DNA from: Gilvibacter sp.
GTDB taxonomy: Bacteria; Bacteroidota; Bacteroidia; Flavobacteriales; Flavobacteriaceae
Reading direction: 5' to 3'
Length of the DNA: 64,000 nt
Assembly: GCA_039981375.1 (NCBI GenBank)
Contig: JBDXAK010000002.1
Span: forward strand, 16,494 to 80,493
The notes under the pieces are model-generated. The model was not told the origin of the DNA. It made no database searches and saw only the letters and a list, made by a program, of their open reading frames with translations. Positions 1 to 64,000 of this stretch are shown in pieces (within the stretch, counting starts at the first letter, position 1; each line of letters starts with the position of its first letter). The translations under genes were made by a program, and so were the position numbers.

Positions 1-100
1 CTTGCATGGTGACTTTGTTTTTGTCTACATCGCCCCAGGTTTCTTGGGCAACTGCAGAAGAACATATCGAAACAAATAATAGGGCAAATAAAATTCTCAT
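1..100 (-). CDS. 5' part of a secreted hypothetical protein, truncated by the window edge
   Basis: Manual translation from the ATG at 100 gives MRILFALLFVSICSSAVAQETWGDVDKNKVTMQ..., open to the window edge. It looks like a Sec signal peptide and starts 14 nt after the thyA stop. Confidence 0.7.
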   Translation of the reverse strand, partial: MRILFALLFVSICSSAVAQETWGDVDKNKVTMQ

Positions 101-114
101 AGCAAATTTGAATG

Positions 115-939
115 TTAAATAGCAACCACCCCTTTAATGTGTGGATGCGGGTCATAATTTAAGAGGGTAAAATCTTCGAACTCAAAATCGAAGATATCTT
201 TCACCTCTGGGTTAATCTTCATAGTTGGCAATGGTCTTGGAGTTCTAGAAAGCTGAAGCTCCAATTGTTCCATATGATTGTCGTAAATATGAGCATCGCC
301 AAAAGTATGTATAAACTCTCCTGGTGCATAGCCACAGACTTGTGCGATCATCATGGTAAATAGGGCATAGGAGGCAATGTTAAAAGGGACTCCTAAAAAT
401 ATGTCTGCGCTGCGCTGATACAATTGACACGATAATTTGCCGTCGGCTACATAAAACTGAAAAAAAGCATGGCAGGGTGGTAAAGCAGCTTTACCGTTGG
501 CAACATTCTCATCAAAAGATACACCAGTGTCTGGCAATACGCTTGGATTCCAAGCAGAAACCATCATTCTGCGACTGTTTGGATTGGTCTTAAGCATCTT
601 AATCACTTCTTTGATCTGGTCTATTTCGTCACCGTTCCAATTGCGCCATTGATGCCCATAAACAGGGCCTAAATTGCCATTGGCATCTGCCCATTCGTTC
701 CAGATTCTAACGCCGTTCTCTTGTAAATAGGCCACATTCGTATCGCCTTTTAAAAACCATAATAATTCATATATGATAGATTTTAAATGCAGCTTTTTTG
801 TTGTCACCATAGGGAAACCGTCTGCAAGGTCGAATCGCATTTGATACCCAAACACACTTTTTGTGCCGGTTCCTGTGCGATCGCCTTTTTGAGTTCCGCT
901 GGTTAGAACGTGTTTTACTAAGTCGTGATATTGCTTCAT
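115..939 (-). CDS. thyA: thymidylate synthase
   Basis: DRTGTGT, the catalytic [25 protein letters not shown] and HIYDNH motifs are present. Confidence 0.98.
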
Positions 940-1021
940 ACTATCGTCTTTTACAACGAGTAAAAATATAAAATATTGGATGCCTTTGTCAAGAGATTTG
1001 CAGCTCTATTTACAATAGTTA

Positions 1022-2755
1022 TTAACCAAGAAGCATGCCAGCAATTGTGGCGGTGAGCAGGGCGGCGACGGTTCCGCCAATAAGAGCCTTTATACCAAAC
1101 CTTGCAAGCGTCTGACGTTGTGAAGGAGCGAGAACTCCAATACCACCAATTTGGATTCCGATAGAAGCAAAATTAGCAAATCCGCATAGGGCATAGGTCG
1201 CGATTACAATAGATCTATAATTGGTAAGCGCTCCACTAGCCTTTAGCTCACTCAAAGAGGCATAGGCATAAAATTCGTTCAAGATGGTTTTTTCGCCTAA
1301 CAGCTGTCCTACCATGACCATATCTTCTGCCGGAACACCAATTACCCAAGCGACTGGAGCAAAAACGTTTCCTAATATATATTGCATAGTGAGCCCATCG
1401 TAGGCACCACCAGTGCTTGCGATAATTTTGTCATTTAATCCAGTAGGTGCTCCAATCCAGTCTACGGTAAACCAATTGAGTACGGCCATAATGGCTGTAA
1501 AAACCAAAAGCATTGCTCCAACGTTTATGGCGAGTTTAAGGCCGTCTGTGGTTCCTCTAGAAATAGCATCTAGCACGTTTGTACCTATCTTATCTTTAGA
1601 TACATCTAAGGCCTTGTTAACGGTCTCGGTCTCTGGATACAACATTTTTGCAATGATGATTGCCGCTGGCGCGGACATGATCGAGGCGGTCAATAAGTGT
1701 TTTGCAAAGATGATTTGGTCTGCTTCGTTCGGGCCGCCTAAAAATTCGATAAAGGCTGCGAGCACACCTCCTGCAATGGTGGCCATTCCCCCTACCATAA
1801 GACAAAGCATTTCTGACTTGGTCATTTTGTCTAAATAGGGCTTGACCACTAGTGGTGCCTCTGTTTGTCCAATAAAAATATTAGCTGCTGCGGCTAGGGA
1901 TTCGGCTCCGGATAATTGCATGGTTTTGCTCATTACCCAAGCAAAGGCTTTTACTATTAACTGCAGAATTCCGAGGTAATATAACAACGACATAAAAGCA
2001 GAAAAGAAAACGATGGTCGGTAACACCTTGAAAGCAAAAATATAGCCAAATGAGTCTAAGTCTGTTACTAGTCCGCCAAAGAGGAATTCGGCACCGGCTT
2101 CACTAAAATTTAAAAATTTGACTATTCGTTCAGAAATCCAATTAAAGATACTCGCCACAAAATCGACCTTAAGAACCAAGATGGCAAAAACCAATTGCAT
2201 GGCCAAGCCACTAAAAACCAATCGCCAGTTAATCCTACGCCGATTACTACTAAGCATATAACACACGGCCAACAAAAAGGTGATCCCTAAAATTCCGCGA
2301 AGCAGGCCATTTAAAGTAAAACCTAAGCCGCTGTCCTTGTCTAGAGCAATGTTTGAGTTGTCTTGTTCTTTTTGTGTATTTGTTATGGCTGCCTCTTGTG
2401 TGATAGCCTGTGAGCTAAAACTGTAATTGACGCCATTCTCCTGAAAGACTAAGGTTGAATCGGTTAAAGTGGTAATGCGATAACGACGAATGGTGTCTGT
2501 AGGTTGCTCATAAAAGAATACGAGTAAATCACCTTGGCGTATATAATCACCTGAGGCTTGCAGGTTGTTTTTTGCTGCAAGGGTATAATCAAATCTATTG
2601 GTGGTAAATGTAAGTTGGTCTGAAGGGTTAACAGTAAACAAAGACTCGCCTTGCACAGAAGAGATGTCGTTAAACTCCCAGGTTTTTTCTATTTCTTGCC
2701 CGAGCGTAGTCGCGCATGTTACTAACAGCAATAGGGTACAAAATAGATGCTTCAT
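1022..2755 (-). CDS. concentrative nucleoside transporter (CNT/NupC family) with an extra N-terminal signal peptide and soluble domain
   Basis: CNT motifs FAFKVLPTIVFFS, ESLAAAANIFIGQTEAPL, GGMATIAGGV and YALCGFANFASIGIQIGG. About 143 residues precede the first CNT helix. Confidence 0.9.
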   Translation of the reverse strand: MKHLFCTLLLLVTCATTLGQEIEKTWEFNDISSVQGESLFTVNPSDQLTFTTNRFDYTLAAKNNLQASGDYIRQGDLLVFFYEQPTDTIRRYRITTLTDSTLVFQENGVNYSFSSQAITQEAAITNTQKEQDNSNIALDKDSGLGFTLNGLLRGILGITFLLAVCYMLSSNRRRINWRLVFSGLAMQLVFAILVLKVDFVASIFNWISERIVKFLNFSEAGAEFLFGGLVTDLDSFGYIFAFKVLPTIVFFSAFMSLLYYLGILQLIVKAFAWVMSKTMQLSGAESLAAAANIFIGQTEAPLVVKPYLDKMTKSEMLCLMVGGMATIAGGVLAAFIEFLGGPNEADQIIFAKHLLTASIMSAPAAIIIAKMLYPETETVNKALDVSKDKIGTNVLDAISRGTTDGLKLAINVGAMLLVFTAIMAVLNWFTVDWIGAPTGLNDKIIASTGGAYDGLTMQYILGNVFAPVAWVIGVPAEDMVMVGQLLGEKTILNEFYAYASLSELKASGALTNYRSIVIATYALCGFANFASIGIQIGGIGVLAPSQRQTLARFGIKALIGGTVAALLTATIAGMLLG

Positions 2756-2763
2756 AAAGTCGT

Positions 2764-3381
2764 TTATGCTCGTTTAGAAATCTCGTCGCGAATTCTGGCG
2801 GCTTTTTCGTAATCTTCGTTGGCCACCGCTTGATCTAACATTTCGTTAAGCTCTTTAAGCGTATAGCCGGAGTAATCAATAGATTGCACAGTGGCGCCAG
2901 AGGTGTCTTCTTGCATTAGTTTTTCTACAAAGGAGTTTTCTACTTCTACTTCGCTTTCTTTGGTGTTGCTTTTTAAGAAGATTCCAGCCTTATCCAGTAT
3001 GTTTTTATAGGTAAATATTGGAGCGCTAAACCGCAAAGCAAGGGCAATAGCGTCGCTAGTACGGGCATCGATTATCTCTTCGATTTTATCGCGTTCACAA
3101 ATAATGCTCGAATAAAAAACACCGTCTACCAACTTATGAATTATGACCTGTTTTACTACCACATCAAAGCGATCGGCAAAATTTTTAAACAAATCGTGGG
3201 TAAGTGGGCGAGGTGGTTTGATTTCCTTTTCTAGGGCAATGGCGATGGATTGAGCTTCGAAAGCTCCAATCACAATTGGGAGTTTGCGTTCGCCATCTAC
3301 TTCGCTCAAAATTAAGGCATAAGCGCCATTTTGAGTTTGGCTATAAGAGATTCCTTTTATGTTTAGTCTTACAAGACTCAT
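2764..3381 (-). CDS. bifunctional nuclease (DUF151) family protein with C-terminal UVR motif
   Basis: LPIVIGAFEAQSIA, RPLTHDL and DARTSDAIALALR motifs, with a UvrB/C-like tail LDQAVANEDYEKAARIRDEI. Confidence 0.88.
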   Translation of the reverse strand: MSLVRLNIKGISYSQTQNGAYALILSEVDGERKLPIVIGAFEAQSIAIALEKEIKPPRPLTHDLFKNFADRFDVVVKQVIIHKLVDGVFYSSIICERDKIEEIIDARTSDAIALALRFSAPIFTYKNILDKAGIFLKSNTKESEVEVENSFVEKLMQEDTSGATVQSIDYSGYTLKELNEMLDQAVANEDYEKAARIRDEISKRA

Positions 3382-3391
3382 GTTTGCATCA

Positions 3392-3441
3392 TAAAAAAAG
3401 GCTGTTAAATTAGGACTAAACCTAGATTTAACAGCCCTTTA
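3392..3441 (-). terminator. intrinsic terminator after etfA
   Basis: Stem GGCTGTTAAAT/ATTTAACAGCC plus TAGG/CCTA, followed by T7 on the minus strand. Confidence 0.75.
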
Positions 3442-3464
3442 TTAGGGTCACAATTTAGCAAAAA

Positions 3465-4424
3465 TTATGCGTTATTGACTTTAAATTCCTTTAATTTTTC
3501 TATCAACTTCGGAACCACATCAAAGGCATCGCCAACGATTCCGTAGTCGGCAGCCTTAAAGAAAGGGGCTTCTGGATCTGTATTGATAACCACCTTTACT
3601 TTAGAAGAGTTGATTCCAGCCAAATGCTGAATAGCTCCAGAAATACCTATCGCGATATATAAAGTCGAAGCCACAGGTTTTCCGGTTTGCCCAACGTGTT
3701 CGCTATGCGGTCTCCAGCCCATGTCGCTAACTGGCTTAGAACAAGCGGTCGCTGCTCCAAGTACTTCTGCAAGTTCTTCTATCATTCCCCAGTTTTCTGG
3801 ACCTTTTAGGCCGCGTCCACCAGATACAACAATCTCTGCGTCTGCGATGGTAACTTTATCGGTAGCCTTGTCTACAGATGCAACAGTGATTCCGTCGCTA
3901 GCCTGAGCTTCTAGAGCTTCTACTTGTGCAGTAGTCGAGCTTTCGTGCAGGCCGTAAGCATTTTTAGACAGTCCTAGAACTTTATTGGCGGTATTGAGTT
4001 GAGTATTGGCAAAGGCTTTATTGGTGTACACTGTAGATTTAACTACAAAAGGCGAAGTGCTTTCTGGCAAGGCAACAACGTTGGCTGCCATCGCTGCTTC
4101 TAATTTTACAGCTACGAGCGGTGCCAGATATTTTCCGTTAGCACTTGAGGGTAAAACAACCACAGATGCACCTTCGTTTTTTGCAGCCGTTGCTATGGCA
4201 TTGGCATATCCATTTGCATTAAAATCGCTCATGGCATCGTTGCTTACTGCTAGTACTTTTGAAGCGCCGTAAGTTCCTAACTCACTTGGGTCATTGGCGT
4301 TAACAGTCACAGCGGTAACAGAGGTTCCCATGGCATCGGCAATACCTTTTGCATAGGAGACAACCTCGAAGGCTATTTTTTTAAAACTTCCTGAATCGGA
4401 TTCTGCGTAAACTAAAACAGACAT
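3465..4424 (-). CDS. etfA: electron transfer flavoprotein alpha subunit
   Basis: IVVSGGRGL, QVGQTG-like HVGQTGK and YIAIGISGAIQHLAG motifs; lies downstream of etfB. Confidence 0.96.
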   Translation of the reverse strand: MSVLVYAESDSGSFKKIAFEVVSYAKGIADAMGTSVTAVTVNANDPSELGTYGASKVLAVSNDAMSDFNANGYANAIATAAKNEGASVVVLPSSANGKYLAPLVAVKLEAAMAANVVALPESTSPFVVKSTVYTNKAFANTQLNTANKVLGLSKNAYGLHESSTTAQVEALEAQASDGITVASVDKATDKVTIADAEIVVSGGRGLKGPENWGMIEELAEVLGAATACSKPVSDMGWRPHSEHVGQTGKPVASTLYIAIGISGAIQHLAGINSSKVKVVINTDPEAPFFKAADYGIVGDAFDVVPKLIEKLKEFKVNNA

Positions 4425-4450
4425 AGTATATTCTTTTAAGCCTAGTAACC

Positions 4451-5197
4451 TTAGATTACTTTGGCTTCGTTATGTAATAAATCGATTAATTGGCCAACGT
4501 TTTCTGGGTCGACCATGGTCACGGCACCTTTGGGCGCAGGCTTTTCAAAACCTACCGTTTGAGCTGCGGCTGCATTCTCGTTAGCAGGTTTAACATGTAA
4601 AGGTTTTTTACGAGCCATCATGATTCCGCGCATATTTGGAATGCGTAGGTCACTTTCTTCTACCAATCCTTTTTGGCCACCAACAATTAAGGGTAGCGAG
4701 GTGGTTAAGGTTTCTTTTCCGCCATCGATCTCACGAATTGCTGTAGCGCTGGTTCCGTCTACTTCTAGACCGATGCAGGTATTCACAAAATTGGCATCTA
4801 ACATTGCGGCCAACATTCCAGGAACCATTCCTCCGTTAAAATCGATAGACTCTCTGCCGGCGATAATCAAATCGTATCCGCCGTCCTTAACTACACTTGC
4901 CAATTGTTGAGCGACAAAATAACCATCTGTAGCCGTAGCGTCTACACGAATAGCTTCGTCTGCACCAATGGCTAAAGCTTTGCGCAGGGTTGGCTCAGAT
5001 GTAGCATCTCCAACATTTACCACATGCACTGTGGCGCCTTGTTTTTCTTTAAACCACATGGCTCTAGTTAGGCCAAACTCGTCGTTAGGATTTATCACAA
5101 ATTGCACTCCGTTGGTGTCAAATTTTGTGTCGTTATCGGTAAAATTAATCTTAGAAGTTGTATCTGGTACGTGGCTGATGCACACTAAAATCTTCAT
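4451..5197 (-). CDS. etfB: electron transfer flavoprotein beta subunit
   Basis: MKILVCISHVPDT, INPNDE, LRKALAIGADEA and LRIPNMRGIM motifs. Confidence 0.96.
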   Translation of the reverse strand: MKILVCISHVPDTTSKINFTDNDTKFDTNGVQFVINPNDEFGLTRAMWFKEKQGATVHVVNVGDATSEPTLRKALAIGADEAIRVDATATDGYFVAQQLASVVKDGGYDLIIAGRESIDFNGGMVPGMLAAMLDANFVNTCIGLEVDGTSATAIREIDGGKETLTTSLPLIVGGQKGLVEESDLRIPNMRGIMMARKKPLHVKPANENAAAAQTVGFEKPAPKGAVTMVDPENVGQLIDLLHNEAKVI

Positions 5198-5403
5198 AGG
5201 TAAATAGATTTAAAATACATTGTTTTTTGCAGGGGCGAAGTTAGGTATATATTTCCAATAATTTACTATGCGTGCATAATAAATTATTGGAATTTCGTAT
5301 TTTTTTTAACCTGCAAGCAGTCAAATAATGTTATTTTTGTCTTCATGTTTTTTTAGAGAGGGTTTTAATCCCTCTTTATTTATTATTTAGAAGGTATTTA
5401 CCT

Positions 5404-6381
5404 ATGAAGACAATTCAATTTAGAGAGGCCATAGCAGAGGCCATGAGTGAAGAAATGCGTCGCGACGAATCCATTTATTTAATGGGCGAAGAAGTGGCAG
5501 AATATAATGGAGCCTATAAAGCTTCTAAAGGAATGTTAGATGAGTTTGGCGCCAAGCGAGTTATCGATACACCAATTTCTGAACTTGGTTTTTCTGGGAT
5601 AGGAGTAGGAAGCGCGATGAACGGCAATAGGCCCATTATCGAGTTTATGACTTTTAACTTTTCTTTGGTTGGAATTGATCAGATTATAAATAATGCAGCT
5701 AAGATGCGTCAGATGAGCGGTGGCCAGTTAAACGTGCCTATCGTATTTAGAGGCCCAACGGCTTCTGCTGGTCAATTAGCGGCAACGCATTCTCAAGCTT
5801 TTGAGAGTTGGTATGCCAATTGCCCTGGTTTAAAGGTAGTGGTGCCTTCTAACCCTAAAGACGCCAAAGGCCTACTTAAAGCAGCTATACGTGATAACGA
5901 TCCCGTAATCTTTATGGAGTCGGAGCAAATGTATGGAGACAAAGGCGAGGTGCCAGAAGGCGAATATTTGATTCCGCTAGGGGTAGCAGAAATCAAAAGA
6001 GAAGGTACAGATGTGACGATAGTATCTTTCGGAAAAATAATTAAGGAGGCTTATAAAGCTGCAGACGAACTTCAAAAAGAAGGCATTTCTTGCGAAGTGA
6101 TAGACCTTAGAACAGTGCGCCCAATGGATCATAAAACCATTATGGACTCGGTTAAAAAGACCAATAGATTGGTTGTTTTAGAAGAAGCTTGGCCCTTTGG
6201 TAACATCGCGACAGAAATCACGTATCAGGTTCAAGAGCAAATTTTTGATTACCTAGATGCCCCAATAATAAAAATCAATACGGCAGACACGCCGGCCCCA
6301 TATTCCCCAGCTTTATTAGCAGAGTGGTTGCCTAATAGCAACGACGTGGTTAAAGCGGTGAAAAAAGTGATGTACAAATAA
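5404..6381 (+). CDS. pdhB: pyruvate dehydrogenase E1 beta subunit
   Basis: GEEVAEYNGAYK, DTPISE, EFMTFNF, QLAATHSQ and IDLRTVRPMD motifs. Confidence 0.95.
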   Translation: MKTIQFREAIAEAMSEEMRRDESIYLMGEEVAEYNGAYKASKGMLDEFGAKRVIDTPISELGFSGIGVGSAMNGNRPIIEFMTFNFSLVGIDQIINNAAKMRQMSGGQLNVPIVFRGPTASAGQLAATHSQAFESWYANCPGLKVVVPSNPKDAKGLLKAAIRDNDPVIFMESEQMYGDKGEVPEGEYLIPLGVAEIKREGTDVTIVSFGKIIKEAYKAADELQKEGISCEVIDLRTVRPMDHKTIMDSVKKTNRLVVLEEAWPFGNIATEITYQVQEQIFDYLDAPIIKINTADTPAPYSPALLAEWLPNSNDVVKAVKKVMYK

Positions 6382-6443
6382 AATCTTGGCTCGATTTTAG
6401 CGTTACATTACCTACAAAGAACAGAGGTTCTTTGCCTTATGCT

Positions 6444-8921
6444 ATGACTAAAAAGCTACTTGTCTTTTTATTGTTTTTATCTTCTATTGCCTTTTCTCAA
6501 ACTAAGGTAAGCGGAACCGTGATTGACGAATTTGGCGAACCCGTTCCTTTTGCAAATGTGATCTTTAAAGATTCGCAAGAGGGGACTATCACAAACGAAA
6601 ACGGGCGGTTTTATATAGAATCAGAAGAGAATTATACTGCAGTGATTGTATCATTTATTGGCTACAGCGATAACGAAGTTGTCTTGCCAACGCGGGCCAA
6701 TTACAATGTAGAAGTCACACTGTTAGAAGAAGCAGACAGTTTAGACGAAGTCGTGATTCTATCAGGAAAACAGTCTAAAAAGAACAACCCAGCGATTGAT
6801 ATACTTCGAAAAGTATGGGAGAATAGACGTGAAAACGGGGTTAAAAAATTTAAGCAATACAATTATAGTAAATACGAAAAGCTAGAGTTTGATTTAAACA
6901 CTATCGATTCCGCTCTAATAAAGAGCAAAGTATTTAAAGGGATGGAGTTTATTTTTGATCAAACCGACACCTCAAAAATCACAGGAAACACCTATCTGCC
7001 TATTTTTATCAACGAGGCCTTTTCTAAAGTGTATGGCGACAATATACTAAAAGAAGAAAAAGAGGTACTTGAGGGTAACAAAAACTCCGGTTTTAGCAAT
7101 AACCAAACCATCATCGAGTTTGTAAAAGATCTTTACTCTGATTACGATGTGTATAACAATTATATCAAGTTTTTTGACAAAGCCTTTACAAGTCCGCTCT
7201 CGCGCACGGGAATAAACGTTTATAATTATGTATTGCTAGACAGTGCTTATGTAGACAACAAATGGTGCTATAACATTGTGTATTACCCAAGACGTAAAAA
7301 CGAACTTACTTTTAAAGGTGATTTTTGGGTGAATGACACTACCTGGGCGATAAAGGAAATCAATATGCAGGCCACCAAAAGTGCCAATTTAAATTGGGTA
7401 CGCGAGGTGTATATCGAACAGGAGTTTGACGTGCTTAACGATTCCATCTTTTTGATTACCAGAGATTACTTTTTAAGTGATTTTGCCTTGCGTAAAAAAG
7501 AAGGGGCACGCGGAATTTACGGCAAGCGAACCACGCTCTACGATAATTACGATTTTGATAAACCCAAAGAAAAAGAATTTTATAAGACCCAAGTAGATCC
7601 TTACGATTATGAGGTCTATAATAGACCCGACGAATTTTGGGACGAGAATCGACTCGAAGAGCTCAACAAAGACGAGGCTCAAATCTATTCTTTATTAGAT
7701 ACTTTAAAAACGGTACCGCGCTTTAAGACGCTTTACAATATTGGAAGCGTGCTGGCCAGTGGTTATTACGAGTTTCCCAACTTCGACTTTGGGCCCGTGT
7801 TTTCGACCTTTGGTTTTAACGAGGCAGAAGGCCTGCGAATACGAGCTGGAGGCCGCACTTACTTTAGCCAAAATGATCAATGGCGTTTAGAAGGCTTTGG
7901 CGCATATGGGTTTAAGGACGAACGCTTTAAATTTGGATTGTCTGGTAAATGGCTTTTAGATAGGCGCTCACGTCTTATAATTTTTGGGGGTCATAGAAAA
8001 GATGTAGAGCAAACGGGTGCGAGTCTAACAAACACCAACGACGTTTTAGGACGAAATTTGGCGTCGTCTTCACTGATTTCTGTTGGAGCCAATGATAGGC
8101 TTACCAGGGTGAATTTGTCTACGGTTGGTTTTGAATTAGAGCCCTATAAGAATTTCGTTTTTAGAGCTACGGGATCTTTTAGGAGTTTGAGTTCGGCCAC
8201 AGATACCTTTAGCATAGATTACTTTGATGAGAATGGTGTAGTGCAGTCAGAAGTAAAACAAGCGCAAGTAGAGGCCGGGTTTTATTATACACCTAAGCGT
8301 AAGACTTCTGGGTATGGTGTAGAGCGAACCATCATTAATGACGGGGCTTATCCGAGTATTTTTGTGGGCGTTTCCCTTGGGTTAAAAGACATTTTAGATA
8401 GCGACTTTGAGTATCAAAAAGTACAGGCCTTGTATACACAGCCCTGGAACGTTGGTGGTTTAGGTCGTGCTTACACTACCTTAGAAGTAGGGAAGACATT
8501 TGGTGAAGTTCCGCTGTCGTTACTCAATCCTATCCCAGGAAACCAAACCTTGTTTAGTATTTATAATGCTTTTACGCAGTTAGATTTTTACGAATTCGTG
8601 AGTGATACCTATGCTTCTTTCCATTTGCAGCATGATTTTGGGGGCCGATTTTTTAGTAGAATTCCATGGCTTAGAAAACTCAACTTAAGAGAAGTAATCG
8701 GGTTTAGAGCGGTATATGGTTCAATTTCTGACAGTAATATCGCGCTTAATGCCTCTAATATTGTATACCAAGCGCCAGAAGATATATATTATGAATACAG
8801 CGTTGGGGTAGGCAATATATTTAAGATTCTTCGTATTGACTTTAACTTTAGAGGAAACTATTTAGACAACCCTGGAGCTCGAAGTTTTGGAGTTACGGGT
8901 ACTTTTGGGTTTAGTTTCTAA
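6444..8921 (+). CDS. outer-membrane protein with carboxypeptidase-regulatory-like N-terminal domain (DUF5686-type barrel)
   Basis: Signal peptide from the ATG at 6444, which I prefer over the TTG at 6432. VSGTVIDEFGEPVPFANV...GTITNENGRF is a CarboxypepD_reg-like domain, and the protein ends in a beta-strand with terminal Phe (GTFGFSF). Confidence 0.8.
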   Translation: MTKKLLVFLLFLSSIAFSQTKVSGTVIDEFGEPVPFANVIFKDSQEGTITNENGRFYIESEENYTAVIVSFIGYSDNEVVLPTRANYNVEVTLLEEADSLDEVVILSGKQSKKNNPAIDILRKVWENRRENGVKKFKQYNYSKYEKLEFDLNTIDSALIKSKVFKGMEFIFDQTDTSKITGNTYLPIFINEAFSKVYGDNILKEEKEVLEGNKNSGFSNNQTIIEFVKDLYSDYDVYNNYIKFFDKAFTSPLSRTGINVYNYVLLDSAYVDNKWCYNIVYYPRRKNELTFKGDFWVNDTTWAIKEINMQATKSANLNWVREVYIEQEFDVLNDSIFLITRDYFLSDFALRKKEGARGIYGKRTTLYDNYDFDKPKEKEFYKTQVDPYDYEVYNRPDEFWDENRLEELNKDEAQIYSLLDTLKTVPRFKTLYNIGSVLASGYYEFPNFDFGPVFSTFGFNEAEGLRIRAGGRTYFSQNDQWRLEGFGAYGFKDERFKFGLSGKWLLDRRSRLIIFGGHRKDVEQTGASLTNTNDVLGRNLASSSLISVGANDRLTRVNLSTVGFELEPYKNFVFRATGSFRSLSSATDTFSIDYFDENGVVQSEVKQAQVEAGFYYTPKRKTSGYGVERTIINDGAYPSIFVGVSLGLKDILDSDFEYQKVQALYTQPWNVGGLGRAYTTLEVGKTFGEVPLSLLNPIPGNQTLFSIYNAFTQLDFYEFVSDTYASFHLQHDFGGRFFSRIPWLRKLNLREVIGFRAVYGSISDSNIALNASNIVYQAPEDIYYEYSVGVGNIFKILRIDFNFRGNYLDNPGARSFGVTGTFGFSF

Positions 8922-9059
8922 GCGCTTTTCTGCTTGCGATAGGATTGCAGGGTCAATCTGTTTTTCTGCCTTTTTTTATTTGAATTCATTTGTTTTATAT
9001 CCCAACCTATTTTACTACTTTTGCACCGCAAATTAAAAGATATAATTAAATAACTTATA

Positions 9060-11756
9060 ATGGAACAATACATTATTTATATGCCAATCGCATTGGCAAT
9101 CTTAGGGCTAATTTACATGCTCGTAAAGAAATCTTGGGTAATGAAGCAAGATGCCGGAGATGGCAAAATGAAAGAAATTTCGGATCACATCTACGAAGGC
9201 GCTTTGGCTTTCTTAAATGCCGAGTATAGACTACTAGCTATCTTCGTAGTAATCGTTAGTATTCTACTAGCTATTGTTTCTTTTGTTGTACCTACAACCC
9301 ACTGGTTAATTGTAATCGCATTTATTTTTGGAGCTATTTTTTCTGCCTTTGCAGGAAACATCGGGATGAAGATTGCTACCAAAACAAACGTACGTACCAC
9401 GCAGGCGGCACGTACTAGTTTGCCACAAGCACTTAAAATTTCTTTTGGCGGTGGAACCGTTATGGGACTTGGCGTGGCTGGTTTGGCTGTATTAGGATTG
9501 ACTGCCTTCTTTATTGTGTTCTTTCACTTCTTTATGGGTGGTGAATGGACCAATACTATGGATATGACTATCGTTCTAGAAACCTTAGCTGGTTTCTCTT
9601 TAGGTGCAGAATCTATTGCTTTATTTGCACGTGTTGGTGGAGGTATTTATACCAAAGCTGCAGACGTAGGTGCCGACTTAGTTGGTAAGGTTGAGGCTGG
9701 TATTCCAGAAGACGATCCACGTAACCCAGCAACTATTGCAGATAACGTTGGAGATAACGTAGGAGATGTTGCAGGTATGGGAGCCGATTTATTTGGATCT
9801 TATGTGGCAACCGTATTGGCTGCAATGGTATTAGGAAATTATGTTATTAAAGATATGGGTGGCAACATTGGCGATGCCTTTGGCGGAATTGGCCCAATCT
9901 TACTACCAATGGCAATCGCAGGTGCAGGGATAATCATCTCTGTAATAGGAACGATGTTGGTAAAAATAAAAAGCAACGATGCTAAAGAGGCTCAGGTTAT
10001 GGGCGCCTTAAACATCGGTAACTGGACTTCTATCATTTTGGTAGCGGTATCTTGTTTTGGTCTGGTAATCTGGATGCTTCCAGAAACGATGAAGATGAAC
10101 TTCTTTGGCGAAGGCTTACAAGAAATTTCTTCGATGCGCGTATTCTATGCAACCTTAGTTGGACTTGTAGTAGGTGCCGTAATCTCTTCTGTAACCGAAT
10201 TCTACACAGGATTAGGGAAGAGACCTATTTTAAAAATTGTACAACAATCAAGTACAGGTGCTGGAACAAACATTATTGCTGGTCTTGCGACTGGGATGAT
10301 TTCTACGTTCCCATCGGTATTATTATTTGCTGGAGCTATTTGGGCTTCTTATGCTTTTGCAGGATTTTACGGAGTTGCTTTAGCAGCTTCTGCAATGATG
10401 GCAACAACAGCTATGCAATTGGCAATCGATGCCTTTGGACCTATTTCTGATAACGCAGGAGGTATTGCAGAAATGAGCGAGCAAGAGCCAATAGTAAGAG
10501 AGCGTACAGATATCTTAGATTCTGTAGGTAACACTACTGCAGCAACTGGTAAAGGATTTGCTATTGCTTCTGCTGCATTAACGTCGTTGGCATTGTTTGC
10601 TGCCTATGTAACCTTTACAGGTATTGATGGAATCAACATCTTTAAGGCGCCTGTATTGGCGATGTTATTTGTTGGTGGAATGGTTCCTGTTGTATTCTCT
10701 GCCTTAGCGATGAATGCTGTAGGTAAAGCTGCCATGGAAATGGTGCAAGAAGTAAGACGTCAGTTTAGAGACATTCCTGGAATTATGGAAGGAACTGGCA
10801 AACCTGAATACGACAAATGTGTTGCTATTAGTACACAGGCTTCTTTAAAAGAAATGATGCTTCCAGGTTTATTAACGATTGGTTTCCCATTAGTTATTGC
10901 TTTTGTACCGATGATTTTTGGTATGGACAATGTAGCTATCGCCGAAATGCTTGGTGGTTATATGGCTGGAGTAACTGTTAGTGGTGTACTTTGGGCTATC
11001 TTCCAAAACAACGCTGGTGGTGCTTGGGATAACGCAAAAAAATCTTTTGAAGCTGGTGTCGAGATTAACGGTGAAATGACTTATAAAGGCTCTGAAGCGC
11101 ATAAAGCAGCTGTAACAGGTGATACTGTAGGAGATCCTTTTAAAGATACTTCTGGACCATCTATGAACATCTTGATTAAACTTACTTGTTTAATTGGATT
11201 GGTGATTGCCCCTATCTTAGGTGGGCATTCTTCTGACGAGATGTCTTTTGGCGAAGCCAACGAAGGCGAAATGATCTTTATCTCAGAAGATGGTACAAAA
11301 ACTGTCCTATCTGTATCAAGTAAAGATATGGCCAAAATGACCAAAGAAGTTACTGTTGATATGGAAGGCGACGGCGACAACGCTACTGCTACTATCACGA
11401 TTACTAAAGATGGCGAAACTGTAGAAGAAGTAATCACAGGAACCATGGAAGAAGTAGAGGCCAAAGTTAAAGCTTATAAAGGCGAAGACGGAGACGTTAT
11501 GGTAAGGATAAAAGGCGACACCGACGGTATTACTGTGGGAGACGACAAAGAGGTTACCATTACTATGAAAGGCGAAAACAGTGGCAACGCAACTGCCAAG
11601 ATTACGAGGCTTAAAGATGGAGAAACTGTAACAGAAACTATCACAGGTACGATGGAAGAAGTTAAAGCCAAGATAGAAGCTTTAAAAGATGATGCAGATG
11701 TTCAAGACATCGAAATCAGAAGTGAAGTAGAGAAAGTAATTAAGAAGGATAACTAA
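9060..11756 (+). CDS. hppA: membrane-integral ion-translocating pyrophosphatase, K+-dependent type, with C-terminal extension
   Basis: [37 protein letters not shown] (Ala indicates the K+-dependent type), GGAWDNAKK and [14 protein letters not shown] motifs. The coupling ion (Na+ or H+) cannot be determined by eye. Confidence 0.95.
11343..11687 (+). repeat. intragenic tandem duplication of a ~46-aa unit in the hppA C-terminal tail
   Basis: 11343-11480 encodes [46 protein letters not shown] and 11547-11687 encodes [47 protein letters not shown]. Confidence 0.92.
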
Positions 11757-11772
11757 TCTTCGATTTACATAT

Positions 11773-11806
11773 AAAAAAAGCCCGCTCAAATTGAGCGGGC
11801 TTTTTT
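11773..11806. terminator. bidirectional intrinsic terminator between hppA and the PAP2 gene
   Basis: A7-GCCCGCTCAA a TTGAGCGGGC-T6, lying between convergent genes. Confidence 0.9.
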
Positions 11807-11810
11807 ATTT

Positions 11811-12674
11811 TTAAAAGGTTCCTATGACTCCAATGGTGCGCGGAGTAGCAGCCAAACGCCACTTGATTTTTTTATTAGGTCGCATAGCATCTGGATAACG
11901 TTTTTCTTTATGTAGATAATTGTCTATGCTATCTACCACTACGATGCTTATCGCAGCGCCTATTGCAACATCTGTAATCCAATGTGCATCTGCCCAAAGC
12001 CTTGAAACAGGAGCGATAGAACCCACAGAATAGATACCTGCTTTAATCCACCAATTGTCAAACTGCTTGGCGATGGCGTGTGCCATACTCATCGATAAAA
12101 TAGTATGCCCAGATGGGAAGCTATGATACTTAGGTTGATCGCTAAAAAAGTCAAATTCAAATTTACTGGCGCCATCTTCTGGACGTTGCCTGCCAATCAC
12201 AGATTTTCCTAAAGCCGAATAGAAGCCGGCAACGGCAGAAGAACTAATGATAAGAACGGCCGCATTGCGTACTTTTTCATTTTTGGTAATAAGGCCAACA
12301 GAATAAAGTCCGCCAGTGATTAAAAAGAAGTTTTGAGGGCTGCCAAAGTAATACCCAATATCTTTAAGTAAATCTGGTACGTCGCCGTTTTGCTCTAAAA
12401 AGAAGGCACGTGCGTTGTGATCTATAGTATGTAATCCAACAGTGCCTACAATAATACCTGCTGCTGTAGAAAAATCTTCGCCATTCCAGCGGGCTGGTGC
12501 GGTTACCGCATACAAAGCGCCACCAAAAACGCTTTTCGCATCGTATTTGAGCATCTCCCATGTGGTCTGTTCGCTAGGGGCTACCAAAGAGTCGTTAGCG
12601 GTTTGTGCTAGGCTGAATTGACTACAAAGAAGTAATTGTAAAACAAGGAATATTCTTATGGGAAAATAATTCAT
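11811..12674 (-). CDS. PAP2-family phosphatase
   Basis: All three PAP2 motifs are present: KSVIGRQRP, SFPSGH and SRLWADAHW. There is an N-terminal signal peptide. Confidence 0.9.
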   Translation of the reverse strand: MNYFPIRIFLVLQLLLCSQFSLAQTANDSLVAPSEQTTWEMLKYDAKSVFGGALYAVTAPARWNGEDFSTAAGIIVGTVGLHTIDHNARAFFLEQNGDVPDLLKDIGYYFGSPQNFFLITGGLYSVGLITKNEKVRNAAVLIISSSAVAGFYSALGKSVIGRQRPEDGASKFEFDFFSDQPKYHSFPSGHTILSMSMAHAIAKQFDNWWIKAGIYSVGSIAPVSRLWADAHWITDVAIGAAISIVVVDSIDNYLHKEKRYPDAMRPNKKIKWRLAATPRTIGVIGTF

Positions 12675-12716
12675 AGATGGATTTTCGACTAGATGAAAAT
12701 ACGAAAATCTTGAATA

Positions 12717-13331
12717 CTAAAACAACCCATGCAACTCGGCATCGATGCGACTAATCACATCGCCTAGATGTTCTGGGTCGCTCACAAAATCGAGGCTGTC
12801 TACGTCAAAAATTAGTAAATTGCTTTTGTCGTAATCATGAATCCAGGCTTCATAACGCTCGTTAAGGCGGCTTAGGTAGTCAATAGAGATGCTGTTCTCG
12901 TATTCGCGCCCGCGTTGGTGAATCTGATTGACTAAATTAGGGATAGAGCTACGCAAATAGATGAGCAAGTCAGGAGCTTCTGTAACAGATTCCATCAGGT
13001 CGAAGAGCGAACGATAGTTCTCAAAATCACGATTGGTCATAAGACCCATTGCGTGTAAGTTGGGAGCAAAGATATAAGCGTCTTCGTAAATGGTTCTGTC
13101 TTGGATAATGTCTTTTCCTCCTTCGCGAATGTCTACGATTTGCCTAAAACGACTGTTTAAAAAATAGACTTGTAAATTAAAAGACCAGCGCTCCATCTGA
13201 TTGTAAAAATCGTCTAAATAAGGATTGTCTTCTACGTCTTCGAAGTGGGGTTGCCATTTATAATGCTTGGCTAGTAATTTTGTGAGCGTGGTTTTTCCAG
13301 AGCCTATATTTCCGGCAATTGCGACGTGCAT
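12717..13331 (-). CDS. deoxynucleoside kinase
   Basis: P-loop IAGNIGSGKTT, QDRTIYED and RGREYE lid motifs. Confidence 0.93.
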   Translation of the reverse strand: MHVAIAGNIGSGKTTLTKLLAKHYKWQPHFEDVEDNPYLDDFYNQMERWSFNLQVYFLNSRFRQIVDIREGGKDIIQDRTIYEDAYIFAPNLHAMGLMTNRDFENYRSLFDLMESVTEAPDLLIYLRSSIPNLVNQIHQRGREYENSISIDYLSRLNERYEAWIHDYDKSNLLIFDVDSLDFVSDPEHLGDVISRIDAELHGLF

Positions 13332-13350
13332 AAATCTACTTGTAAATGTG

Positions 13351-14118
13351 TTAGGTTAGCTTGAAAGTGAAAACAAAATCACCATCGTAAATATACAGGA
13401 AATCCCCATTTAGTTGCAACTGTTTTTGGGTATTTTTAGAAAAGTCAGCTGGAAGCTCAAAATACTCGTTGAGCGTCGCATTAAAGTAAAATTTGCCATC
13501 TGCTCCTAGACCAATCAGTGAGTTTTTGTATTGCCAAATCACTTCAAAATTAGGATTGCGATACTGTTCGAGGATGCTTCCATACACATTAAAAGAAACC
13601 ACTTGCTCTGTGGTTAACAAATAATAAAAATTAAAGCTGCTGTCTACACTAATTACGTTTCCGGCAATTGGCTGTGAGATAAGCGTGCGTTTACCCGATC
13701 TATAATTGTACAGCTCTAACTGCTGATTGTCTTGATTAAAAACCCATAGACTGTTGTTATTTGCCATACGCACCGAATCGATATTGGCAAAACCTTCTAC
13801 CTCGTTAAAATTAATTCGTTCGATTTCGTTTAGTGTATTGTCTAGTAGTACCACCGTGTTAAAGTCGGCATAATAGACCAGCACTTTGAGCGGGTTGATA
13901 ATATCTACGCTTTCTATTCCGCCTAGGCGCATATCTGCGTACGAGATGGTAGCGCCGTTATTGCGCTTATGTAGCGAATTGTTTTTGATAAAATAAAGGT
14001 TGTCGTAGTTGTCTTTACCAATAAATCGGTCTGCCTTGAGCGCAACAGAATCTTGCAAGACCAATTGTTGGGCTTGGAGGGGAAGGCAAATAAACAAGAG
14101 TAGCCAAAGGCTTTTCAT
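13351..14118 (-). CDS. secreted hypothetical protein, beta-rich
   Basis: 255-aa ORF with a signal peptide, co-oriented within the gene string. No motif recognised. Confidence 0.75.
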   Translation of the reverse strand: MKSLWLLLFICLPLQAQQLVLQDSVALKADRFIGKDNYDNLYFIKNNSLHKRNNGATISYADMRLGGIESVDIINPLKVLVYYADFNTVVLLDNTLNEIERINFNEVEGFANIDSVRMANNNSLWVFNQDNQQLELYNYRSGKRTLISQPIAGNVISVDSSFNFYYLLTTEQVVSFNVYGSILEQYRNPNFEVIWQYKNSLIGLGADGKFYFNATLNEYFELPADFSKNTQKQLQLNGDFLYIYDGDFVFTFKLT

Positions 14119-14136
14119 AGGCTAAAGTTACAAATT

Positions 14137-14823
14137 CTAATCACAAATTAGCTTGTATCCATACCCTCTAACGTTTACTATTTGCACGCTAGTATCTTGT
14201 TTTAGTTTTTTACGGAGTTTAGAGATAAATACATCCATGCTTCGCGCAGAAAAAAAGTCGTCTTGCCCCCAGAGTTTTTGCAAGATACTATTGCGATCTA
14301 AGAGCTGGTTTTTATTCAAGCACAAATGGTACAATAATTCGCTCTCTCTATGGGTAAGACTGGTTAACTTTTCTGTATTAAACTGTAGCTCTTGTTTGGC
14401 TGCATTAAAGTGATAGGCGCCTATTTTAAAATCCTTTGAGGGGGTTTCTGGTTTGCTACGCCCTAATAGGTTTTGGATTCGTACGATCAATTCTTCTACA
14501 CTAAAAGGCTTTTTTAAGTAATCGTTTCCGCCTAGCGAAAACCCTTGCACCACATCTTGAGTTTGTGATTTTGCTGTTAAAAAAATGATAGGTATATCGT
14601 TGTTTTCTTTTCTGATCTCTTTGGCCAACGTAAAGCCATCTTTTTTAGGCATCATGACATCTAATACCAAAATCTCTGGCACTTCTTTTTTATAAGCTTC
14701 TTTGGCCGCGACTCCGTCTTTACAGAGGGTTACTTCGAATTCGCGCGTCTCTAAACTCTCCTTTACAATTTGTGCTAAGGCGGGTTCGTCTTCTGCTAAT
14801 AAAACGCGAATTTTTTTACTCAT
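14137..14823 (-). CDS. OmpR/PhoB-family response regulator
   Basis: Receiver domain (LAEDE, LDVMMP, FLTA, YLKKPF) and winged helix (LTHRE...VFISKLRKKL...VRGYGYK). Confidence 0.95.
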   Translation of the reverse strand: MSKKIRVLLAEDEPALAQIVKESLETREFEVTLCKDGVAAKEAYKKEVPEILVLDVMMPKKDGFTLAKEIRKENNDIPIIFLTAKSQTQDVVQGFSLGGNDYLKKPFSVEELIVRIQNLLGRSKPETPSKDFKIGAYHFNAAKQELQFNTEKLTSLTHRESELLYHLCLNKNQLLDRNSILQKLWGQDDFFSARSMDVFISKLRKKLKQDTSVQIVNVRGYGYKLICD

Positions 14824-16282
14824 TAGGTAATGTTATGGTAAATGTAGTGCCTCCGTTTATAGTAGCCATGAGCGTACCATTGTGTTTTTCTATAATATTT
14901 TTGGCGTAATATAGACCAATTCCAAAACCTTTGGTATCGTGATGATTCCCCTTGGGTACTCGATAGAATTTGTCGAATATTTTGGTCGTTTGGCTTTTCG
15001 TTAGCGAAGTGCCATTGTCATGAATTTTTACCACCGTGTTATTTTGATCTTTGTGAAGGCCAATCTTAATCTTGTTACCACCATATTTAAAGGCATTATC
15101 TACGATGGTGTTAAGCACATTTTCTAAGTGAAACTTATCTGCTCGAATGACGCATTGATCTAATGAACTATCAAAGGTGATTTGCTTTTGAGTATGTATA
15201 AAAGTCTCGGGAACCACAGCAAGTTTGGTCAGAACAGCAACCAGGTCAACATCTTGAGTATTGAGATCCAAATTTTGACTATCGAGCGATGCGGTCTCTA
15301 GGAGCTTGTCTACCATATGAGTGAGTTTTTTTACTTGCTCAGAAGACATGGCAGCATATTTTTGTGTTTTTTCTTGGTCGTTGGTTTTGTTAAACTGTTC
15401 GATGCCTTCTAAGGCGACAGATATAGTAGCCAGCGGCGTTTTAAACTCATGCGTTATATTGCTGATGAGGTCGTTTTTAATTTCGGCCAGTTGTTTTTGT
15501 TGCTTGATGATTCTAAGCATATAAAACAAGATGCCAATAATACTGGCGATCAAAATAAAGGTGAGCAATAAGCTTACCGCGTTGCGATGCAAGATAAGGG
15601 GCGTCGTATTTTTAAAATAAACCTTAATCTTACTATCGTGCATTAATAAACTCGAGGCTGCGGTAACATATTGAGTATTCATATCGCTGGTTACCTCTCC
15701 AAGTTGTTCGTTTTCTGCCATAGGGCTTGAGAATTCTAAGCCATAAGTAATCCAGAGTTGGCGACGGTCTAGTTCTTTATAAAAAATACTGTCTAGGCGC
15801 TCTAGCGACAGCTCATCTTGTCTAATCGAAACAAATATTTTTGAGGTAAGGATTTCGAAGGGAGAATTACCCGTAAATGTAAAAGTGGTGTTTTCGCTTT
15901 GGCCGATAGGATGCAGATTTCTGTCAAAAAGTGTGTCAGACAATAAGGTGATACGCTTATAGTTTGAACTGTCTGTAATTTTGAATTGCTCTGAGTTAGG
16001 TATCTTTAAAGAGTCCAAGCCAGTGAAGAGATGACGCAGACTGTTACGACTTTTTTCGCTACGTATTTTAATCGAATCCCCGATAAACTCCATGGTGTTT
16101 TGCTGCGCCAGTTGGGTGTAATAGTTATCTACCGCCACATCTAAACTATTCTGAACATCTGCCAGTAGTTCTTGCTTTTCTGCCGTATAGGTTTTATAGG
16201 CCCAATACCCTTGCACGCCTAAAGTGAGGAGTATCACAAAGCTTATAAAGTATAGTATTTTATAATAGTTTTGATCTTTCAT
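14816..16282 (-). CDS. membrane sensor histidine kinase
   Basis: Two TM segments flank a periplasmic domain. H-box THEFKTPL, N-box NAFKYG, and DNG and GFGIGL boxes are present. It overlaps the response regulator start by 8 nt. Confidence 0.95.
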   Translation of the reverse strand: MKDQNYYKILYFISFVILLTLGVQGYWAYKTYTAEKQELLADVQNSLDVAVDNYYTQLAQQNTMEFIGDSIKIRSEKSRNSLRHLFTGLDSLKIPNSEQFKITDSSNYKRITLLSDTLFDRNLHPIGQSENTTFTFTGNSPFEILTSKIFVSIRQDELSLERLDSIFYKELDRRQLWITYGLEFSSPMAENEQLGEVTSDMNTQYVTAASSLLMHDSKIKVYFKNTTPLILHRNAVSLLLTFILIASIIGILFYMLRIIKQQKQLAEIKNDLISNITHEFKTPLATISVALEGIEQFNKTNDQEKTQKYAAMSSEQVKKLTHMVDKLLETASLDSQNLDLNTQDVDLVAVLTKLAVVPETFIHTQKQITFDSSLDQCVIRADKFHLENVLNTIVDNAFKYGGNKIKIGLHKDQNNTVVKIHDNGTSLTKSQTTKIFDKFYRVPKGNHHDTKGFGIGLYYAKNIIEKHNGTLMATINGGTTFTITLPNE

Positions 16283-16325
16283 TTAATCCAAATGTACGGT
16301 GCTAACCCTTTGTTAGCCAAATCGC

Positions 16326-16380
16326 TTAACACTCGTTAACATTGCTTAACTTGAGTTATGAAATGAGTTCTGCATCTTTG
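16326..16380 (+). promoter_or_regulatory. three TTAAC direct repeats at 10-bp spacing upstream of a degenerate -7 box (CATCTTTG); candidate response-regulator operator
   Basis: TTAAC occurs at 16326, 16336 and 16346, and CATCTTTG at 16373-16380, between the divergent TCS and GLPGLI genes. Confidence 0.65.
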
Positions 16381-16406
16381 TAATGTAAAATAAAAATTCA
16401 CCGAAT

Positions 16407-17258
16407 ATGAAAACGCTTATACAACTTACGTTAATTCTCACAATTCTCTTGACCTCTGCGGTGCATGCGCAAGATATTGCAGGAGTGGCTACATATAAGT
16501 CACAACGCAAAATGGAAATCAAACTAGATAGCACTCAATTTAGCGACGAAATGCAGAAGCAAATGCAAGCGATGATGAAAAAGCAATTTGAGAAAGAGTA
16601 TACTTTAAACTTTACAAAGGACGAATCTATGTATAAGGTGGTAGAAACCCTAGACGACCCTAACCCGATGGCAGGCGGCGGTGTGCGCGTAGTGGTTGCA
16701 GGCTCTGGTGCAGACGATTCGCTGTATAAAAATTTGAAAGAAGACCGATATGCAAACAAAACAGAAGTTTTTGGCAAGCCGTTTTTAGTAAAAGACAATT
16801 TTAGAGACGAAGAGTGGACGCTTACTAAGGAATCTAAAAATATTGGTGAGTATACCTGCTTTAAAGCAACCATGACTAGAACTATTACAGTCTCTACTGC
16901 TTTTAATTCGGAAGGAACAGACAACGACGAATCTGCAGAAAGTACAGAAGAGCAGGAACAACTTATTACCGCTTGGTATACCCCGCAAATTCCAGTTCAG
17001 AATGGGCCAAGTAACTACCAAGGTCTACCTGGTCTTATCTTAGAAGTTAACGATGGTAGCGAGACGATTTTATGCAGTAAAATAGTGATGAATCCTAAGA
17101 ACGGAGTCAGTATTAATGAGCCTTCAAAAGGCAAAGTCGTTACCTCTGACGAGTATCGCGCTATCATGGAAGAAAAGATGAAAGAGATGCAAGAACGATA
17201 CCAGACCAACGACAGACGTCGCGATGGGCATAATGTTCAAATACGAATAGGAGGGTAA
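16407..17258 (+). CDS. GLPGLI family protein
   Basis: Signal peptide; IGEYTCFKAT and AWYTPQIPVQNGPSNYQGLPGLILEV motifs. Confidence 0.93.
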   Translation: MKTLIQLTLILTILLTSAVHAQDIAGVATYKSQRKMEIKLDSTQFSDEMQKQMQAMMKKQFEKEYTLNFTKDESMYKVVETLDDPNPMAGGGVRVVVAGSGADDSLYKNLKEDRYANKTEVFGKPFLVKDNFRDEEWTLTKESKNIGEYTCFKATMTRTITVSTAFNSEGTDNDESAESTEEQEQLITAWYTPQIPVQNGPSNYQGLPGLILEVNDGSETILCSKIVMNPKNGVSINEPSKGKVVTSDEYRAIMEEKMKEMQERYQTNDRRRDGHNVQIRIGG

Positions 17259-17347
17259 ACTTTAACATTTTGCTAACAAACCATTGGGAGTGGCCTTAGT
17301 CTAACAGTTTAATTTTGTAAATTAAACGACGTATAAAATACATTAAA

Positions 17348-18247
17348 ATGAAGCTACTTACCACTTTGGCCCTTTTACTATCGACACTTTTTGTCAATGC
17401 GCAAAACTTTGACGGGCAAGCCTTTTACGAATCCAAAACCACCATGGACATGGACTTTGGAGGGCGAGAAATGAGCGAAGACATGAAGAAGATGATCGCC
17501 GAACGAATGCGCAAATACCTTGAAAAGACGTATATACTCACCTTTAACAAAACAGAATCTCTCTACAAAGAGGAGGTTGTGTTAGAGACAGATGCCGCTG
17601 GCGGAGGCCGTATGATGGGCATGATGATGGGGAGTTTTTCTGCCGGGGATCAGTATAAAAATATTGAGACCAACAAATTGGTAGAAGAGCGTGAGTTTTA
17701 TGGAAAACAGTTTTTGGTAAAAGAAGATATCGTTCCGCTCGAATGGGAAATGACCAAAGAGTCTAAGCAAATCGGGCAGTATGTAGCTTTTAAAGCAACA
17801 GCGATTAAAAAGATAGACCCGAACGACTTTAGCATGGCCAGACCACGACGCGGGCGAGGCGGCGACAGAGATTCAGACGAGAAAAAAGAAGGCGAAGCGG
17901 TAAAAGATACTACCAAAACGGAGAGCAACGATCCTTTTGACCAAATAGAAGTACCTAAAGAAGTAATCGTAACCGCATGGTACACTCCAATGATTCCTGT
18001 GGGGCATGGTCCAGGCGAATACGCTGGTTTACCAGGGTTAATTTTAGAACTAAATGTTTACAGAACCACACTTTTATGTTCAAAAATTGTGATGAACCCA
18101 AACGAGTCAGAAGAAATAAAAGAACCGTCTAAAGGGAAAGAAGTTACTCGAGAAGAGTATAACGCAATTGTAAAAGAAAAAATGGACGAAATGCGCGAGA
18201 TGTTTCGCGGTCGTGGAGGGCGTCGTGGCGGCGGCTTTAGAGGTTAA
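17348..18247 (+). CDS. GLPGLI family protein (paralog)
   Basis: Signal peptide; AWYTPMIPVGHGPGEYAGLPGLILEL motif; Arg/Gly-rich C-terminal tail. Confidence 0.93.
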   Translation: MKLLTTLALLLSTLFVNAQNFDGQAFYESKTTMDMDFGGREMSEDMKKMIAERMRKYLEKTYILTFNKTESLYKEEVVLETDAAGGGRMMGMMMGSFSAGDQYKNIETNKLVEEREFYGKQFLVKEDIVPLEWEMTKESKQIGQYVAFKATAIKKIDPNDFSMARPRRGRGGDRDSDEKKEGEAVKDTTKTESNDPFDQIEVPKEVIVTAWYTPMIPVGHGPGEYAGLPGLILELNVYRTTLLCSKIVMNPNESEEIKEPSKGKEVTREEYNAIVKEKMDEMREMFRGRGGRRGGGFRG

Positions 18248-18277
18248 TTCAATCAACAACATACCAACAATTAAATC

Positions 18278-21037
18278 ATGAAGAAACAATTCTTTATAGT
18301 TCTCGTATTGTCTTTACTCGGCCTAAATGCCATGGGACAAACAGTAAAAGTGAGAGGGGTTATTAAAGATAGTGTAGGGGCTCCACTCGAATTGGCAAAT
18401 ATTATCGCTACCATTAAAGCCACTGGCGAAATTGAGTCGTATTCTATTACCAATCACGAAGGTAGATACCAAATGGATTTACCGGTGAATAATACATACA
18501 TTCTTAAAGCTAGTTTCTTAGGCCTCAAAAATGAGGAGATAGAGATTACAGTTCCAGAAAATTCAGATGACTTACAGCGCGATGTAACGCTTATGCCTTT
18601 GGCCAACGAACTAGAAGGTGTTGAGTTGGTATACGAAATGCCAGTTTCTGTGCGCGGCGATACTATCGTCTATAATGCAGACTCATTTACCTCAGGGAAC
18701 GAGCGAAAGCTCGAGGATGTGATGAAAAAACTCCCCGGGATAGAAGTTAACGACGACGGAGAGATAGAGGTAGAGGGTAAAACCGTGAGCAAAGTAATGG
18801 TAGAGGGCAAGGACTTTTTTGATGGCGACAGTAAGCTGGCTACGAAAAACATTCCTGCAGATGCGGTAGATAAGGTTCAAGTTCTTAGAAACTACAATGA
18901 GGTTGATCAAATGCGTGGTTTGGGGAACGATCAAGATAATATTGCTATTAATATTAAGCTTAAAGAGGGAAAAAAGAACTTCTGGTTTGGAGAAGTTACC
19001 GCAGGTATTGGATTTGATCCTAGCGAAGATGTAAAAACCTTGTTGCACCCTAAATTGTTTTTTTATAGTCCTAAATACAGTTTGAATATCATTACAGATT
19101 TTAACGATATCGGAGAAGTACCCTTCACTTTTAGAGACTACTTTAATTTTACTGGCGGATTTAGAAACTTTAACCAAGGCGGAGGAACCAGCTTTAATAT
19201 TAGCGAAAGCGATTTAGGTTTTGCCATTGGCCAAAATAACCGTGCCAGTAAAATAGAAACCTCGTTTTTAGCGGCTAACTTTAGTTGGGCAGCTGGCGAT
19301 AATTTAGACATAAGTGGATTTTCAATTTTGTCTGACAATCGTACTAGTTATATTACCAATACTATTCGGTCTTATATTCAAAGTAGGTCTACAGAGACTA
19401 CTAACAATCAAGAAGACCAGCGTTCACAATTGGGAATGGTTAAGTTGAGTGGAGTTTACAAGCCTAGCACAAACTTTCAGATGGACTACGATGTACTTTT
19501 AAAAGGCTCTAAGCAGACAGAAAATGGTAATTTGACATCTACGGTAAACGACAATCCTAATAGAATCGAAGAAGACTTAGAAAACACACCTTTCTCGATC
19601 AATCAAAATGTGAATACCTACTATACGCTAAACGATAAAAACATTTTTGCAGGACAGCTGCAGCATCTTTACAATAACGAAGATCCGTTTTATCGAGCTA
19701 TCCAGGATTCAATTCCATTTAGAGGCGTGTTTACACAAATCAACCCTACGGCTCCATTTGATTCTAGTCAAGACATCTATGATCCTTTACAGCAACAGAG
19801 TCGTTACGATATAAATCAAGACAAACGTGTTAAGACCAATAAAGTAGACGCAAAAGTAGATTACTACTATGTAATCAATAACAAGAGCAACCTAAATCTT
19901 ACCCTTGGGACTACTCAAAGTGTACAGGATTTTAATTCTGGAATTTTTCAGCGTCTAGCTGTTGCAGGAGCACCGGTTAGTTTTGACGATAACGCCTTTA
20001 ACAACGACGTGAGATTTAACTTTAGCGATATATTTTTAGGAGTACACTATAAATTTAAAGCTGGAATTTTTACAGTCACCCCAGGGGCGACTTTGCATAA
20101 TTACGATGTAAAAAGCGAGCAATTAGGCAGCACAACCCAAACAAACGATTGGTTAGTATTGCCAGATGCCAATGTGATTATTGAGCTTAAAAAGAGTGAA
20201 AACATTCGATTAAACTATCGTATCTCTGCTCAATATACCGATGTAAATAATTTCGCCGAAGGCTATGTGTTTAATAACTATAACCGCCTTTTTAGAGGAA
20301 ACAGAAACCTAGAAAATGCGTTCTCGCATAATTATACCTTGAGTTACTTTAGTTTTAATATGTTTAATTATACAAACATTAGCGGCTTTGTTAATTACAC
20401 CAGACGTACCGATGCGATAAAAACAGATACAGATATCGCAGGTATTACACAGGTGTCTAGCCCTATTAATCTTGCGAGTAACTTCGCAGACGAAACCCTC
20501 TCAGGAAACGTTCGCTTTAGTAAGAACATAAAGAAGATTCGTTTAAGCGCTGGAGCCAATGTATCTTGGAGTAGCTTTAACAACGTCGTGAACGACGAGG
20601 TTAGAATCAGTGAGAGTTTGACGCAAAACTATAATGCAAGTGTTCGTACTAGTTTTAGAGAATGGCCAAACCTTGAGGTGGGGTATCGTATGACTATTAA
20701 TAACTACGACAACGCAGGGTTCGAACAGACCTTCTTTACAGATCGTCCTTATCTAAAATTTGACGCTCAATTTTTACAAGACTTTACTGTAACTGCTGAC
20801 TGGGATTTTTATAAATACACAGACAAAGCAGAAACCATAGAAAACGAGTATTCTTTCTTAGGAGCAAGCTTGTATTATCGTGAGCAGGATAGCAAATGGG
20901 AGTATCAAATTCAGGCGACTAACTTGCTTAACGTTGACTTTATAAACAACGATAGCTTTAATGAGAATTTTAACTCGACATCTCAGTTTGAGGTACTGCC
21001 CAGAATTGTGATGTTTATCGTGAAATATAATCTTTAG
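18278..21037 (+). CDS. large outer-membrane beta-barrel / TonB-dependent-receptor-like protein with carboxypeptidase-regulatory-like domain
   Basis: Signal peptide, VRGVIKDSVGAPLELANI domain, plug-like GDTIVYNADSF...LEDVMKKLPGIEV, alternating beta-strands, and C-terminal VKYNL. Confidence 0.85.
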   Translation: MKKQFFIVLVLSLLGLNAMGQTVKVRGVIKDSVGAPLELANIIATIKATGEIESYSITNHEGRYQMDLPVNNTYILKASFLGLKNEEIEITVPENSDDLQRDVTLMPLANELEGVELVYEMPVSVRGDTIVYNADSFTSGNERKLEDVMKKLPGIEVNDDGEIEVEGKTVSKVMVEGKDFFDGDSKLATKNIPADAVDKVQVLRNYNEVDQMRGLGNDQDNIAINIKLKEGKKNFWFGEVTAGIGFDPSEDVKTLLHPKLFFYSPKYSLNIITDFNDIGEVPFTFRDYFNFTGGFRNFNQGGGTSFNISESDLGFAIGQNNRASKIETSFLAANFSWAAGDNLDISGFSILSDNRTSYITNTIRSYIQSRSTETTNNQEDQRSQLGMVKLSGVYKPSTNFQMDYDVLLKGSKQTENGNLTSTVNDNPNRIEEDLENTPFSINQNVNTYYTLNDKNIFAGQLQHLYNNEDPFYRAIQDSIPFRGVFTQINPTAPFDSSQDIYDPLQQQSRYDINQDKRVKTNKVDAKVDYYYVINNKSNLNLTLGTTQSVQDFNSGIFQRLAVAGAPVSFDDNAFNNDVRFNFSDIFLGVHYKFKAGIFTVTPGATLHNYDVKSEQLGSTTQTNDWLVLPDANVIIELKKSENIRLNYRISAQYTDVNNFAEGYVFNNYNRLFRGNRNLENAFSHNYTLSYFSFNMFNYTNISGFVNYTRRTDAIKTDTDIAGITQVSSPINLASNFADETLSGNVRFSKNIKKIRLSAGANVSWSSFNNVVNDEVRISESLTQNYNASVRTSFREWPNLEVGYRMTINNYDNAGFEQTFFTDRPYLKFDAQFLQDFTVTADWDFYKYTDKAETIENEYSFLGASLYYREQDSKWEYQIQATNLLNVDFINNDSFNENFNSTSQFEVLPRIVMFIVKYNL

Positions 21038-21052
21038 TAAAAACGTGATATA

Positions 21053-21087
21053 ATAAAAAAAGGGAGCCCATGGCTCCCTTTTTTTAT
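21053..21087. terminator. bidirectional intrinsic terminator
   Basis: ATAAAAAAAGGGAGCC cat GGCTCCCTTTTTTTAT between the convergent barrel gene and metK. Confidence 0.9.
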
Positions 21088-21103
21088 GTTTGAGTTTGAG
21101 AAT

Positions 21104-22360
21104 TTAAATATTAAATGCTGACTTTACTTGGTCTACAAAATCTAGTTTTTCCCAAGTAAATAGTTCTACCACTTTTTCTACTTTGCCAGAATAAGGGCTG
21201 TCAAAAACTTTGGTTACTGTTCTTGGAGTACGCCCCATATGGCCATAGGCCGCAGTTTCTGAATACATAGGGTTGCGCAATTTTAGGCGAGACTCTATAG
21301 AGGCAGGTCGCATGTCAAAAATACCTTTTACAATTTCTGCGATTTGGCCATCTGTTAAATCGACCTTGGCCGTGCCATAAGTATCTACAAATATAGAGGT
21401 GGGTTCTACCACACCAATAGCATAAGATACCTGCACTAGGGCTTCTTCTGCAACGCCTGCAGCTACAATGTTCTTGGCAATATGTCTGGCGGCATAAGCG
21501 GCACTTCTGTCTACCTTACTTGGGTCTTTACCAGAAAATGCGCCACCTCCGTGGGCTCCTTTTCCGCCATAGGTGTCTACAATAATTTTACGACCTGTAA
21601 GGCCAGTGTCTCCGTGCGGGCCACCAATGACAAACTTACCCGTTGGATTGATATGATATACAATCTCGTCGTTAAATAGCTGCTGAACGTATTCAGGTAG
21701 CTTGGCCTTAACTCTTGGGATTAATATCTCGATAATATCTTTATTGATTTTGGCTAGCATGGCATCGTCTGTTGCCATAAACTCGTCGTGTTGTGTAGAT
21801 ACAACGATGGCATCGATTCGCTGCGGAACATTGTCGTCGCTATACTCTATAGTTACTTGACTCTTAGAGTCTGGTCTTAGGTAAGTAATCTCGTTGTTTT
21901 CACGACGCAAGGCCGCTAATTCTATTAGAATAGAGTGCGAGATCTCTAAGGCCAAAGGCATATAATTTTTGGTCTCGCTGGTAGCATACCCAAACATCAT
22001 TCCTTGGTCTCCCGCTCCTTGTTGCTCTTTGTCTTCCCGATCTACTCCTTGATTGATATCTTGTGATTGTTCGTGAATAAGAGAAATTACGCCACAAGAG
22101 TCTCCGCTAAATTGATAGGCTCCTTTGGTATAGCCAATTTTATTTATCACATCTCGAGCAATTTGCTGCACATCCAAATAAGTGCTGCTTTTAACCTCTC
22201 CAGCCAACACAACTTGTCCTGTGGTAACTAAGGTTTCGCAGGCTACTTTAGAAGATGGGTCAAAGGCTAAAAAATTGTCTAACAGCGCATCGCTAATTTG
22301 ATCTGAAATTTTGTCTGGATGTCCTTCTGATACACTTTCAGAAGTAAATAAATAGGCCAT
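21104..22360 (-). CDS. metK: S-adenosylmethionine synthetase
   Basis: [46 protein letters not shown] and [16 protein letters not shown] motifs. Confidence 0.98.
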
Positions 22361-22536
22361 ATATAGTATTTTGCTCCGGTTGCCTTTCTAAGACTCTCTT
22401 TTATCAAAAGCCTTACAGAATAAAGCGAAAAAAAGAATTTTTTGCTTTAGAGGCAAGCGCTCAAAAATACGCATAATATTAAAACTTTAAAACTGCAAGC
22501 CCAGGTTAATTTAGACTCAAATAAGGCATTAAAGCT

Positions 22537-23451
22537 CTAAAATATACTCGCCTTTTTATAGGCGTCAATTACCGCTTGTTCGCCTTCTTTGCCAGGTTTA
22601 GAATTGCCATGTTCCATGCCAAGTACGCCTTTAAAACCACGGCCGTGAATGTATTTAAATACATTGTTGTAGTTAATTTCGCCTGTTCCGGGTTCTTTGC
22701 GACCAGGATTGTCGCCAATCTGGAAATAGGCAATTTCGTCCCAGCACGCTTCAATATTTGGAATCAAATTTCCTTCTTGAATCTGCTGATGATAAATATC
22801 GAACAAGATTTTACAGGAGGGCGAATCTACCGCCTTACAAATCTGATAGGCATGAGGCGATTCTGCCAAGAACATTCCAGGATGATTTCTAAAATTTAGC
22901 GGTTCAAGCACCATCACTAAGCCATGAGGCTCTAATATGGCAGCTGCTTGTTTGAGTGTTTCTACCACATTGGCCGTTTGGTAGTCTGGCGCCAAACGCA
23001 AATCTACATGACCAGGTACCACTGTCATCCATTTGGCCCCAATGCGTTTTGCAACGGTAATAGAATCCTTAATGTCATTTAAAAACTCTTCGCGATATTT
23101 AGGGTCACCACTGGCCAAATTTGGTTCGCGCCAATAGATATTATGCGCCACAAAAACACCCATAGTCATTCCGCGTTTTTGCATTAAGGCCGCCATAGCT
23201 TCTTGCGTTTCCACTGACCTGCTTTTGAGTTCGTTGTCTTCGAAGGCAGTAAACCCTTGATCGGCCATAAATTTTAATTGCTCTAGTATATCGTCTCCAG
23301 CGGTTTCTTTAAACATGCCATCGTGAGGTGCAAATTGTAGTGGATACAAATGCGTTGATGAAAACATTGTTGCAGCTTTTGCCTTAGGGCCGATAAGCGA
23401 AGCGCCCACCGAAGCGAGCGCCATATTGCCAATAAATTTACGTCTGTTCAT
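22537..23451 (-). CDS. Tat-exported xylose-isomerase-like TIM barrel (hydroxypyruvate isomerase family)
   Basis: Tat signal MNRRKFI; metal-binding pattern LEPLN, FDIYH, QIGD, GRKEPGTGEINY and MEH. Confidence 0.85.
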   Translation of the reverse strand: MNRRKFIGNMALASVGASLIGPKAKAATMFSSTHLYPLQFAPHDGMFKETAGDDILEQLKFMADQGFTAFEDNELKSRSVETQEAMAALMQKRGMTMGVFVAHNIYWREPNLASGDPKYREEFLNDIKDSITVAKRIGAKWMTVVPGHVDLRLAPDYQTANVVETLKQAAAILEPHGLVMVLEPLNFRNHPGMFLAESPHAYQICKAVDSPSCKILFDIYHQQIQEGNLIPNIEACWDEIAYFQIGDNPGRKEPGTGEINYNNVFKYIHGRGFKGVLGMEHGNSKPGKEGEQAVIDAYKKASIF

Positions 23452-23461
23452 AATACTCAGA

Positions 23462-24082
23462 TTATAGCGACCATTTTTTTCCGCCCGTTAACTCCTGTAA
23501 GTCACCACAAATGTAGTCGCCAGGATATGGGTCGTAAGCCAAAACTTTCTCGCCAACTTGTTCGCTGTTCAAATAGGCATTTATAGTCATGTATTTGATT
23601 TCTTTCAAAAACTTAGATTCAGAAATAGGTTCATCGTGTTCGAAAGGTTCGAACTGATTGTTTGTTCCAGGAGGATCCGGCAATTCGTCTTTAGGATCTA
23701 GCATGCCATTGTCTAACAAAGCTGTGTAGTTTTCTACGGTCCATTTACTGGCATCTTCGCCATGGTCTGCTACCATTTTTGTTTTGATTCTGCCAAAGGC
23801 ATCTTTTAACTTGGCCTTATACTTAACCGTAGATACTTGATCCCAATACATATCGATAAATTCTACCACGTTTACATCGCTCGCTCCAGGAGTGTCTTCT
23901 GTTTTAGGTAAAATTATATCGGCCAATTGAGCAACCATATCTGCTTCGTCTTGAGCCATAAAAGTAGGCTTCCAACCCTCGGGGTCAGAAGTACAGCTTT
24001 GCAGCATGTTTAAAAGTGCTGGTGACGCCACGACAACGCCAGTAGAAATTCCTAAATGTTTTAATGCTTCTCTTCTTTTCAT
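23462..24082 (-). CDS. gluconate 2-dehydrogenase subunit 3 family protein (Tat, probable lipoprotein)
   Basis: MKRREAL twin-arginine, LQSC lipobox, ADIILPKTEDTPGASDVNVVEFID and LAYDPYPG motifs; lies directly after the GMC gene. Confidence 0.85.
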   Translation of the reverse strand: MKRREALKHLGISTGVVVASPALLNMLQSCTSDPEGWKPTFMAQDEADMVAQLADIILPKTEDTPGASDVNVVEFIDMYWDQVSTVKYKAKLKDAFGRIKTKMVADHGEDASKWTVENYTALLDNGMLDPKDELPDPPGTNNQFEPFEHDEPISESKFLKEIKYMTINAYLNSEQVGEKVLAYDPYPGDYICGDLQELTGGKKWSL

Positions 24083-24092
24083 GACACCGTTT

Positions 24093-25808
24093 TTAACTGT
24101 TCATTTTTTTAAATTGCTCGGCAGCATGATTCGCCGCACGCGCTGTAAAGGCCATATATCCGAGTGATGGGTTATGGCAACCCGCCGATGTCATAAACGA
24201 CCCATCGGTTACATACACATTCTTACAGGTATGTACTTGGTTCCATTCATTGAGTACAGAGGTCTTAGGGTCGCGTCCCATACGGGCGGTTCCCATTTCG
24301 TGAATTCCGAGTCCCATTCCACCAATGTCGTCGTACGGTGTGATATCTGTAAAGCCACCCGCTTCTAGCATTTTTATGGCTTGCTCCTGCATGTCTTTAC
24401 GCATCGCAATTTCGTTGGGGCCAAAGTCTGCGTCAAATACAACCGTTGGTAATCCCCACTCGTCAAGATTTTCGTAATCTAGATACATTCTATTGCTGTG
24501 GTCAGGTAATGTCTCTCCAAAGGCCAATAAGTTCATTCTCCACTCTTGTGGCTTTAAGATGAGGTCTTTGAGTTCTGGGCCGTATTTTAGTTCGGCAATC
24601 TGCTCTCCAGTACCACCTCTATTGGCGCCACCTTGATATCCATAGCCTCTTTTAAAGTCGGGCGAATCGGTTTTACCTCCTAAGTTTCTAAACCTCGGAA
24701 TATAAATTCCATTTGCACGACGGCCTTTAAAATATTTGTCTTCAAACCCTTTTGGTGCTGTCCCGACGGCTCCCACTCTAAAGTGATGATCCATTATATT
24801 GTGTCCTAACTCGCCGCTATCGTTACCTAATCCATTTGGGAATCGGTCAGACTTGGATTGCATCAAAATAGAAGTAGATGCAATCGCAGAGGCACATAAA
24901 AAGACAATACTGGCCTCAAACTCCAGTTTCTCTTTGGTTTCTGTATCGATGATTTTAACACCTGTGGCCTGTTGAGTAGCATCGTCATACATCACTTCGT
25001 ATGCGATAGAATTTGGCCTCAGTGTCATGTTTCCTGTCTTTTCTGCTGCAGGCAAGGTACTACTGTTACTGCTAAAGTATGCACCGTAAGGGCAACCACG
25101 CATACAGCGATTTCTGTATTGACAAGTGGTTCTTCCAGCTCCTTCTTTGGTTCCTTCTGTAATATGTGCCGTGCGCCCAATCATAAGTGTACGGTCGTCA
25201 AATTCTGTAGACAATACTTCTTTAAGGTGTTCTTCTACACAATTGAGATTCATCGGTTTTAAGAAGTTTCCGTCTGGTAAAATGTCTAAGCCTGCATTTA
25301 CACCACTTACCCCGATATATTCTTCTACCTTGTCATACCAAGGCTTAATGTCTTTGTATCGAACGGGCCAATCTACGGCGATACCTTCTTTTTTATTGGC
25401 TTCAAAATCTATGTCTCCCATTCGGTAACTCTGTCGCCCCCACATGAGTGAGCGTCCACCCACATGATAGCCTCGTATCCAGTCAAAACGACGGTCCTCT
25501 TTATAAGGGTGCTTTTGGTCGTCTACAAAAAAGTGCTGTCGTGCTTCGTGCGTAACATAACCGGTTCGATGCTGTTTGAATTTTTTTATTCGCGTCTCGC
25601 GAGTGGTCGTTCCACCATTGGGGAGGTCCCAAGGGTCAAGGTTTGCAGTAGGGTAATCGCCATGCTTTACCATGCGACCACGCTCTAATACTAAGGTTTT
25701 AAGACCGTTCTCACAAAGTTCTTTGGCAGCCCAGCCACCAGAAATTCCTGTGCCTACAACGATTGCGTCGTATTGGGCATCAGGGTTAGGGAGAAAACAA
25801 CTGTTCAT
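24093..25808 (-). CDS. GMC-family FAD oxidoreductase (glycoside 3-dehydrogenase-like catalytic subunit)
   Basis: GTGISGG FAD motif, VGGRSLMWG, CxxCxxxC-type Fe-S segment (CQYRNRCMRGCP), HEMGTARMG and NPSL. It has no signal peptide of its own. Confidence 0.9.
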   Translation of the reverse strand: MNSCFLPNPDAQYDAIVVGTGISGGWAAKELCENGLKTLVLERGRMVKHGDYPTANLDPWDLPNGGTTTRETRIKKFKQHRTGYVTHEARQHFFVDDQKHPYKEDRRFDWIRGYHVGGRSLMWGRQSYRMGDIDFEANKKEGIAVDWPVRYKDIKPWYDKVEEYIGVSGVNAGLDILPDGNFLKPMNLNCVEEHLKEVLSTEFDDRTLMIGRTAHITEGTKEGAGRTTCQYRNRCMRGCPYGAYFSSNSSTLPAAEKTGNMTLRPNSIAYEVMYDDATQQATGVKIIDTETKEKLEFEASIVFLCASAIASTSILMQSKSDRFPNGLGNDSGELGHNIMDHHFRVGAVGTAPKGFEDKYFKGRRANGIYIPRFRNLGGKTDSPDFKRGYGYQGGANRGGTGEQIAELKYGPELKDLILKPQEWRMNLLAFGETLPDHSNRMYLDYENLDEWGLPTVVFDADFGPNEIAMRKDMQEQAIKMLEAGGFTDITPYDDIGGMGLGIHEMGTARMGRDPKTSVLNEWNQVHTCKNVYVTDGSFMTSAGCHNPSLGYMAFTARAANHAAEQFKKMNS

Positions 25809-25936
25809 TAGTTTGGTTTTTTAATGGGTGTTTAGAAGAAACACGTTATTTTTACAGGGCAACTAAATTAATTATCTTATTCGGAATTTTTCCAATTTAT
25901 TATTGTTAATTTTCCTTTTTTTTCAAAAAATATCTA

Positions 25937-26965
25937 ATGACACAGCAACGATTTTCGTTTAAGATTGCGATTCTCGCAACGACTTTTTGTTTATTCTTAA
26001 ATACTGGATGTAAGCAATCTAGCGAACAAAATACAGCTCCCGATTCAGAAACGAATATGGTTGTAACAGAGTACGAAACGCCTATTGATACAACTCCATG
26101 GAAGCTATCTTTAGCGCAATGGTCTATTCATAGAATGATTCAAGAAGAAGGGGTAGATCCTTTCGACTTTGCGAAGCTTGCTGCAGGCTGGGGGTTTGAA
26201 GGTGTAGAATATGTGAGTCAGCTATACAACGATGCTGTGCAAGAATACGACAGCAAACAAGAAGGCGTCGATGCTGTTATAGCCCGTTTAAAAGAAGAAT
26301 CAGAAAAAGCGGGTGTCACTAACCTATTAATCATGATAGACGGCGAAGGTGATATGGCTGTAAACGATGAGACAGCTCGCGACTTGGCGGTAGCAAACCA
26401 TAAGGTTTGGGTAGATGCAGCAGCGGCTTTAGGGTGTCATTCGATTCGAGTCAATTTGTTTGGATCTATTCTAGGCTCTGAATGGCATACAAATTCTGTT
26501 GATGCGCTCACAAAACTCGGATCGTACGCCAAAGAAAAGAACATCAATGTTTTAGTAGAAAATCATGGATGGTTATCTAGCGATGCCCCACAATTAATGA
26601 AAGTGATTAACGAGGTAGCGATGGACAACGTGGGAACCCTTCCAGATTTCGGAAACTTTTGCTTACAACGTAAAGATGGTTCTAAATGGGGCGAATGCCT
26701 TAAAGAATATCCAGATATTTACCAAGGTGTAAATATAATGATGCCAGCTGCCAAAGCGGTAAGCGCAAAGTCCTATGATTTTGATGCGCTTGGAAACGAG
26801 ACCAAAATAAATTATGCTAAAATGCTTAGAATCGTGAAAGCAAATCGTTACGATGGTTTTATAGGAGTCGAATACGAAGGCACAAGACTGAGCGAAGAAG
26901 ATGGTATTTTGGCCACCAAGAACTTGATCTTAAACGGACCTTTTAAAGCAGAAGAAAATAAATAA
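25937..26965 (+). CDS. sugar-phosphate isomerase/epimerase-like TIM-barrel lipoprotein
   Basis: Lipobox LNTGC; SLAQWS, VLVENHG, LPDFGNF, AKSYDF and IGVEYEG motifs. Confidence 0.85.
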   Translation: MTQQRFSFKIAILATTFCLFLNTGCKQSSEQNTAPDSETNMVVTEYETPIDTTPWKLSLAQWSIHRMIQEEGVDPFDFAKLAAGWGFEGVEYVSQLYNDAVQEYDSKQEGVDAVIARLKEESEKAGVTNLLIMIDGEGDMAVNDETARDLAVANHKVWVDAAAALGCHSIRVNLFGSILGSEWHTNSVDALTKLGSYAKEKNINVLVENHGWLSSDAPQLMKVINEVAMDNVGTLPDFGNFCLQRKDGSKWGECLKEYPDIYQGVNIMMPAAKAVSAKSYDFDALGNETKINYAKMLRIVKANRYDGFIGVEYEGTRLSEEDGILATKNLILNGPFKAEENK

Positions 26966-26976
26966 CCAAACATATT

Positions 26977-28200
26977 ATGAAGCTAAACATACGAGTAAAG
27001 CTGTCGCTAATGATGTTCCTCGAATTCTTTATTTGGGGAGGATGGTTTGTGACTTTAGGAACTTTTTTGGGCAATAATTTAAATGCCGCCGATGGCGAAA
27101 TCGCTCAAGCATTCTCTACCCAATCCTGGGGAGCAATTATCGCACCCTTCATCATAGGGCTTATTGCCGACCGCTTTTTTAATGCCGAACGAATCTTAGG
27201 AGTACTTCATTTGATCGGGGCGTTTTTGATGTATCAGATGTCTAATGCAACAGAATTTGCCGTTTTCTATCCTTACGTATTAGGGTATATGATTGCCTAT
27301 ATGCCAACCTTGGCATTGGTTAATTCGGTCGCCTTTAACCAGATGAGCGACCCGAGTAAAGATTTTCCGTTAGTACGTGTATTTGGTACGGGAGGTTGGA
27401 TTTTTGCCGGCCTTCTTATAAGCTTTTTGGCTTGGGATTCGCCAGAAAACATACAAGAAGGATTGCTTAAGAACACCTTTTTAATGGTAGCAGTTGCTTC
27501 TGCGATATTAGGATTGTTTAGCTTTATTTTACCTAAAACACCACCAAATGCAAAAGGCGAAAAGGCGAGTATTTCAGATATTTTAGGTTTGGATGCACTA
27601 AGTTTATTAAAGGATAGAAACTTTCTGGTGTTCTTTATTTCTTCGGTGTTGATTTGTATTCCATTGGCTTTTTATTATCAAAATTTGAGTCCTTTCTTAA
27701 CCGAATCTCAGGTAGCAAAATCTACAGCATGGGCATCTGCCGGGCAAGTGAGCGAAGTAGTATTTATGCTGCTGTTACCCTTTTTCTTTAAGAAGTTTGG
27801 CTTTAAAAAGACCATTTTAGTAGGTATGCTAGCCTGGGCAGTGCGTTATGTTTTATTTGCCTTTGGCGATGCAGGCGATATGTTCTTTATGATTATCACT
27901 GGTATTATTCTTCACGGAATTTGCTATGACTTCTTTTTTGTATCGGGTCAAATATATACAGACAGCAAGGCTGGAGAAAAAATTAAAAGTGCTGCTCAAG
28001 GTTTAATTACCTTGGCTACCTATGGAGTAGGAATGTTGGTAGGTTTTTATATTGCAGGGCGTATTTCTGATGCCAATCTAATAGGCGATGGCCTTCACGA
28101 TTGGAAACAAATATGGTTGTTCCCAGCGGGATTTGCAGCAGTAGTGCTTGTGATTTTCGCCTTATTATTTAAAAATGAAAAAATTGAATACACCGAATAA
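26977..28200 (+). CDS. MFS permease (nucleoside:H+ symporter-like)
   Basis: 12-TM hydrophobicity pattern; FLEFFIWGGW, RVFGTGGW and LHGICYDFFFV motifs. Confidence 0.88.
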   Translation: MKLNIRVKLSLMMFLEFFIWGGWFVTLGTFLGNNLNAADGEIAQAFSTQSWGAIIAPFIIGLIADRFFNAERILGVLHLIGAFLMYQMSNATEFAVFYPYVLGYMIAYMPTLALVNSVAFNQMSDPSKDFPLVRVFGTGGWIFAGLLISFLAWDSPENIQEGLLKNTFLMVAVASAILGLFSFILPKTPPNAKGEKASISDILGLDALSLLKDRNFLVFFISSVLICIPLAFYYQNLSPFLTESQVAKSTAWASAGQVSEVVFMLLLPFFFKKFGFKKTILVGMLAWAVRYVLFAFGDAGDMFFMIITGIILHGICYDFFFVSGQIYTDSKAGEKIKSAAQGLITLATYGVGMLVGFYIAGRISDANLIGDGLHDWKQIWLFPAGFAAVVLVIFALLFKNEKIEYTE

Positions 28201-28220
28201 CTCACATTAACACATAACGA

Positions 28221-29354
28221 ATGAGTAATAAAATAAGATGGGGAGTTCTTGGTGGCGGAGGTGATTCTTTAATAGGAATCTTGCATCGTGTCGCGGCCAG
28301 TATGTTTGATGCTTATAGCTTAACGGGCGCAGTGTTTAATCCTGATCACGAAAAAAGCTTGGCCTTTGCCAAAGAAATTGGGATACCTACAGATAGAATT
28401 TATGCAGATTTTGACAGTATGGTCGCTGCAGAGTTGGCCCTGCCAAAAGAAGAGCGGATTCAGGTGTTTTCTGTACTCACTCCTAATTTTTTGCATTATC
28501 CTATGGCAAAAAAGCTTTTGGAGTCTGGGTTTCATGTGATTTGCGAGAAGCCAATGACCATGACCTATCAAGAAGCTTTAGCGCTAGAGGTGATTCAGAA
28601 AGCCAACAACAATATATTTGCCTTAACACATACCTATACAGGGTACCCGATGATTAGGCAGATGCGGCATATGGTGGCTTCTGGTGAGTTAGGGAAAATT
28701 CAGAAAGTAGATGCGCAGTATTATCAAGGATGGATCAACCCGATTATTCACGATAAAGAACAGCGAAGCTCCACGTGGCGCTTGGATCCAGAAAAATCTG
28801 GTATTAGCTGTTGTATGGGCGATATAGGCGTGCATGCCTATCAAATGATAGAGTATGTTACCGGTTTAGAAGTAAAAGAGATTCTGGCAGACTTAAACCA
28901 TCTCTACGAAGACAATCAAATGGATATAGACGGGACAGTTTTGTTGCGTTTTGACAAATTTACCAAAGGCGTGCTTAGAGCAAGTCAAATTGCAACTGCA
29001 GAAGAGAATTGCTTTACCCTTGCAATATATGGACAAAAAGGAAGCATTAAATGGCAACAAGAGAATCCTAATTATGTACAATTATTAATCGACGGACAAC
29101 CTGTACAAACCTTAAAACCAGGCCACGGATATAATTCTGACTTGTCGCTAGATGGCACCAAATTGCCACCTGGACATCCCGAAGGCATCTTTGACGCGAT
29201 GGGAAATATTTATAAAGGAGTGGCCAAAGCAGTTCGTGGGCAACAATACGACCCCGCCGAATTTCCTGGAATGCGGGATGGGGTACGAGGAATGAATTTT
29301 ATTGAACAAAGTGTAGCGTCTCATGCCAATGGCAATGTTTGGACTTCGCTTTAA
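28221..29354 (+). CDS. Gfo/Idh/MocA family NAD-dependent oxidoreductase
   Basis: GVLGGGGDSLIG, TPNFLH, HVICEKP and GDIGVH motifs. Confidence 0.92.
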   Translation: MSNKIRWGVLGGGGDSLIGILHRVAASMFDAYSLTGAVFNPDHEKSLAFAKEIGIPTDRIYADFDSMVAAELALPKEERIQVFSVLTPNFLHYPMAKKLLESGFHVICEKPMTMTYQEALALEVIQKANNNIFALTHTYTGYPMIRQMRHMVASGELGKIQKVDAQYYQGWINPIIHDKEQRSSTWRLDPEKSGISCCMGDIGVHAYQMIEYVTGLEVKEILADLNHLYEDNQMDIDGTVLLRFDKFTKGVLRASQIATAEENCFTLAIYGQKGSIKWQQENPNYVQLLIDGQPVQTLKPGHGYNSDLSLDGTKLPPGHPEGIFDAMGNIYKGVAKAVRGQQYDPAEFPGMRDGVRGMNFIEQSVASHANGNVWTSL

Positions 29355-29367
29355 GAGCTTTTAATTT

Positions 29368-30420
29368 ATGAAAACAATCAAAGGACCTGCTGTTTTTTTA
29401 GCACAATTTATGGACGACAAAGCTCCGTTTAATAGTTTGGATGGACTCTGCGGATGGGCGCGTGACTTGGGTTATAAAGGAATCCAAATTCCAACATGGG
29501 AAACCCGTCTTATCGATTTAAAGTTAGCTGCAGAGAGTCAAGTCTATTGCGACGAGCTCAAAGGCAGAATCAATGAGTTTGGCTTAGAGATTACCGAGCT
29601 ATCTACTCATTTACAAGGGCAGCTGGTTGCAGTGCATCCGGCCTACGATATTATGTTTGACAATTTTGCGCCTGCAGATTGCAAAAACAATCCCAAAAAG
29701 AGAACTGAGTGGGCTGTAAATCAGGTAATGTATGCGGCAAGTGCCAGTAAGAGACTTGGCCTAAATGTGCATGCTACTTTTTCTGGAGCCTTGTTGTGGC
29801 ATACTTGGCATCCATGGCCTCAGCGCCCTGCTGGGCTTGTAGAAATGGGTTTTGAAGAACTTGCCAAACGTTGGTTGCCAATTCTGAATCATTACGACGA
29901 GAATGGGGTAGATGTGTGCTACGAGATTCATCCAGGAGAAGACTTACACGATGGGGTAACCTTTGAGCGTTTTCTAGAAGCCACGGGAAATCACAAGCGA
30001 GTCAATATCTTATACGATCCTTCCCATTTTGTATTACAACAGTTGGATTATATAGAATATATAGACCATTATCATGAATTTATCAAGGCGTTTCATGTAA
30101 AGGATTCGGAGTTTAATCCGAACGGAAAAAAAGGCGCTTTTGGCGGTTATGGCGATTGGATTGATCGTGCTGGTCGTTATCGTTCGCCGGGAGATGGACA
30201 GATTGATTTTAAAACTATTTTTACCAAACTTACCGAGTACGGTTGCGATGTTTGGGCCGTGATGGAATGGGAGTGTTGTATAAAAAGCCCGGAGCAGGGA
30301 GCTAGAGAAGGCGCTGCATTTATTCAGAATCATATAATAGAAGCTACTCAAAAAACCTTCGACGATTTTGCCGGAGCCGATATAGATAAAGAACAATTAA
30401 AAAGAATCTTAGGATTATAA
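29368..30420 (+). CDS. sugar-phosphate isomerase/epimerase (AP-endonuclease-2 TIM barrel), cytoplasmic
   Basis: MKTIKGPAVFLAQF N-terminus; YEIHPGEDLHDG, YDPSHF, FHVKD and VMEWEC motifs. Confidence 0.88.
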   Translation: MKTIKGPAVFLAQFMDDKAPFNSLDGLCGWARDLGYKGIQIPTWETRLIDLKLAAESQVYCDELKGRINEFGLEITELSTHLQGQLVAVHPAYDIMFDNFAPADCKNNPKKRTEWAVNQVMYAASASKRLGLNVHATFSGALLWHTWHPWPQRPAGLVEMGFEELAKRWLPILNHYDENGVDVCYEIHPGEDLHDGVTFERFLEATGNHKRVNILYDPSHFVLQQLDYIEYIDHYHEFIKAFHVKDSEFNPNGKKGAFGGYGDWIDRAGRYRSPGDGQIDFKTIFTKLTEYGCDVWAVMEWECCIKSPEQGAREGAAFIQNHIIEATQKTFDDFAGADIDKEQLKRILGL

Positions 30421-30432
30421 AACCAACCGATT

Positions 30433-31185
30433 ATGAAAAAAACATTCATCCTGTTAGCAATGGCATTGGCCGTTGTTGCTTGTAAAGAAAAAGAAGCCGA
30501 CAAAACGGCCGAAGTAGACACAGAAGAGAAGAAAGAAGTTAAAAAGACAGAAGCCAACGATTTTGGTTGGGAAGTTTTATTTGACGGCAGCTCTTTTGAT
30601 AATTGGCGTGGTTATTTAAGCGAAGAAATGCCAGCAGAATGGACCATAGAAGATGGTGCTATGGCCTTTACTCCAGGCCCAGAAGGGGGAAAGAACATCA
30701 TTTCGAAAAACAAGTACACCAATTTTATTTTGTCGTTAGAATGGAAGATTTCTCCAGCCGGAAACAGCGGGATCTTTTGGGGTGTATTCGAAGACGAACA
30801 GTTTAGTGAAGCCTATGAGACTGGTGCAGAGATTCAGGTGTTGGATAATGCCAGTCATCCGGATGCCAAAGTTGGCGATGGCCTGCATACTGCCGGTGCA
30901 TTGTACGATTTGGTGAAACCTTCAAGTGATGTTACCAAAGCTGTTGGCGAATGGAATCTTTGCGTTTTAGAAGTCAATCACAAAACCAATATGGGCAAAG
31001 TAACCTTAAACGGAACAGAACTATTCACCTTCCCAGTTCATGGCGAAAAATGGGATGCTATGGTAGCCAATTCTAAGTTTAAAGACTGGAAAGGGTTCGG
31101 AAAATATAAAGAAGGACATATTGGGTTGCAAGACCATAGCGATAAGGTTTGGTATCGCAACATAAAAATTAAAAATCTAGATTAA
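30433..31185 (+). CDS. DUF1080 (3-keto-disaccharide hydrolase family) lipoprotein
   Basis: Lipobox VVAC; WEVLFDGSSFDNW, NSGIF, EIQVLD, GEWN and GHIGLQDH...YRNIKIK motifs. Confidence 0.92.
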   Translation: MKKTFILLAMALAVVACKEKEADKTAEVDTEEKKEVKKTEANDFGWEVLFDGSSFDNWRGYLSEEMPAEWTIEDGAMAFTPGPEGGKNIISKNKYTNFILSLEWKISPAGNSGIFWGVFEDEQFSEAYETGAEIQVLDNASHPDAKVGDGLHTAGALYDLVKPSSDVTKAVGEWNLCVLEVNHKTNMGKVTLNGTELFTFPVHGEKWDAMVANSKFKDWKGFGKYKEGHIGLQDHSDKVWYRNIKIKNLD

Positions 31186-31239
31186 TTATAATGCAGGATT
31201 TGCCCTGTCTTAGTTATAATTGCTACAGAACAAAGCAGT

Positions 31240-31662
31240 ATGAAGGTAAGTTTAAAGCGTGTAAATGGTGATTATGGATTTGTGGGTATGGGCAAATCTG
31301 GAGATCCAATTGCAGTGGGCGATGTTTCTCTAGATGGAGTTTCTGGTGCGAGTCCAATGGAATTATTATTGATGAGTATTGGCGCTTGTAGTGCGGTAGA
31401 TATCGTATCTATTTTAAATAAGCAGCGACAGCAAATAAGCAATTATGCTATGGAAGTGAGTGGCGAGCGTCACGAAATAGCGCAAGCGAAACCTTTTAAA
31501 AGTGCCCACGTAAAAGTGATTCTAGAGGGAGAAATAAAGCCAGAGAAAGCTAAAAAAGCTGCCGCACTGAGCTTCGATAAATATTGCTCGGTCTCACTAA
31601 CATTAGAGCCTCAGGTACCTGTGACCTATAGCATAGAGGTTAACGGAGTGATGGTGGATTAA
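31240..31662 (+). CDS. OsmC/YhfA-family protein
   Basis: GASPMELLLMSIGACSAVD and KYCSVS, the two-Cys pattern. Confidence 0.9.
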   Translation: MKVSLKRVNGDYGFVGMGKSGDPIAVGDVSLDGVSGASPMELLLMSIGACSAVDIVSILNKQRQQISNYAMEVSGERHEIAQAKPFKSAHVKVILEGEIKPEKAKKAAALSFDKYCSVSLTLEPQVPVTYSIEVNGVMVD

Positions 31663-31681
31663 TAATTTTAATTCCCTTTAA

Positions 31682-32632
31682 ATGCCTGATCAATTACCTA
31701 GTAAGCAAGACCTAATCGATGTGCAAAATCGTATCGCTCCTTTTGTGCATCGGACCCCGGTACTCACTTCTCAAACCTTGAATGGCTTTACAGGTGCTCA
31801 ATTATTCTTTAAATGTGAGAATTTGCAAAAGATGGGTGCTTTTAAAATGCGCGGAGCTGCCAATGCTGTCGCTTCGCTCACAGAAGAACAGAAACAAAAG
31901 GGTGTGGTAACACATTCATCTGGTAATTTTGCTCAAGCGGTTGCTCTTGCTGCCAAAGCCGCAAATATCTCAGCCTTTATCGTAATGCCCAATACAGCTC
32001 CAAAGGTAAAAGTTGCAGCGGTTAAAGAGTATGGAGGGCAAGTAACCATAAGCGGCCCAACTTTAAAAGACAGAGAAGAGGCTACAAAAAAGATCATTAC
32101 TGCCACTGGGGCAAGGTTTTTACATCCCTCAAATCAGTTAGAGGTAATTTTAGGGCAAGGAACTGCTGCCATAGAATTATTAGAAGATGTTCCAGATCTA
32201 GATGCTATAATTACGCCAGTGGGAGGTGGAGGCCTTTTAGCAGGATCGGCTTTGGCGGCGCATCACTTTGGGATGGATTGTAATGTTTATGCCGGAGAAC
32301 CAGCAAACGCAGACGACGCTTATCGAGCCTTACGATCAGGAAAAATCGAGACTAACCACAAAGTAAATACAGTCGCAGATGGGCTAAAGACACAATTGGG
32401 CGATGTTAACTTTCCCATTATTCTGCAGCTAGTAGACGATATTTTCTTGGTGAGTGAGGCAGAGATTATCGCAGCTATGCGACATATTTGGGAACGTATG
32501 AAGATAATCGTAGAACCTTCTAGTGCCGTAGCCTTTGCTGCGGTGCTTAAAAACACGACTGTTTTTAAAGACAAAAAAGTTGGAATCGTCATCTCGGGTG
32601 GTAATGTAGATTTATCGAATCTTCCCTTTTAA
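31682..32632 (+). CDS. PLP-dependent threonine/serine dehydratase (serine racemase-like)
   Basis: FKCENLQKMGAFKMRGA (PLP Lys), HSSGNFAQ, PVGGGGL and ISGGNVD motifs. Confidence 0.92.
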   Translation: MPDQLPSKQDLIDVQNRIAPFVHRTPVLTSQTLNGFTGAQLFFKCENLQKMGAFKMRGAANAVASLTEEQKQKGVVTHSSGNFAQAVALAAKAANISAFIVMPNTAPKVKVAAVKEYGGQVTISGPTLKDREEATKKIITATGARFLHPSNQLEVILGQGTAAIELLEDVPDLDAIITPVGGGGLLAGSALAAHHFGMDCNVYAGEPANADDAYRALRSGKIETNHKVNTVADGLKTQLGDVNFPIILQLVDDIFLVSEAEIIAAMRHIWERMKIIVEPSSAVAFAAVLKNTTVFKDKKVGIVISGGNVDLSNLPF

Positions 32633-32664
32633 TTAAAACTCAAAAATTCTTTTACATTTACAGC

Positions 32665-33759
32665 ATGAAAAAGAAGCTACTTGGGGGGCTTTTCTTGCTA
32701 AGTCTTGTCGGTTTTGGGCAAGAGGCTGCGAACTTTAAAAACATAGAGGCCACCTACTTTTATGGTTCTATTTTTGAGCACAATAAAGATGTGGCTCATT
32801 TAATCACTGGCCATCCCGAGGGCATTGTGTTAAGCTATAACAATCTTACCTATGGCGAAAACGCTTGGGAACGGCGTTATAACTATCCAGACTGGGGCTA
32901 TAGTTTTATCTATCAAAACCCTAAAAATGACGCCTTAGGCGACACCTACGGTTTGTATGCTCATTATTCTTTTTATTTTTTAAACAGAACTATAAAGGCA
33001 AAAATTGGACAAGGAATCGCTATTTCGACTAACCCTTATGATGCGCAGACCAACTTTAAAAACATAGCCTACGGTTCTACCTTGTTGAGCTCAACATTTG
33101 TGCAATTGGGTTATGACAAAAAGAACCTATTTAAGCGCTGGGGAGTGCATGCGGGAATTTCGTTGGTACATTATTCGAATGCGAATGTGAGGGCTCCCAA
33201 TACCAGCACCAACACCATAGCCTTTTATGCAGGAGTGAGTTACGATTTAAACAACAATGGCTTTCCTGAATACATTCAAGAAGAAAAAACTCCTTACCGC
33301 CAACCAATCACAATTAACGCAGTGATTAGAGGCGGAATTAACGAAAGCGATTTTGTAGGCTTAGGGCAGCAACCTTTTGTAGTTTTATCTGGCTTTGCCG
33401 ATAAGCGAATCAATCATAAGAGTACTATACAGGCAGGAGTAGATGTGTTTTTTTCTACCTTTTTAAAGAAAGAAATAGAGTATATAGCAGTGTCTTTTCC
33501 CAGGCGAAATCTTTCAGAAGACACCGATTATAAAAGGGTAGGCGTATTTTTGGGTCATGAGCTTAGGTTTGGACGCATCGCTTTTGTCACTCAGTTTGGC
33601 TATTATCTTTATTACCCTTACGATTTTGAAGGGCGGTTTTACCAGAGAATCGGGCTTAAGAGATACTTTGGCGAGCAGTTTTTTGCTGCAGTAACTCTCA
33701 AAGCGCATGCTGCAAAGGCAGAGGCGATCGAATTTGGAATTGGCATGCGGTTTAATTAA
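32665..33759 (+). CDS. acyloxyacyl hydrolase / PagL-like outer-membrane beta-barrel, copy 1
   Basis: Signal peptide, amphipathic strands, PagL-like HYSNA...PN motif, C-terminal IGMRFN. Confidence 0.78.
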   Translation: MKKKLLGGLFLLSLVGFGQEAANFKNIEATYFYGSIFEHNKDVAHLITGHPEGIVLSYNNLTYGENAWERRYNYPDWGYSFIYQNPKNDALGDTYGLYAHYSFYFLNRTIKAKIGQGIAISTNPYDAQTNFKNIAYGSTLLSSTFVQLGYDKKNLFKRWGVHAGISLVHYSNANVRAPNTSTNTIAFYAGVSYDLNNNGFPEYIQEEKTPYRQPITINAVIRGGINESDFVGLGQQPFVVLSGFADKRINHKSTIQAGVDVFFSTFLKKEIEYIAVSFPRRNLSEDTDYKRVGVFLGHELRFGRIAFVTQFGYYLYYPYDFEGRFYQRIGLKRYFGEQFFAAVTLKAHAAKAEAIEFGIGMRFN

Positions 33760-33765
33760 TTCATT

Positions 33766-34509
33766 ATGAAAAAGTTTGTCTTTTACATATTAGCATTTTT
33801 ACTTCTGTTGGGTTGTGACGGACCCAATGCCAATGACTGCTTTCAAGCCCAGGGCAATTCCATAAGTGAGACTGTGCAAGTAGCGCCTTTTAGCAAAATT
33901 ACTTTTGGCGATGGCATTCGCTTGGTTTTAAAGCAAGGCGAAGAGCAAAGCGTAGTGATAGAAACGGGCGAGAATTTATTGCCAGAAATTTTGGTGAGCG
34001 TGAGTGACCAAACACTTTCTGTAACAGACGAAAACGCATGTAATTTGGTAAGAGACTATGGAGTCACTACCATTTTTGTGACAGCACCCGATATCACACA
34101 AATACGCAATGCGTCACGTTGGGAAATTCGTAGTAACGGAGTGTTGTCGTATCCTAATTTGACCTTATTGAGCAACACCAATCCCGAACAGAAAAGCGGC
34201 GACTTTTACCTAACCCTAGACACAGAGAATTTAAAAGTAGTTGCCAACGGGGTTAGTGTTTTTTATTTAGAGGGAACCGCTGTCGATGCCAACATTATTT
34301 TTAGCGACGAACAACCTAGATTTGAAGGGGCTCTATTAAATATAAATCATTTAATGGTATTGCAAAGAAGCGCTAACGACATGATTGTAAATCCGTTAGA
34401 GAGCATCTCTGGAGAGATTCGCGGCGTAGGAAACATCGTGGTAAAAAATAGACCCCCAATAGTCGACGTCGAACAATTTTTTACGGGCAGATTAATCTTT
34501 GACGATTAA
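33766..34509 (+). CDS. head GIN domain (DUF2807-like) lipoprotein, copy 1
   Basis: Lipobox LLGC; IETGENLLPEI...LSV and beta-helix-like repeats. Confidence 0.78.
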   Translation: MKKFVFYILAFLLLLGCDGPNANDCFQAQGNSISETVQVAPFSKITFGDGIRLVLKQGEEQSVVIETGENLLPEILVSVSDQTLSVTDENACNLVRDYGVTTIFVTAPDITQIRNASRWEIRSNGVLSYPNLTLLSNTNPEQKSGDFYLTLDTENLKVVANGVSVFYLEGTAVDANIIFSDEQPRFEGALLNINHLMVLQRSANDMIVNPLESISGEIRGVGNIVVKNRPPIVDVEQFFTGRLIFDD

Positions 34510-34541
34510 TAAATAATTGCGCTATATTTAGGGCGCTAACC

Positions 34542-35651
34542 ATGAGGCTACTTTGTATCATTTTTGTTTTAATACCCGCGATTCTTCTGGGTCAAAATGA
34601 AGAACAGAAGCCTTTTTCTGTGGAGGTCGATTATTTTAAAGGCAGTATCCTAGAGCACAATCCTGACATCAATCATTTAATTATCGATCATCCTACTGGA
34701 CTCATTGTTAGTTATAACAGAAAGACATATGGCTTTAATGCTTGGGAGCGACGTTACAACTACCCAGATTGGGGATTTACCTTTGCCTATCAAGACCTAC
34801 AGAACCCGATTTTGGGCGAAGTCTACGGGCTTTATGGGCATTTTAATTGGTACTTTTTAAATCGAAATCTCATGGTGCGAATTGGTCAAGGAGTTGCCTA
34901 TAACACCAATCCGTATCATCCAGAAGACAATTTTATAAATAATGCCTACGGAACCAGTTTGATGAGTACCACCATGCTCAAGGTAAATTATGTAAAAGAG
35001 AATTTGTTTCGAGGTTTCGGGATACACGCTGGGTTTTCTATTATTCACTATTCTAACGCCAATCTAAAGGCGCCTAACAATAGCACAAATAGCTTCGTTA
35101 TCAACGTTGGTGCTAGTTATTTATTCGATCACGAAAACTTTCCTGAGTACGTGCCTTTTGAAGGCAAGCAAAAGTATTCGGAGCCTGTGCATTTTAATAT
35201 TGTGTTACGAGGAGGTGCCAACGAAAGCGACGTAGTAGGGCAGGGACAGTTTCCGTTTTATGGGCTGTCGATCTTTGCAGATAAAAAGATAAACCATAAA
35301 AGTACTTTTCAGTTTGGTGCCGAATTATTCCTCGCAGAGTTTTTAAAAGAGCTTATTTATTATAGATCGGTTGCGTTCCCAGAGCAAGACGTACTAGGTA
35401 CAGAAGACTGGAAGCGCGTCGGGATTTTTATAGGCCACGAACTGCGCTTTAACAAAGTGGCATTTGTAAGTCAGTTAGGATATTATGTGCATTATCCCTA
35501 CGATTTTGAGGGGCGTGTTTATAACCGCTTAGGCCTAAAGCGCTACTTTGGAAAAAACGAAAAGATTTTTGGCAGTGTGACTGTGAAAGCGCACGGAGCG
35601 AAGGCAGAAGCCGTAGAGTTTGGCCTAGGGATTAGATTTAAAAAGTTTTAG
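34542..35651 (+). CDS. acyloxyacyl hydrolase / PagL-like outer-membrane beta-barrel, copy 2
   Basis: Clear paralog of 32665-33759, sharing NAWERRYNYPDWG, HYSNAN and KAHGAKAEAVEFG. Confidence 0.78.
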   Translation: MRLLCIIFVLIPAILLGQNEEQKPFSVEVDYFKGSILEHNPDINHLIIDHPTGLIVSYNRKTYGFNAWERRYNYPDWGFTFAYQDLQNPILGEVYGLYGHFNWYFLNRNLMVRIGQGVAYNTNPYHPEDNFINNAYGTSLMSTTMLKVNYVKENLFRGFGIHAGFSIIHYSNANLKAPNNSTNSFVINVGASYLFDHENFPEYVPFEGKQKYSEPVHFNIVLRGGANESDVVGQGQFPFYGLSIFADKKINHKSTFQFGAELFLAEFLKELIYYRSVAFPEQDVLGTEDWKRVGIFIGHELRFNKVAFVSQLGYYVHYPYDFEGRVYNRLGLKRYFGKNEKIFGSVTVKAHGAKAEAVEFGLGIRFKKF

Positions 35652-35654
35652 ATC

Positions 35655-36407
35655 ATGAAGAAGCTATTTGTATTATGTATTCCAATATTGTTGCTCGGTT
35701 GCAATACTGAGCGCTCTTGGAACTGCACACAAACAAGTGGAGAGATCATTCAGAAGCAATTTAGAGTAGGTAATTTTACAGACATTCATGTTTTAGATCG
35801 CGTACAGTTGTTTTTAAAGCAGGGCGAAACCACAGAGGTAATTGTAGAAACTGGCGAGAACCTAATGATAGAAGTCAAGGTGTATGTAGAAGACAATGTG
35901 CTCGTGATTAACAATGCCAATAGCTGTAATTTGTTTAGAGAATATGGAATAACCAAGGCCTATGTGACAGCTCCAGACATCACAGTTTTACGAAACGGAT
36001 CTGGACTGCAGGTTGAGAGTGTGGGAACACTGCGATACAATTCGTTGTCGCTTATATCAGAAGATTTCGAAGAAGAAGATGCCCTTTATACCGATGGCGA
36101 TTTTAGGCTCGATCTAGAAGTAGAAGCCTTGAATATTATCGCCAATAATCTGTCTAATTTTTATTTGTCCGGCACCGCTCAGCGCGGAAACTTTAGAGTC
36201 TTTAGCGGAGACGTTCGTATAGAATCTCAAAATTTAGCTGTACAAGATTTGGTGGTTTTTCATCGTGGTACCAACAAAATGATTGTGAACCCAATAATGA
36301 GTCTAACGGGAGAAATAAGAGGTGGCGGCGATGTGATTGCTGTGAACAGACCAGAGTTAGTCGATGTTCAAGAATACTATACTGGAAGGCTTATTTTTGA
36401 GGATTAG
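35655..36407 (+). CDS. head GIN domain (DUF2807-like) lipoprotein, copy 2
   Basis: Lipobox LLGC; paralog of 33766-34509, sharing VETGENL, YGITKAYVTAPDIT and YTGRLIFED. Confidence 0.78.
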   Translation: MKKLFVLCIPILLLGCNTERSWNCTQTSGEIIQKQFRVGNFTDIHVLDRVQLFLKQGETTEVIVETGENLMIEVKVYVEDNVLVINNANSCNLFREYGITKAYVTAPDITVLRNGSGLQVESVGTLRYNSLSLISEDFEEEDALYTDGDFRLDLEVEALNIIANNLSNFYLSGTAQRGNFRVFSGDVRIESQNLAVQDLVVFHRGTNKMIVNPIMSLTGEIRGGGDVIAVNRPELVDVQEYYTGRLIFED

Positions 36408-37293
36408 TAAGTGAGATAAACAACTCTTCTAAGTTTTTATTCTTTTGATTCAGCTGTAAAATCTTGAGCCCATTATCGTGCGCAAAATCAAAAACTTTTG
36501 CTTGCATGTCTTGAGTACCCGTGAAGGTGAGTTCGTATAAAAACTCATGAATATTTTTTACATCTTTCACGCCCTTTATCGCTTTAAGGGCAACTTCTTC
36601 TACCCGATAATCAAAAGCTACTTGAATGATTTGATCCTGGTCTTTTTGCAGCTCAGAAATTTGCTGGTCGGCCACAATTTTACCCTTATTAATAATAATC
36701 ACACGATCGCAAAGGGCTTCTACTTCTTGCATGATGTGTGTAGAGAGAAATATGGTTTTGTCTTTGCTAATAGATTTTATCAACTCTCTAATTTCGATAA
36801 TCTGATTGGGGTCTAAACCTGTGGTTGGTTCGTCTAGAATTAATACGGACGGATCGTGCAAAAGCGCCTTGGCCAAGCCAACACGTTGCCTGTATCCTTT
36901 AGAGAGACTCTGAATTTTTTTATGGGCTTCGCTACTAAGACCAGTTTGGGTGATAACCTTCTCTATTTGGGCTTTGTCTACTTTATGAATCGAGGCGTTA
37001 AAGGCCAAAAATTCGCGCACATACATATCTAAATACAAAGGATTATGTTCTGGTAAATACCCAACAGAAGACTTTACTTGCTGGTGCTCGTCTGCGACGT
37101 TATACTCGTTAACAATAGCCTCTCCTTCACCAGGCGCGATATAGGTGGTTAGGATCTTCATCAAAGTCGATTTGCCCGCGCCGTTGGGCCCTAAAAAACC
37201 GACAATTTCGCCCTTGGTGACGTTAAACGAAACATCGTCTAATGCCTTTTGATCGGCATAGTTTTTACTGATATTTTTTACTTGAATAGACAT
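36391..37293 (-). CDS. gldA: gliding motility ABC transporter ATP-binding subunit
   Basis: GPNGAGKST, SVGYLPEHNPLYLDMYVREFL, LSKGYRQR and DEPTTGLDPNQ motifs, with a GldA-like C-terminal domain in a flavobacterial context. Confidence 0.85.
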   Translation of the reverse strand: MSIQVKNISKNYADQKALDDVSFNVTKGEIVGFLGPNGAGKSTLMKILTTYIAPGEGEAIVNEYNVADEHQQVKSSVGYLPEHNPLYLDMYVREFLAFNASIHKVDKAQIEKVITQTGLSSEAHKKIQSLSKGYRQRVGLAKALLHDPSVLILDEPTTGLDPNQIIEIRELIKSISKDKTIFLSTHIMQEVEALCDRVIIINKGKIVADQQISELQKDQDQIIQVAFDYRVEEVALKAIKGVKDVKNIHEFLYELTFTGTQDMQAKVFDFAHDNGLKILQLNQKNKNLEELFISLTNPQK

Positions 37294-37341
37294 ATAATAA
37301 GACCGTGTAAAGCTAGTGATTTAAAAAATTGATAAAAAGAT

Positions 37342-37371
37342 TTTGATAAATAAAAGAATTGGCTACTTTAG
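37342..37371 (+). promoter_or_regulatory. candidate Bacteroidota sigma-70 promoter for the aromatic operon leader
   Basis: TTTG (37342-45), N18, TACTTTAG (37364-71). One mismatch to TAnnTTTG, and the spacer is slightly short. Confidence 0.5.
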
Positions 37372-37389
37372 CATCCTTATTACATAACA

Positions 37390-37461
37390 ATGAATCTATT
37401 ACACACTTTTTATAACTATTGGTTCTTTTATTTCCAGAGGGAAATCGGGAATCGTATGTAG
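37390..37461 (+). CDS. aromatic-amino-acid-rich attenuator leader peptide MNLLHTFYNYWFFYFQREIGNRM (not in the ORF track)
   Basis: Translated by hand from ATG 37390 to TAG 37459-61. Codons 7-15 read FYNYWFFYF. An A-rich context (ACATAACA) precedes the ATG. Confidence 0.85.
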   Translation: MNLLHTFYNYWFFYFQREIGNRM

Positions 37462-37480
37462 TGTGTTTATCATATAACAT

Positions 37481-37514
37481 AAAAAGTCCCGAGATATTCT
37501 TGGGACTTTTTTTT
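37481..37514 (+). terminator. attenuator terminator hairpin upstream of pheA
   Basis: AGTCCCGAG atatt CTTGGGACT followed by T8 (37507-37514), ending 8 nt before the pheA ATG. Confidence 0.88.
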
Positions 37515-37522
37515 ATACCATT

Positions 37523-38347
37523 ATGCAAACAATTGCTATACAAGGCGTAAAAGGATCAAATCATCACAAAGCTGCTCAGCTATGCTACGGAGATGCTTTA
37601 AATGTGCTGGAGTGCGATACTTTTGACGATGTCGTGAGTGCAGTGCTTAACCAATCGGCAGACGCTGGAATTATGGCCGTTGAAAACTCGATAGCAGGAG
37701 CGATTCTACCCAATTATGCTTTGATCGATACCAACGATCTCTGGATTGGCAGAGAGCATTATTTGCGAGTGAGCCATAATTTAATGGGCTTGCCTAACCA
37801 AGATTTATCAACGCTAACAGAGGTGCATTCTCATTATATGGCACTCTTGCAGTGCTCTCAGTTTTTTAAAGATTATTCACACATAAAGTTGGTAGAAGAC
37901 ATCGACACGGCTATTACCGCTAAGCGTATCCAAGAAGAGAACATACACGGAATCGCTGCGATCGCTACCAAAACGGCTGCAGATCTTTACGGCTTGCAAA
38001 TTTATGCAGAAGATATTCAGACCATAAAGAAGAATGCGACGCGCTTTGCAGTGGTTCACAAAAACAAGCCTAAAGAAAACAGTCAAATAAATAAAGCCTC
38101 CATAAAGTTTGCCTTAGAACATAAACGAGGTAGTCTTGCAACAGCACTCAATGTGATGAGTGACTGTAATTTGAGCTTGACTAAAATTCAGTCGCTGCCC
38201 ATAGTCGATAAGCCTTTTAAGTATGCCTTTTTTGTAGATGTTCTGTTCGAATCGCCTGCCGATTACGAAAAAGCAAAGGCATTGCTCAAAATAATGGCAA
38301 CGCATTTTAAGGTATTGGGAGAATATCAAAACAGCAAAGATGATTAA
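37523..38347 (+). CDS. pheA: prephenate dehydratase
   Basis: IAIQGVKGSNH, AVENSIAG, SHYMALLQC, NATRF and ACT domain LTKIQSLP. Confidence 0.93.
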   Translation: MQTIAIQGVKGSNHHKAAQLCYGDALNVLECDTFDDVVSAVLNQSADAGIMAVENSIAGAILPNYALIDTNDLWIGREHYLRVSHNLMGLPNQDLSTLTEVHSHYMALLQCSQFFKDYSHIKLVEDIDTAITAKRIQEENIHGIAAIATKTAADLYGLQIYAEDIQTIKKNATRFAVVHKNKPKENSQINKASIKFALEHKRGSLATALNVMSDCNLSLTKIQSLPIVDKPFKYAFFVDVLFESPADYEKAKALLKIMATHFKVLGEYQNSKDD

Positions 38348-39491
38348 GCCGGCCCAACGTTTGCATAACACTCAAGAATACTACTTCTCTAAAAAACTAA
38401 GAGAGGTGAGAGCGCTTATGGCTGCTGGTAATCCTATCATTAATTTAGGAATAGGCAGCCCAGATTTAGAGCCGCCCAGCGAGGTGATAAAGGCCCTAAA
38501 CGAATCTTTGGTGCACGAGGGGGCGCATCAATACCAACCGTATAAAGGTATTCCTGAGTTGCGTCAGACGATGGCTGGTTTTTATAAAAACCATTATGAT
38601 GTTCTGCTAGATCCAGATACACAAGTGTTACCACTTACTGGGTCTAAAGAAGGTGTCATGCATATTTCTTTGGCGCTGCTCAATAAAGGCGATAAGGTGT
38701 TGGTGCCTAATCCGGGGTATCCTAGTTATGGCGCGGTTGCAGAACTCGTAGAAGCAATCCCTATTTTTTATGCCTTAGACGAAGCGCATGATTGGATGCC
38801 AGATTTAGATGCCTTGTCGAATCAAGATTTAAGCGATGTAAAACTTATGTGGGTTAACTACCCTCATATGCCTACTGGGGCCAATCCTAAGGGTGCGTTG
38901 TTTGAGACCTTGATAGCATTTGCAAAAAAGCATAGCATTGTATTGGTCAATGACAACCCATATAGTTTTATTCTAAATGACACCCCTAACTCGTTGTTGT
39001 CATATGCGCATAAAGAAGACCCTTGTTTAGAGCTTAACTCTTTGAGTAAAACATTTAACATGGCTGGATGGCGTGTTGGCATTGTAGCGGGTAATCCGGA
39101 ATTAGTGCAACATGTGCTTACGGTTAAAAGTAACATGGACAGCGGTATGTTTTACGGTTTACAAAAAGGAGCCATCGCCGCTTTAAATTCTGATATTGCT
39201 TGGATGCACAATCTTAATAAAGTGTATGAAGAAAGAAGACTTTGGGCTTGGAAAATTGCCGATGCACTTGGCTGCAGTTTTCATAAAGATGCAGCTGGAC
39301 TTTTTGTTTGGGCCAAGTTGCCAGAAGGCAAAGAGGCCTCTGAAGTTAGTGATAGGCTTTTGCATGAGCACCATGTTTTTATTACGCCAGGATTTATTTT
39401 TGGAACCCAGGGCGAAGGCTATATTCGAATTTCACTGTGTGTAGATCAATCGGCATTAAAAACCGCGTACGAGCGAATAACGACTAACTAA
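38340..39491 (+). CDS. class I/II PLP aminotransferase (probable aromatic/prephenate aminotransferase)
   Basis: NLGIGSPD, NYPHMPTG, DNPY and SLSKTFNMAGWRVG motifs; located in the aromatic operon. Confidence 0.88.
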   Translation: MIKPAQRLHNTQEYYFSKKLREVRALMAAGNPIINLGIGSPDLEPPSEVIKALNESLVHEGAHQYQPYKGIPELRQTMAGFYKNHYDVLLDPDTQVLPLTGSKEGVMHISLALLNKGDKVLVPNPGYPSYGAVAELVEAIPIFYALDEAHDWMPDLDALSNQDLSDVKLMWVNYPHMPTGANPKGALFETLIAFAKKHSIVLVNDNPYSFILNDTPNSLLSYAHKEDPCLELNSLSKTFNMAGWRVGIVAGNPELVQHVLTVKSNMDSGMFYGLQKGAIAALNSDIAWMHNLNKVYEERRLWAWKIADALGCSFHKDAAGLFVWAKLPEGKEASEVSDRLLHEHHVFITPGFIFGTQGEGYIRISLCVDQSALKTAYERITTN

Positions 39492-40372
39492 TGGCACATC
39501 GATTAGAACATATTTATACCATTGGTTTGGGTCTTATAGGAGGAAGCCTTTTAAAAGATTTAAGAATCTTACACCCCGAGGCTAGCCTTTATGGAATCGA
39601 TACCAATCCAGAGCATTTAGAAGAGGCGATTTCATTGGGACTGGTAGATGCAGCAGCTACGATAGACGACTTAAGCAAAGCAGATTTGGTGATTCTTGCA
39701 ATCCCTGTAGATCGTGCAAGGGCTATAGTTTCTGCCGTGTTAGATGCCGTGGCAGATTCGACTTTGGTTGTAGATATGGGGTCTACCAAGGCAGGCATCT
39801 GTGCCGAGGTAAAACAGCATCCTAAAAGACGCAATTATTTGGCGATGCATCCTATTGCTGGTACAGAATTCTCTGGGCCAGGAGCAGCCGTGACAGGTTT
39901 GTTTAAAGGCAAAACCAATATTATTTGCGAAGTAGAAAAGACCACATTTGCCCTACAAGAATTAGGCTTGCAGCTCACCAAAGATTTGGGTATGCGCATA
40001 CGGTATATGGATGCCGAATCGCACGATAAACATATCGCCTATGTGTCTCATTTATCACATATAAGCTCTTTTATGTTAGGTAAAACGGTAATGGATATAG
40101 AAAAAGACGAGCAAGACATTTTTGATTTGGCCGGGAGTGGATTTGAATCTACCGTGAGGCTTGCAAAGAGCAATCCCGATATGTGGGCGCCTATTTTTTC
40201 GCAAAACAAAGACTATTTATTGGAATGCCTTTCTGCCTATATCGCCAATCTAGAAACGTTTAAAGCATATGTAGAGGCAAGCGATGAAGAGCGCATGCAT
40301 AGCGAAATGCAACAAATTAACAAGATAAAAGACATATTGAACGGAATCTCACTAGGGGAACACAATATTTAA
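39491..40372 (+). CDS. tyrA: prephenate dehydrogenase
   Basis: IGLGLIGGS, DMGSTK, HPIAGTE, HDKHIAYVSHLSH and GSGFESTVRLA motifs. Confidence 0.93.
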   Translation: MAHRLEHIYTIGLGLIGGSLLKDLRILHPEASLYGIDTNPEHLEEAISLGLVDAAATIDDLSKADLVILAIPVDRARAIVSAVLDAVADSTLVVDMGSTKAGICAEVKQHPKRRNYLAMHPIAGTEFSGPGAAVTGLFKGKTNIICEVEKTTFALQELGLQLTKDLGMRIRYMDAESHDKHIAYVSHLSHISSFMLGKTVMDIEKDEQDIFDLAGSGFESTVRLAKSNPDMWAPIFSQNKDYLLECLSAYIANLETFKAYVEASDEERMHSEMQQINKIKDILNGISLGEHNI

Positions 40373-40376
40373 TACT

Positions 40377-41459
40377 ATGGAAAATAAAAAAGAACTCAGA
40401 AACTGGCTAGACGCCTTTAATTTAGATCACCCTTTGGTAATCGCAGGTCCTTGTAGTGCAGAAACAGAAGCGCAGGTTTTGCATATAGCGCATCAGTTAA
40501 AAGATAGCGATGTAAGTGTGCTAAGAGCAGGAATCTGGAAGCCAAGAACACGTCCTGGTAATTTTGAAGGAGTTGGGGCTTTGGGTTTAAAGTGGTTGCA
40601 AAAAGCCAAACAAGAAACCGGCCTTATGACCACAACAGAAGTTGCCAACGCCAATCATGTAGATTTAGCCTTAAAGCATGATGTAGATATATTGTGGATA
40701 GGAGCGCGTACGACGGTTTCGCCTTTTATTGTGCAAGACATAGCAGAGGCTCTAAAAGGCACTGATAAAACGGTGCTAATTAAAAACCCAGTGAATCCAG
40801 ATTTATCGCTATGGTTAGGGGCTGTAGAGCGATTTTATACCGCAGATGTGCCAAATTTAGGAGTGATCCACAGAGGGTTTTCTACCTACGAAAAAACGCG
40901 TTATAGAAACAATCCAGAATGGCAAATCGCGATCGATTTACAACAACGTTTTCCAGACTTGCCACTTATCTTAGACCCATCTCATATCGCGGGGCGTCGT
41001 GATATTATTTTTGATCTTTGTCAAACAGCCTTAGATCTTAACTACGACGGGTTAATGGTAGAGACGCATCATACGCCAGACGAGGCTTGGAGTGATGCTG
41101 CGCAGCAAATTACCCCAGAGCGGTTAAAAGAAATTATGGTCCAACTAACAATCAGAAAAGAAGAGGGGTCAGAAGTTGAGTTTAACAACAAGATAAACAC
41201 CTTAAGAACTCAAATCGATGTGATTGACCATCAGTTAATCGAGACCTTAGGAAAACGAATGAAAGTAGCAGACGACATCGGTACGCTTAAAAAGAAAAAC
41301 AACGTGGCAATTCTGCAGACCAAACGTTGGAACGAAATTCTTGGCAAGATGATACTCGAAGGAGAACAACACCAGTTGAGTGAAGAGTTTATCTTAAGAG
41401 TGTTTAAGGCAGTTCACCAAGAATCGATTAATCACCAAGAGCGAATTTTAAGAAAATAG
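40377..41459 (+). CDS. bifunctional DAHP synthase (class I-beta) / chorismate mutase
   Basis: IAGPCSAE, RAGIWKPRT, IGART and DPSH motifs, with a C-terminal AroQ-like LRTQIDVIDHQLIETLGKRM. Confidence 0.92.
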   Translation: MENKKELRNWLDAFNLDHPLVIAGPCSAETEAQVLHIAHQLKDSDVSVLRAGIWKPRTRPGNFEGVGALGLKWLQKAKQETGLMTTTEVANANHVDLALKHDVDILWIGARTTVSPFIVQDIAEALKGTDKTVLIKNPVNPDLSLWLGAVERFYTADVPNLGVIHRGFSTYEKTRYRNNPEWQIAIDLQQRFPDLPLILDPSHIAGRRDIIFDLCQTALDLNYDGLMVETHHTPDEAWSDAAQQITPERLKEIMVQLTIRKEEGSEVEFNNKINTLRTQIDVIDHQLIETLGKRMKVADDIGTLKKKNNVAILQTKRWNEILGKMILEGEQHQLSEEFILRVFKAVHQESINHQERILRK

Positions 41460-41481
41460 ATTTGATCTTAATCAAAGCACT

Positions 41482-41527
41482 AAAAAGCGGAATTGCGTAC
41501 CTTTTAATTTACGCAATTCCGTTTTTT
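41482..41527. terminator. bidirectional intrinsic terminator
   Basis: AAAAAGCGGAATTGCGTA ... TACGCAATTCCGTTTTTT between convergent genes. Confidence 0.9.
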
Positions 41528-41528
41528 G

Positions 41529-41984
41529 TTATTCTTTGATTTCGCGTTTAAAAATATAACGGGTAATAAAAATACCTTGGCCGTCTTCGCTGCCTGCGTC
41601 ACTTTCTACAGCGCTCGCGACAAAAGCTAAATCCCAGCCTTCAAAGAGCATCGCATTAATTTTTGATTCGATCATGGCATCGTTGGCCGCAATATTCTGA
41701 AAACGAATACCACCAAGGTTATAGAAGTTAAGCAGTTTGGTTTCTTCGAAATCTTTTACTCGAATGTCTTTTCTTTTTGACTTGTTTCTACTGTTGTCGT
41801 CTTCTGTTTGAGTAGAAGTAAATTCGGTAAAATCACGTTTTACATTGGCAGAAACAAGCCTAGACCTACCAAGTCCATTGGGCACGATAGATTCGACGCT
41901 AGTAACAACTTTAACTTCGTATTGCTGCGCAGTTAAGTCCGCAGAAAAGAGAGCGACTAAGGCGCAAAAAAGTAATTTTTTCAT
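41529..41984 (-). CDS. secreted hypothetical protein
   Basis: 151-aa ORF with a signal peptide (MKKLLFCALVALFSADLTAQ). No motif recognised. Confidence 0.8.
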   Translation of the reverse strand: MKKLLFCALVALFSADLTAQQYEVKVVTSVESIVPNGLGRSRLVSANVKRDFTEFTSTQTEDDNSRNKSKRKDIRVKDFEETKLLNFYNLGGIRFQNIAANDAMIESKINAMLFEGWDLAFVASAVESDAGSEDGQGIFITRYIFKREIKE

Positions 41985-42096
41985 GACGTTTGATTAATTG
42001 TTTCCTTAAAAGTAAAGCTATTTTGTAACTGATTACAACAGTTCGTATGTTTCTGTGCCTTTTTTTGGCTTAAAGTGGCTATTTTTGTGCGTATTC

Positions 42097-43026
42097 ATGA
42101 AAGGAACTGTCTATAAATCAACCGGAAGCTGGTATACCGTTAAGGGTGAAGATGATGTATTTTATAATTGCCGAATCAAAGGTAAGTTTAGAATTGCAGG
42201 CATCAAAAATACCAATCCAGTTGCCGTAGGCGACCGAATCAATTTCGAACTAGAAACCCTAGGAGACGAGACGGTTGGCATCATAGACAAAATAGAAGAT
42301 CGCGATAATTATATAATTAGAAAGTCTGTAAACCTCTCGAAACAAACCCATATAATCGCCGCCAATATCGATTTGGTTTTTTTAATGATTACCATTGACA
42401 ATCCTCCAACCTTTCCGGCATTTATCGATCGTTTTTTGGTATCTACCCAAGCCTACAGAATCGAAACCGTTTTGCTTTTTAATAAAGTAGATACGTACGA
42501 TTTAGAGCAACAGGCAGAGGTTGCTTATCTTATGGATGTGTATCAATCTATTGGCTATACTTGTATACAAATCTCTGCTAAATATGGGCAAGAGGTAGAC
42601 CAAGTAGTGGAGCTTATGAAGGGTAAAGTAAGCATGTTTGCCGGTCATAGCGGCGTGGGTAAATCTACCTTGGTCAATGCGATTGAGCCAGGGCTAAATT
42701 TGGCGACAAGTCAGATTTCGGATCAGCATAGACAGGGTCAACACACCACGACTTTTGCCGAGATGTATGATTTAAGCTTTGATGCAAAAATTATTGATAC
42801 ACCTGGTATAAAAGGCTTTGGAATCGTCGATATAGAAAAAGACGAACTGAGCGATTACTTTCCAGAATTTTTTGCTCTAAAGCAAGACTGTAAGTTTAAT
42901 AATTGCCTGCATTTAGACGAGCCTAAGTGCGCGATTAAAGAGGCTTTAGAAAACGAAGAAATCGCATGGTCTCGTTATAAAAGTTACGTGACTATGATAG
43001 AAGGCGAAGAAGATACCTATAGATAA
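42097..43026 (+). CDS. rsgA: ribosome small subunit-dependent GTPase A
   Basis: AVGD OB-fold, NKVD, GHSGVGKST, GQHTTT, DTPG and the Zn site CKFNNCLHLDEPKC. Start moved to the ATG at 42097. Confidence 0.96.
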   Translation: MKGTVYKSTGSWYTVKGEDDVFYNCRIKGKFRIAGIKNTNPVAVGDRINFELETLGDETVGIIDKIEDRDNYIIRKSVNLSKQTHIIAANIDLVFLMITIDNPPTFPAFIDRFLVSTQAYRIETVLLFNKVDTYDLEQQAEVAYLMDVYQSIGYTCIQISAKYGQEVDQVVELMKGKVSMFAGHSGVGKSTLVNAIEPGLNLATSQISDQHRQGQHTTTFAEMYDLSFDAKIIDTPGIKGFGIVDIEKDELSDYFPEFFALKQDCKFNNCLHLDEPKCAIKEALENEEIAWSRYKSYVTMIEGEEDTYR

Positions 43027-43036
43027 TTAATCAGCA

Positions 43037-43489
43037 ATGAGAGCAGTCGTACAAAGAGTGAGCGAAGCTTCGGTACAAATAGATGCCAAACAAGTGACGT
43101 CTATCAAGCACGGAATGCTTGTTCTTTTAGGCATAGAGCACGAAGATAACGAACAAGATGCCGATTGGTTGTCAGGTAAACTCGTTCGTATGCGCATTTT
43201 TCAGGACGAAAACGACCATATGAATTTATCTGTGTTAGATACCCAGGGTGAGGCGATTGTGGTGAGTCAATTTACCTTGCATGCGTCTACCAAAAAGGGG
43301 AATAGACCCTCGTTTATAAAGGCAGCTAAACCTGATAAGGCTCAGCTTTTGTACCAATATTTTATTTCTATATTTGAAAAACAACTCGGAAAGCCTGTTG
43401 GCACGGGAGAATTTGGAGCTATGATGGACGTTTCACTCATAAACGATGGACCCGTCACTATTATAATTGATTCCAAGCAAAAACACTGA
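43037..43489 (+). CDS. dtd: D-aminoacyl-tRNA deacylase
   Basis: MRAVVQRV, VSQFTL, KGNRPSF and NDGPVT motifs. Confidence 0.97.
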   Translation: MRAVVQRVSEASVQIDAKQVTSIKHGMLVLLGIEHEDNEQDADWLSGKLVRMRIFQDENDHMNLSVLDTQGEAIVVSQFTLHASTKKGNRPSFIKAAKPDKAQLLYQYFISIFEKQLGKPVGTGEFGAMMDVSLINDGPVTIIIDSKQKH

Positions 43490-43499
43490 ATTACCACAA

Positions 43500-45425
43500 A
43501 TGATTAACACTTATAAACCATTGGCGCCAAACAATACCCTTTTGACATTGCTAATGTTTATTGCGATGTCGCTATCGTATGCACAAGAGCAATACGTAGC
43601 CTCAGACATTCCGCCAGAATTATTAAAGAACGCAAACAGCGTAATGCGTTTAAGACAGACCACTGTAGATATTCCTACCATAGAGAAGATGATAATTACA
43701 GAGAAGCAGGTAATCACGGTCTTAAACAAAAGCGGGAACAAACACGTAGAAGCTTGTTCTTATTACGACGACTACACAAAAATTAGAAAGGTAGAGGTAA
43801 CCTATTTAGATGCAGACGGTAAAGAGTTACGCAATTATAAAAAGCGTGATTTTGTAGATGCCAGTGCGGTAGATGGGGGCACACTTTATTCTGATAATCG
43901 TATGCTTTGTGGCTATTATACTCCTTCTGAATATCCGTATACCGTGATTTTTGAGACAGAAGTAGAAACGCAAAACACCGCAGGAATTCCTTCGCTGTAT
44001 CCTGTGGTCGACTATTTGTCGAGTACCGAACAACTTCAATTTGACATCAATTACGGACCAGACGCCTCTTTAAAGTTAAAGCACTTTAACGAGCAAGACG
44101 TGATAGCCTTTGAATCGAGGCAAGGGGGTTACAGTTTTAGTTTGAATAATTTTAAAGCCATTTTTCCAGAAGCCTACGGACCCTCTCGTGGGGATTTTGT
44201 TCCGTATATAATTTTTGGCCTTGAATCGTTTTATTTGGCTGGCGTAAAAGGCAACGCTAAAGATTGGAATTCGTTTGGAGCTTGGATGGATACCTATTTA
44301 TTAGATGGCACTTCTCAAATTCCAGATAAAACCAAACAAGAAGTAAAGCAACTCGTGGCAGGTGAAACCACCAACCGAGGTAAGGCCAAAAAAGTGTATG
44401 AATATATGCAAGACCGTACGCGATACATCAGTGTACAATTAGGGTTAGGAGGCTGGAAGCCTATGCCTGCCGCAGAAGTAGACGATTTAGGATACGGCGA
44501 CTGTAAGGCTTTAACTAATTACACTAAGTCTTTATTAGAGGCGGTCGATGTGCCTTCGTATTATACGGTTGTGAATGCTGGTAATACTCAAAATGGCATC
44601 TTGTCTGAATTTACTTCTATGCAAGGAAATCATGTTATTCTTGCCGTGCCAGAAGACGACGATTATATGTGGCTAGAGTGTACTAGCCAGAGTGCGCCAT
44701 TCGATTTTAATGGTTCTTTTACAGACAATCGTGAAGTGTTATTAGTGACGCCAGAAGGAGGCAAAATTGTGACCACCACGCACTATGCTCCAGAAGACAA
44801 TTATCAAATTAACAAAGGAACTTTAGAGGTGAAGGCAGATGGGAGCATTGTAGCTCAAATTACTATGAAGTCTGGCGGATTGCAATATGACAACAAAGCT
44901 GGAATAGAAGTTTTAACTGCAGAAAAACAAGACTTGCGTTATAAAGATTATTGGGATTACATCAATAACATTTCTATCAATAGTATTGAGCTTACAGACA
45001 ACCGTGACATGATAGAATATACAGAAGAAGTAACCTTCGAGGCGTCGAGTTATACGAGTGCGGCTGGCAAAGATTTGATTCTGAATGTAAACGCTTTTAA
45101 CCGCAGAACCTTTATCCCAAAACGGTATAGAGAAAGGCAATTAGGAGTAAAGATTATTAGAGGTTATAAGGACTATGACGAAATCGAAATAAAACTGCCA
45201 GAAGGCTATACATTAGAAGAAGTTCCGACGCCAAAAGAGGTGGATTCACCCTACGGAATTTATAAATCTAGCATTACTAAAAAAGACGAATCAACCTTAA
45301 TTTATACCCGAGAGTATATAACCTTAGAAGGCACCTTTCCCAAGGAGAAATATGCCGACTATCGCAGCTTTAGAAGGCAAATAACCAAAAACGACAATCA
45401 GAAGATTATTTTAAAATCCCTATAG
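43500..45425 (+). CDS. DUF3857 + transglutaminase-like protein, intact triad (pair 1, gene A)
   Basis: GDCKALTNY (Cys), GNHVIL (His), WLECT (acidic); signal peptide. The ATG at 43500 is preferred over the ATT at 43467. Confidence 0.85.
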   Translation: MINTYKPLAPNNTLLTLLMFIAMSLSYAQEQYVASDIPPELLKNANSVMRLRQTTVDIPTIEKMIITEKQVITVLNKSGNKHVEACSYYDDYTKIRKVEVTYLDADGKELRNYKKRDFVDASAVDGGTLYSDNRMLCGYYTPSEYPYTVIFETEVETQNTAGIPSLYPVVDYLSSTEQLQFDINYGPDASLKLKHFNEQDVIAFESRQGGYSFSLNNFKAIFPEAYGPSRGDFVPYIIFGLESFYLAGVKGNAKDWNSFGAWMDTYLLDGTSQIPDKTKQEVKQLVAGETTNRGKAKKVYEYMQDRTRYISVQLGLGGWKPMPAAEVDDLGYGDCKALTNYTKSLLEAVDVPSYYTVVNAGNTQNGILSEFTSMQGNHVILAVPEDDDYMWLECTSQSAPFDFNGSFTDNREVLLVTPEGGKIVTTTHYAPEDNYQINKGTLEVKADGSIVAQITMKSGGLQYDNKAGIEVLTAEKQDLRYKDYWDYINNISINSIELTDNRDMIEYTEEVTFEASSYTSAAGKDLILNVNAFNRRTFIPKRYRERQLGVKIIRGYKDYDEIEIKLPEGYTLEEVPTPKEVDSPYGIYKSSITKKDESTLIYTREYITLEGTFPKEKYADYRSFRRQITKNDNQKIILKSL

Positions 45426-45430
45426 GCTCT

Positions 45431-47287
45431 ATGCAAAAGTTTAGAATATTATCAATCTTAGTGGTGCTGTTGACTACGGCCCTGAGCACCGCACAAAAAG
45501 TAGAATTTAATAAGGTTTCTTTAGAAGAGGTTCAGACGACATCGGATCCTGTTTTTCCAGACGACGATGCCGTAGTTTTATACCGTGGTGTGAAATCTAC
45601 TATTGGAGACTATGTACAAGTGCACGAACGCTTTAAAATTTACAACGAAGAAGGTTTTGACTATGCGACGGTGCGTATTCCATATCCAGATGTTTTCACG
45701 GTAAAGGGGGCTACTTATAATCTTGAGAATGGCGAAGTGGTAAAAACAAAGCTCGATAAAGATTTGGTCTTTGAAGACGAAGAAATCGAAGGGACCACCT
45801 ATAAAAAGTTTACCTTCCCTAAGGTGAAGGCGGGCAGTGTCCTCGAACTGCTTTACGAAAGCAAAAAAGGGACCTTTGCAGATATCGAGCTTCAATATGA
45901 TATTCCTATAAAGCGACTTAAGGTTGAGGTGTATAATTATACTCCAAATCAATTCAGAATACAGCAAAATTCTTTGGCCTATTTGCCTGTAAACAGAACC
46001 GAAAGCAATAGTGTGTCTACTATTACGGCTCAAAATATTCCTGCTTTAATTCGTGAATCTTATGTGTATTCTATGGAATTGTATCGCGCCAAATTAACGT
46101 TTGAATGGGTGGGTGTAGAAAATACGATTCAGCTAAATACTTGGGAGAACATCGCAGAAAATTTGATGGATGCAGAGCGTTTTAGCAAACCCCTTAATCC
46201 GCGAAGTTTTTACGACGAAGATTTAGACGCTGCGATTGGTGGCGAAACCGATAAAAAGAAGCAAGTAGAAAAAATTTATACCCACTTACGGGATAAAATT
46301 GAATGGAATAAGTATAACGGCTTTTTCCCGAGTAATACGGGACGAGAAACCTATAAAAAAGAGAAGGGCAATGCAGCAGAGATCAATATGCTACTTGTCT
46401 CAATGTTACGTAGTAAAGGCTTTGTGTCTTACCCCGTTTTATGCTCGTCTAAAGGCAACGGAATTCCGGTAACTCCTAATATAGAAGCCTTTAATTATAT
46501 AATTGCCAGTGTGGTTGTAAACGGTAAGATTTTACTCCTAGACGCAGCGCATTCAAGAGCGAATTTTAATATGTTACCGCAAATGTTACTCAACTGGCAG
46601 GGCATGATTTTAAAAGAAGAAGGCGATTTTGAATGGATCGATATGACGAGTGCAAATCTTTCTGTTAAAAGTGTGATGGCCACGGCCGAATTAGACGAGG
46701 ATTTGATCTTCTCTGGCGATGTAAAAGAGCGCAATTCTGGGTATTATGCCCTGAATATTGCCGATTATACAAAAGATCAGAGCGATATGCTTAAAAATAG
46801 GGTAGTTGGCTTTACGGGCGATGGTTTTCAGGTGTACGACATTGAAGTGACACCAAGTGCCACAAGTAATAATATGAACACGGTTGCGTATACCTACGAA
46901 CAAGAAAATATGGTAGACGAAATTGAAGACAAGCTTTATTTGTCGCCCATGTTGTTTATGGGAATGATAGAGAATCCGTTTAAAAAAGAAGATCGTTTGT
47001 ATCCCATTGACTTTAACTTTCCGCAGCGGAATCAATACTTGTTGTCTATCGCGATTCCAGAAGGCTATAAGGTAGAATCAGTTCCGGAGGCGATCAATTT
47101 GGCCTTGCCAGATGGGATGGGTAATTTTACATTTAGTGTGGCGGCAGATGACAACGCTATTAAAGTGTCTACTCGTTTTCAGATCAATCAATATATGATG
47201 GGTCCTGGTAGCTATTACGATCTGCGCGAGTTTTACAAACAAAAAATCACCAAGGAAACAGAAAAAGTGGTCTTGTCAAAAATATAA
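45431..47287 (+). CDS. DUF3857 + transglutaminase-like protein, degenerate triad (pair 1, gene B)
   Basis: KGNAAEINMLL has no Cys and FNYII has Tyr in place of His; LLLDA is retained; signal peptide. Confidence 0.82.
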   Translation: MQKFRILSILVVLLTTALSTAQKVEFNKVSLEEVQTTSDPVFPDDDAVVLYRGVKSTIGDYVQVHERFKIYNEEGFDYATVRIPYPDVFTVKGATYNLENGEVVKTKLDKDLVFEDEEIEGTTYKKFTFPKVKAGSVLELLYESKKGTFADIELQYDIPIKRLKVEVYNYTPNQFRIQQNSLAYLPVNRTESNSVSTITAQNIPALIRESYVYSMELYRAKLTFEWVGVENTIQLNTWENIAENLMDAERFSKPLNPRSFYDEDLDAAIGGETDKKKQVEKIYTHLRDKIEWNKYNGFFPSNTGRETYKKEKGNAAEINMLLVSMLRSKGFVSYPVLCSSKGNGIPVTPNIEAFNYIIASVVVNGKILLLDAAHSRANFNMLPQMLLNWQGMILKEEGDFEWIDMTSANLSVKSVMATAELDEDLIFSGDVKERNSGYYALNIADYTKDQSDMLKNRVVGFTGDGFQVYDIEVTPSATSNNMNTVAYTYEQENMVDEIEDKLYLSPMLFMGMIENPFKKEDRLYPIDFNFPQRNQYLLSIAIPEGYKVESVPEAINLALPDGMGNFTFSVAADDNAIKVSTRFQINQYMMGPGSYYDLREFYKQKITKETEKVVLSKI

Positions 47288-47289
47288 CT

Positions 47290-47616
47290 ATGAATTTAGA
47301 AAACGCACAAAAAGCAGTAGACGCTTGGATTAAAGAGCATGGGGTGCGTTATTTTAACGAGCTTACCAACATGGCCCAACTAACAGAAGAAGTAGGAGAG
47401 GTAGCGCGAATAATCGCAAGACGTTATGGGGAGCAAAGTGAGAAGGAAAGCGACAAACAAAAAGATTTAGGCGAAGAGCTAGCAGATGTCGTCTTTGTGG
47501 TTTTATGTTTGGCTAACCAGACCGGAATAGACCTCAACGAAGCCTTTGTTAAAAAACTCGAGGCAAAGACAAAGCGTGATCACGATAGGCATCACGGTAA
47601 TAAAAAGTTGCGTTAG
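47290..47616 (+). CDS. MazG-like nucleotide pyrophosphohydrolase
   Basis: LTEEVGEVAR and LGEELADV motifs. Confidence 0.92.
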   Translation: MNLENAQKAVDAWIKEHGVRYFNELTNMAQLTEEVGEVARIIARRYGEQSEKESDKQKDLGEELADVVFVVLCLANQTGIDLNEAFVKKLEAKTKRDHDRHHGNKKLR

Positions 47617-47633
47617 ATTATAATACAATACGA

Positions 47634-49550
47634 TTGAAACAATTAAGAGTGTTCCTGATTTTAAGCTTTGTGTTATTGCTAAGTCAGTATGCTTATTCGC
47701 AAGAGACCAGATTTGCTGTTGATTTAATTCCAGAAAACCTAAAAAATGGGGCCAGCGCAGTGGTCAGGATTGATCGCATGCAGATTGACATTGCATCGGT
47801 CAATCAATTTAGTCTAAACAGTAGAAGGGCTGTAACCGTGTTTAATACCTCTGGCTTTGATGCCGTTTTAAGCGCCGCCAGCTATGACCCAAATAAAATT
47901 TTAACCAAACTAGAGGCTAGAATTTATGACGCATCGGGTACACTGATAGAGACTATTGAGCAAAAAGATTTTTATGATGCCGCCGCAGTTGATGGCATAA
48001 GCATTTACCACGATAATCGATTAAAATATTTTAATTATACACCTACAAAATTTCCGATCACTATTGATTTTCGGTACCAGCAATCGATACAAAACAGTAC
48101 CGCTTTTATCCCAAGATGGAACCCCTTAGAACAACATGGGGTAAATATCGAGTTGTCAGAATATAAGCTTACCTACCCCGAAACGGCAAATGTGTCGCAT
48201 ATCACGTATAATTTTGAGAACTACGATATTTTAAGTGCTAATGCTCCAGGTACGATACAATATAGCTTAGTAAACTACATAAGTCCGCCAGAAGAACAAC
48301 TTGAGCCCGCCGCACATCGTATAGCGCCATCTGTAGTAGCAAAGCTAGATCGTTTTACCCTTGTAGGCATTCAAGGAGATTTGATGGATTGGGGGCAATT
48401 TGCTAAGTGGCAATACAAAAATTTACTGGCAAATCGTGATCAATTGCCAGAGACCACTAAAAGAAAGATTGCGCAGTTGGTAGTTGGGATAGAAGACCCG
48501 GAGGCCAAAGCGAGAGTTATTTACAAATATGTACAAGACAATACCAGATATATAAGTGTACAGCTGGGAATCGGTGGCTGGATGCCCGAACTGGCATCTG
48601 AAGTTGATAGGTTAAAATATGGCGATTGTAAAGGCCTGACCAATTATACAAAAGCTTTGTTGGCCTCTCAAGGAATCGAATCAAATTATGCGGTCGTATG
48701 GGCGGGAGAAGAAAAACAAAACATCGATCCAGACTTTACTTCTTTTAGCGGGAACCATGTAATTTTGAATGTCCCATTTAAAGATAAAGAGGTGTGGTTG
48801 GAATGTACAAATCAGCGCGTGCCTTTTGGATACTTGGGTTCGTTTACAGACAACAGAGAAGTGTTACTTGTTAGCCCGAATGGAGGAGACATCGTGTCTA
48901 CCGTTGCCTATCCAGATAGTTTAAATATTACCAAAGTCAGGGCACAGTTCGACGTTTTGAATAATGGAGACTTGCATGGCGATTTAAAAATAACTTCTAC
49001 AGGTATTAATTATGAACAGCGCTTTTGGCTCACAACGCAAAATATTGATCAGCAATCGGTTTTTTATAAAACATTGTGGCCAGAGCTTACGTCTTTATCT
49101 TTAGCTGCTGCTTCGTATTCAGACGATAGAGAAAAGATAGTGTTTAAAGAAGACATTGCATTAATCAATGAACGCTATGGTATTACTAGCGAGAATGAGA
49201 TGAGGTTGCGTTTAAACCCACTCGCCGCGAACGACTTGGTCCCTTCGCGATATAGAACGAGAACAAAACCCTTTGAAATTTTGCGGGGGAGTGTTCAAGA
49301 ATCGGAATATTACATTAAATTGCCAGTAGGGTTTGGGCTTCAAAATTTGCCAGATTCAGTAGGTATTGAGAATATCTTTGGAACCTACGACTTGAGTTTT
49401 GAATCGTTAGAAGAAAACACAATTAAACTCACTCGAAAACTATTTATACGCGAGGGATTTTATTCTAAGGAAAAATATAACGACTATAGAAATTTTATGC
49501 GTGCAGTTCAAAGAGGAGATAAAACCAGCGTGATTTTAAGCAAACAATAA
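47634..49550 (+). CDS. DUF3857 + transglutaminase-like protein, intact triad (pair 2, gene A)
   Basis: RYISVQLGIGGW, GDCKGLTNY, GNHVIL and WLECT motifs; signal peptide. Confidence 0.85.
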   Translation: MKQLRVFLILSFVLLLSQYAYSQETRFAVDLIPENLKNGASAVVRIDRMQIDIASVNQFSLNSRRAVTVFNTSGFDAVLSAASYDPNKILTKLEARIYDASGTLIETIEQKDFYDAAAVDGISIYHDNRLKYFNYTPTKFPITIDFRYQQSIQNSTAFIPRWNPLEQHGVNIELSEYKLTYPETANVSHITYNFENYDILSANAPGTIQYSLVNYISPPEEQLEPAAHRIAPSVVAKLDRFTLVGIQGDLMDWGQFAKWQYKNLLANRDQLPETTKRKIAQLVVGIEDPEAKARVIYKYVQDNTRYISVQLGIGGWMPELASEVDRLKYGDCKGLTNYTKALLASQGIESNYAVVWAGEEKQNIDPDFTSFSGNHVILNVPFKDKEVWLECTNQRVPFGYLGSFTDNREVLLVSPNGGDIVSTVAYPDSLNITKVRAQFDVLNNGDLHGDLKITSTGINYEQRFWLTTQNIDQQSVFYKTLWPELTSLSLAAASYSDDREKIVFKEDIALINERYGITSENEMRLRLNPLAANDLVPSRYRTRTKPFEILRGSVQESEYYIKLPVGFGLQNLPDSVGIENIFGTYDLSFESLEENTIKLTRKLFIREGFYSKEKYNDYRNFMRAVQRGDKTSVILSKQ

Positions 49551-51560
49551 ATGAATAAAATTCTACTTTTTATAGTTTTAATGGCCTTCGGAACAGCTCA
49601 TGCGCAAGACGATAAGGTGACGTTTGGAAAAGTTTCGATCCCAGAGCTAGAACAAAAATTTTATCCCAAGGATTCTACAGCTCCTGCTGCCTATTTGTAT
49701 CGCGATGTAAGGGTGTATTATGATTATGTAAAGAGCAAAGGGTTTGTTCTCATGAAAGAGGTTCACGAGCGCATCAAAATCTATAGCAAAGAAGGATTAG
49801 AATATGCCAATCAAAATATGCGCTATTATGTTGGGGGTAATCTGGACGAGAAGATTACCAATATTAAAGGAAAAACATATAATCTAAACAATGGTGTGGT
49901 AAGTACCACAGAACTTAGCAAGTCTGGTATTTTTGACGAAGACATGAACAAATATTGGGCTCAGAAAAAGATCGCCTTGCCTAACGTAAGAGAAGGCTCA
50001 GTTGTGGAGTACAAGTATAAGTTATCTTCTCCTTACATACGGAGTATCGATGAGATTCCATTGCAGTATTTTGTACCAGTAAAATATCAGAACGTACGCA
50101 TCGAGATTCCAGAGTATTATGTTTTTAAGCCTAACGTAAAAGGATATTTGCTATTAGAACCAGAGATTACTAAAGGTCGTGAGCGTATAAATTTTGTGGT
50201 AAGTTATACTGGTTCGGGAAGGCTGGAAGGCGCTAGTACCACTTCACGTTCGAGAAGCGTAGACTATGCGACCAATAAAATGAAATATATAATGCGCGAT
50301 GTGCCTGCACTAAAAAGGGAGCCTCTTGTAAATAGCATGCGTAATTATTTAGGTGCGATTAAATTTGAGTTGCAGTATACCAGATTTCCAGACAGCCCCT
50401 TAGAAAATTATTCGACGAGTTGGGAAAATGTGGCAGAAACAATTTACAACGATTTTTATAAATCAGAAATTGAACAGCAAAAGTATTTTATCGATGCGTT
50501 AGCTCCTAAATTACAGGGAGTGGAATCGGATTTAGAGAAGATGGCTATCATCTTTAATCATGTGAAGTCCAAAATGACCTGGAATGGTTTTGAAAGCGTC
50601 GCAGTGGGCGATGGCGTTAAAAAGGCTTATCAAGAAGGAAAGGGTGATGTTGCAGAAATAAACCTGATGCTTCTGGGGATGCTCAAATATGCTGGGTTAG
50701 AAGCCTATCCGGTGTTAGTAAGCACAAGGGACAATGGGATTCCTGTATTGCCTACTATACACGGTTTTAATTATGTGGTGGTTGCGGTACAGTTTGACGA
50801 CGGGGTGCGTTTTTTGGATGCAACTTCGCCATTTAGCATGCCCAACCTCTTGCCCGATAGAGCACTTAATTGGTACGGCCGTGTTATTTTAGAAGACGGT
50901 ACCTCGAGCACTGTAAATTTAATTCCAAAATACAGCTCTAAGAAGATTATAAATATGATGGTAGATTTGACAGAAAACGGTGATATTAGTGGTCGCTTTA
51001 GAGAACAAAACACCAATCATCTGGCCAAAAAAACTCGAATAGAGTATGGCATAAAAGGCGAAACTGATTTCGTACTCGATCTTGCTGCCAATTACGATGA
51101 TATAGAGATTTCAAATTATAAAATCAAACATCTCTCAGATTTAGCCAAAGCTGTGATTCAAGATTTCGAGATTTATAAAGAAGACCAACTTGAGGTAATC
51201 GATGGGAAGCTATATTTTGAGCCTATGTTCTTTTTAACCACAAAAGAAACTCCATTTAAAAGCAGTGTAAGAAACTTTCCTGTAGATTTCACCTATCCTA
51301 ATGAGAACAAGTATTTAATCAATATAAATATACCAGAAGGCTATAAAGTGGAACGGTTGCCAGAAGCAACTACGATTGCACTGCCAGACAATATTGGATC
51401 ATTTAAATTTAAAGCCCAAGAAAGTCCAACTGGTATAAATGTTAGCTGTACAATCACAATCAATCAATCGGTGATAGGGCCAAATACATATCCATTGTTG
51501 CAAGAATTTTTTAACACTATCATTAAAAAGCAGCAAGAGCGAATCGTGCTTTCCCGCTAG
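49551..51560 (+). CDS. DUF3857 + transglutaminase-like protein, degenerate triad (pair 2, gene B)
   Basis: KGDVAEINLML has no Cys; FNYVV and FLDATS present. The ATG directly abuts the previous stop codon. Confidence 0.82.
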   Translation: MNKILLFIVLMAFGTAHAQDDKVTFGKVSIPELEQKFYPKDSTAPAAYLYRDVRVYYDYVKSKGFVLMKEVHERIKIYSKEGLEYANQNMRYYVGGNLDEKITNIKGKTYNLNNGVVSTTELSKSGIFDEDMNKYWAQKKIALPNVREGSVVEYKYKLSSPYIRSIDEIPLQYFVPVKYQNVRIEIPEYYVFKPNVKGYLLLEPEITKGRERINFVVSYTGSGRLEGASTTSRSRSVDYATNKMKYIMRDVPALKREPLVNSMRNYLGAIKFELQYTRFPDSPLENYSTSWENVAETIYNDFYKSEIEQQKYFIDALAPKLQGVESDLEKMAIIFNHVKSKMTWNGFESVAVGDGVKKAYQEGKGDVAEINLMLLGMLKYAGLEAYPVLVSTRDNGIPVLPTIHGFNYVVVAVQFDDGVRFLDATSPFSMPNLLPDRALNWYGRVILEDGTSSTVNLIPKYSSKKIINMMVDLTENGDISGRFREQNTNHLAKKTRIEYGIKGETDFVLDLAANYDDIEISNYKIKHLSDLAKAVIQDFEIYKEDQLEVIDGKLYFEPMFFLTTKETPFKSSVRNFPVDFTYPNENKYLININIPEGYKVERLPEATTIALPDNIGSFKFKAQESPTGINVSCTITINQSVIGPNTYPLLQEFFNTIIKKQQERIVLSR

Positions 51561-51590
51561 ATTATTACTTTAGAAATAAACAAACCAACT

Positions 51591-51830
51591 ATGAGCATTT
51601 TTAATAGAATAGTCAAAATGAGGTCCTTCTGGAAGTCTGTACTTTCTTTAGGGTCGGCCTTTGTGGTGGTCATGATTTTTATCTACTGGGGAATGAGTGG
51701 CTTTAGTAAAGCTTTTTTTACGGGAAAAGACCCTTTAACCTTCGCGTTAATTACTTTCTTAAGCGGATTCTTTTATGGTTTCTTAGTTTCTTACGGTAAA
51801 TTCTGGGCCAAACATAAAAGAGATCAGTAG
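51591..51830 (+). CDS. small two-helix membrane protein
   Basis: 79-aa ORF with two hydrophobic segments, filling the gap and ending 1 nt before aroA. Confidence 0.7.
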   Translation: MSIFNRIVKMRSFWKSVLSLGSAFVVVMIFIYWGMSGFSKAFFTGKDPLTFALITFLSGFFYGFLVSYGKFWAKHKRDQ

Positions 51831-51831
51831 T

Positions 51832-53079
51832 ATGAGGTATCGGCTTAGTTTTAGTACTGCTGAATTAGGCAGGCATTCGTTGCAAATAACAGGCTCAAAG
51901 AGCGAGACCAATCGATTGCTTATTTTGCAAGGATTGTACCCTAAGATGTCTATTAAGGGCGCATCAGAAAGTGATGATTCTAAAGTTTTAACAAAGGCGT
52001 TAAGTGATAATACTGTCGAACAAATCGATGTACATCATGCTGGCACAGCCATGCGTTTTTTAACAAGTTATTTGGCTATACAAGCAGGTAGAGAGGTGGT
52101 GTTAACGGGCAGTGAACGCATGCAACAACGCCCTATTGGTGTTTTGGTAGATGCGCTGCGCAGTCTGGGGGCAGAGATTACCTATATGAGCAAAGAGGGT
52201 TTTCCGCCAATAAGAATCACCGGTAAAAGATTAGATAAAAACCAAGTGCGTATTCAAGCAGATGTGAGTAGTCAATATATCTCATCGCTGATGCTTATTG
52301 CGCCTGCTTTGCCAGAGGGCTTAACGATTCTACTTGATGGAAAAGTAACTTCTGTGCCCTACATTAAAATGACGGTTTCGCTGCTCAGAGAAATCGGGAT
52401 TACGGCAAATTTTCACGAACAAACCATTCAAATTGAGCCTTTAGCAGCTCAGGATATGGAATTGACCGAATCTGTGGTAGTAGAATCCGATTGGAGTTCG
52501 GCTTCTTATTTTTATAGTTTGGTGGCCCTCTCCAAGGATGCGACCATTCAATTGCAGACTTATTTAGAAAATAGTAGACAAGGCGATTCGGCGCTCGCCA
52601 AGATATATGAACAATTAGGAGTGTCTACCAGCTTCGATTCAGATCAAAAAAGCATTCGACTCACTAAAAACAACAGACAATTACCTGAGCTACTAATCCT
52701 AAATTTGGCAAATACGCCAGATTTGGCGCAGACCATTGCGGTTAGTTGCTTTGGACTAGGAATTGCCTGCGAGCTAACTGGCTTGCATACCTTAAAAATA
52801 AAGGAGACCGATAGATTGGTCGCTTTGCAAAAAGAGCTAAGTAAATTAGGTGCAACTTGTGAAGTCACAAACGACAGTCTGCATCTAAAGGCAAGTGATT
52901 CTATTCAAAAAGAGGTAAGTGTCGATACCTATCAAGATCATCGTATGGCCATGGCATTTGCTCCTTTGGCCTTAAAGGTGCCCATCTGCATAAACCAGCC
53001 CGAAGTGGTTTCTAAGTCTTTTCCTAGCTATTGGGAAGACTTAAGAAGTTTGGGTGCAATAATCCAAGAGCAAAGATAA
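51832..53079 (+). CDS. aroA: 3-phosphoshikimate 1-carboxyvinyltransferase (EPSP synthase)
   Basis: GSKSETNR, AGTAMRF, RMQQRPI, SSQYISSL, KETDR and DHRMAMAF motifs. Confidence 0.96.
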   Translation: MRYRLSFSTAELGRHSLQITGSKSETNRLLILQGLYPKMSIKGASESDDSKVLTKALSDNTVEQIDVHHAGTAMRFLTSYLAIQAGREVVLTGSERMQQRPIGVLVDALRSLGAEITYMSKEGFPPIRITGKRLDKNQVRIQADVSSQYISSLMLIAPALPEGLTILLDGKVTSVPYIKMTVSLLREIGITANFHEQTIQIEPLAAQDMELTESVVVESDWSSASYFYSLVALSKDATIQLQTYLENSRQGDSALAKIYEQLGVSTSFDSDQKSIRLTKNNRQLPELLILNLANTPDLAQTIAVSCFGLGIACELTGLHTLKIKETDRLVALQKELSKLGATCEVTNDSLHLKASDSIQKEVSVDTYQDHRMAMAFAPLALKVPICINQPEVVSKSFPSYWEDLRSLGAIIQEQR

Positions 53080-53091
53080 TGCTCAAAATAC

Positions 53092-53123
53092 TTGACAACC
53101 CCCTGTTTGAGATTGTATATTTG
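53092..53123 (+). promoter_or_regulatory. Bacteroidota sigma-70 promoter of queA
   Basis: TTG (53092-94), N21, TATATTTG (53116-23), a consensus -7 box. Confidence 0.7.
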
Positions 53124-53155
53124 CAACCTTTCGAACGTAAATAACCGCACACTAT

Positions 53156-54205
53156 ATGAAGCTATCCAACTTTAACTTTGATCTTCCAGAAGAATTACTT
53201 GCCGAATATCCAGCTCCTAACAGAGACGAGTCTCGTCTTATGGTTTTGAACAGAGAAACCAAGACCATCGAGCATAAAATGTTTAAAGATCTGATAGATT
53301 ATTTTAATGAAGACGATGTTTTAGTGCTAAACAATACCAAGGTTTTTCCGGCCCGTCTTTTTGGGAACAAAGAAAAAACTGGGGCTCGTATCGAGGTATT
53401 TTTATTAAGAGAACTAAATCCAGAAACCAGACTTTGGGATGTTTTGGTAGATCCTGCCAGAAAAATTAGAATCGGAAACAAGCTGTACTTTGGTGACGAT
53501 GAGAGTCTTGTTGCAGAAGTAATAGACAACACAACCTCTAGAGGGCGTACGCTTCGTTTTTTATATGATGGATCTTATCAAGAGTTTAGAAGCAAACTCA
53601 ACGAGCTTGGGCAAACACCCTTGCCTAAGTATATTAAAAGAGATGTTGAGCCAGAAGACGAAGACCGTTACCAAACTATCTATGCCAAAAAGGAAGGAGC
53701 TGTTGCAGCCCCTACAGCTGGTTTGCACTTTTCTAAACACTTAATGAAGCGTTTAGAGATAAAAGGTGTTCATTTTAGTGAAGTTACTTTGCATGTTGGG
53801 TTAGGCACCTTTAGCCCTGTTGAGGTAGAAGATTTATCGAAGCACAAAATGGACTCAGAAGAAATTGCGATTTCTGCCGAGGCCGCTCGTGTGATAAACA
53901 ATGGAGTTGCCAACAAAAGAAGAGTTTGTGCCGTGGGAACCACAGCCATGAGAGCTTTAGAGAGTTCGGTGAGTTCTAATCACACTTTAAACCCGTACGA
54001 AGGATGGACCAATAAATTTATTTTTCCTCCTTACGAATTTAGCATTGCCAACGCTATGGTAACAAATTTACATACTCCTAAAAGCACGCTATTGATGATG
54101 GTTTCTGCCTTTGCAGGTCATGAGTTTATCAAAGAAGCCTATCAAGAAGCGATCAAAGAAAAGTATAGGTTTTATACCTACGGCGATGCCATGTTAATCA
54201 TTTAA
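53156..54205 (+). CDS. queA: S-adenosylmethionine:tRNA ribosyltransferase-isomerase
   Basis: [41 protein letters not shown] and [12 protein letters not shown] motifs. Confidence 0.97.
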
Positions 54206-54227
54206 CAACTGCCGCTATATACGCTAT

Positions 54228-54260
54228 AAGCCCCAATACACAGGTATTGGGGTTTTTTTT
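54228..54260 (+). terminator. intrinsic terminator after queA
   Basis: CCCCAATAC acag GTATTGGGG followed by T8. Confidence 0.88.
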
Positions 54261-54372
54261 GTCATCTTGGGGGAAATTCCTGCTTTACTATTTGGAATAT
54301 TTGCTGTACATTAGTGTCTTAAACCCTAATGAGACTGCTCATGGAGTAGTTTTCATACTAACAAAAAAACTA

Positions 54373-56007
54373 ATGAGAAAAATTACTTTACTATGTGCCT
54401 TACTTTGCGCAGTTGCTATGAGCGCTCAAGTTACAGGCGAAGGCACCCCGCTTAGTTGGGACCTTTCTAATAGAAGTGCTGTTACACCTATAGTAATGCC
54501 AGCCTTAGACATGATGGCCATTACTGCAGAAGATGCCGCTACCGAAGATAAAAGCGGAGCCCCTTGGCGATTTGGAATCGAGATCCCTGTTAACTTGGGA
54601 TTGACCAATGCAGGTGTTTGGGACGAGCTACCAAATGGAGATGGAATCTGGAGAATAAATGTGGTGTCTCAAGGTGCAAAAACAATCAACTTTGTTTTTG
54701 ACCAATACAAACTTCCCGCAGGAGCTTCAGTGTATATTTACAATAACGAACGAACCAGTATGATTGGTGCTTACACAAGCATTTTAAACAACGAAGAGAT
54801 GTTGCTAGGTACTTGGATGGTAGATGGTGAATCTGTTTGGGTGGAATATCACGAGCCTAAGGCTGTAAGAGGCGAAGGCTTATTAAACTTGAATAAAGTG
54901 GTTCATGGATATCGTTCAAAAACAGACATGATTCTAACAACCAAGGGTCTTAATGATTCTGGAAATTGCAACCATGATGTAGATTGCCCTGTTGGAGGAG
55001 ATTGGGATCCATTTAAAGAAGATCTTAAACGCTCAGTAGCTTTACAGATAATGGGTGGATTTGTATGTTCAGGAGCCTTGATAAACAACACGGCCAACGA
55101 CAGAACCCCTTACTTTTTAACTGCCAATCACTGCGACACAGGAACAAGTCCTGCAACGTGGTCTTGGCGCTTTAACTGGAGAAGTCCTTCTCCATCTTGT
55201 GGAACCACCGCGCCGAGTACATCTAGTTCTTGGAATACAACAAGTGGTGCATTAAAAAGAGCGCAAAATTCACAATCAGACTTTATGTTAATGGAGCTAA
55301 ACGGAACCCTTCCTGATACTTGGAATTTAGTTTGGGCTGGTTGGAATAGAAGTACAACTGCAGTTCCAGATTTCACGGTAGGTATTCACCATCCTGCTGG
55401 TGACATTATGAAAGTATGTCGCGACGACGAATCTCCTTTTAAAGGATCTATCGGTGGTGCCCAAGTTTGGGTAATTAGCGGTACTGGCTGGGGAGGCGGA
55501 GACGGTTGGGACATTGGCGTTACAGAAGGAGGGTCTTCGGGCTCACCTCTCTTTAATGAAGATGGGCATATCGTAGGACAATTATTTGGTGGTGCTGCGG
55601 CTTGTTCCGGTACAAACGATAACAGTCAATATGATTATTATGGTCGTTTAGAAGAAGCTTGGGATACAGGCAGTTCTGCGACTAATAGTTTACAGCCATG
55701 GCTAGATCCGGACGACGATGCTGGCGATACTTTAGAGACACTGTCGACTACAGAATTTCAGTTTGAAGCCAACTTATCGATCTTCCCAAATCCTGCATCT
55801 ACACTTCTTAACGTAGTGAATTTTGGAGGAACAGATTTGGACTATGAAGTATATTCGATGTTAGGACAAGTAATCAAGCGCGGTACTTTTAGCGCTGTGA
55901 ATAACGAGATAAACGTATCTGATTATACAGAAGGTATTTATTTTGTGAAGATCATCGACAACGAAAACAATGCTAGTATCACCAAAAAGATTGTGGTACG
56001 TCACTAA
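54373..56007 (+). CDS. T9SS-secreted trypsin-like serine protease (lysyl endopeptidase-like) with type A CTD
   Basis: Signal peptide from the ATG at 54373 and a propeptide. Triad TANHC / SDFML / GSSGSP. CTD reads LSIFPNPAS...YSMLGQ...GIYFVKI...KKIVV. Confidence 0.92.
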   Translation: MRKITLLCALLCAVAMSAQVTGEGTPLSWDLSNRSAVTPIVMPALDMMAITAEDAATEDKSGAPWRFGIEIPVNLGLTNAGVWDELPNGDGIWRINVVSQGAKTINFVFDQYKLPAGASVYIYNNERTSMIGAYTSILNNEEMLLGTWMVDGESVWVEYHEPKAVRGEGLLNLNKVVHGYRSKTDMILTTKGLNDSGNCNHDVDCPVGGDWDPFKEDLKRSVALQIMGGFVCSGALINNTANDRTPYFLTANHCDTGTSPATWSWRFNWRSPSPSCGTTAPSTSSSWNTTSGALKRAQNSQSDFMLMELNGTLPDTWNLVWAGWNRSTTAVPDFTVGIHHPAGDIMKVCRDDESPFKGSIGGAQVWVISGTGWGGGDGWDIGVTEGGSSGSPLFNEDGHIVGQLFGGAAACSGTNDNSQYDYYGRLEEAWDTGSSATNSLQPWLDPDDDAGDTLETLSTTEFQFEANLSIFPNPASTLLNVVNFGGTDLDYEVYSMLGQVIKRGTFSAVNNEINVSDYTEGIYFVKIIDNENNASITKKIVVRH

Positions 56008-56024
56008 GACCAAAAGCATAACTT

Positions 56025-56057
56025 ATAAAAGCCCTTCTGCACAGAAGGGCTTTTTTT
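56025..56057 (+). terminator. intrinsic terminator after the protease gene
   Basis: AAAAGCCCTTCT gcac AGAAGGGC followed by T7. Confidence 0.9.
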
Positions 56058-56094
56058 ATGGTATAAACTAATCGAATTGTAGTAGTTTTGCGCT

Positions 56095-57135
56095 GTGAAA
56101 GATTCCAAAAAAGACATACGAGCCTTAACTAAGGAGCAATTACGCAATTTTTTTGAGAGTGTTGGAGACAAGGCTTTTAGAGGGAACCAAGTGTACGAAT
56201 GGCTTTGGGTTAAAGGCAGTCATAAGTTTGAAGACATGACCAATTTGTCTAAAGAGACACGCCAATTGCTCGAAGACAATTTTGTGATCAATCACATCGC
56301 CGTTGACCAGATGCAAAAGAGTAGCGATGGTACCATTAAAAATGCTGTAAAATTACACGATGGTTTGGTAGTAGAGTCTGTGTTGATTCCTGTAAAAGAT
56401 CGCACGACGGCCTGTGTGTCGAGCCAAGTGGGTTGCAGTCTTGATTGTGCTTTTTGCGCCACAGCAAGCCTTAAACGCATGCGTAACCTAAACCCAGACG
56501 AGATTTACGATCAGGTGGTTGCAATTCATAGAGAGAGTGAGCTATACTTTAATAGACCTTTATCTAATATTGTTTTTATGGGCATGGGCGAACCGCTTAT
56601 GAACTATAAGAACGTACTTGCATCTATAGACAAAATCACCGATAAGGAAGGTTTAGGCATGTCGCCAAAGCGAATAACCCTGAGTACCTCTGGAGTACCT
56701 AAGATGATCAAAAAGATGGCAGACGATGGGGTCAAATTTAACCTGGCGGTTTCGCTTCATAGTGCCATTCAAGAGACTAGAGAAAGCATTATGCCTTTTG
56801 CCAAGAATTTTACATTAGACGATCTTAAAGAGGCTTTAGAGTATTGGTACGAAAAAACCAATAAAAGAATCACTTACGAATATGTTGTCTGGAACGGCAT
56901 TAACGATAAACCAGAAGACATTAAGGCCTTAGTGCAGTTTTGTAAAGCGGTGCCTTGCAAGGTGAACATTATCGAGTACAATCCTATTGGTGACCCTAAT
57001 TTTACTCAAGCCAGTAAAGAAGCAATCGACGCCTATATACATGGTTTAGAGAAAAACAAAATTCCTGTTACTGTACGTCGTAGTAGGGGTAAAGACATAG
57101 ACGCGGCCTGCGGACAATTGGCCAATAAACACTAA
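56095..57135 (+). CDS. rlmN: 23S rRNA (adenine-C2)-methyltransferase, radical SAM
   Basis: CVSSQVGCSLDCAFC, VFMGMGEP, AVSLH and DIDAACGQL motifs. Confidence 0.97.
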   Translation: MKDSKKDIRALTKEQLRNFFESVGDKAFRGNQVYEWLWVKGSHKFEDMTNLSKETRQLLEDNFVINHIAVDQMQKSSDGTIKNAVKLHDGLVVESVLIPVKDRTTACVSSQVGCSLDCAFCATASLKRMRNLNPDEIYDQVVAIHRESELYFNRPLSNIVFMGMGEPLMNYKNVLASIDKITDKEGLGMSPKRITLSTSGVPKMIKKMADDGVKFNLAVSLHSAIQETRESIMPFAKNFTLDDLKEALEYWYEKTNKRITYEYVVWNGINDKPEDIKALVQFCKAVPCKVNIIEYNPIGDPNFTQASKEAIDAYIHGLEKNKIPVTVRRSRGKDIDAACGQLANKH

Positions 57136-57170
57136 CTAAAGCGGGTCTAAATTGACTATCTTTGTGATAC

Positions 57171-58148
57171 ATGAAGGTGGTTTCCCAAATAAAACTTCCC
57201 ATTGAACACGAGATGGAACTCTTCGAGAAGAAGTTCTCTATTTCGATGTCTTCTAAGGTTCCCTTATTAAATAAAATTACACATTACGTTGTAAACCGCA
57301 AAGGCAAACAGATGCGCCCTATGTTTGTTTTTTTAATCGCCAAAATGATTAACGATGGCGATGTGAACGAACGCACCTTTAGGGGTGCTAATGTTATAGA
57401 ACTGATTCATACGGCGACCTTGGTTCATGATGATGTGGTAGACGACAGTAATAAACGCAGGGGCTTTTTCTCTATCAATGCCCTTTGGAAGAACAAGATT
57501 GCTGTTTTAGTAGGTGATTTTTTATTGTCTAAAGGCATGCTCATGTGTATAGACAACGACGACTTTGATTTGCTAAAAATAATTTCGCGCGCAGTGCGTG
57601 AGATGAGCGAAGGCGAATTGTTACAAATAGAAAAGGCACGCAAGCTCGATATTACAGAAGAGGTATATTATGAGATAATCAGGCAAAAAACAGCTACCCT
57701 TATCGCCGCCTGTTGCGCGATGGGAGCACAGTCTGTAAATGCTCCAAAAGAAGAGGTTGAGCATATGCGTAAGTTTGGAGAACTCATTGGAATGGCTTTC
57801 CAAATCAAGGATGATTTGTTTGATTATGGCGAAGAAAAAATAGGCAAACCAACGGGTATCGATATCAAGGAGCAAAAAATGACTTTACCATTAATTTACG
57901 CTCTCAATAGCGCCGATGCTAACAAAAAAAGATGGCTAATCAATTCTGTCAAAAATCACAATACAGATAAAAAGCGAGTAAAAGAAGTAATTGAATATGT
58001 AAAAGAGGCTGGGGGATTGGAGTATGCGATTTCTAAAATGAAATGGTTTCAGCAAGAAGCCATGCAATTACTTTCGTCTTATCCAGAATCCGACTTTAAG
58101 GCTTCTTTAGAGCTAATGATAGGCTATGTGATTGATCGCAAAAAGTAA
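57171..58148 (+). CDS. long-chain polyprenyl diphosphate synthase
   Basis: GKQMRP, FARM LVHDDVVD, KTA and SARM FQIKDD motifs. Confidence 0.94.
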   Translation: MKVVSQIKLPIEHEMELFEKKFSISMSSKVPLLNKITHYVVNRKGKQMRPMFVFLIAKMINDGDVNERTFRGANVIELIHTATLVHDDVVDDSNKRRGFFSINALWKNKIAVLVGDFLLSKGMLMCIDNDDFDLLKIISRAVREMSEGELLQIEKARKLDITEEVYYEIIRQKTATLIAACCAMGAQSVNAPKEEVEHMRKFGELIGMAFQIKDDLFDYGEEKIGKPTGIDIKEQKMTLPLIYALNSADANKKRWLINSVKNHNTDKKRVKEVIEYVKEAGGLEYAISKMKWFQQEAMQLLSSYPESDFKASLELMIGYVIDRKK

Positions 58149-58196
58149 TAAGGCATAACCTTTGCTATACTTTTTTAAATTTTTTTTATTCCCCAG

Positions 58197-58223
58197 GCAA
58201 CGTTTTATCATTTTGCTGCGTCT
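58197..58223 (+). promoter_or_regulatory. ECF-type promoter (autoregulatory candidate)
   Basis: GCAAC (58197-58201), N17, CGTCT (58219-58223), 27 nt before the ECF sigma start. Confidence 0.65.
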
Positions 58224-58250
58224 ATAAGATAGCAGACCTAAAAAGTTTGA

Positions 58251-58817
58251 GTGAAAGTAATCGATTTACATACAGATCTAGAACAGCTAATTGCTAAAGC
58301 TTGTAAAGACAACAGAAGGGCACAAGAACAGCTCTATGGTATGTTTTCACCCAAAATGCTGAGTGTTTGCCGGCAGTTTATAAAGGTAACCGATAGGGCA
58401 GAAGAAGTGATGCTCACCGGCTTTTATAAGGCCTTCAAAAATTTAGACCAATTTAATGGTTCGGGAAGTTTTGAAGGTTGGCTTAGACGAATCATGTCTA
58501 GGGAGTGCATCTCTTATTTGCGAAAGGAAAAAAAGATTTACTTTGAAGACGAATCGAGTATCGATGCCACAGACCAGCACGCACATTATATAGAGACCAG
58601 TTTAGATCTGGACCATATTCAGCAACTTATCGACGGCCTGCCAGACGGATACCGCATCGTTTTTGTGATGTATGCCATAGAAGGATACAAGCATGCAGAG
58701 ATTGCAGCACACTTAAACATAAGCGAAAGCACTTCTAAATCGCAGCTATTTAAAGCACGTAAAATGCTTCAGCAGCAATTAAAAACATTAATAAGTACGA
58801 GTTATGGCACCCCTTAA
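58251..58817 (+). CDS. ECF RNA polymerase sigma factor
   Basis: Region 2 (AFKNLDQFNGSGSFEGWLRRI) and region 4 (LPDGYRIVFVMYAIEGYKHAEIA...TSKSQLFKARK). Confidence 0.95.
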   Translation: MKVIDLHTDLEQLIAKACKDNRRAQEQLYGMFSPKMLSVCRQFIKVTDRAEEVMLTGFYKAFKNLDQFNGSGSFEGWLRRIMSRECISYLRKEKKIYFEDESSIDATDQHAHYIETSLDLDHIQQLIDGLPDGYRIVFVMYAIEGYKHAEIAAHLNISESTSKSQLFKARKMLQQQLKTLISTSYGTP

Positions 58818-59583
58818 ATTCGAAGAAAACATAAAAGATTCGCTCGCCAAGCGAAGTATTGAGCCATCGGCAGGCAGTTGGAACAAGCTTTCTGCCAAAT
58901 TAGATGCAGATGCAGGCAAAAAGAGGACGTCTGTATGGTGGGCGATTGCCGCCGGCTTTGTTGGCCTTGTATTGATTGGCACCTTGTTGTTTAAAGGCGA
59001 TGGAGATACTAAGCAGCCAGAATTAGTACAGCAAGAAGTTCCTAAAGAGATTATTGAGTCTGAGAAAAAAGAGGTTTCTCCAAAGACTCAAGTGGCTTTA
59101 GAGACCCTAGAGGAGCTAGAAAAAACACCGCAAGAAAATGTATTAGTAGACCAGACATCAGAGAATAATTCAACCAAAAACACTACCGTAGCAGTTAATC
59201 AGACTTTAGAAAAAAGCGAAGAGAAACTTATAGAAAACACGCCTATAGCAACTCCGATTAAAATAGAAGTGGCAGACATTGATCCTGTGTCTAACAAAAC
59301 CGAATTAGAAAACAAAGTAGATCAAGTAGTCAATCAAATTTTAGACCTGCAGGCTCAAAACAGCAATGTTTCGGAGGCAGAAGTGGCTGCACTATTAGAC
59401 GCTGCACAAAAAGATCTCGAAGCCAAATCGCTAATAAATCCACTTACTCAAAAGGTAGATGCTATGGCACTATTAGATCAAGTTGAGTTTGACTTGGAGC
59501 GATCCTTTAGAGATAAAGTCTTTAATGCTTTGGGCGACGGCTTTAACAAAATACGCACTGCGATGGCAGAACGAAACAATTAA
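58804..59583 (+). CDS. putative single-pass anti-sigma factor
   Basis: Overlaps the ECF stop. Short cytoplasmic N-terminus (IEPSAGSWNKL), one TM segment, then a charged periplasmic region. Confidence 0.7.
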   Translation: MAPLKFEENIKDSLAKRSIEPSAGSWNKLSAKLDADAGKKRTSVWWAIAAGFVGLVLIGTLLFKGDGDTKQPELVQQEVPKEIIESEKKEVSPKTQVALETLEELEKTPQENVLVDQTSENNSTKNTTVAVNQTLEKSEEKLIENTPIATPIKIEVADIDPVSNKTELENKVDQVVNQILDLQAQNSNVSEAEVAALLDAAQKDLEAKSLINPLTQKVDAMALLDQVEFDLERSFRDKVFNALGDGFNKIRTAMAERNN

Positions 59584-59651
59584 TTCATTCATCAATCAAT
59601 AAGGCAATAGGCCTCGAAAGAGGCCTTTGCTTTTATCAAAATTCAAATCTT

Positions 59652-60692
59652 ATGAGAATCATTATCTATGGCATGGCAATCACCATGTGGCTGCTAAGTA
59701 CAGTTCAAATTTTTGGGCAAGACGACCAAACCACAAAGCAAATCGAACTGCTTACAAAGTCGATTGAACAAATTCAGCAAGAAGAAAAAGAAGCGCTTAA
59801 GGCAGAAGTTATGGCCATTAACGAGCGTCTTGAGGCCAACGAAATTACACAAGACGAAGCAGATGCGCAAAAACGTTCGGCCGCAGAACGACGTGCTTTG
59901 AATATTGAAAACCGCGTCGCAATTGTTACGAATAAAATTGCCTTTTTAGAGCGAAATGGAGCCGATTCCGAAGCAACTGATCGCTTTGAGATAAACTTAT
60001 TTGGAAAAGGGCTGCTCGATTTTGACTACACACCAAGAAAGCGTAAATACGATCGTCGCACTACCAGTGATTTTGTTTTGGCAGTTGGATTTAACAATGC
60101 CATTGAAGAAGGCACCTCTTTAGAAGATAGTGATTTTAAGATTGCTGGGAGTCGATTTGCAGAGATAGGTTGGGCTTGGAAAACGCGTGTTTTTGATAAT
60201 ACCAATTGGCTTAGAGTTAAATACGGATTTTCGTTTATGTTTAATGGTTTAAAACCAACAGACAACCGTTATTTTGTAGATACAGGTGTACAAACTGAAT
60301 TGCAAACTTTTGATAAAGATTTAGATAAATCTAAATTTAGAGTAGACAATCTTGTCTTCCCTGTGCATTTCGAATTTGGTCCTTCTAACAAGATCGAAAA
60401 AGAAGAATATTTTAGATACAACACGCATAACAAAATTAAAGTTGGGGTAGGGGGCTATGCTGGATTGCGTTTGGCTTCGCGTCAAAAACTCAAGTTTAAT
60501 GACGGAGGAGAAGAAATTAAACAGAAATTTAAAGGAAACTACAACGCCAGTAATTTTGTGTATGGGCTTAGTGCTTATTTAGGATGGCGTAATACCGCAC
60601 TTTACGTAAAGTATGACCTGAATCCAATCTTTAAAGACAATACTACAGAGCTGCGAAACATCTCTTTAGGGCTTAGATTTGATATGGATTAG
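59652..60692 (+). CDS. outer-membrane beta-barrel protein with N-terminal coiled coil
   Basis: Signal peptide, helical Glu/Lys/Ala-rich N-terminal part, amphipathic strands, C-terminal LGLRFDMD. Confidence 0.75.
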   Translation: MRIIIYGMAITMWLLSTVQIFGQDDQTTKQIELLTKSIEQIQQEEKEALKAEVMAINERLEANEITQDEADAQKRSAAERRALNIENRVAIVTNKIAFLERNGADSEATDRFEINLFGKGLLDFDYTPRKRKYDRRTTSDFVLAVGFNNAIEEGTSLEDSDFKIAGSRFAEIGWAWKTRVFDNTNWLRVKYGFSFMFNGLKPTDNRYFVDTGVQTELQTFDKDLDKSKFRVDNLVFPVHFEFGPSNKIEKEEYFRYNTHNKIKVGVGGYAGLRLASRQKLKFNDGGEEIKQKFKGNYNASNFVYGLSAYLGWRNTALYVKYDLNPIFKDNTTELRNISLGLRFDMD

Positions 60693-60710
60693 CCATAAGA
60701 TCAGGCTCAT

Positions 60711-60744
60711 AAAAAAGGGATTTTGCTAAGGAATCCCTTTTTTT
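60711..60744 (+). terminator. intrinsic terminator after the ECF locus
   Basis: AAAAAAGGGATT ... AATCCC followed by T7. Confidence 0.85.
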
Positions 60745-60813
60745 GTGCTCTCATAATAACCTTAGTGCATTCGCCTTTATATTTGTATCTTTTTAGACGT
60801 AAATTTGCAGGCG

Positions 60814-62793
60814 TTGATTTCTAAAAACACCATAGACAAAGTATTCGAAACGGCTCGCCTTGAGGAGGTGATAGGCGACTTCGTGGTGCTTAAAAAATCT
60901 GGGAGCAACTTTAAAGGATTGAGCCCATTTACAGAGGAGCGCACTCCTAGTTTTATGGTGTCTCCGGTAAAACAGATTTGGAAGGATTTTTCTAGTGGAA
61001 AAGGTGGGAATGTAGTGGCCTTTTTAATGGAACACGAGCATTTTACCTATCCCGAAGCCATTAAGTATTTGGCTAAAAAGTACGGCATAGAAATAGAAGA
61101 AACCGAGCAAACCGACGAGCAAAAACAACAGGCAAGCGAACGAGAAAGTCTGTATTTGGTAAGCGAATTTGCCAAGGATTATTTTCATAAAACTTTATTG
61201 CATAGCGAAGAAGGTAAGGCCATTGGCGAGACCTATTTTAAAGAACGTGGGTTTACCGCCGACACCATTAAAACCTTTGCACTTGGGTATTCACCTAATA
61301 GCTGGGATGCATTTACTACAGAGGCTTTAGGTAAAGGTTATAAACTCGATTATTTAGAGAAAACCGGCTTAACCATCGTAAAGGAAGCCAAGCAATTTGA
61401 CCGCTTTAAAGGTCGAGTGATTTTCCCGATTCAGAGTATGAGTGGTCGGGTTTTGGGCTTTGGCGGCCGAATCTTAACCAATGATAAGAAAGCAGCCAAG
61501 TACTTAAATTCTCCAGAGAGCGATATATATCACAAGAGCAAGGTGCTTTACGGGATCTATCATGCCAAGCAAACCATCGCGAAAGAAGATCGCTGTTACC
61601 TGGTAGAGGGATATACAGACGTGATTCAATTTTATCAACGCGGAATAAAAAATGTGGTCGCGAGTTCTGGAACAGCATTAACACCAGAACAGATTAGACT
61701 CATCAGTCGTTTAACAAAGAACATTACTGTTTTGTTTGATGGCGATGCAGCGGGTCTTAGGGCTTCGCTGCGCGGAATTGATCTCATTTTAGAGCAAGGC
61801 ATGAATGTAAAAGTTTGTGCTTTCCCCGAAGGCGAAGATCCAGATAGCTATGCGCGTAATCACACCTTAGAAGAGCTCAATGCATTTTTAGAAACGTCCT
61901 CTAAAGACTTCATCAACTTTAAAGCATCCTTACTGGTAAACGAAACAGCTCAGGATCCAGTAAAAAAAGCCGCTACAATTCGCGAGATGGTGCAGAGTAT
62001 CGCCAAGATTCCTGATGTGATTCAGCGAGAAATTTACTTGCAGGAGTGTGCCCGTATCATGGACATTAACGAAGAAGTATTGTTTAACGCCTTGGCTCAA
62101 ACCCTGAGTAAAGACGCCAAAGACAAAAAACGAGCTTCTTCTCAGGCAAGACCCCAAGAGAGTTTTGAGGTGATTGCAAACCAACAAACCACAGTCAAAA
62201 AAGTAGATAGACAACGCGTTCTAGAAACCGATATCATAAAATCCTTACTGCTGTACGGCAATAACGAAGTTGAGTTTGACGATGTGTCTTTTGAGCTAGA
62301 CGAGAATGGTGAAACCGTTTATAAAATAGAACGCAATACCTATAAGGTGTACGAAAAAATCTATTTAGACCTCCAGGAAGACGAAATAGAGTTTGCACAC
62401 GAAAACCTTAGTAAGGTGTATTATTCACTGGTAGAAACGCTTAATTCTGACGAAGAATTTAAGATTGAATTGCTAGTAAATCGTCTAGAACAAGAGCAAT
62501 CGGATTATGTGAGTGACATTCTAATGACAGAAGAAAAACACGAGCTGAGCGATTGGGAAAGCAAGGAGATTTATGTAAAAAAGAAAGAACAAACTATCTC
62601 TGAGTTTGTAGATCAACTCATTTTACATCTTAGAAACGAATTGATACGGCAAAAAATAGATTCTATTTCGATAAATATCAACGAAAAGAGCGAAGAAGAT
62701 CGCTTGCAGCTACTGTCTGAGATTGTGGACTATCAAAGACTTGATAAGGTAATTACACAACGTTTGGGAATGGTGGTCTCTAAAACTACCTAA
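60814..62793 (+). CDS. dnaG: DNA primase
   Basis: Zn-finger-like region (LSPFTEERTPSF...KDFSSGKGG), RVIFPI, KYLNSPE, VEGYTDV and TOPRIM FDGDAAG. The TTG at 60814 is preferred because the TTG at 60805 lies inside the -7 box. Confidence 0.96.
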   Translation: MISKNTIDKVFETARLEEVIGDFVVLKKSGSNFKGLSPFTEERTPSFMVSPVKQIWKDFSSGKGGNVVAFLMEHEHFTYPEAIKYLAKKYGIEIEETEQTDEQKQQASERESLYLVSEFAKDYFHKTLLHSEEGKAIGETYFKERGFTADTIKTFALGYSPNSWDAFTTEALGKGYKLDYLEKTGLTIVKEAKQFDRFKGRVIFPIQSMSGRVLGFGGRILTNDKKAAKYLNSPESDIYHKSKVLYGIYHAKQTIAKEDRCYLVEGYTDVIQFYQRGIKNVVASSGTALTPEQIRLISRLTKNITVLFDGDAAGLRASLRGIDLILEQGMNVKVCAFPEGEDPDSYARNHTLEELNAFLETSSKDFINFKASLLVNETAQDPVKKAATIREMVQSIAKIPDVIQREIYLQECARIMDINEEVLFNALAQTLSKDAKDKKRASSQARPQESFEVIANQQTTVKKVDRQRVLETDIIKSLLLYGNNEVEFDDVSFELDENGETVYKIERNTYKVYEKIYLDLQEDEIEFAHENLSKVYYSLVETLNSDEEFKIELLVNRLEQEQSDYVSDILMTEEKHELSDWESKEIYVKKKEQTISEFVDQLILHLRNELIRQKIDSISININEKSEEDRLQLLSEIVDYQRLDKVITQRLGMVVSKTT

Positions 62794-63418
62794 ACTGGAA
62801 CATTCGCGACTGGTGAATCAGATCGGCCAGGTTGTCTACTTTTAATTTTTTAAGCAAACGCGTTTTATAAGTGCTTACCGTCTTTTCGTTAATGTCTAAA
62901 GCATTGGCAATATCTTTATTACGCTTTCCGCTAGACAATAAGTTAAGCACTTCTATCTCACGAGAAGACAACTTTTTATAGCGGCTTATCGCACTCGACT
63001 CGCCAACATTGCGAGATGTAAATGTAGATGTAAGTTCTTCGTTCAAGAATATTCCTCCTTTAGCTATTAGTTCTAATGCATCTAAAAATACTTTAGTAGA
63101 TGCGGTTTTGGGCACATACCCAGCAGCCCCCGATTTTATAGATCTCAATGCATAGATCTCTTCTGGATTGGTCGAATAAATTAAGACACGTACATCTGGA
63201 AATTCTGCTTTTATGGTTCTCAACGCTGTGATTCCATTTATCTGCGGAATATCGATTTCCATGATGAGTACGTCTGGCTTTTGTTCTCTAAGAGCTCGAT
63301 ATAATTCTGTTCCGTTATGAACTTTATTTATAATCTCTAAAGATTCGTGATCTGCCAAAAGACACTCGATTCCTTTGCGTACAATTGGATGGTGATCTGC
63401 TATTAATACCTTTGTCAT
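62786..63418 (-). CDS. NarL/LuxR-family response regulator with atypical (Asp-less) receiver
   Basis: Receiver ADHH...DVLIMEIDIP and LuxR HTH LSSREIEVL...TVSTYKTRLLKKL. Confidence 0.9.
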   Translation of the reverse strand: MTKVLIADHHPIVRKGIECLLADHESLEIINKVHNGTELYRALREQKPDVLIMEIDIPQINGITALRTIKAEFPDVRVLIYSTNPEEIYALRSIKSGAAGYVPKTASTKVFLDALELIAKGGIFLNEELTSTFTSRNVGESSAISRYKKLSSREIEVLNLLSSGKRNKDIANALDINEKTVSTYKTRLLKKLKVDNLADLIHQSRMFQFR

Positions 63419-63561
63419 AATTGTGAGGTTATTCTGTCCTGCAATCGTTTAGATTGCTGCAATTATTGTAGTATAAATACTACATTTACTCAAATGTATA
63501 AAAAAGGTAGGGGGACAAAGTCAAATTTCGTTTAACTTCAATTATATTCGATAAAGCACGG

Positions 63562-64000
63562 TTAAACCTTGTACTCTTCGGGTATTTCGCATACAGGAAT
63601 GGGATTCATCTTATGTTGGTTGGCCGAATTGAGTCTGCAGTAAAGAATAAATACTTCTTTCTTACGACCGTCAAAATCGTCTTCGTGCTTGCCAATTTCT
63701 TGCATATTCATGGCCCATTCTAACTCGTCGTAACTCGCTCCAATTTGATCTTCGTCTGTGCGACTATCTCCAAATAATCCATCTGTAGGAGCAGCTTGCA
63801 TAATGGCTGTTGGAACCTTAATATGAGCCCCGACTTTGTACACTTCGCTTTTTAATAAATCGGCAATTGGGCTAAGATCTACTCCACCATCGCCATACTT
63901 TGTATAAAAACCTACGCCAAAGTCCTCTACTTTATTTCCAGTGCCACACACCAAATACCGCTTTAAGCCTGCAAAATAATATAAGGTAGTCATGCGCAGT
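63562..64000 (-). CDS. nadE: NAD+ synthetase, 3' part (truncated by the window edge)
   Basis: GTGNKVEDFGVGFYTKYGDGGVD, ADLLKSEV, APTDGL and DEDQIGASYDELE motifs. The frame continues past the window end. Confidence 0.93.
   Translation of the reverse strand, partial: LRMTTLYYFAGLKRYLVCGTGNKVEDFGVGFYTKYGDGGVDLSPIADLLKSEVYKVGAHIKVPTAIMQAAPTDGLFGDSRTDEDQIGASYDELEWAMNMQEIGKHEDDFDGRKKEVFILYCRLNSANQHKMNPIPVCEIPEEYKV

What the first reader, a model, noticed from the sequence alone, without database searches (positions are those of the whole stretch)
37390..37522. Unannotated ribosome-mediated attenuator that appears to read Phe, Tyr and Trp together, upstream of the aromatic amino acid operon
Seen in sequence: a 23-codon ORF, MNLLHTFYNYWFFYFQREIGNRM*, has 8 aromatic codons among positions 7-15 (4 Phe, 3 Tyr, 1 Trp). 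It is followed by a terminator (AGTCCCGAG/CTTGGGACT + T8) that ends 8 nt before pheA. Segment 1 (37421-37435, over the control codons) can pair with segment 2 (37440-37453). TCGGGA (37445-50) in segment 2 is exactly complementary to TCCCGA (37487-92) in the terminator's 5' arm, which gives an antiterminator. A ribosome at the stop codon (37459-61) would cover segment 2, whereas one stalled on the aromatic codons would leave it free. Established: this is the 1:2 / 2:3 / 3:4 logic of the E. coli trp and phe attenuators. Inference: one leader integrates all three end products, which fits an operon that encodes both the common-pathway DAHP synthase/chorismate mutase and the Phe and Tyr branch enzymes. 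The ORF track misses it. I cannot tell whether it has already been predicted for Flavobacteriaceae.
Basis: partly seen in the sequence, partly recalled or inferred. Interest (0 to 1): 0.85.

Follow-up and report, generated by a model that had tools for sequence, protein, structure and literature searches.

The report
Aromatic leader-peptide attenuator before pheA operon
A short Phe/Tyr/Trp-rich leader reading frame plus a switchable terminator sits in front of the aromatic amino acid operon of this flavobacterium; it is real and conserved across the family, but it works by the classical trp/phe mechanism and its Flavobacterium psychrophilum counterpart was already annotated in 2021.

Summary
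A 23-codon ORF (37390-37461) has 8 aromatic codons in 9 positions. A 9-bp hairpin plus T8 ends 8 nt before pheA, and the stated 1:2 and 2:3 pairings exist.

It is not chance. It is the only one of 551 small ORFs in the window with 8 of 10 aromatic residues. A covariance model finds exactly one copy upstream of pheA in 79 of 80 related sources.

Across 69 distinct leader peptides, Phe (2-7) and Tyr (2-5) codons are always both present. Trp is a single codon in 40 of 69.

The antiterminator strand co-varies with the terminator 5' arm: native duplex -12.2 kcal/mol against -8.5 for permuted partners (0 of 5000). It begins about 12 nt after the last aromatic codon, at the edge of a stalled ribosome.

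This is a classical ribosome-mediated transcription attenuator of the pheA-aminotransferase-tyrA-DAHP synthase/chorismate mutase operon.

It is not new in kind. Guérin et al. 2021 (PMC9723704, Table S7) annotated the F. psychrophilum orthologue, with a mapped transcription start and expression data. Multi-amino-acid attenuators are textbook knowledge.

Joint Phe+Tyr sensing is well supported by conservation. Trp sensing is optional across the family and untested. No Rfam family covers the element.

The parts
37342..37345 (+). Candidate -33 element TTTG of a Bacteroidota-type promoter
   Evidence: Read from the sequence. It lies 18 nt upstream of the -7 box. Inferred, not tested.
37364..37371 (+). 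Candidate -7 promoter box TACTTTAG (consensus TAnnTTTG). The implied transcript start is near 37377, about 13 nt before the leader ATG.
   Evidence: A TAnnTT[TA]G motif lies within 80 nt upstream of the leader ATG in 62 of 76 related loci, usually ending 10-19 nt before it; TACTTTAG is the commonest form (23 loci). In F. psychrophilum the mapped start lies 6 nt after the TATGTTTG box. The start in the window is inferred.
37390..37461 (+). Leader ORF, 23 codons, MNLLHTFYNYWFFYFQREIGNRM*
   Evidence: Homologous uORFs are found in 79 of 80 related pheA loci.
37408..37434 (+). Control codons F7 Y8 N9 Y10 W11 F12 F13 Y14 F15
37401..37407 (+). 5' strand of the outer helix of the 1:2 (anti-antiterminator) structure; pairs with 37460-37466
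   Evidence: RNAfold MFE. Lacinutrix has ACATAT/ATATGT at the equivalent place (read by eye).
37420..37435 (+). Segment 1, inside the aromatic codons (W11-F15); pairs with segment 2
   Evidence: The 1:2 hairpin alone folds at -18.9 kcal/mol.
37440..37454 (+). Segment 2. Its core TCGGGA (37445-37450) is the 5' strand of the antiterminator.
   Evidence: The core starts 13 nt after the first base of the last aromatic codon and ends 9 nt before the stop codon.
37460..37466 (+). 3' strand of the outer 1:2 helix, overlapping the stop codon
37485..37493 (+). Segment 3, the terminator 5' arm. TCCCGA (37487-37492) is the 3' strand of the antiterminator.
37499..37507 (+). Segment 4, the terminator 3' arm
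37507..37514 (+). U-tract (T8) of the intrinsic terminator
   Evidence: The T-run is invariant in the alignment.
37523..38347 (+). pheA, prephenate dehydratase, first regulated gene
   Evidence: Pfam PF00800, E = 5e-51; NCBIfam.
38340..39491 (+). Class I/II aminotransferase; overlaps pheA by 8 nt
   Evidence: Pfam PF00155.
39491..40372 (+). tyrA, prephenate dehydrogenase
   Evidence: Pfam PDH_N and PDH_C. NCBIfam NF006307, 357 bits against a cut-off of 295.
40377..41459 (+). DAHP synthase fused to chorismate mutase
   Evidence: Pfam DAHP_synth_1 and CM_2.

Best explanation
This is a classical ribosome-mediated (leader-peptide) transcription attenuator of the four-gene operon pheA, aminotransferase, tyrA, DAHP synthase/chorismate mutase.

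How it most likely works:

1. Transcription starts about 13 nt before the leader ATG (inferred).
2. A ribosome translates the 23-codon leader while RNA polymerase moves on.
3. When Phe-tRNA and Tyr-tRNA are plentiful (and, in this genome, probably Trp-tRNA), the ribosome runs through codons 7-15. It then covers segment 2 (37440-37454) on its way to the stop codon and while it sits there. Segments 3 and 4 form the hairpin followed by U8, and transcription ends at about 37510-37514, before pheA.
4. When a charged aromatic tRNA is scarce, the ribosome stalls inside the aromatic run. It covers segment 1 and leaves segment 2 exposed just past its front edge. TCGGGA pairs with TCCCGA in the terminator's 5' arm. 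The terminator cannot form, and the operon is transcribed.
5. With no translation at all, segments 1 and 2 pair with each other and the terminator forms.

What is shown here: the sequence elements, their conservation, the co-variation of segments 2 and 3, and the spacing.

What is inferred: that the leader is translated, that transcripts end prematurely in this organism, and which amino acids actually modulate read-through.
For: - Anatomy: all elements are present at the stated coordinates. In isolation the three alternative structures have nearly the same energy: 1:2 at -18.9, antiterminator at -17.9 and terminator at -17.8 kcal/mol. The order of synthesis and the ribosome position can therefore decide the outcome.
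- Conservation of the uORF: an aromatic-rich uORF lies upstream of pheA in Lacinutrix, in the metagenomic Flavobacteriaceae loci, and in Tenacibaculum, Kordia and Maribacter. There are 69 distinct peptides of 15-27 residues.
- One family, one copy per locus: covariance model R1 gives one hit per source, always upstream of pheA, in 79 of 80 sources. The window scores 59.9 bits, E = 1e-7.
- Terminator: 5 of 7 stem pairs show compensatory double changes.
- Antiterminator: the native segment 2:3 duplex averages -12.2 kcal/mol. Leaders paired with other loci's terminators average -8.5 +/- 0.3 (0 of 5000 permutations reach the native value), and shuffled segment 2 zones average -5.4.
- Matching cores: the terminator core and its exact complement in the leader go together. 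ATCCT with AGGAT in 14 of 14 loci, GTCCC with GGGAC in 11 of 15, GTCTC with GAGAC in 20 of 29, and ATCCC with GGGAT in 2 of 2. Off-diagonal matches are few (up to 5 of 29).
- Spacing: segment 2 starts 9-16 nt (median 12) after the first base of the last aromatic codon. The stop codon, in contrast, lies anywhere from 24 nt after the start of segment 2 to 8 nt before it.
- Footprint model: with a 28-nt ribosome footprint, segment 3 loses its upstream partner exactly when the A site passes the last aromatic codon. The median probability falls from 0.70-0.80 to 0.23-0.38.
- 1:2 structure: segment 2 is predicted to be paired with upstream sequence in 71 of 72 loci.
- RNA rather than peptide: frameshifted and early-stop variants keep the nucleotide sequence downstream of the aromatic run.
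- Operon: pheA-aminotransferase-tyrA-DAHP synthase/chorismate mutase is present in 54 of 55 loci with enough downstream sequence.
- Experimental support from an orthologue: the F. psychrophilum leader is 76% identical to L077 and L079 and 63% identical to the window. It has a mapped transcription start. In some conditions its 5' region is highly expressed (log2 11.5-12.4) while pheA stays low (5.9-7.9). In the conditions where pheA is highest both are high (12.1 and 11); the authors report maximal expression of the operon in minimal nutrient media. The authors call it a leader peptide attenuation element (PMC9723704).
Against: - There is no direct evidence from this organism. The three RNA-seq runs carrying its species label gave no reads on the region.
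- The window's antiterminator core is only 6 bp (-10.3 kcal/mol as a duplex), among the shortest in the family.
- Equilibrium modelling is not robust. Without the U-tract, terminator probability drops to 0.07-0.28 for stalls at codons 9-11. With the A5/U5 extension included, the terminator remains the MFE in every state. The argument therefore depends on kinetics, that is, on the order of synthesis.
- Column-based covariation of the antiterminator could not be shown cleanly. In both the MAFFT and the model-based alignments the loci fall into two registers: 63.9% of cells paired, against 62.6% when the partner is slid by +1.
- The loci are phylogenetically related, so the permutation figures overstate independence.
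Confidence: 0.85

Rival explanations
1. Same attenuator, but effectively a Phe-only sensor. The Tyr and Trp codons would be tolerated because they are U-rich or serve RNA structure, and would not modulate read-through under physiological conditions.
For: In C. glutamicum the aroR leader contains Phe-Tyr-Phe, yet it is reported to respond to Phe limitation and not to Tyr availability (PMC11802643). Phe codons are the most frequent (mean 4.9 per leader) and form the 3' end of the run next to segment 2 in most loci. Trp is absent from 29 of 69 leaders.
Against: Every one of the 69 leaders has at least 2 Tyr codons. Some are Tyr-dominated, for example MKNTLFNYNYSYYFYTEADRTL with 2 Phe and 5 Tyr. 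The pheL leaders of gamma-proteobacteria are described as carrying runs of Phe codons (PMC3082878, abstract); from my own knowledge of E. coli, pheL precedes an operon that makes only Phe and contains no Tyr codon. Here the operon also encodes tyrA. UAU/UAC interrupts the pyrimidine tract, so it would not be favoured by pairing with the purine-rich partner alone (inference).
Confidence: 0.25
2. The short ORF is not translated. The leader would be a structured RNA switch operated by a protein, a tRNA (T-box-like) or a metabolite (riboswitch) that chooses between the antiterminator and the terminator.
For: Bacteroidota mRNAs lack Shine-Dalgarno sequences, so translation cannot be read from the sequence. 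The RNA downstream of the aromatic run is conserved as RNA rather than as peptide.
Against: An in-frame start codon (ATG, or GTG in L060), an open frame across 15-27 codons in AT-rich DNA, and 6-11 aromatic codons are kept in all but one locus, even though the nucleotide sequence differs widely. Synonymous TTT/TTC and TAT/TAC alternate freely (219/118 and 178/61). The conserved spacing is between the last aromatic codon and segment 2, which only makes sense for a ribosome. There is no match to a T-box or a riboswitch family in Rfam 15.
Confidence: 0.04
3. The hairpin plus T8 is an ordinary, possibly bidirectional, gene-end terminator, and the aromatic ORF is a chance product of AT-rich intergenic DNA.
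For: The hairpin is flanked by A5 on one side and T8 on the other, so it could terminate in both directions.
Against: No gene ends here. The upstream gene gldA is divergent, with its start codon at 37293 on the minus strand, and pheA starts 8 nt downstream. The ORF is a 1-in-551 outlier and arises in 3 of 3000 shuffles. The ORF, the terminator and the matching antiterminator recur in 79 of 80 loci.
Confidence: 0.01

Closest known systems
pheA leader of Flavobacterium psychrophilum (5' region THC0290_N_0195; Guérin et al. 2021, ISME Commun, PMC9723704, SI D9 and Table S7)
   Same: An orthologous element in the same place, between divergent gldA and pheA. It has the same kind of peptide (MNTNNTFYSNNSFYFYWNIGRDCYMVI, with Phe, Tyr and one Trp). 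It has a hairpin-plus-U-run terminator just before pheA and the same antiterminator logic (GGGATTGT with ACAATCCC). It is 63% identical in nucleotide sequence to the window's leader and 76% identical to L077 and L079. The authors annotated it as a leader peptide attenuation element, mapped its transcription start, and noted conservation in other Flavobacteriaceae genera and the absence of an Rfam hit.
   Different: The window's peptide is shorter (23 against 27 residues), and its segment 2/3 core is CGGGA/TCCCG rather than GGGATTGT/ACAATCCC. In the window tyrA is part of the operon; in F. psychrophilum the listed genes are pheA, aspC3 and a DAHP synthase that has its own transcription start. 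The paper gives no comparative structural analysis and does not say which amino acids are sensed; it labels the element 'phenylalanine biosynthesis'.
E. coli pheL-pheA and trpL-trpEDCBA attenuators (Rfam Phe_leader RF01859, Trp_leader)
   Same: The same mechanism: a leader ORF with control codons, 1:2 / 2:3 / 3:4 alternative pairings, and an intrinsic terminator before the first gene.
   Different: There is no sequence or structure homology: Phe_leader scores 20.9 bits against a gathering score of 55. pheL is described as carrying runs of Phe codons; from my own knowledge of E. coli it precedes an operon that makes only Phe. Here Phe and Tyr codons are interleaved, with or without one Trp, before an operon that serves Phe, Tyr and the common pathway.
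Corynebacterium glutamicum aroR leader upstream of the aroF (DAHP synthase) operon (Neshat et al. 2014, as summarised in PMC11802643)
   Same: A leader-peptide attenuator with mixed aromatic control codons (Phe-Tyr-Phe) in front of a DAHP synthase operon.
   Different: It comes from an unrelated phylum and has an unrelated sequence, with only three control codons. It was tested experimentally and is reported to respond to Phe and not to Tyr.
Multivalent attenuators of E. coli (thr: Thr+Ile; ilvGMEDA: Leu+Val+Ile). Recalled from textbook knowledge, not checked here.
   Same: One leader peptide carries codons for several amino acids whose synthesis depends on the operon.
   Different: Different pathways and unrelated sequences.
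Bacteroid-trp leader (Rfam RF01692; Weinberg et al. 2010, PMC2864571)
   Same: A leader element upstream of an aromatic (trp) biosynthesis operon in the same phylum. It was mapped in F. psychrophilum upstream of trpE.
   Different: It is a separate family. It gave no match at E <= 10 in the pheA leader region and none at gathering score anywhere in the window.

Membership tests
Classical ribosome-mediated (leader-peptide) transcription attenuator | A short ORF in the 5' leader, enriched in codons for the amino acid(s) made by the operon | tested here: met
   8 aromatic codons in 9 positions. It is unique among 551 small ORFs in the window, and the operon makes Phe and Tyr.
Classical ribosome-mediated (leader-peptide) transcription attenuator | An intrinsic terminator between the leader ORF and the first structural gene | tested here: met
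   A 9-bp stem plus T8 at 37485-37514. It is conserved, with compensatory changes in 5 of 7 pairs.
Classical ribosome-mediated (leader-peptide) transcription attenuator | An antiterminator whose 3' strand overlaps the terminator's 5' arm | tested here: met
   TCGGGA with TCCCGA in the window. Across the family the native duplex averages -12.2 against -8.5 kcal/mol for permuted partners, 0 of 5000. The table of matching cores is diagonal. The column-based count was not decisive because the loci fall into two registers.
Classical ribosome-mediated (leader-peptide) transcription attenuator | An anti-antiterminator (1:2) that includes the control codons and sequesters segment 2 | tested here: met
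   Predicted in the window (-18.9 kcal/mol). Segment 2 is paired with upstream sequence with P >= 0.5 in 71 of 72 loci, with a median z of -2.6. This rests on prediction only; no covariation test was made.
Classical ribosome-mediated (leader-peptide) transcription attenuator | Spacing such that a stalled ribosome frees segment 2 and a ribosome that has read through covers it | tested here: met
   Segment 2 starts 9-16 nt (median 12) after the last aromatic codon. In the window its core starts 13 nt after that codon and ends 9 nt before the stop codon. The footprint model agrees.
Classical ribosome-mediated (leader-peptide) transcription attenuator | The leader is translated, a premature 3' end occurs at the terminator, and read-through rises when the cognate amino acid is limiting | not testable with these tools
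   No RNA reads for this organism. The F. psychrophilum orthologue shows leader and pheA expression uncoupled across conditions.
Rfam Phe_leader (RF01859) | A score at or above the family's gathering score of 55 bits | tested here: not met
   20.9 bits, E = 1.1. No Rfam family reaches its gathering score anywhere in the window.
Rfam Bacteroid-trp (RF01692) | A match to the covariance model | tested here: not met
   Not among the matches at E <= 10 in 36800-38000, nor at gathering score in the whole window.
Flavobacteriaceae pheA leader (F. psychrophilum THC0290_N_0195 type) | Sequence homology to the published element and the same position upstream of pheA | tested here: met
   Model R1, built from 72 such leaders including the window's own (so that score is partly circular), scores the window at 59.9 bits, E = 1e-7. 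L077 and L079 are 76% identical to the published 170-nt sequence, and the window is 63% identical. The gldA<>pheA neighbourhood is shared.

The most novel reading that the evidence does not exclude
The leader could be a true multi-input sensor in which limitation of Phe, Tyr or, in this genome and about 58% of distinct leader peptides, Trp each independently triggers read-through. The weight of each input would be set by where its codons lie relative to the 12-13-nt spacing before segment 2. A single element would then match expression of the DAHP synthase in this operon, the entry step of the common pathway, to all three end products. A further possibility not excluded is that the abundant terminated leader RNA also acts in trans, as the trp attenuator RNA rnTrpL of Sinorhizobium does (abstract of PMC7968998).
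Probability: 0.25. Interest if true: 0.5.

Novelty: new member of a known kind. Interest (0 to 1): 0.3.

Why it matters
Amino acid biosynthesis control in Bacteroidota is poorly charted. This phylum lacks Shine-Dalgarno-led initiation and uses unusual promoters, so clear evidence that classical ribosome-coupled attenuation operates there is useful.

What this analysis adds to the 2021 annotation:

- A family-wide picture: about 80 loci and 69 distinct peptides.
- A co-varying antiterminator.
- A fixed spacing between the last control codon and the antiterminator.
- The rule that Phe and Tyr codons are always both present, while Trp is optional.

This is enough to seed an Rfam family and to improve annotation of Flavobacteriaceae genomes. 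It also gives clean hypotheses for reporter experiments. It does not change how attenuation is understood.

Tried and rejected
- Column-based covariation of the antiterminator, MAFFT alignments: the full leaders (A2) and the cut-down segment 2 zone plus terminator (A3) both put the loci in two or three registers that differ by 1-2 nt.
- Column-based covariation, model-based alignment: covariance model R1 was given the antiterminator as its structure. Its alignment (A4) did not resolve the registers either: 63.9% of cells paired against 62.6% at slide +1. I relied instead on alignment-free tests.
- Structure-blind anchoring of segment 2 with a Gibbs motif sampler: the best-scoring solution anchored on the downstream TTGT. 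The register that fits the structure was only a lower-scoring local optimum, so I did not use it.
- RNA evidence for this organism: runs X24, X29 and X30, which carry the same species label, gave 0 reads on 37250-38050.
- RNA evidence from related Flavobacterium species: RNA-run contigs span the leader and pheA without a break. Contigs cannot show 3' ends, and DNA carry-over cannot be excluded, so this is uninformative.
- Equilibrium modelling of terminator probability against ribosome position gave opposite pictures depending on whether the U-tract was included. I kept only the segment 2 accessibility result.
- The single genome-contig scan returned only two relevant loci, so the spread beyond Flavobacteriaceae could not be measured.
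- One literature query was malformed and returned nothing.
- Rejected readings: a gene-end terminator, because no gene ends there; and a T-box or riboswitch, because of the ORF conservation and the lack of any Rfam match.

Full report
**1. The observation.** The sequence is as described.
- The ORF at 37390-37461 reads MNLLHTFYNYWFFYFQREIGNRM*. Positions 7-15 hold 4 Phe, 3 Tyr and 1 Trp.
- AGTCCCGAG (37485-37493) pairs with CTTGGGACT (37499-37507). T8 follows at 37507-37514, and the pheA ATG is 8 nt further on, at 37523.
- TCGGGA (37445-37450) is the exact complement of TCCCGA (37487-37492).
It adds an outer helix, 37401-37407 with 37460-37466, and the terminator.
- The whole leader folds at -38.1 kcal/mol, z = -4.4.
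- The downstream genes are prephenate dehydratase, an aminotransferase, prephenate dehydrogenase and a DAHP synthase-chorismate mutase fusion. The divergent upstream gene is gldA.
- The ORF is not a product of AT-rich DNA. Of 551 ATG-ORFs of 12-35 codons in the window, it alone has 8 of 10 aromatic residues, and the next best has 6. Only 3 of 3000 shuffles of the intergenic region give an ORF with at least 7 of 10.

**2. Relatives.**
- A genome scan gave two Lacinutrix loci. L001 has MNTIQKTYYSWTYFFFSEKNETTYM* followed by a terminator.
- A metagenome scan with a PheA alignment gave 80 loci with 54-62% PheA identity.
- Nearly every locus with enough upstream sequence has a short ORF with 7-11 aromatic codons, followed by a hairpin and a T-run.
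- Four loci that my filters missed also have it, one of them with a GTG start.
- Named genomes show the same element: Tenacibaculum soleae (MTLQNIWQGFYFYFYFFNKS), Kordia antarctica (MFNTNYLWQGYFYFFFYRKKQELLVVYS) and a Maribacter contig (MTKQYFWTGFYFYFFFKRGTGLF).
- A covariance model built from 72 leaders finds exactly one hit per source, always upstream of pheA, in 79 of 80 sources. It finds only one hit in the 64-kb window, at 59.9 bits.
- The one exception, L002, has an in-frame TAA at codon 5 and has lost the terminator.
- The operon pheA-aminotransferase-tyrA-DAHP synthase/chorismate mutase is present in 54 of 55 loci that extend far enough.

**3. The peptides**.
- There are 69 distinct sequences of 15-27 residues, with a median of 23.
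- Phe: 2-7 per peptide, mean 4.9. Tyr: 2-5, mean 3.5. Both are always present.
- Trp: exactly one codon in 40 of 69 peptides, and never two.
- Synonymous codons alternate: TTT 219, TTC 118, TAT 178, TAC 61.
- The part after the aromatic run is not conserved as peptide. Several lineages stop right before or inside segment 2, or reach the same nucleotides in another frame, while the nucleotide sequence is kept.

**4. The RNA switch.**
- Terminator: it co-varies, with 5 of 7 pairs showing double changes.
- Antiterminator: I used alignment-free tests, because the alignments put the loci in different registers.
  - The best duplex between the 30-45 nt after the aromatic run and the locus's own terminator 5' arm averages -12.2 kcal/mol.
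  - Arms from other loci give -8.5 +/- 0.3, and 0 of 5000 permutations reach the native value. Shuffled leader zones give -5.4.
  - The terminator core predicts the leader core: ATCCT with AGGAT in 14 of 14 loci, GTCCC with GGGAC in 11 of 15 (I read the rest, by eye, as G-U variants), GTCTC with GAGAC in 20 of 29, and ATCCC with GGGAT in 2 of 2.
- Spacing: segment 2 begins 9-16 nt (median 12) after the first base of the last aromatic codon. The position of the stop codon relative to segment 2 varies by more than 30 nt.
- Footprint model: with a 28-nt footprint, segment 3 keeps an upstream partner while the A site is at or before the last aromatic codon, and loses it from the next codon on.
- 1:2 structure: segment 2 is predicted to pair back into the aromatic-codon region in 71 of 72 loci.
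- Energies in the window: the three structures are nearly equal, 1:2 at -18.9, 2:3 at -17.9 and 3:4 at -17.8 kcal/mol. The choice is therefore plausibly kinetic. Equilibrium terminator probabilities were not robust to including the U-tract.

**5. Promoter (inferred).**
- TTTG (37342-37345) and TACTTTAG (37364-37371) fit the Bacteroidota -33/-7 pattern.
- A TAnnTT[TA]G box lies 10-19 nt before the leader ATG in most loci; it is present in 62 of 76.
- In F. psychrophilum the mapped start is 6 nt after the box. That puts the start in the window near 37377.

**6. Direct evidence.**
- None could be obtained for this organism.
- For the F. psychrophilum orthologue, Guérin et al. report a mapped transcription start and a 170-nt structured 5' region.
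- Their expression table shows the 5' region at log2 11.5-12.4 in some conditions where pheA is at 5.9-7.9. Both are high in the conditions where pheA peaks; the authors report maximal expression of the operon in minimal nutrient media. This is the behaviour expected of an attenuator.

**7. What is known.**
[quoted passage not shown] It states that the pheA 5' element is conserved in other Flavobacteriaceae genera and has no Rfam hit.
- L077 and L079 are 76% identical to the published sequence, and the window is 63% identical.
- A putative attenuator before the Bacteroides thetaiotaomicron pheA>hisHb>aroA-aroQ>tyrA operon was listed in 2005.
- A mixed Phe-Tyr-Phe leader before a DAHP synthase operon is known in C. 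glutamicum and is reported to respond to Phe only.
- Rfam 15 has no model that matches. Phe_leader scores 20.9 bits against a gathering score of 55, and there is nothing at gathering score in the whole window.

**8. Verdict.**
- It is an orthologue of an element already annotated in the literature, and it works by a textbook mechanism. I rate it a new member of a known kind, of modest interest.
- Joint Phe and Tyr sensing is supported by the universal co-occurrence of both codons before an operon that makes both amino acids. I put it at about 0.6.
- Trp sensing is possible here, since W11 lies inside segment 1. It is optional across the family and untested. I put it at about 0.3.

Noticed in passing
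window 36391-37293 (-): The divergent upstream gene is gldA, the gliding-motility ABC transporter ATPase (TIGR03522, 449 bits against a cut-off of 402.6). The gldA<>pheA-leader neighbourhood recurs in F. psychrophilum and in at least 27 related loci. The two promoters therefore share a roughly 95-nt intergenic stretch.
   Followed up: partly
L002 1130-1270: In this Lacinutrix MAG the leader has an in-frame TAA at codon 5 and the terminator is deleted. Its close relative L054 keeps both. This is either a natural loss of attenuation or an assembly error. It is the only one of 80 sources without a model hit.
   Followed up: partly
L088 468-1000; also L011, L012, L019, L033: Some loci carry 100-400 nt inserted between the attenuator's terminator and pheA. 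In Kordia antarctica the leader starts 528 nt upstream of pheA. Several of these inserts contain GC-rich hairpins such as CCCCCTCCTTCGGAGGGG. They could be inserted repeat elements or further regulatory structures.
   Followed up: no
L027, L039, L040, L080 (stop just before segment 2); L007, L025, L030, L058 (stop inside it): Early-stop and frameshift variants of the leader keep the downstream nucleotides (for example GGATTGT...ATGGTTATTTGA) while changing or ending the peptide. The 3' part of the leader ORF is therefore conserved as RNA and not as protein.
   Followed up: partly
window 37455-37481: The linker between the stop codon and the terminator can form its own small hairpin inside the antiterminator loop. 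This lowers the cost of closing the 6-bp 2:3 helix, so the antiterminator as a whole folds at -17.9 kcal/mol. AT-rich palindromes occupy the same place in other loci (read by eye).
   Followed up: no
window 37485-37514: The consensus terminator scan did not report this hairpin, although it is the strongest terminator-like structure in the region. The likely reason is that the A5/U5 extension of the stem absorbs the T-run.
   Followed up: no
window 37520-37523: The public gene call for pheA is 275 aa, which means it starts 3 nt upstream of the ATG at 37523. ATG 37523 fits the alignment with relatives better.
   Followed up: no
window 38340-38347, 39491, 40372-40377: The operon genes are tightly packed. 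pheA and the aminotransferase overlap by 8 nt, the aminotransferase and tyrA by 1 nt, and tyrA and the DAHP synthase/chorismate mutase gene are 4 nt apart. This suggests translational coupling within one transcript.
   Followed up: no
window 1-64000: No Rfam family reaches its gathering score and ARAGORN finds no tRNA or tmRNA gene anywhere in the 64-kb window.
   Followed up: yes
L083 4989-6938: One Flavobacterium-like locus has pheA followed directly by the DAHP synthase/chorismate mutase gene, with no aminotransferase or tyrA in between. Its leader (MLTNSTFFYNNSFYFFYIKKRDCFAII) still carries 3 Tyr codons.
   Followed up: no
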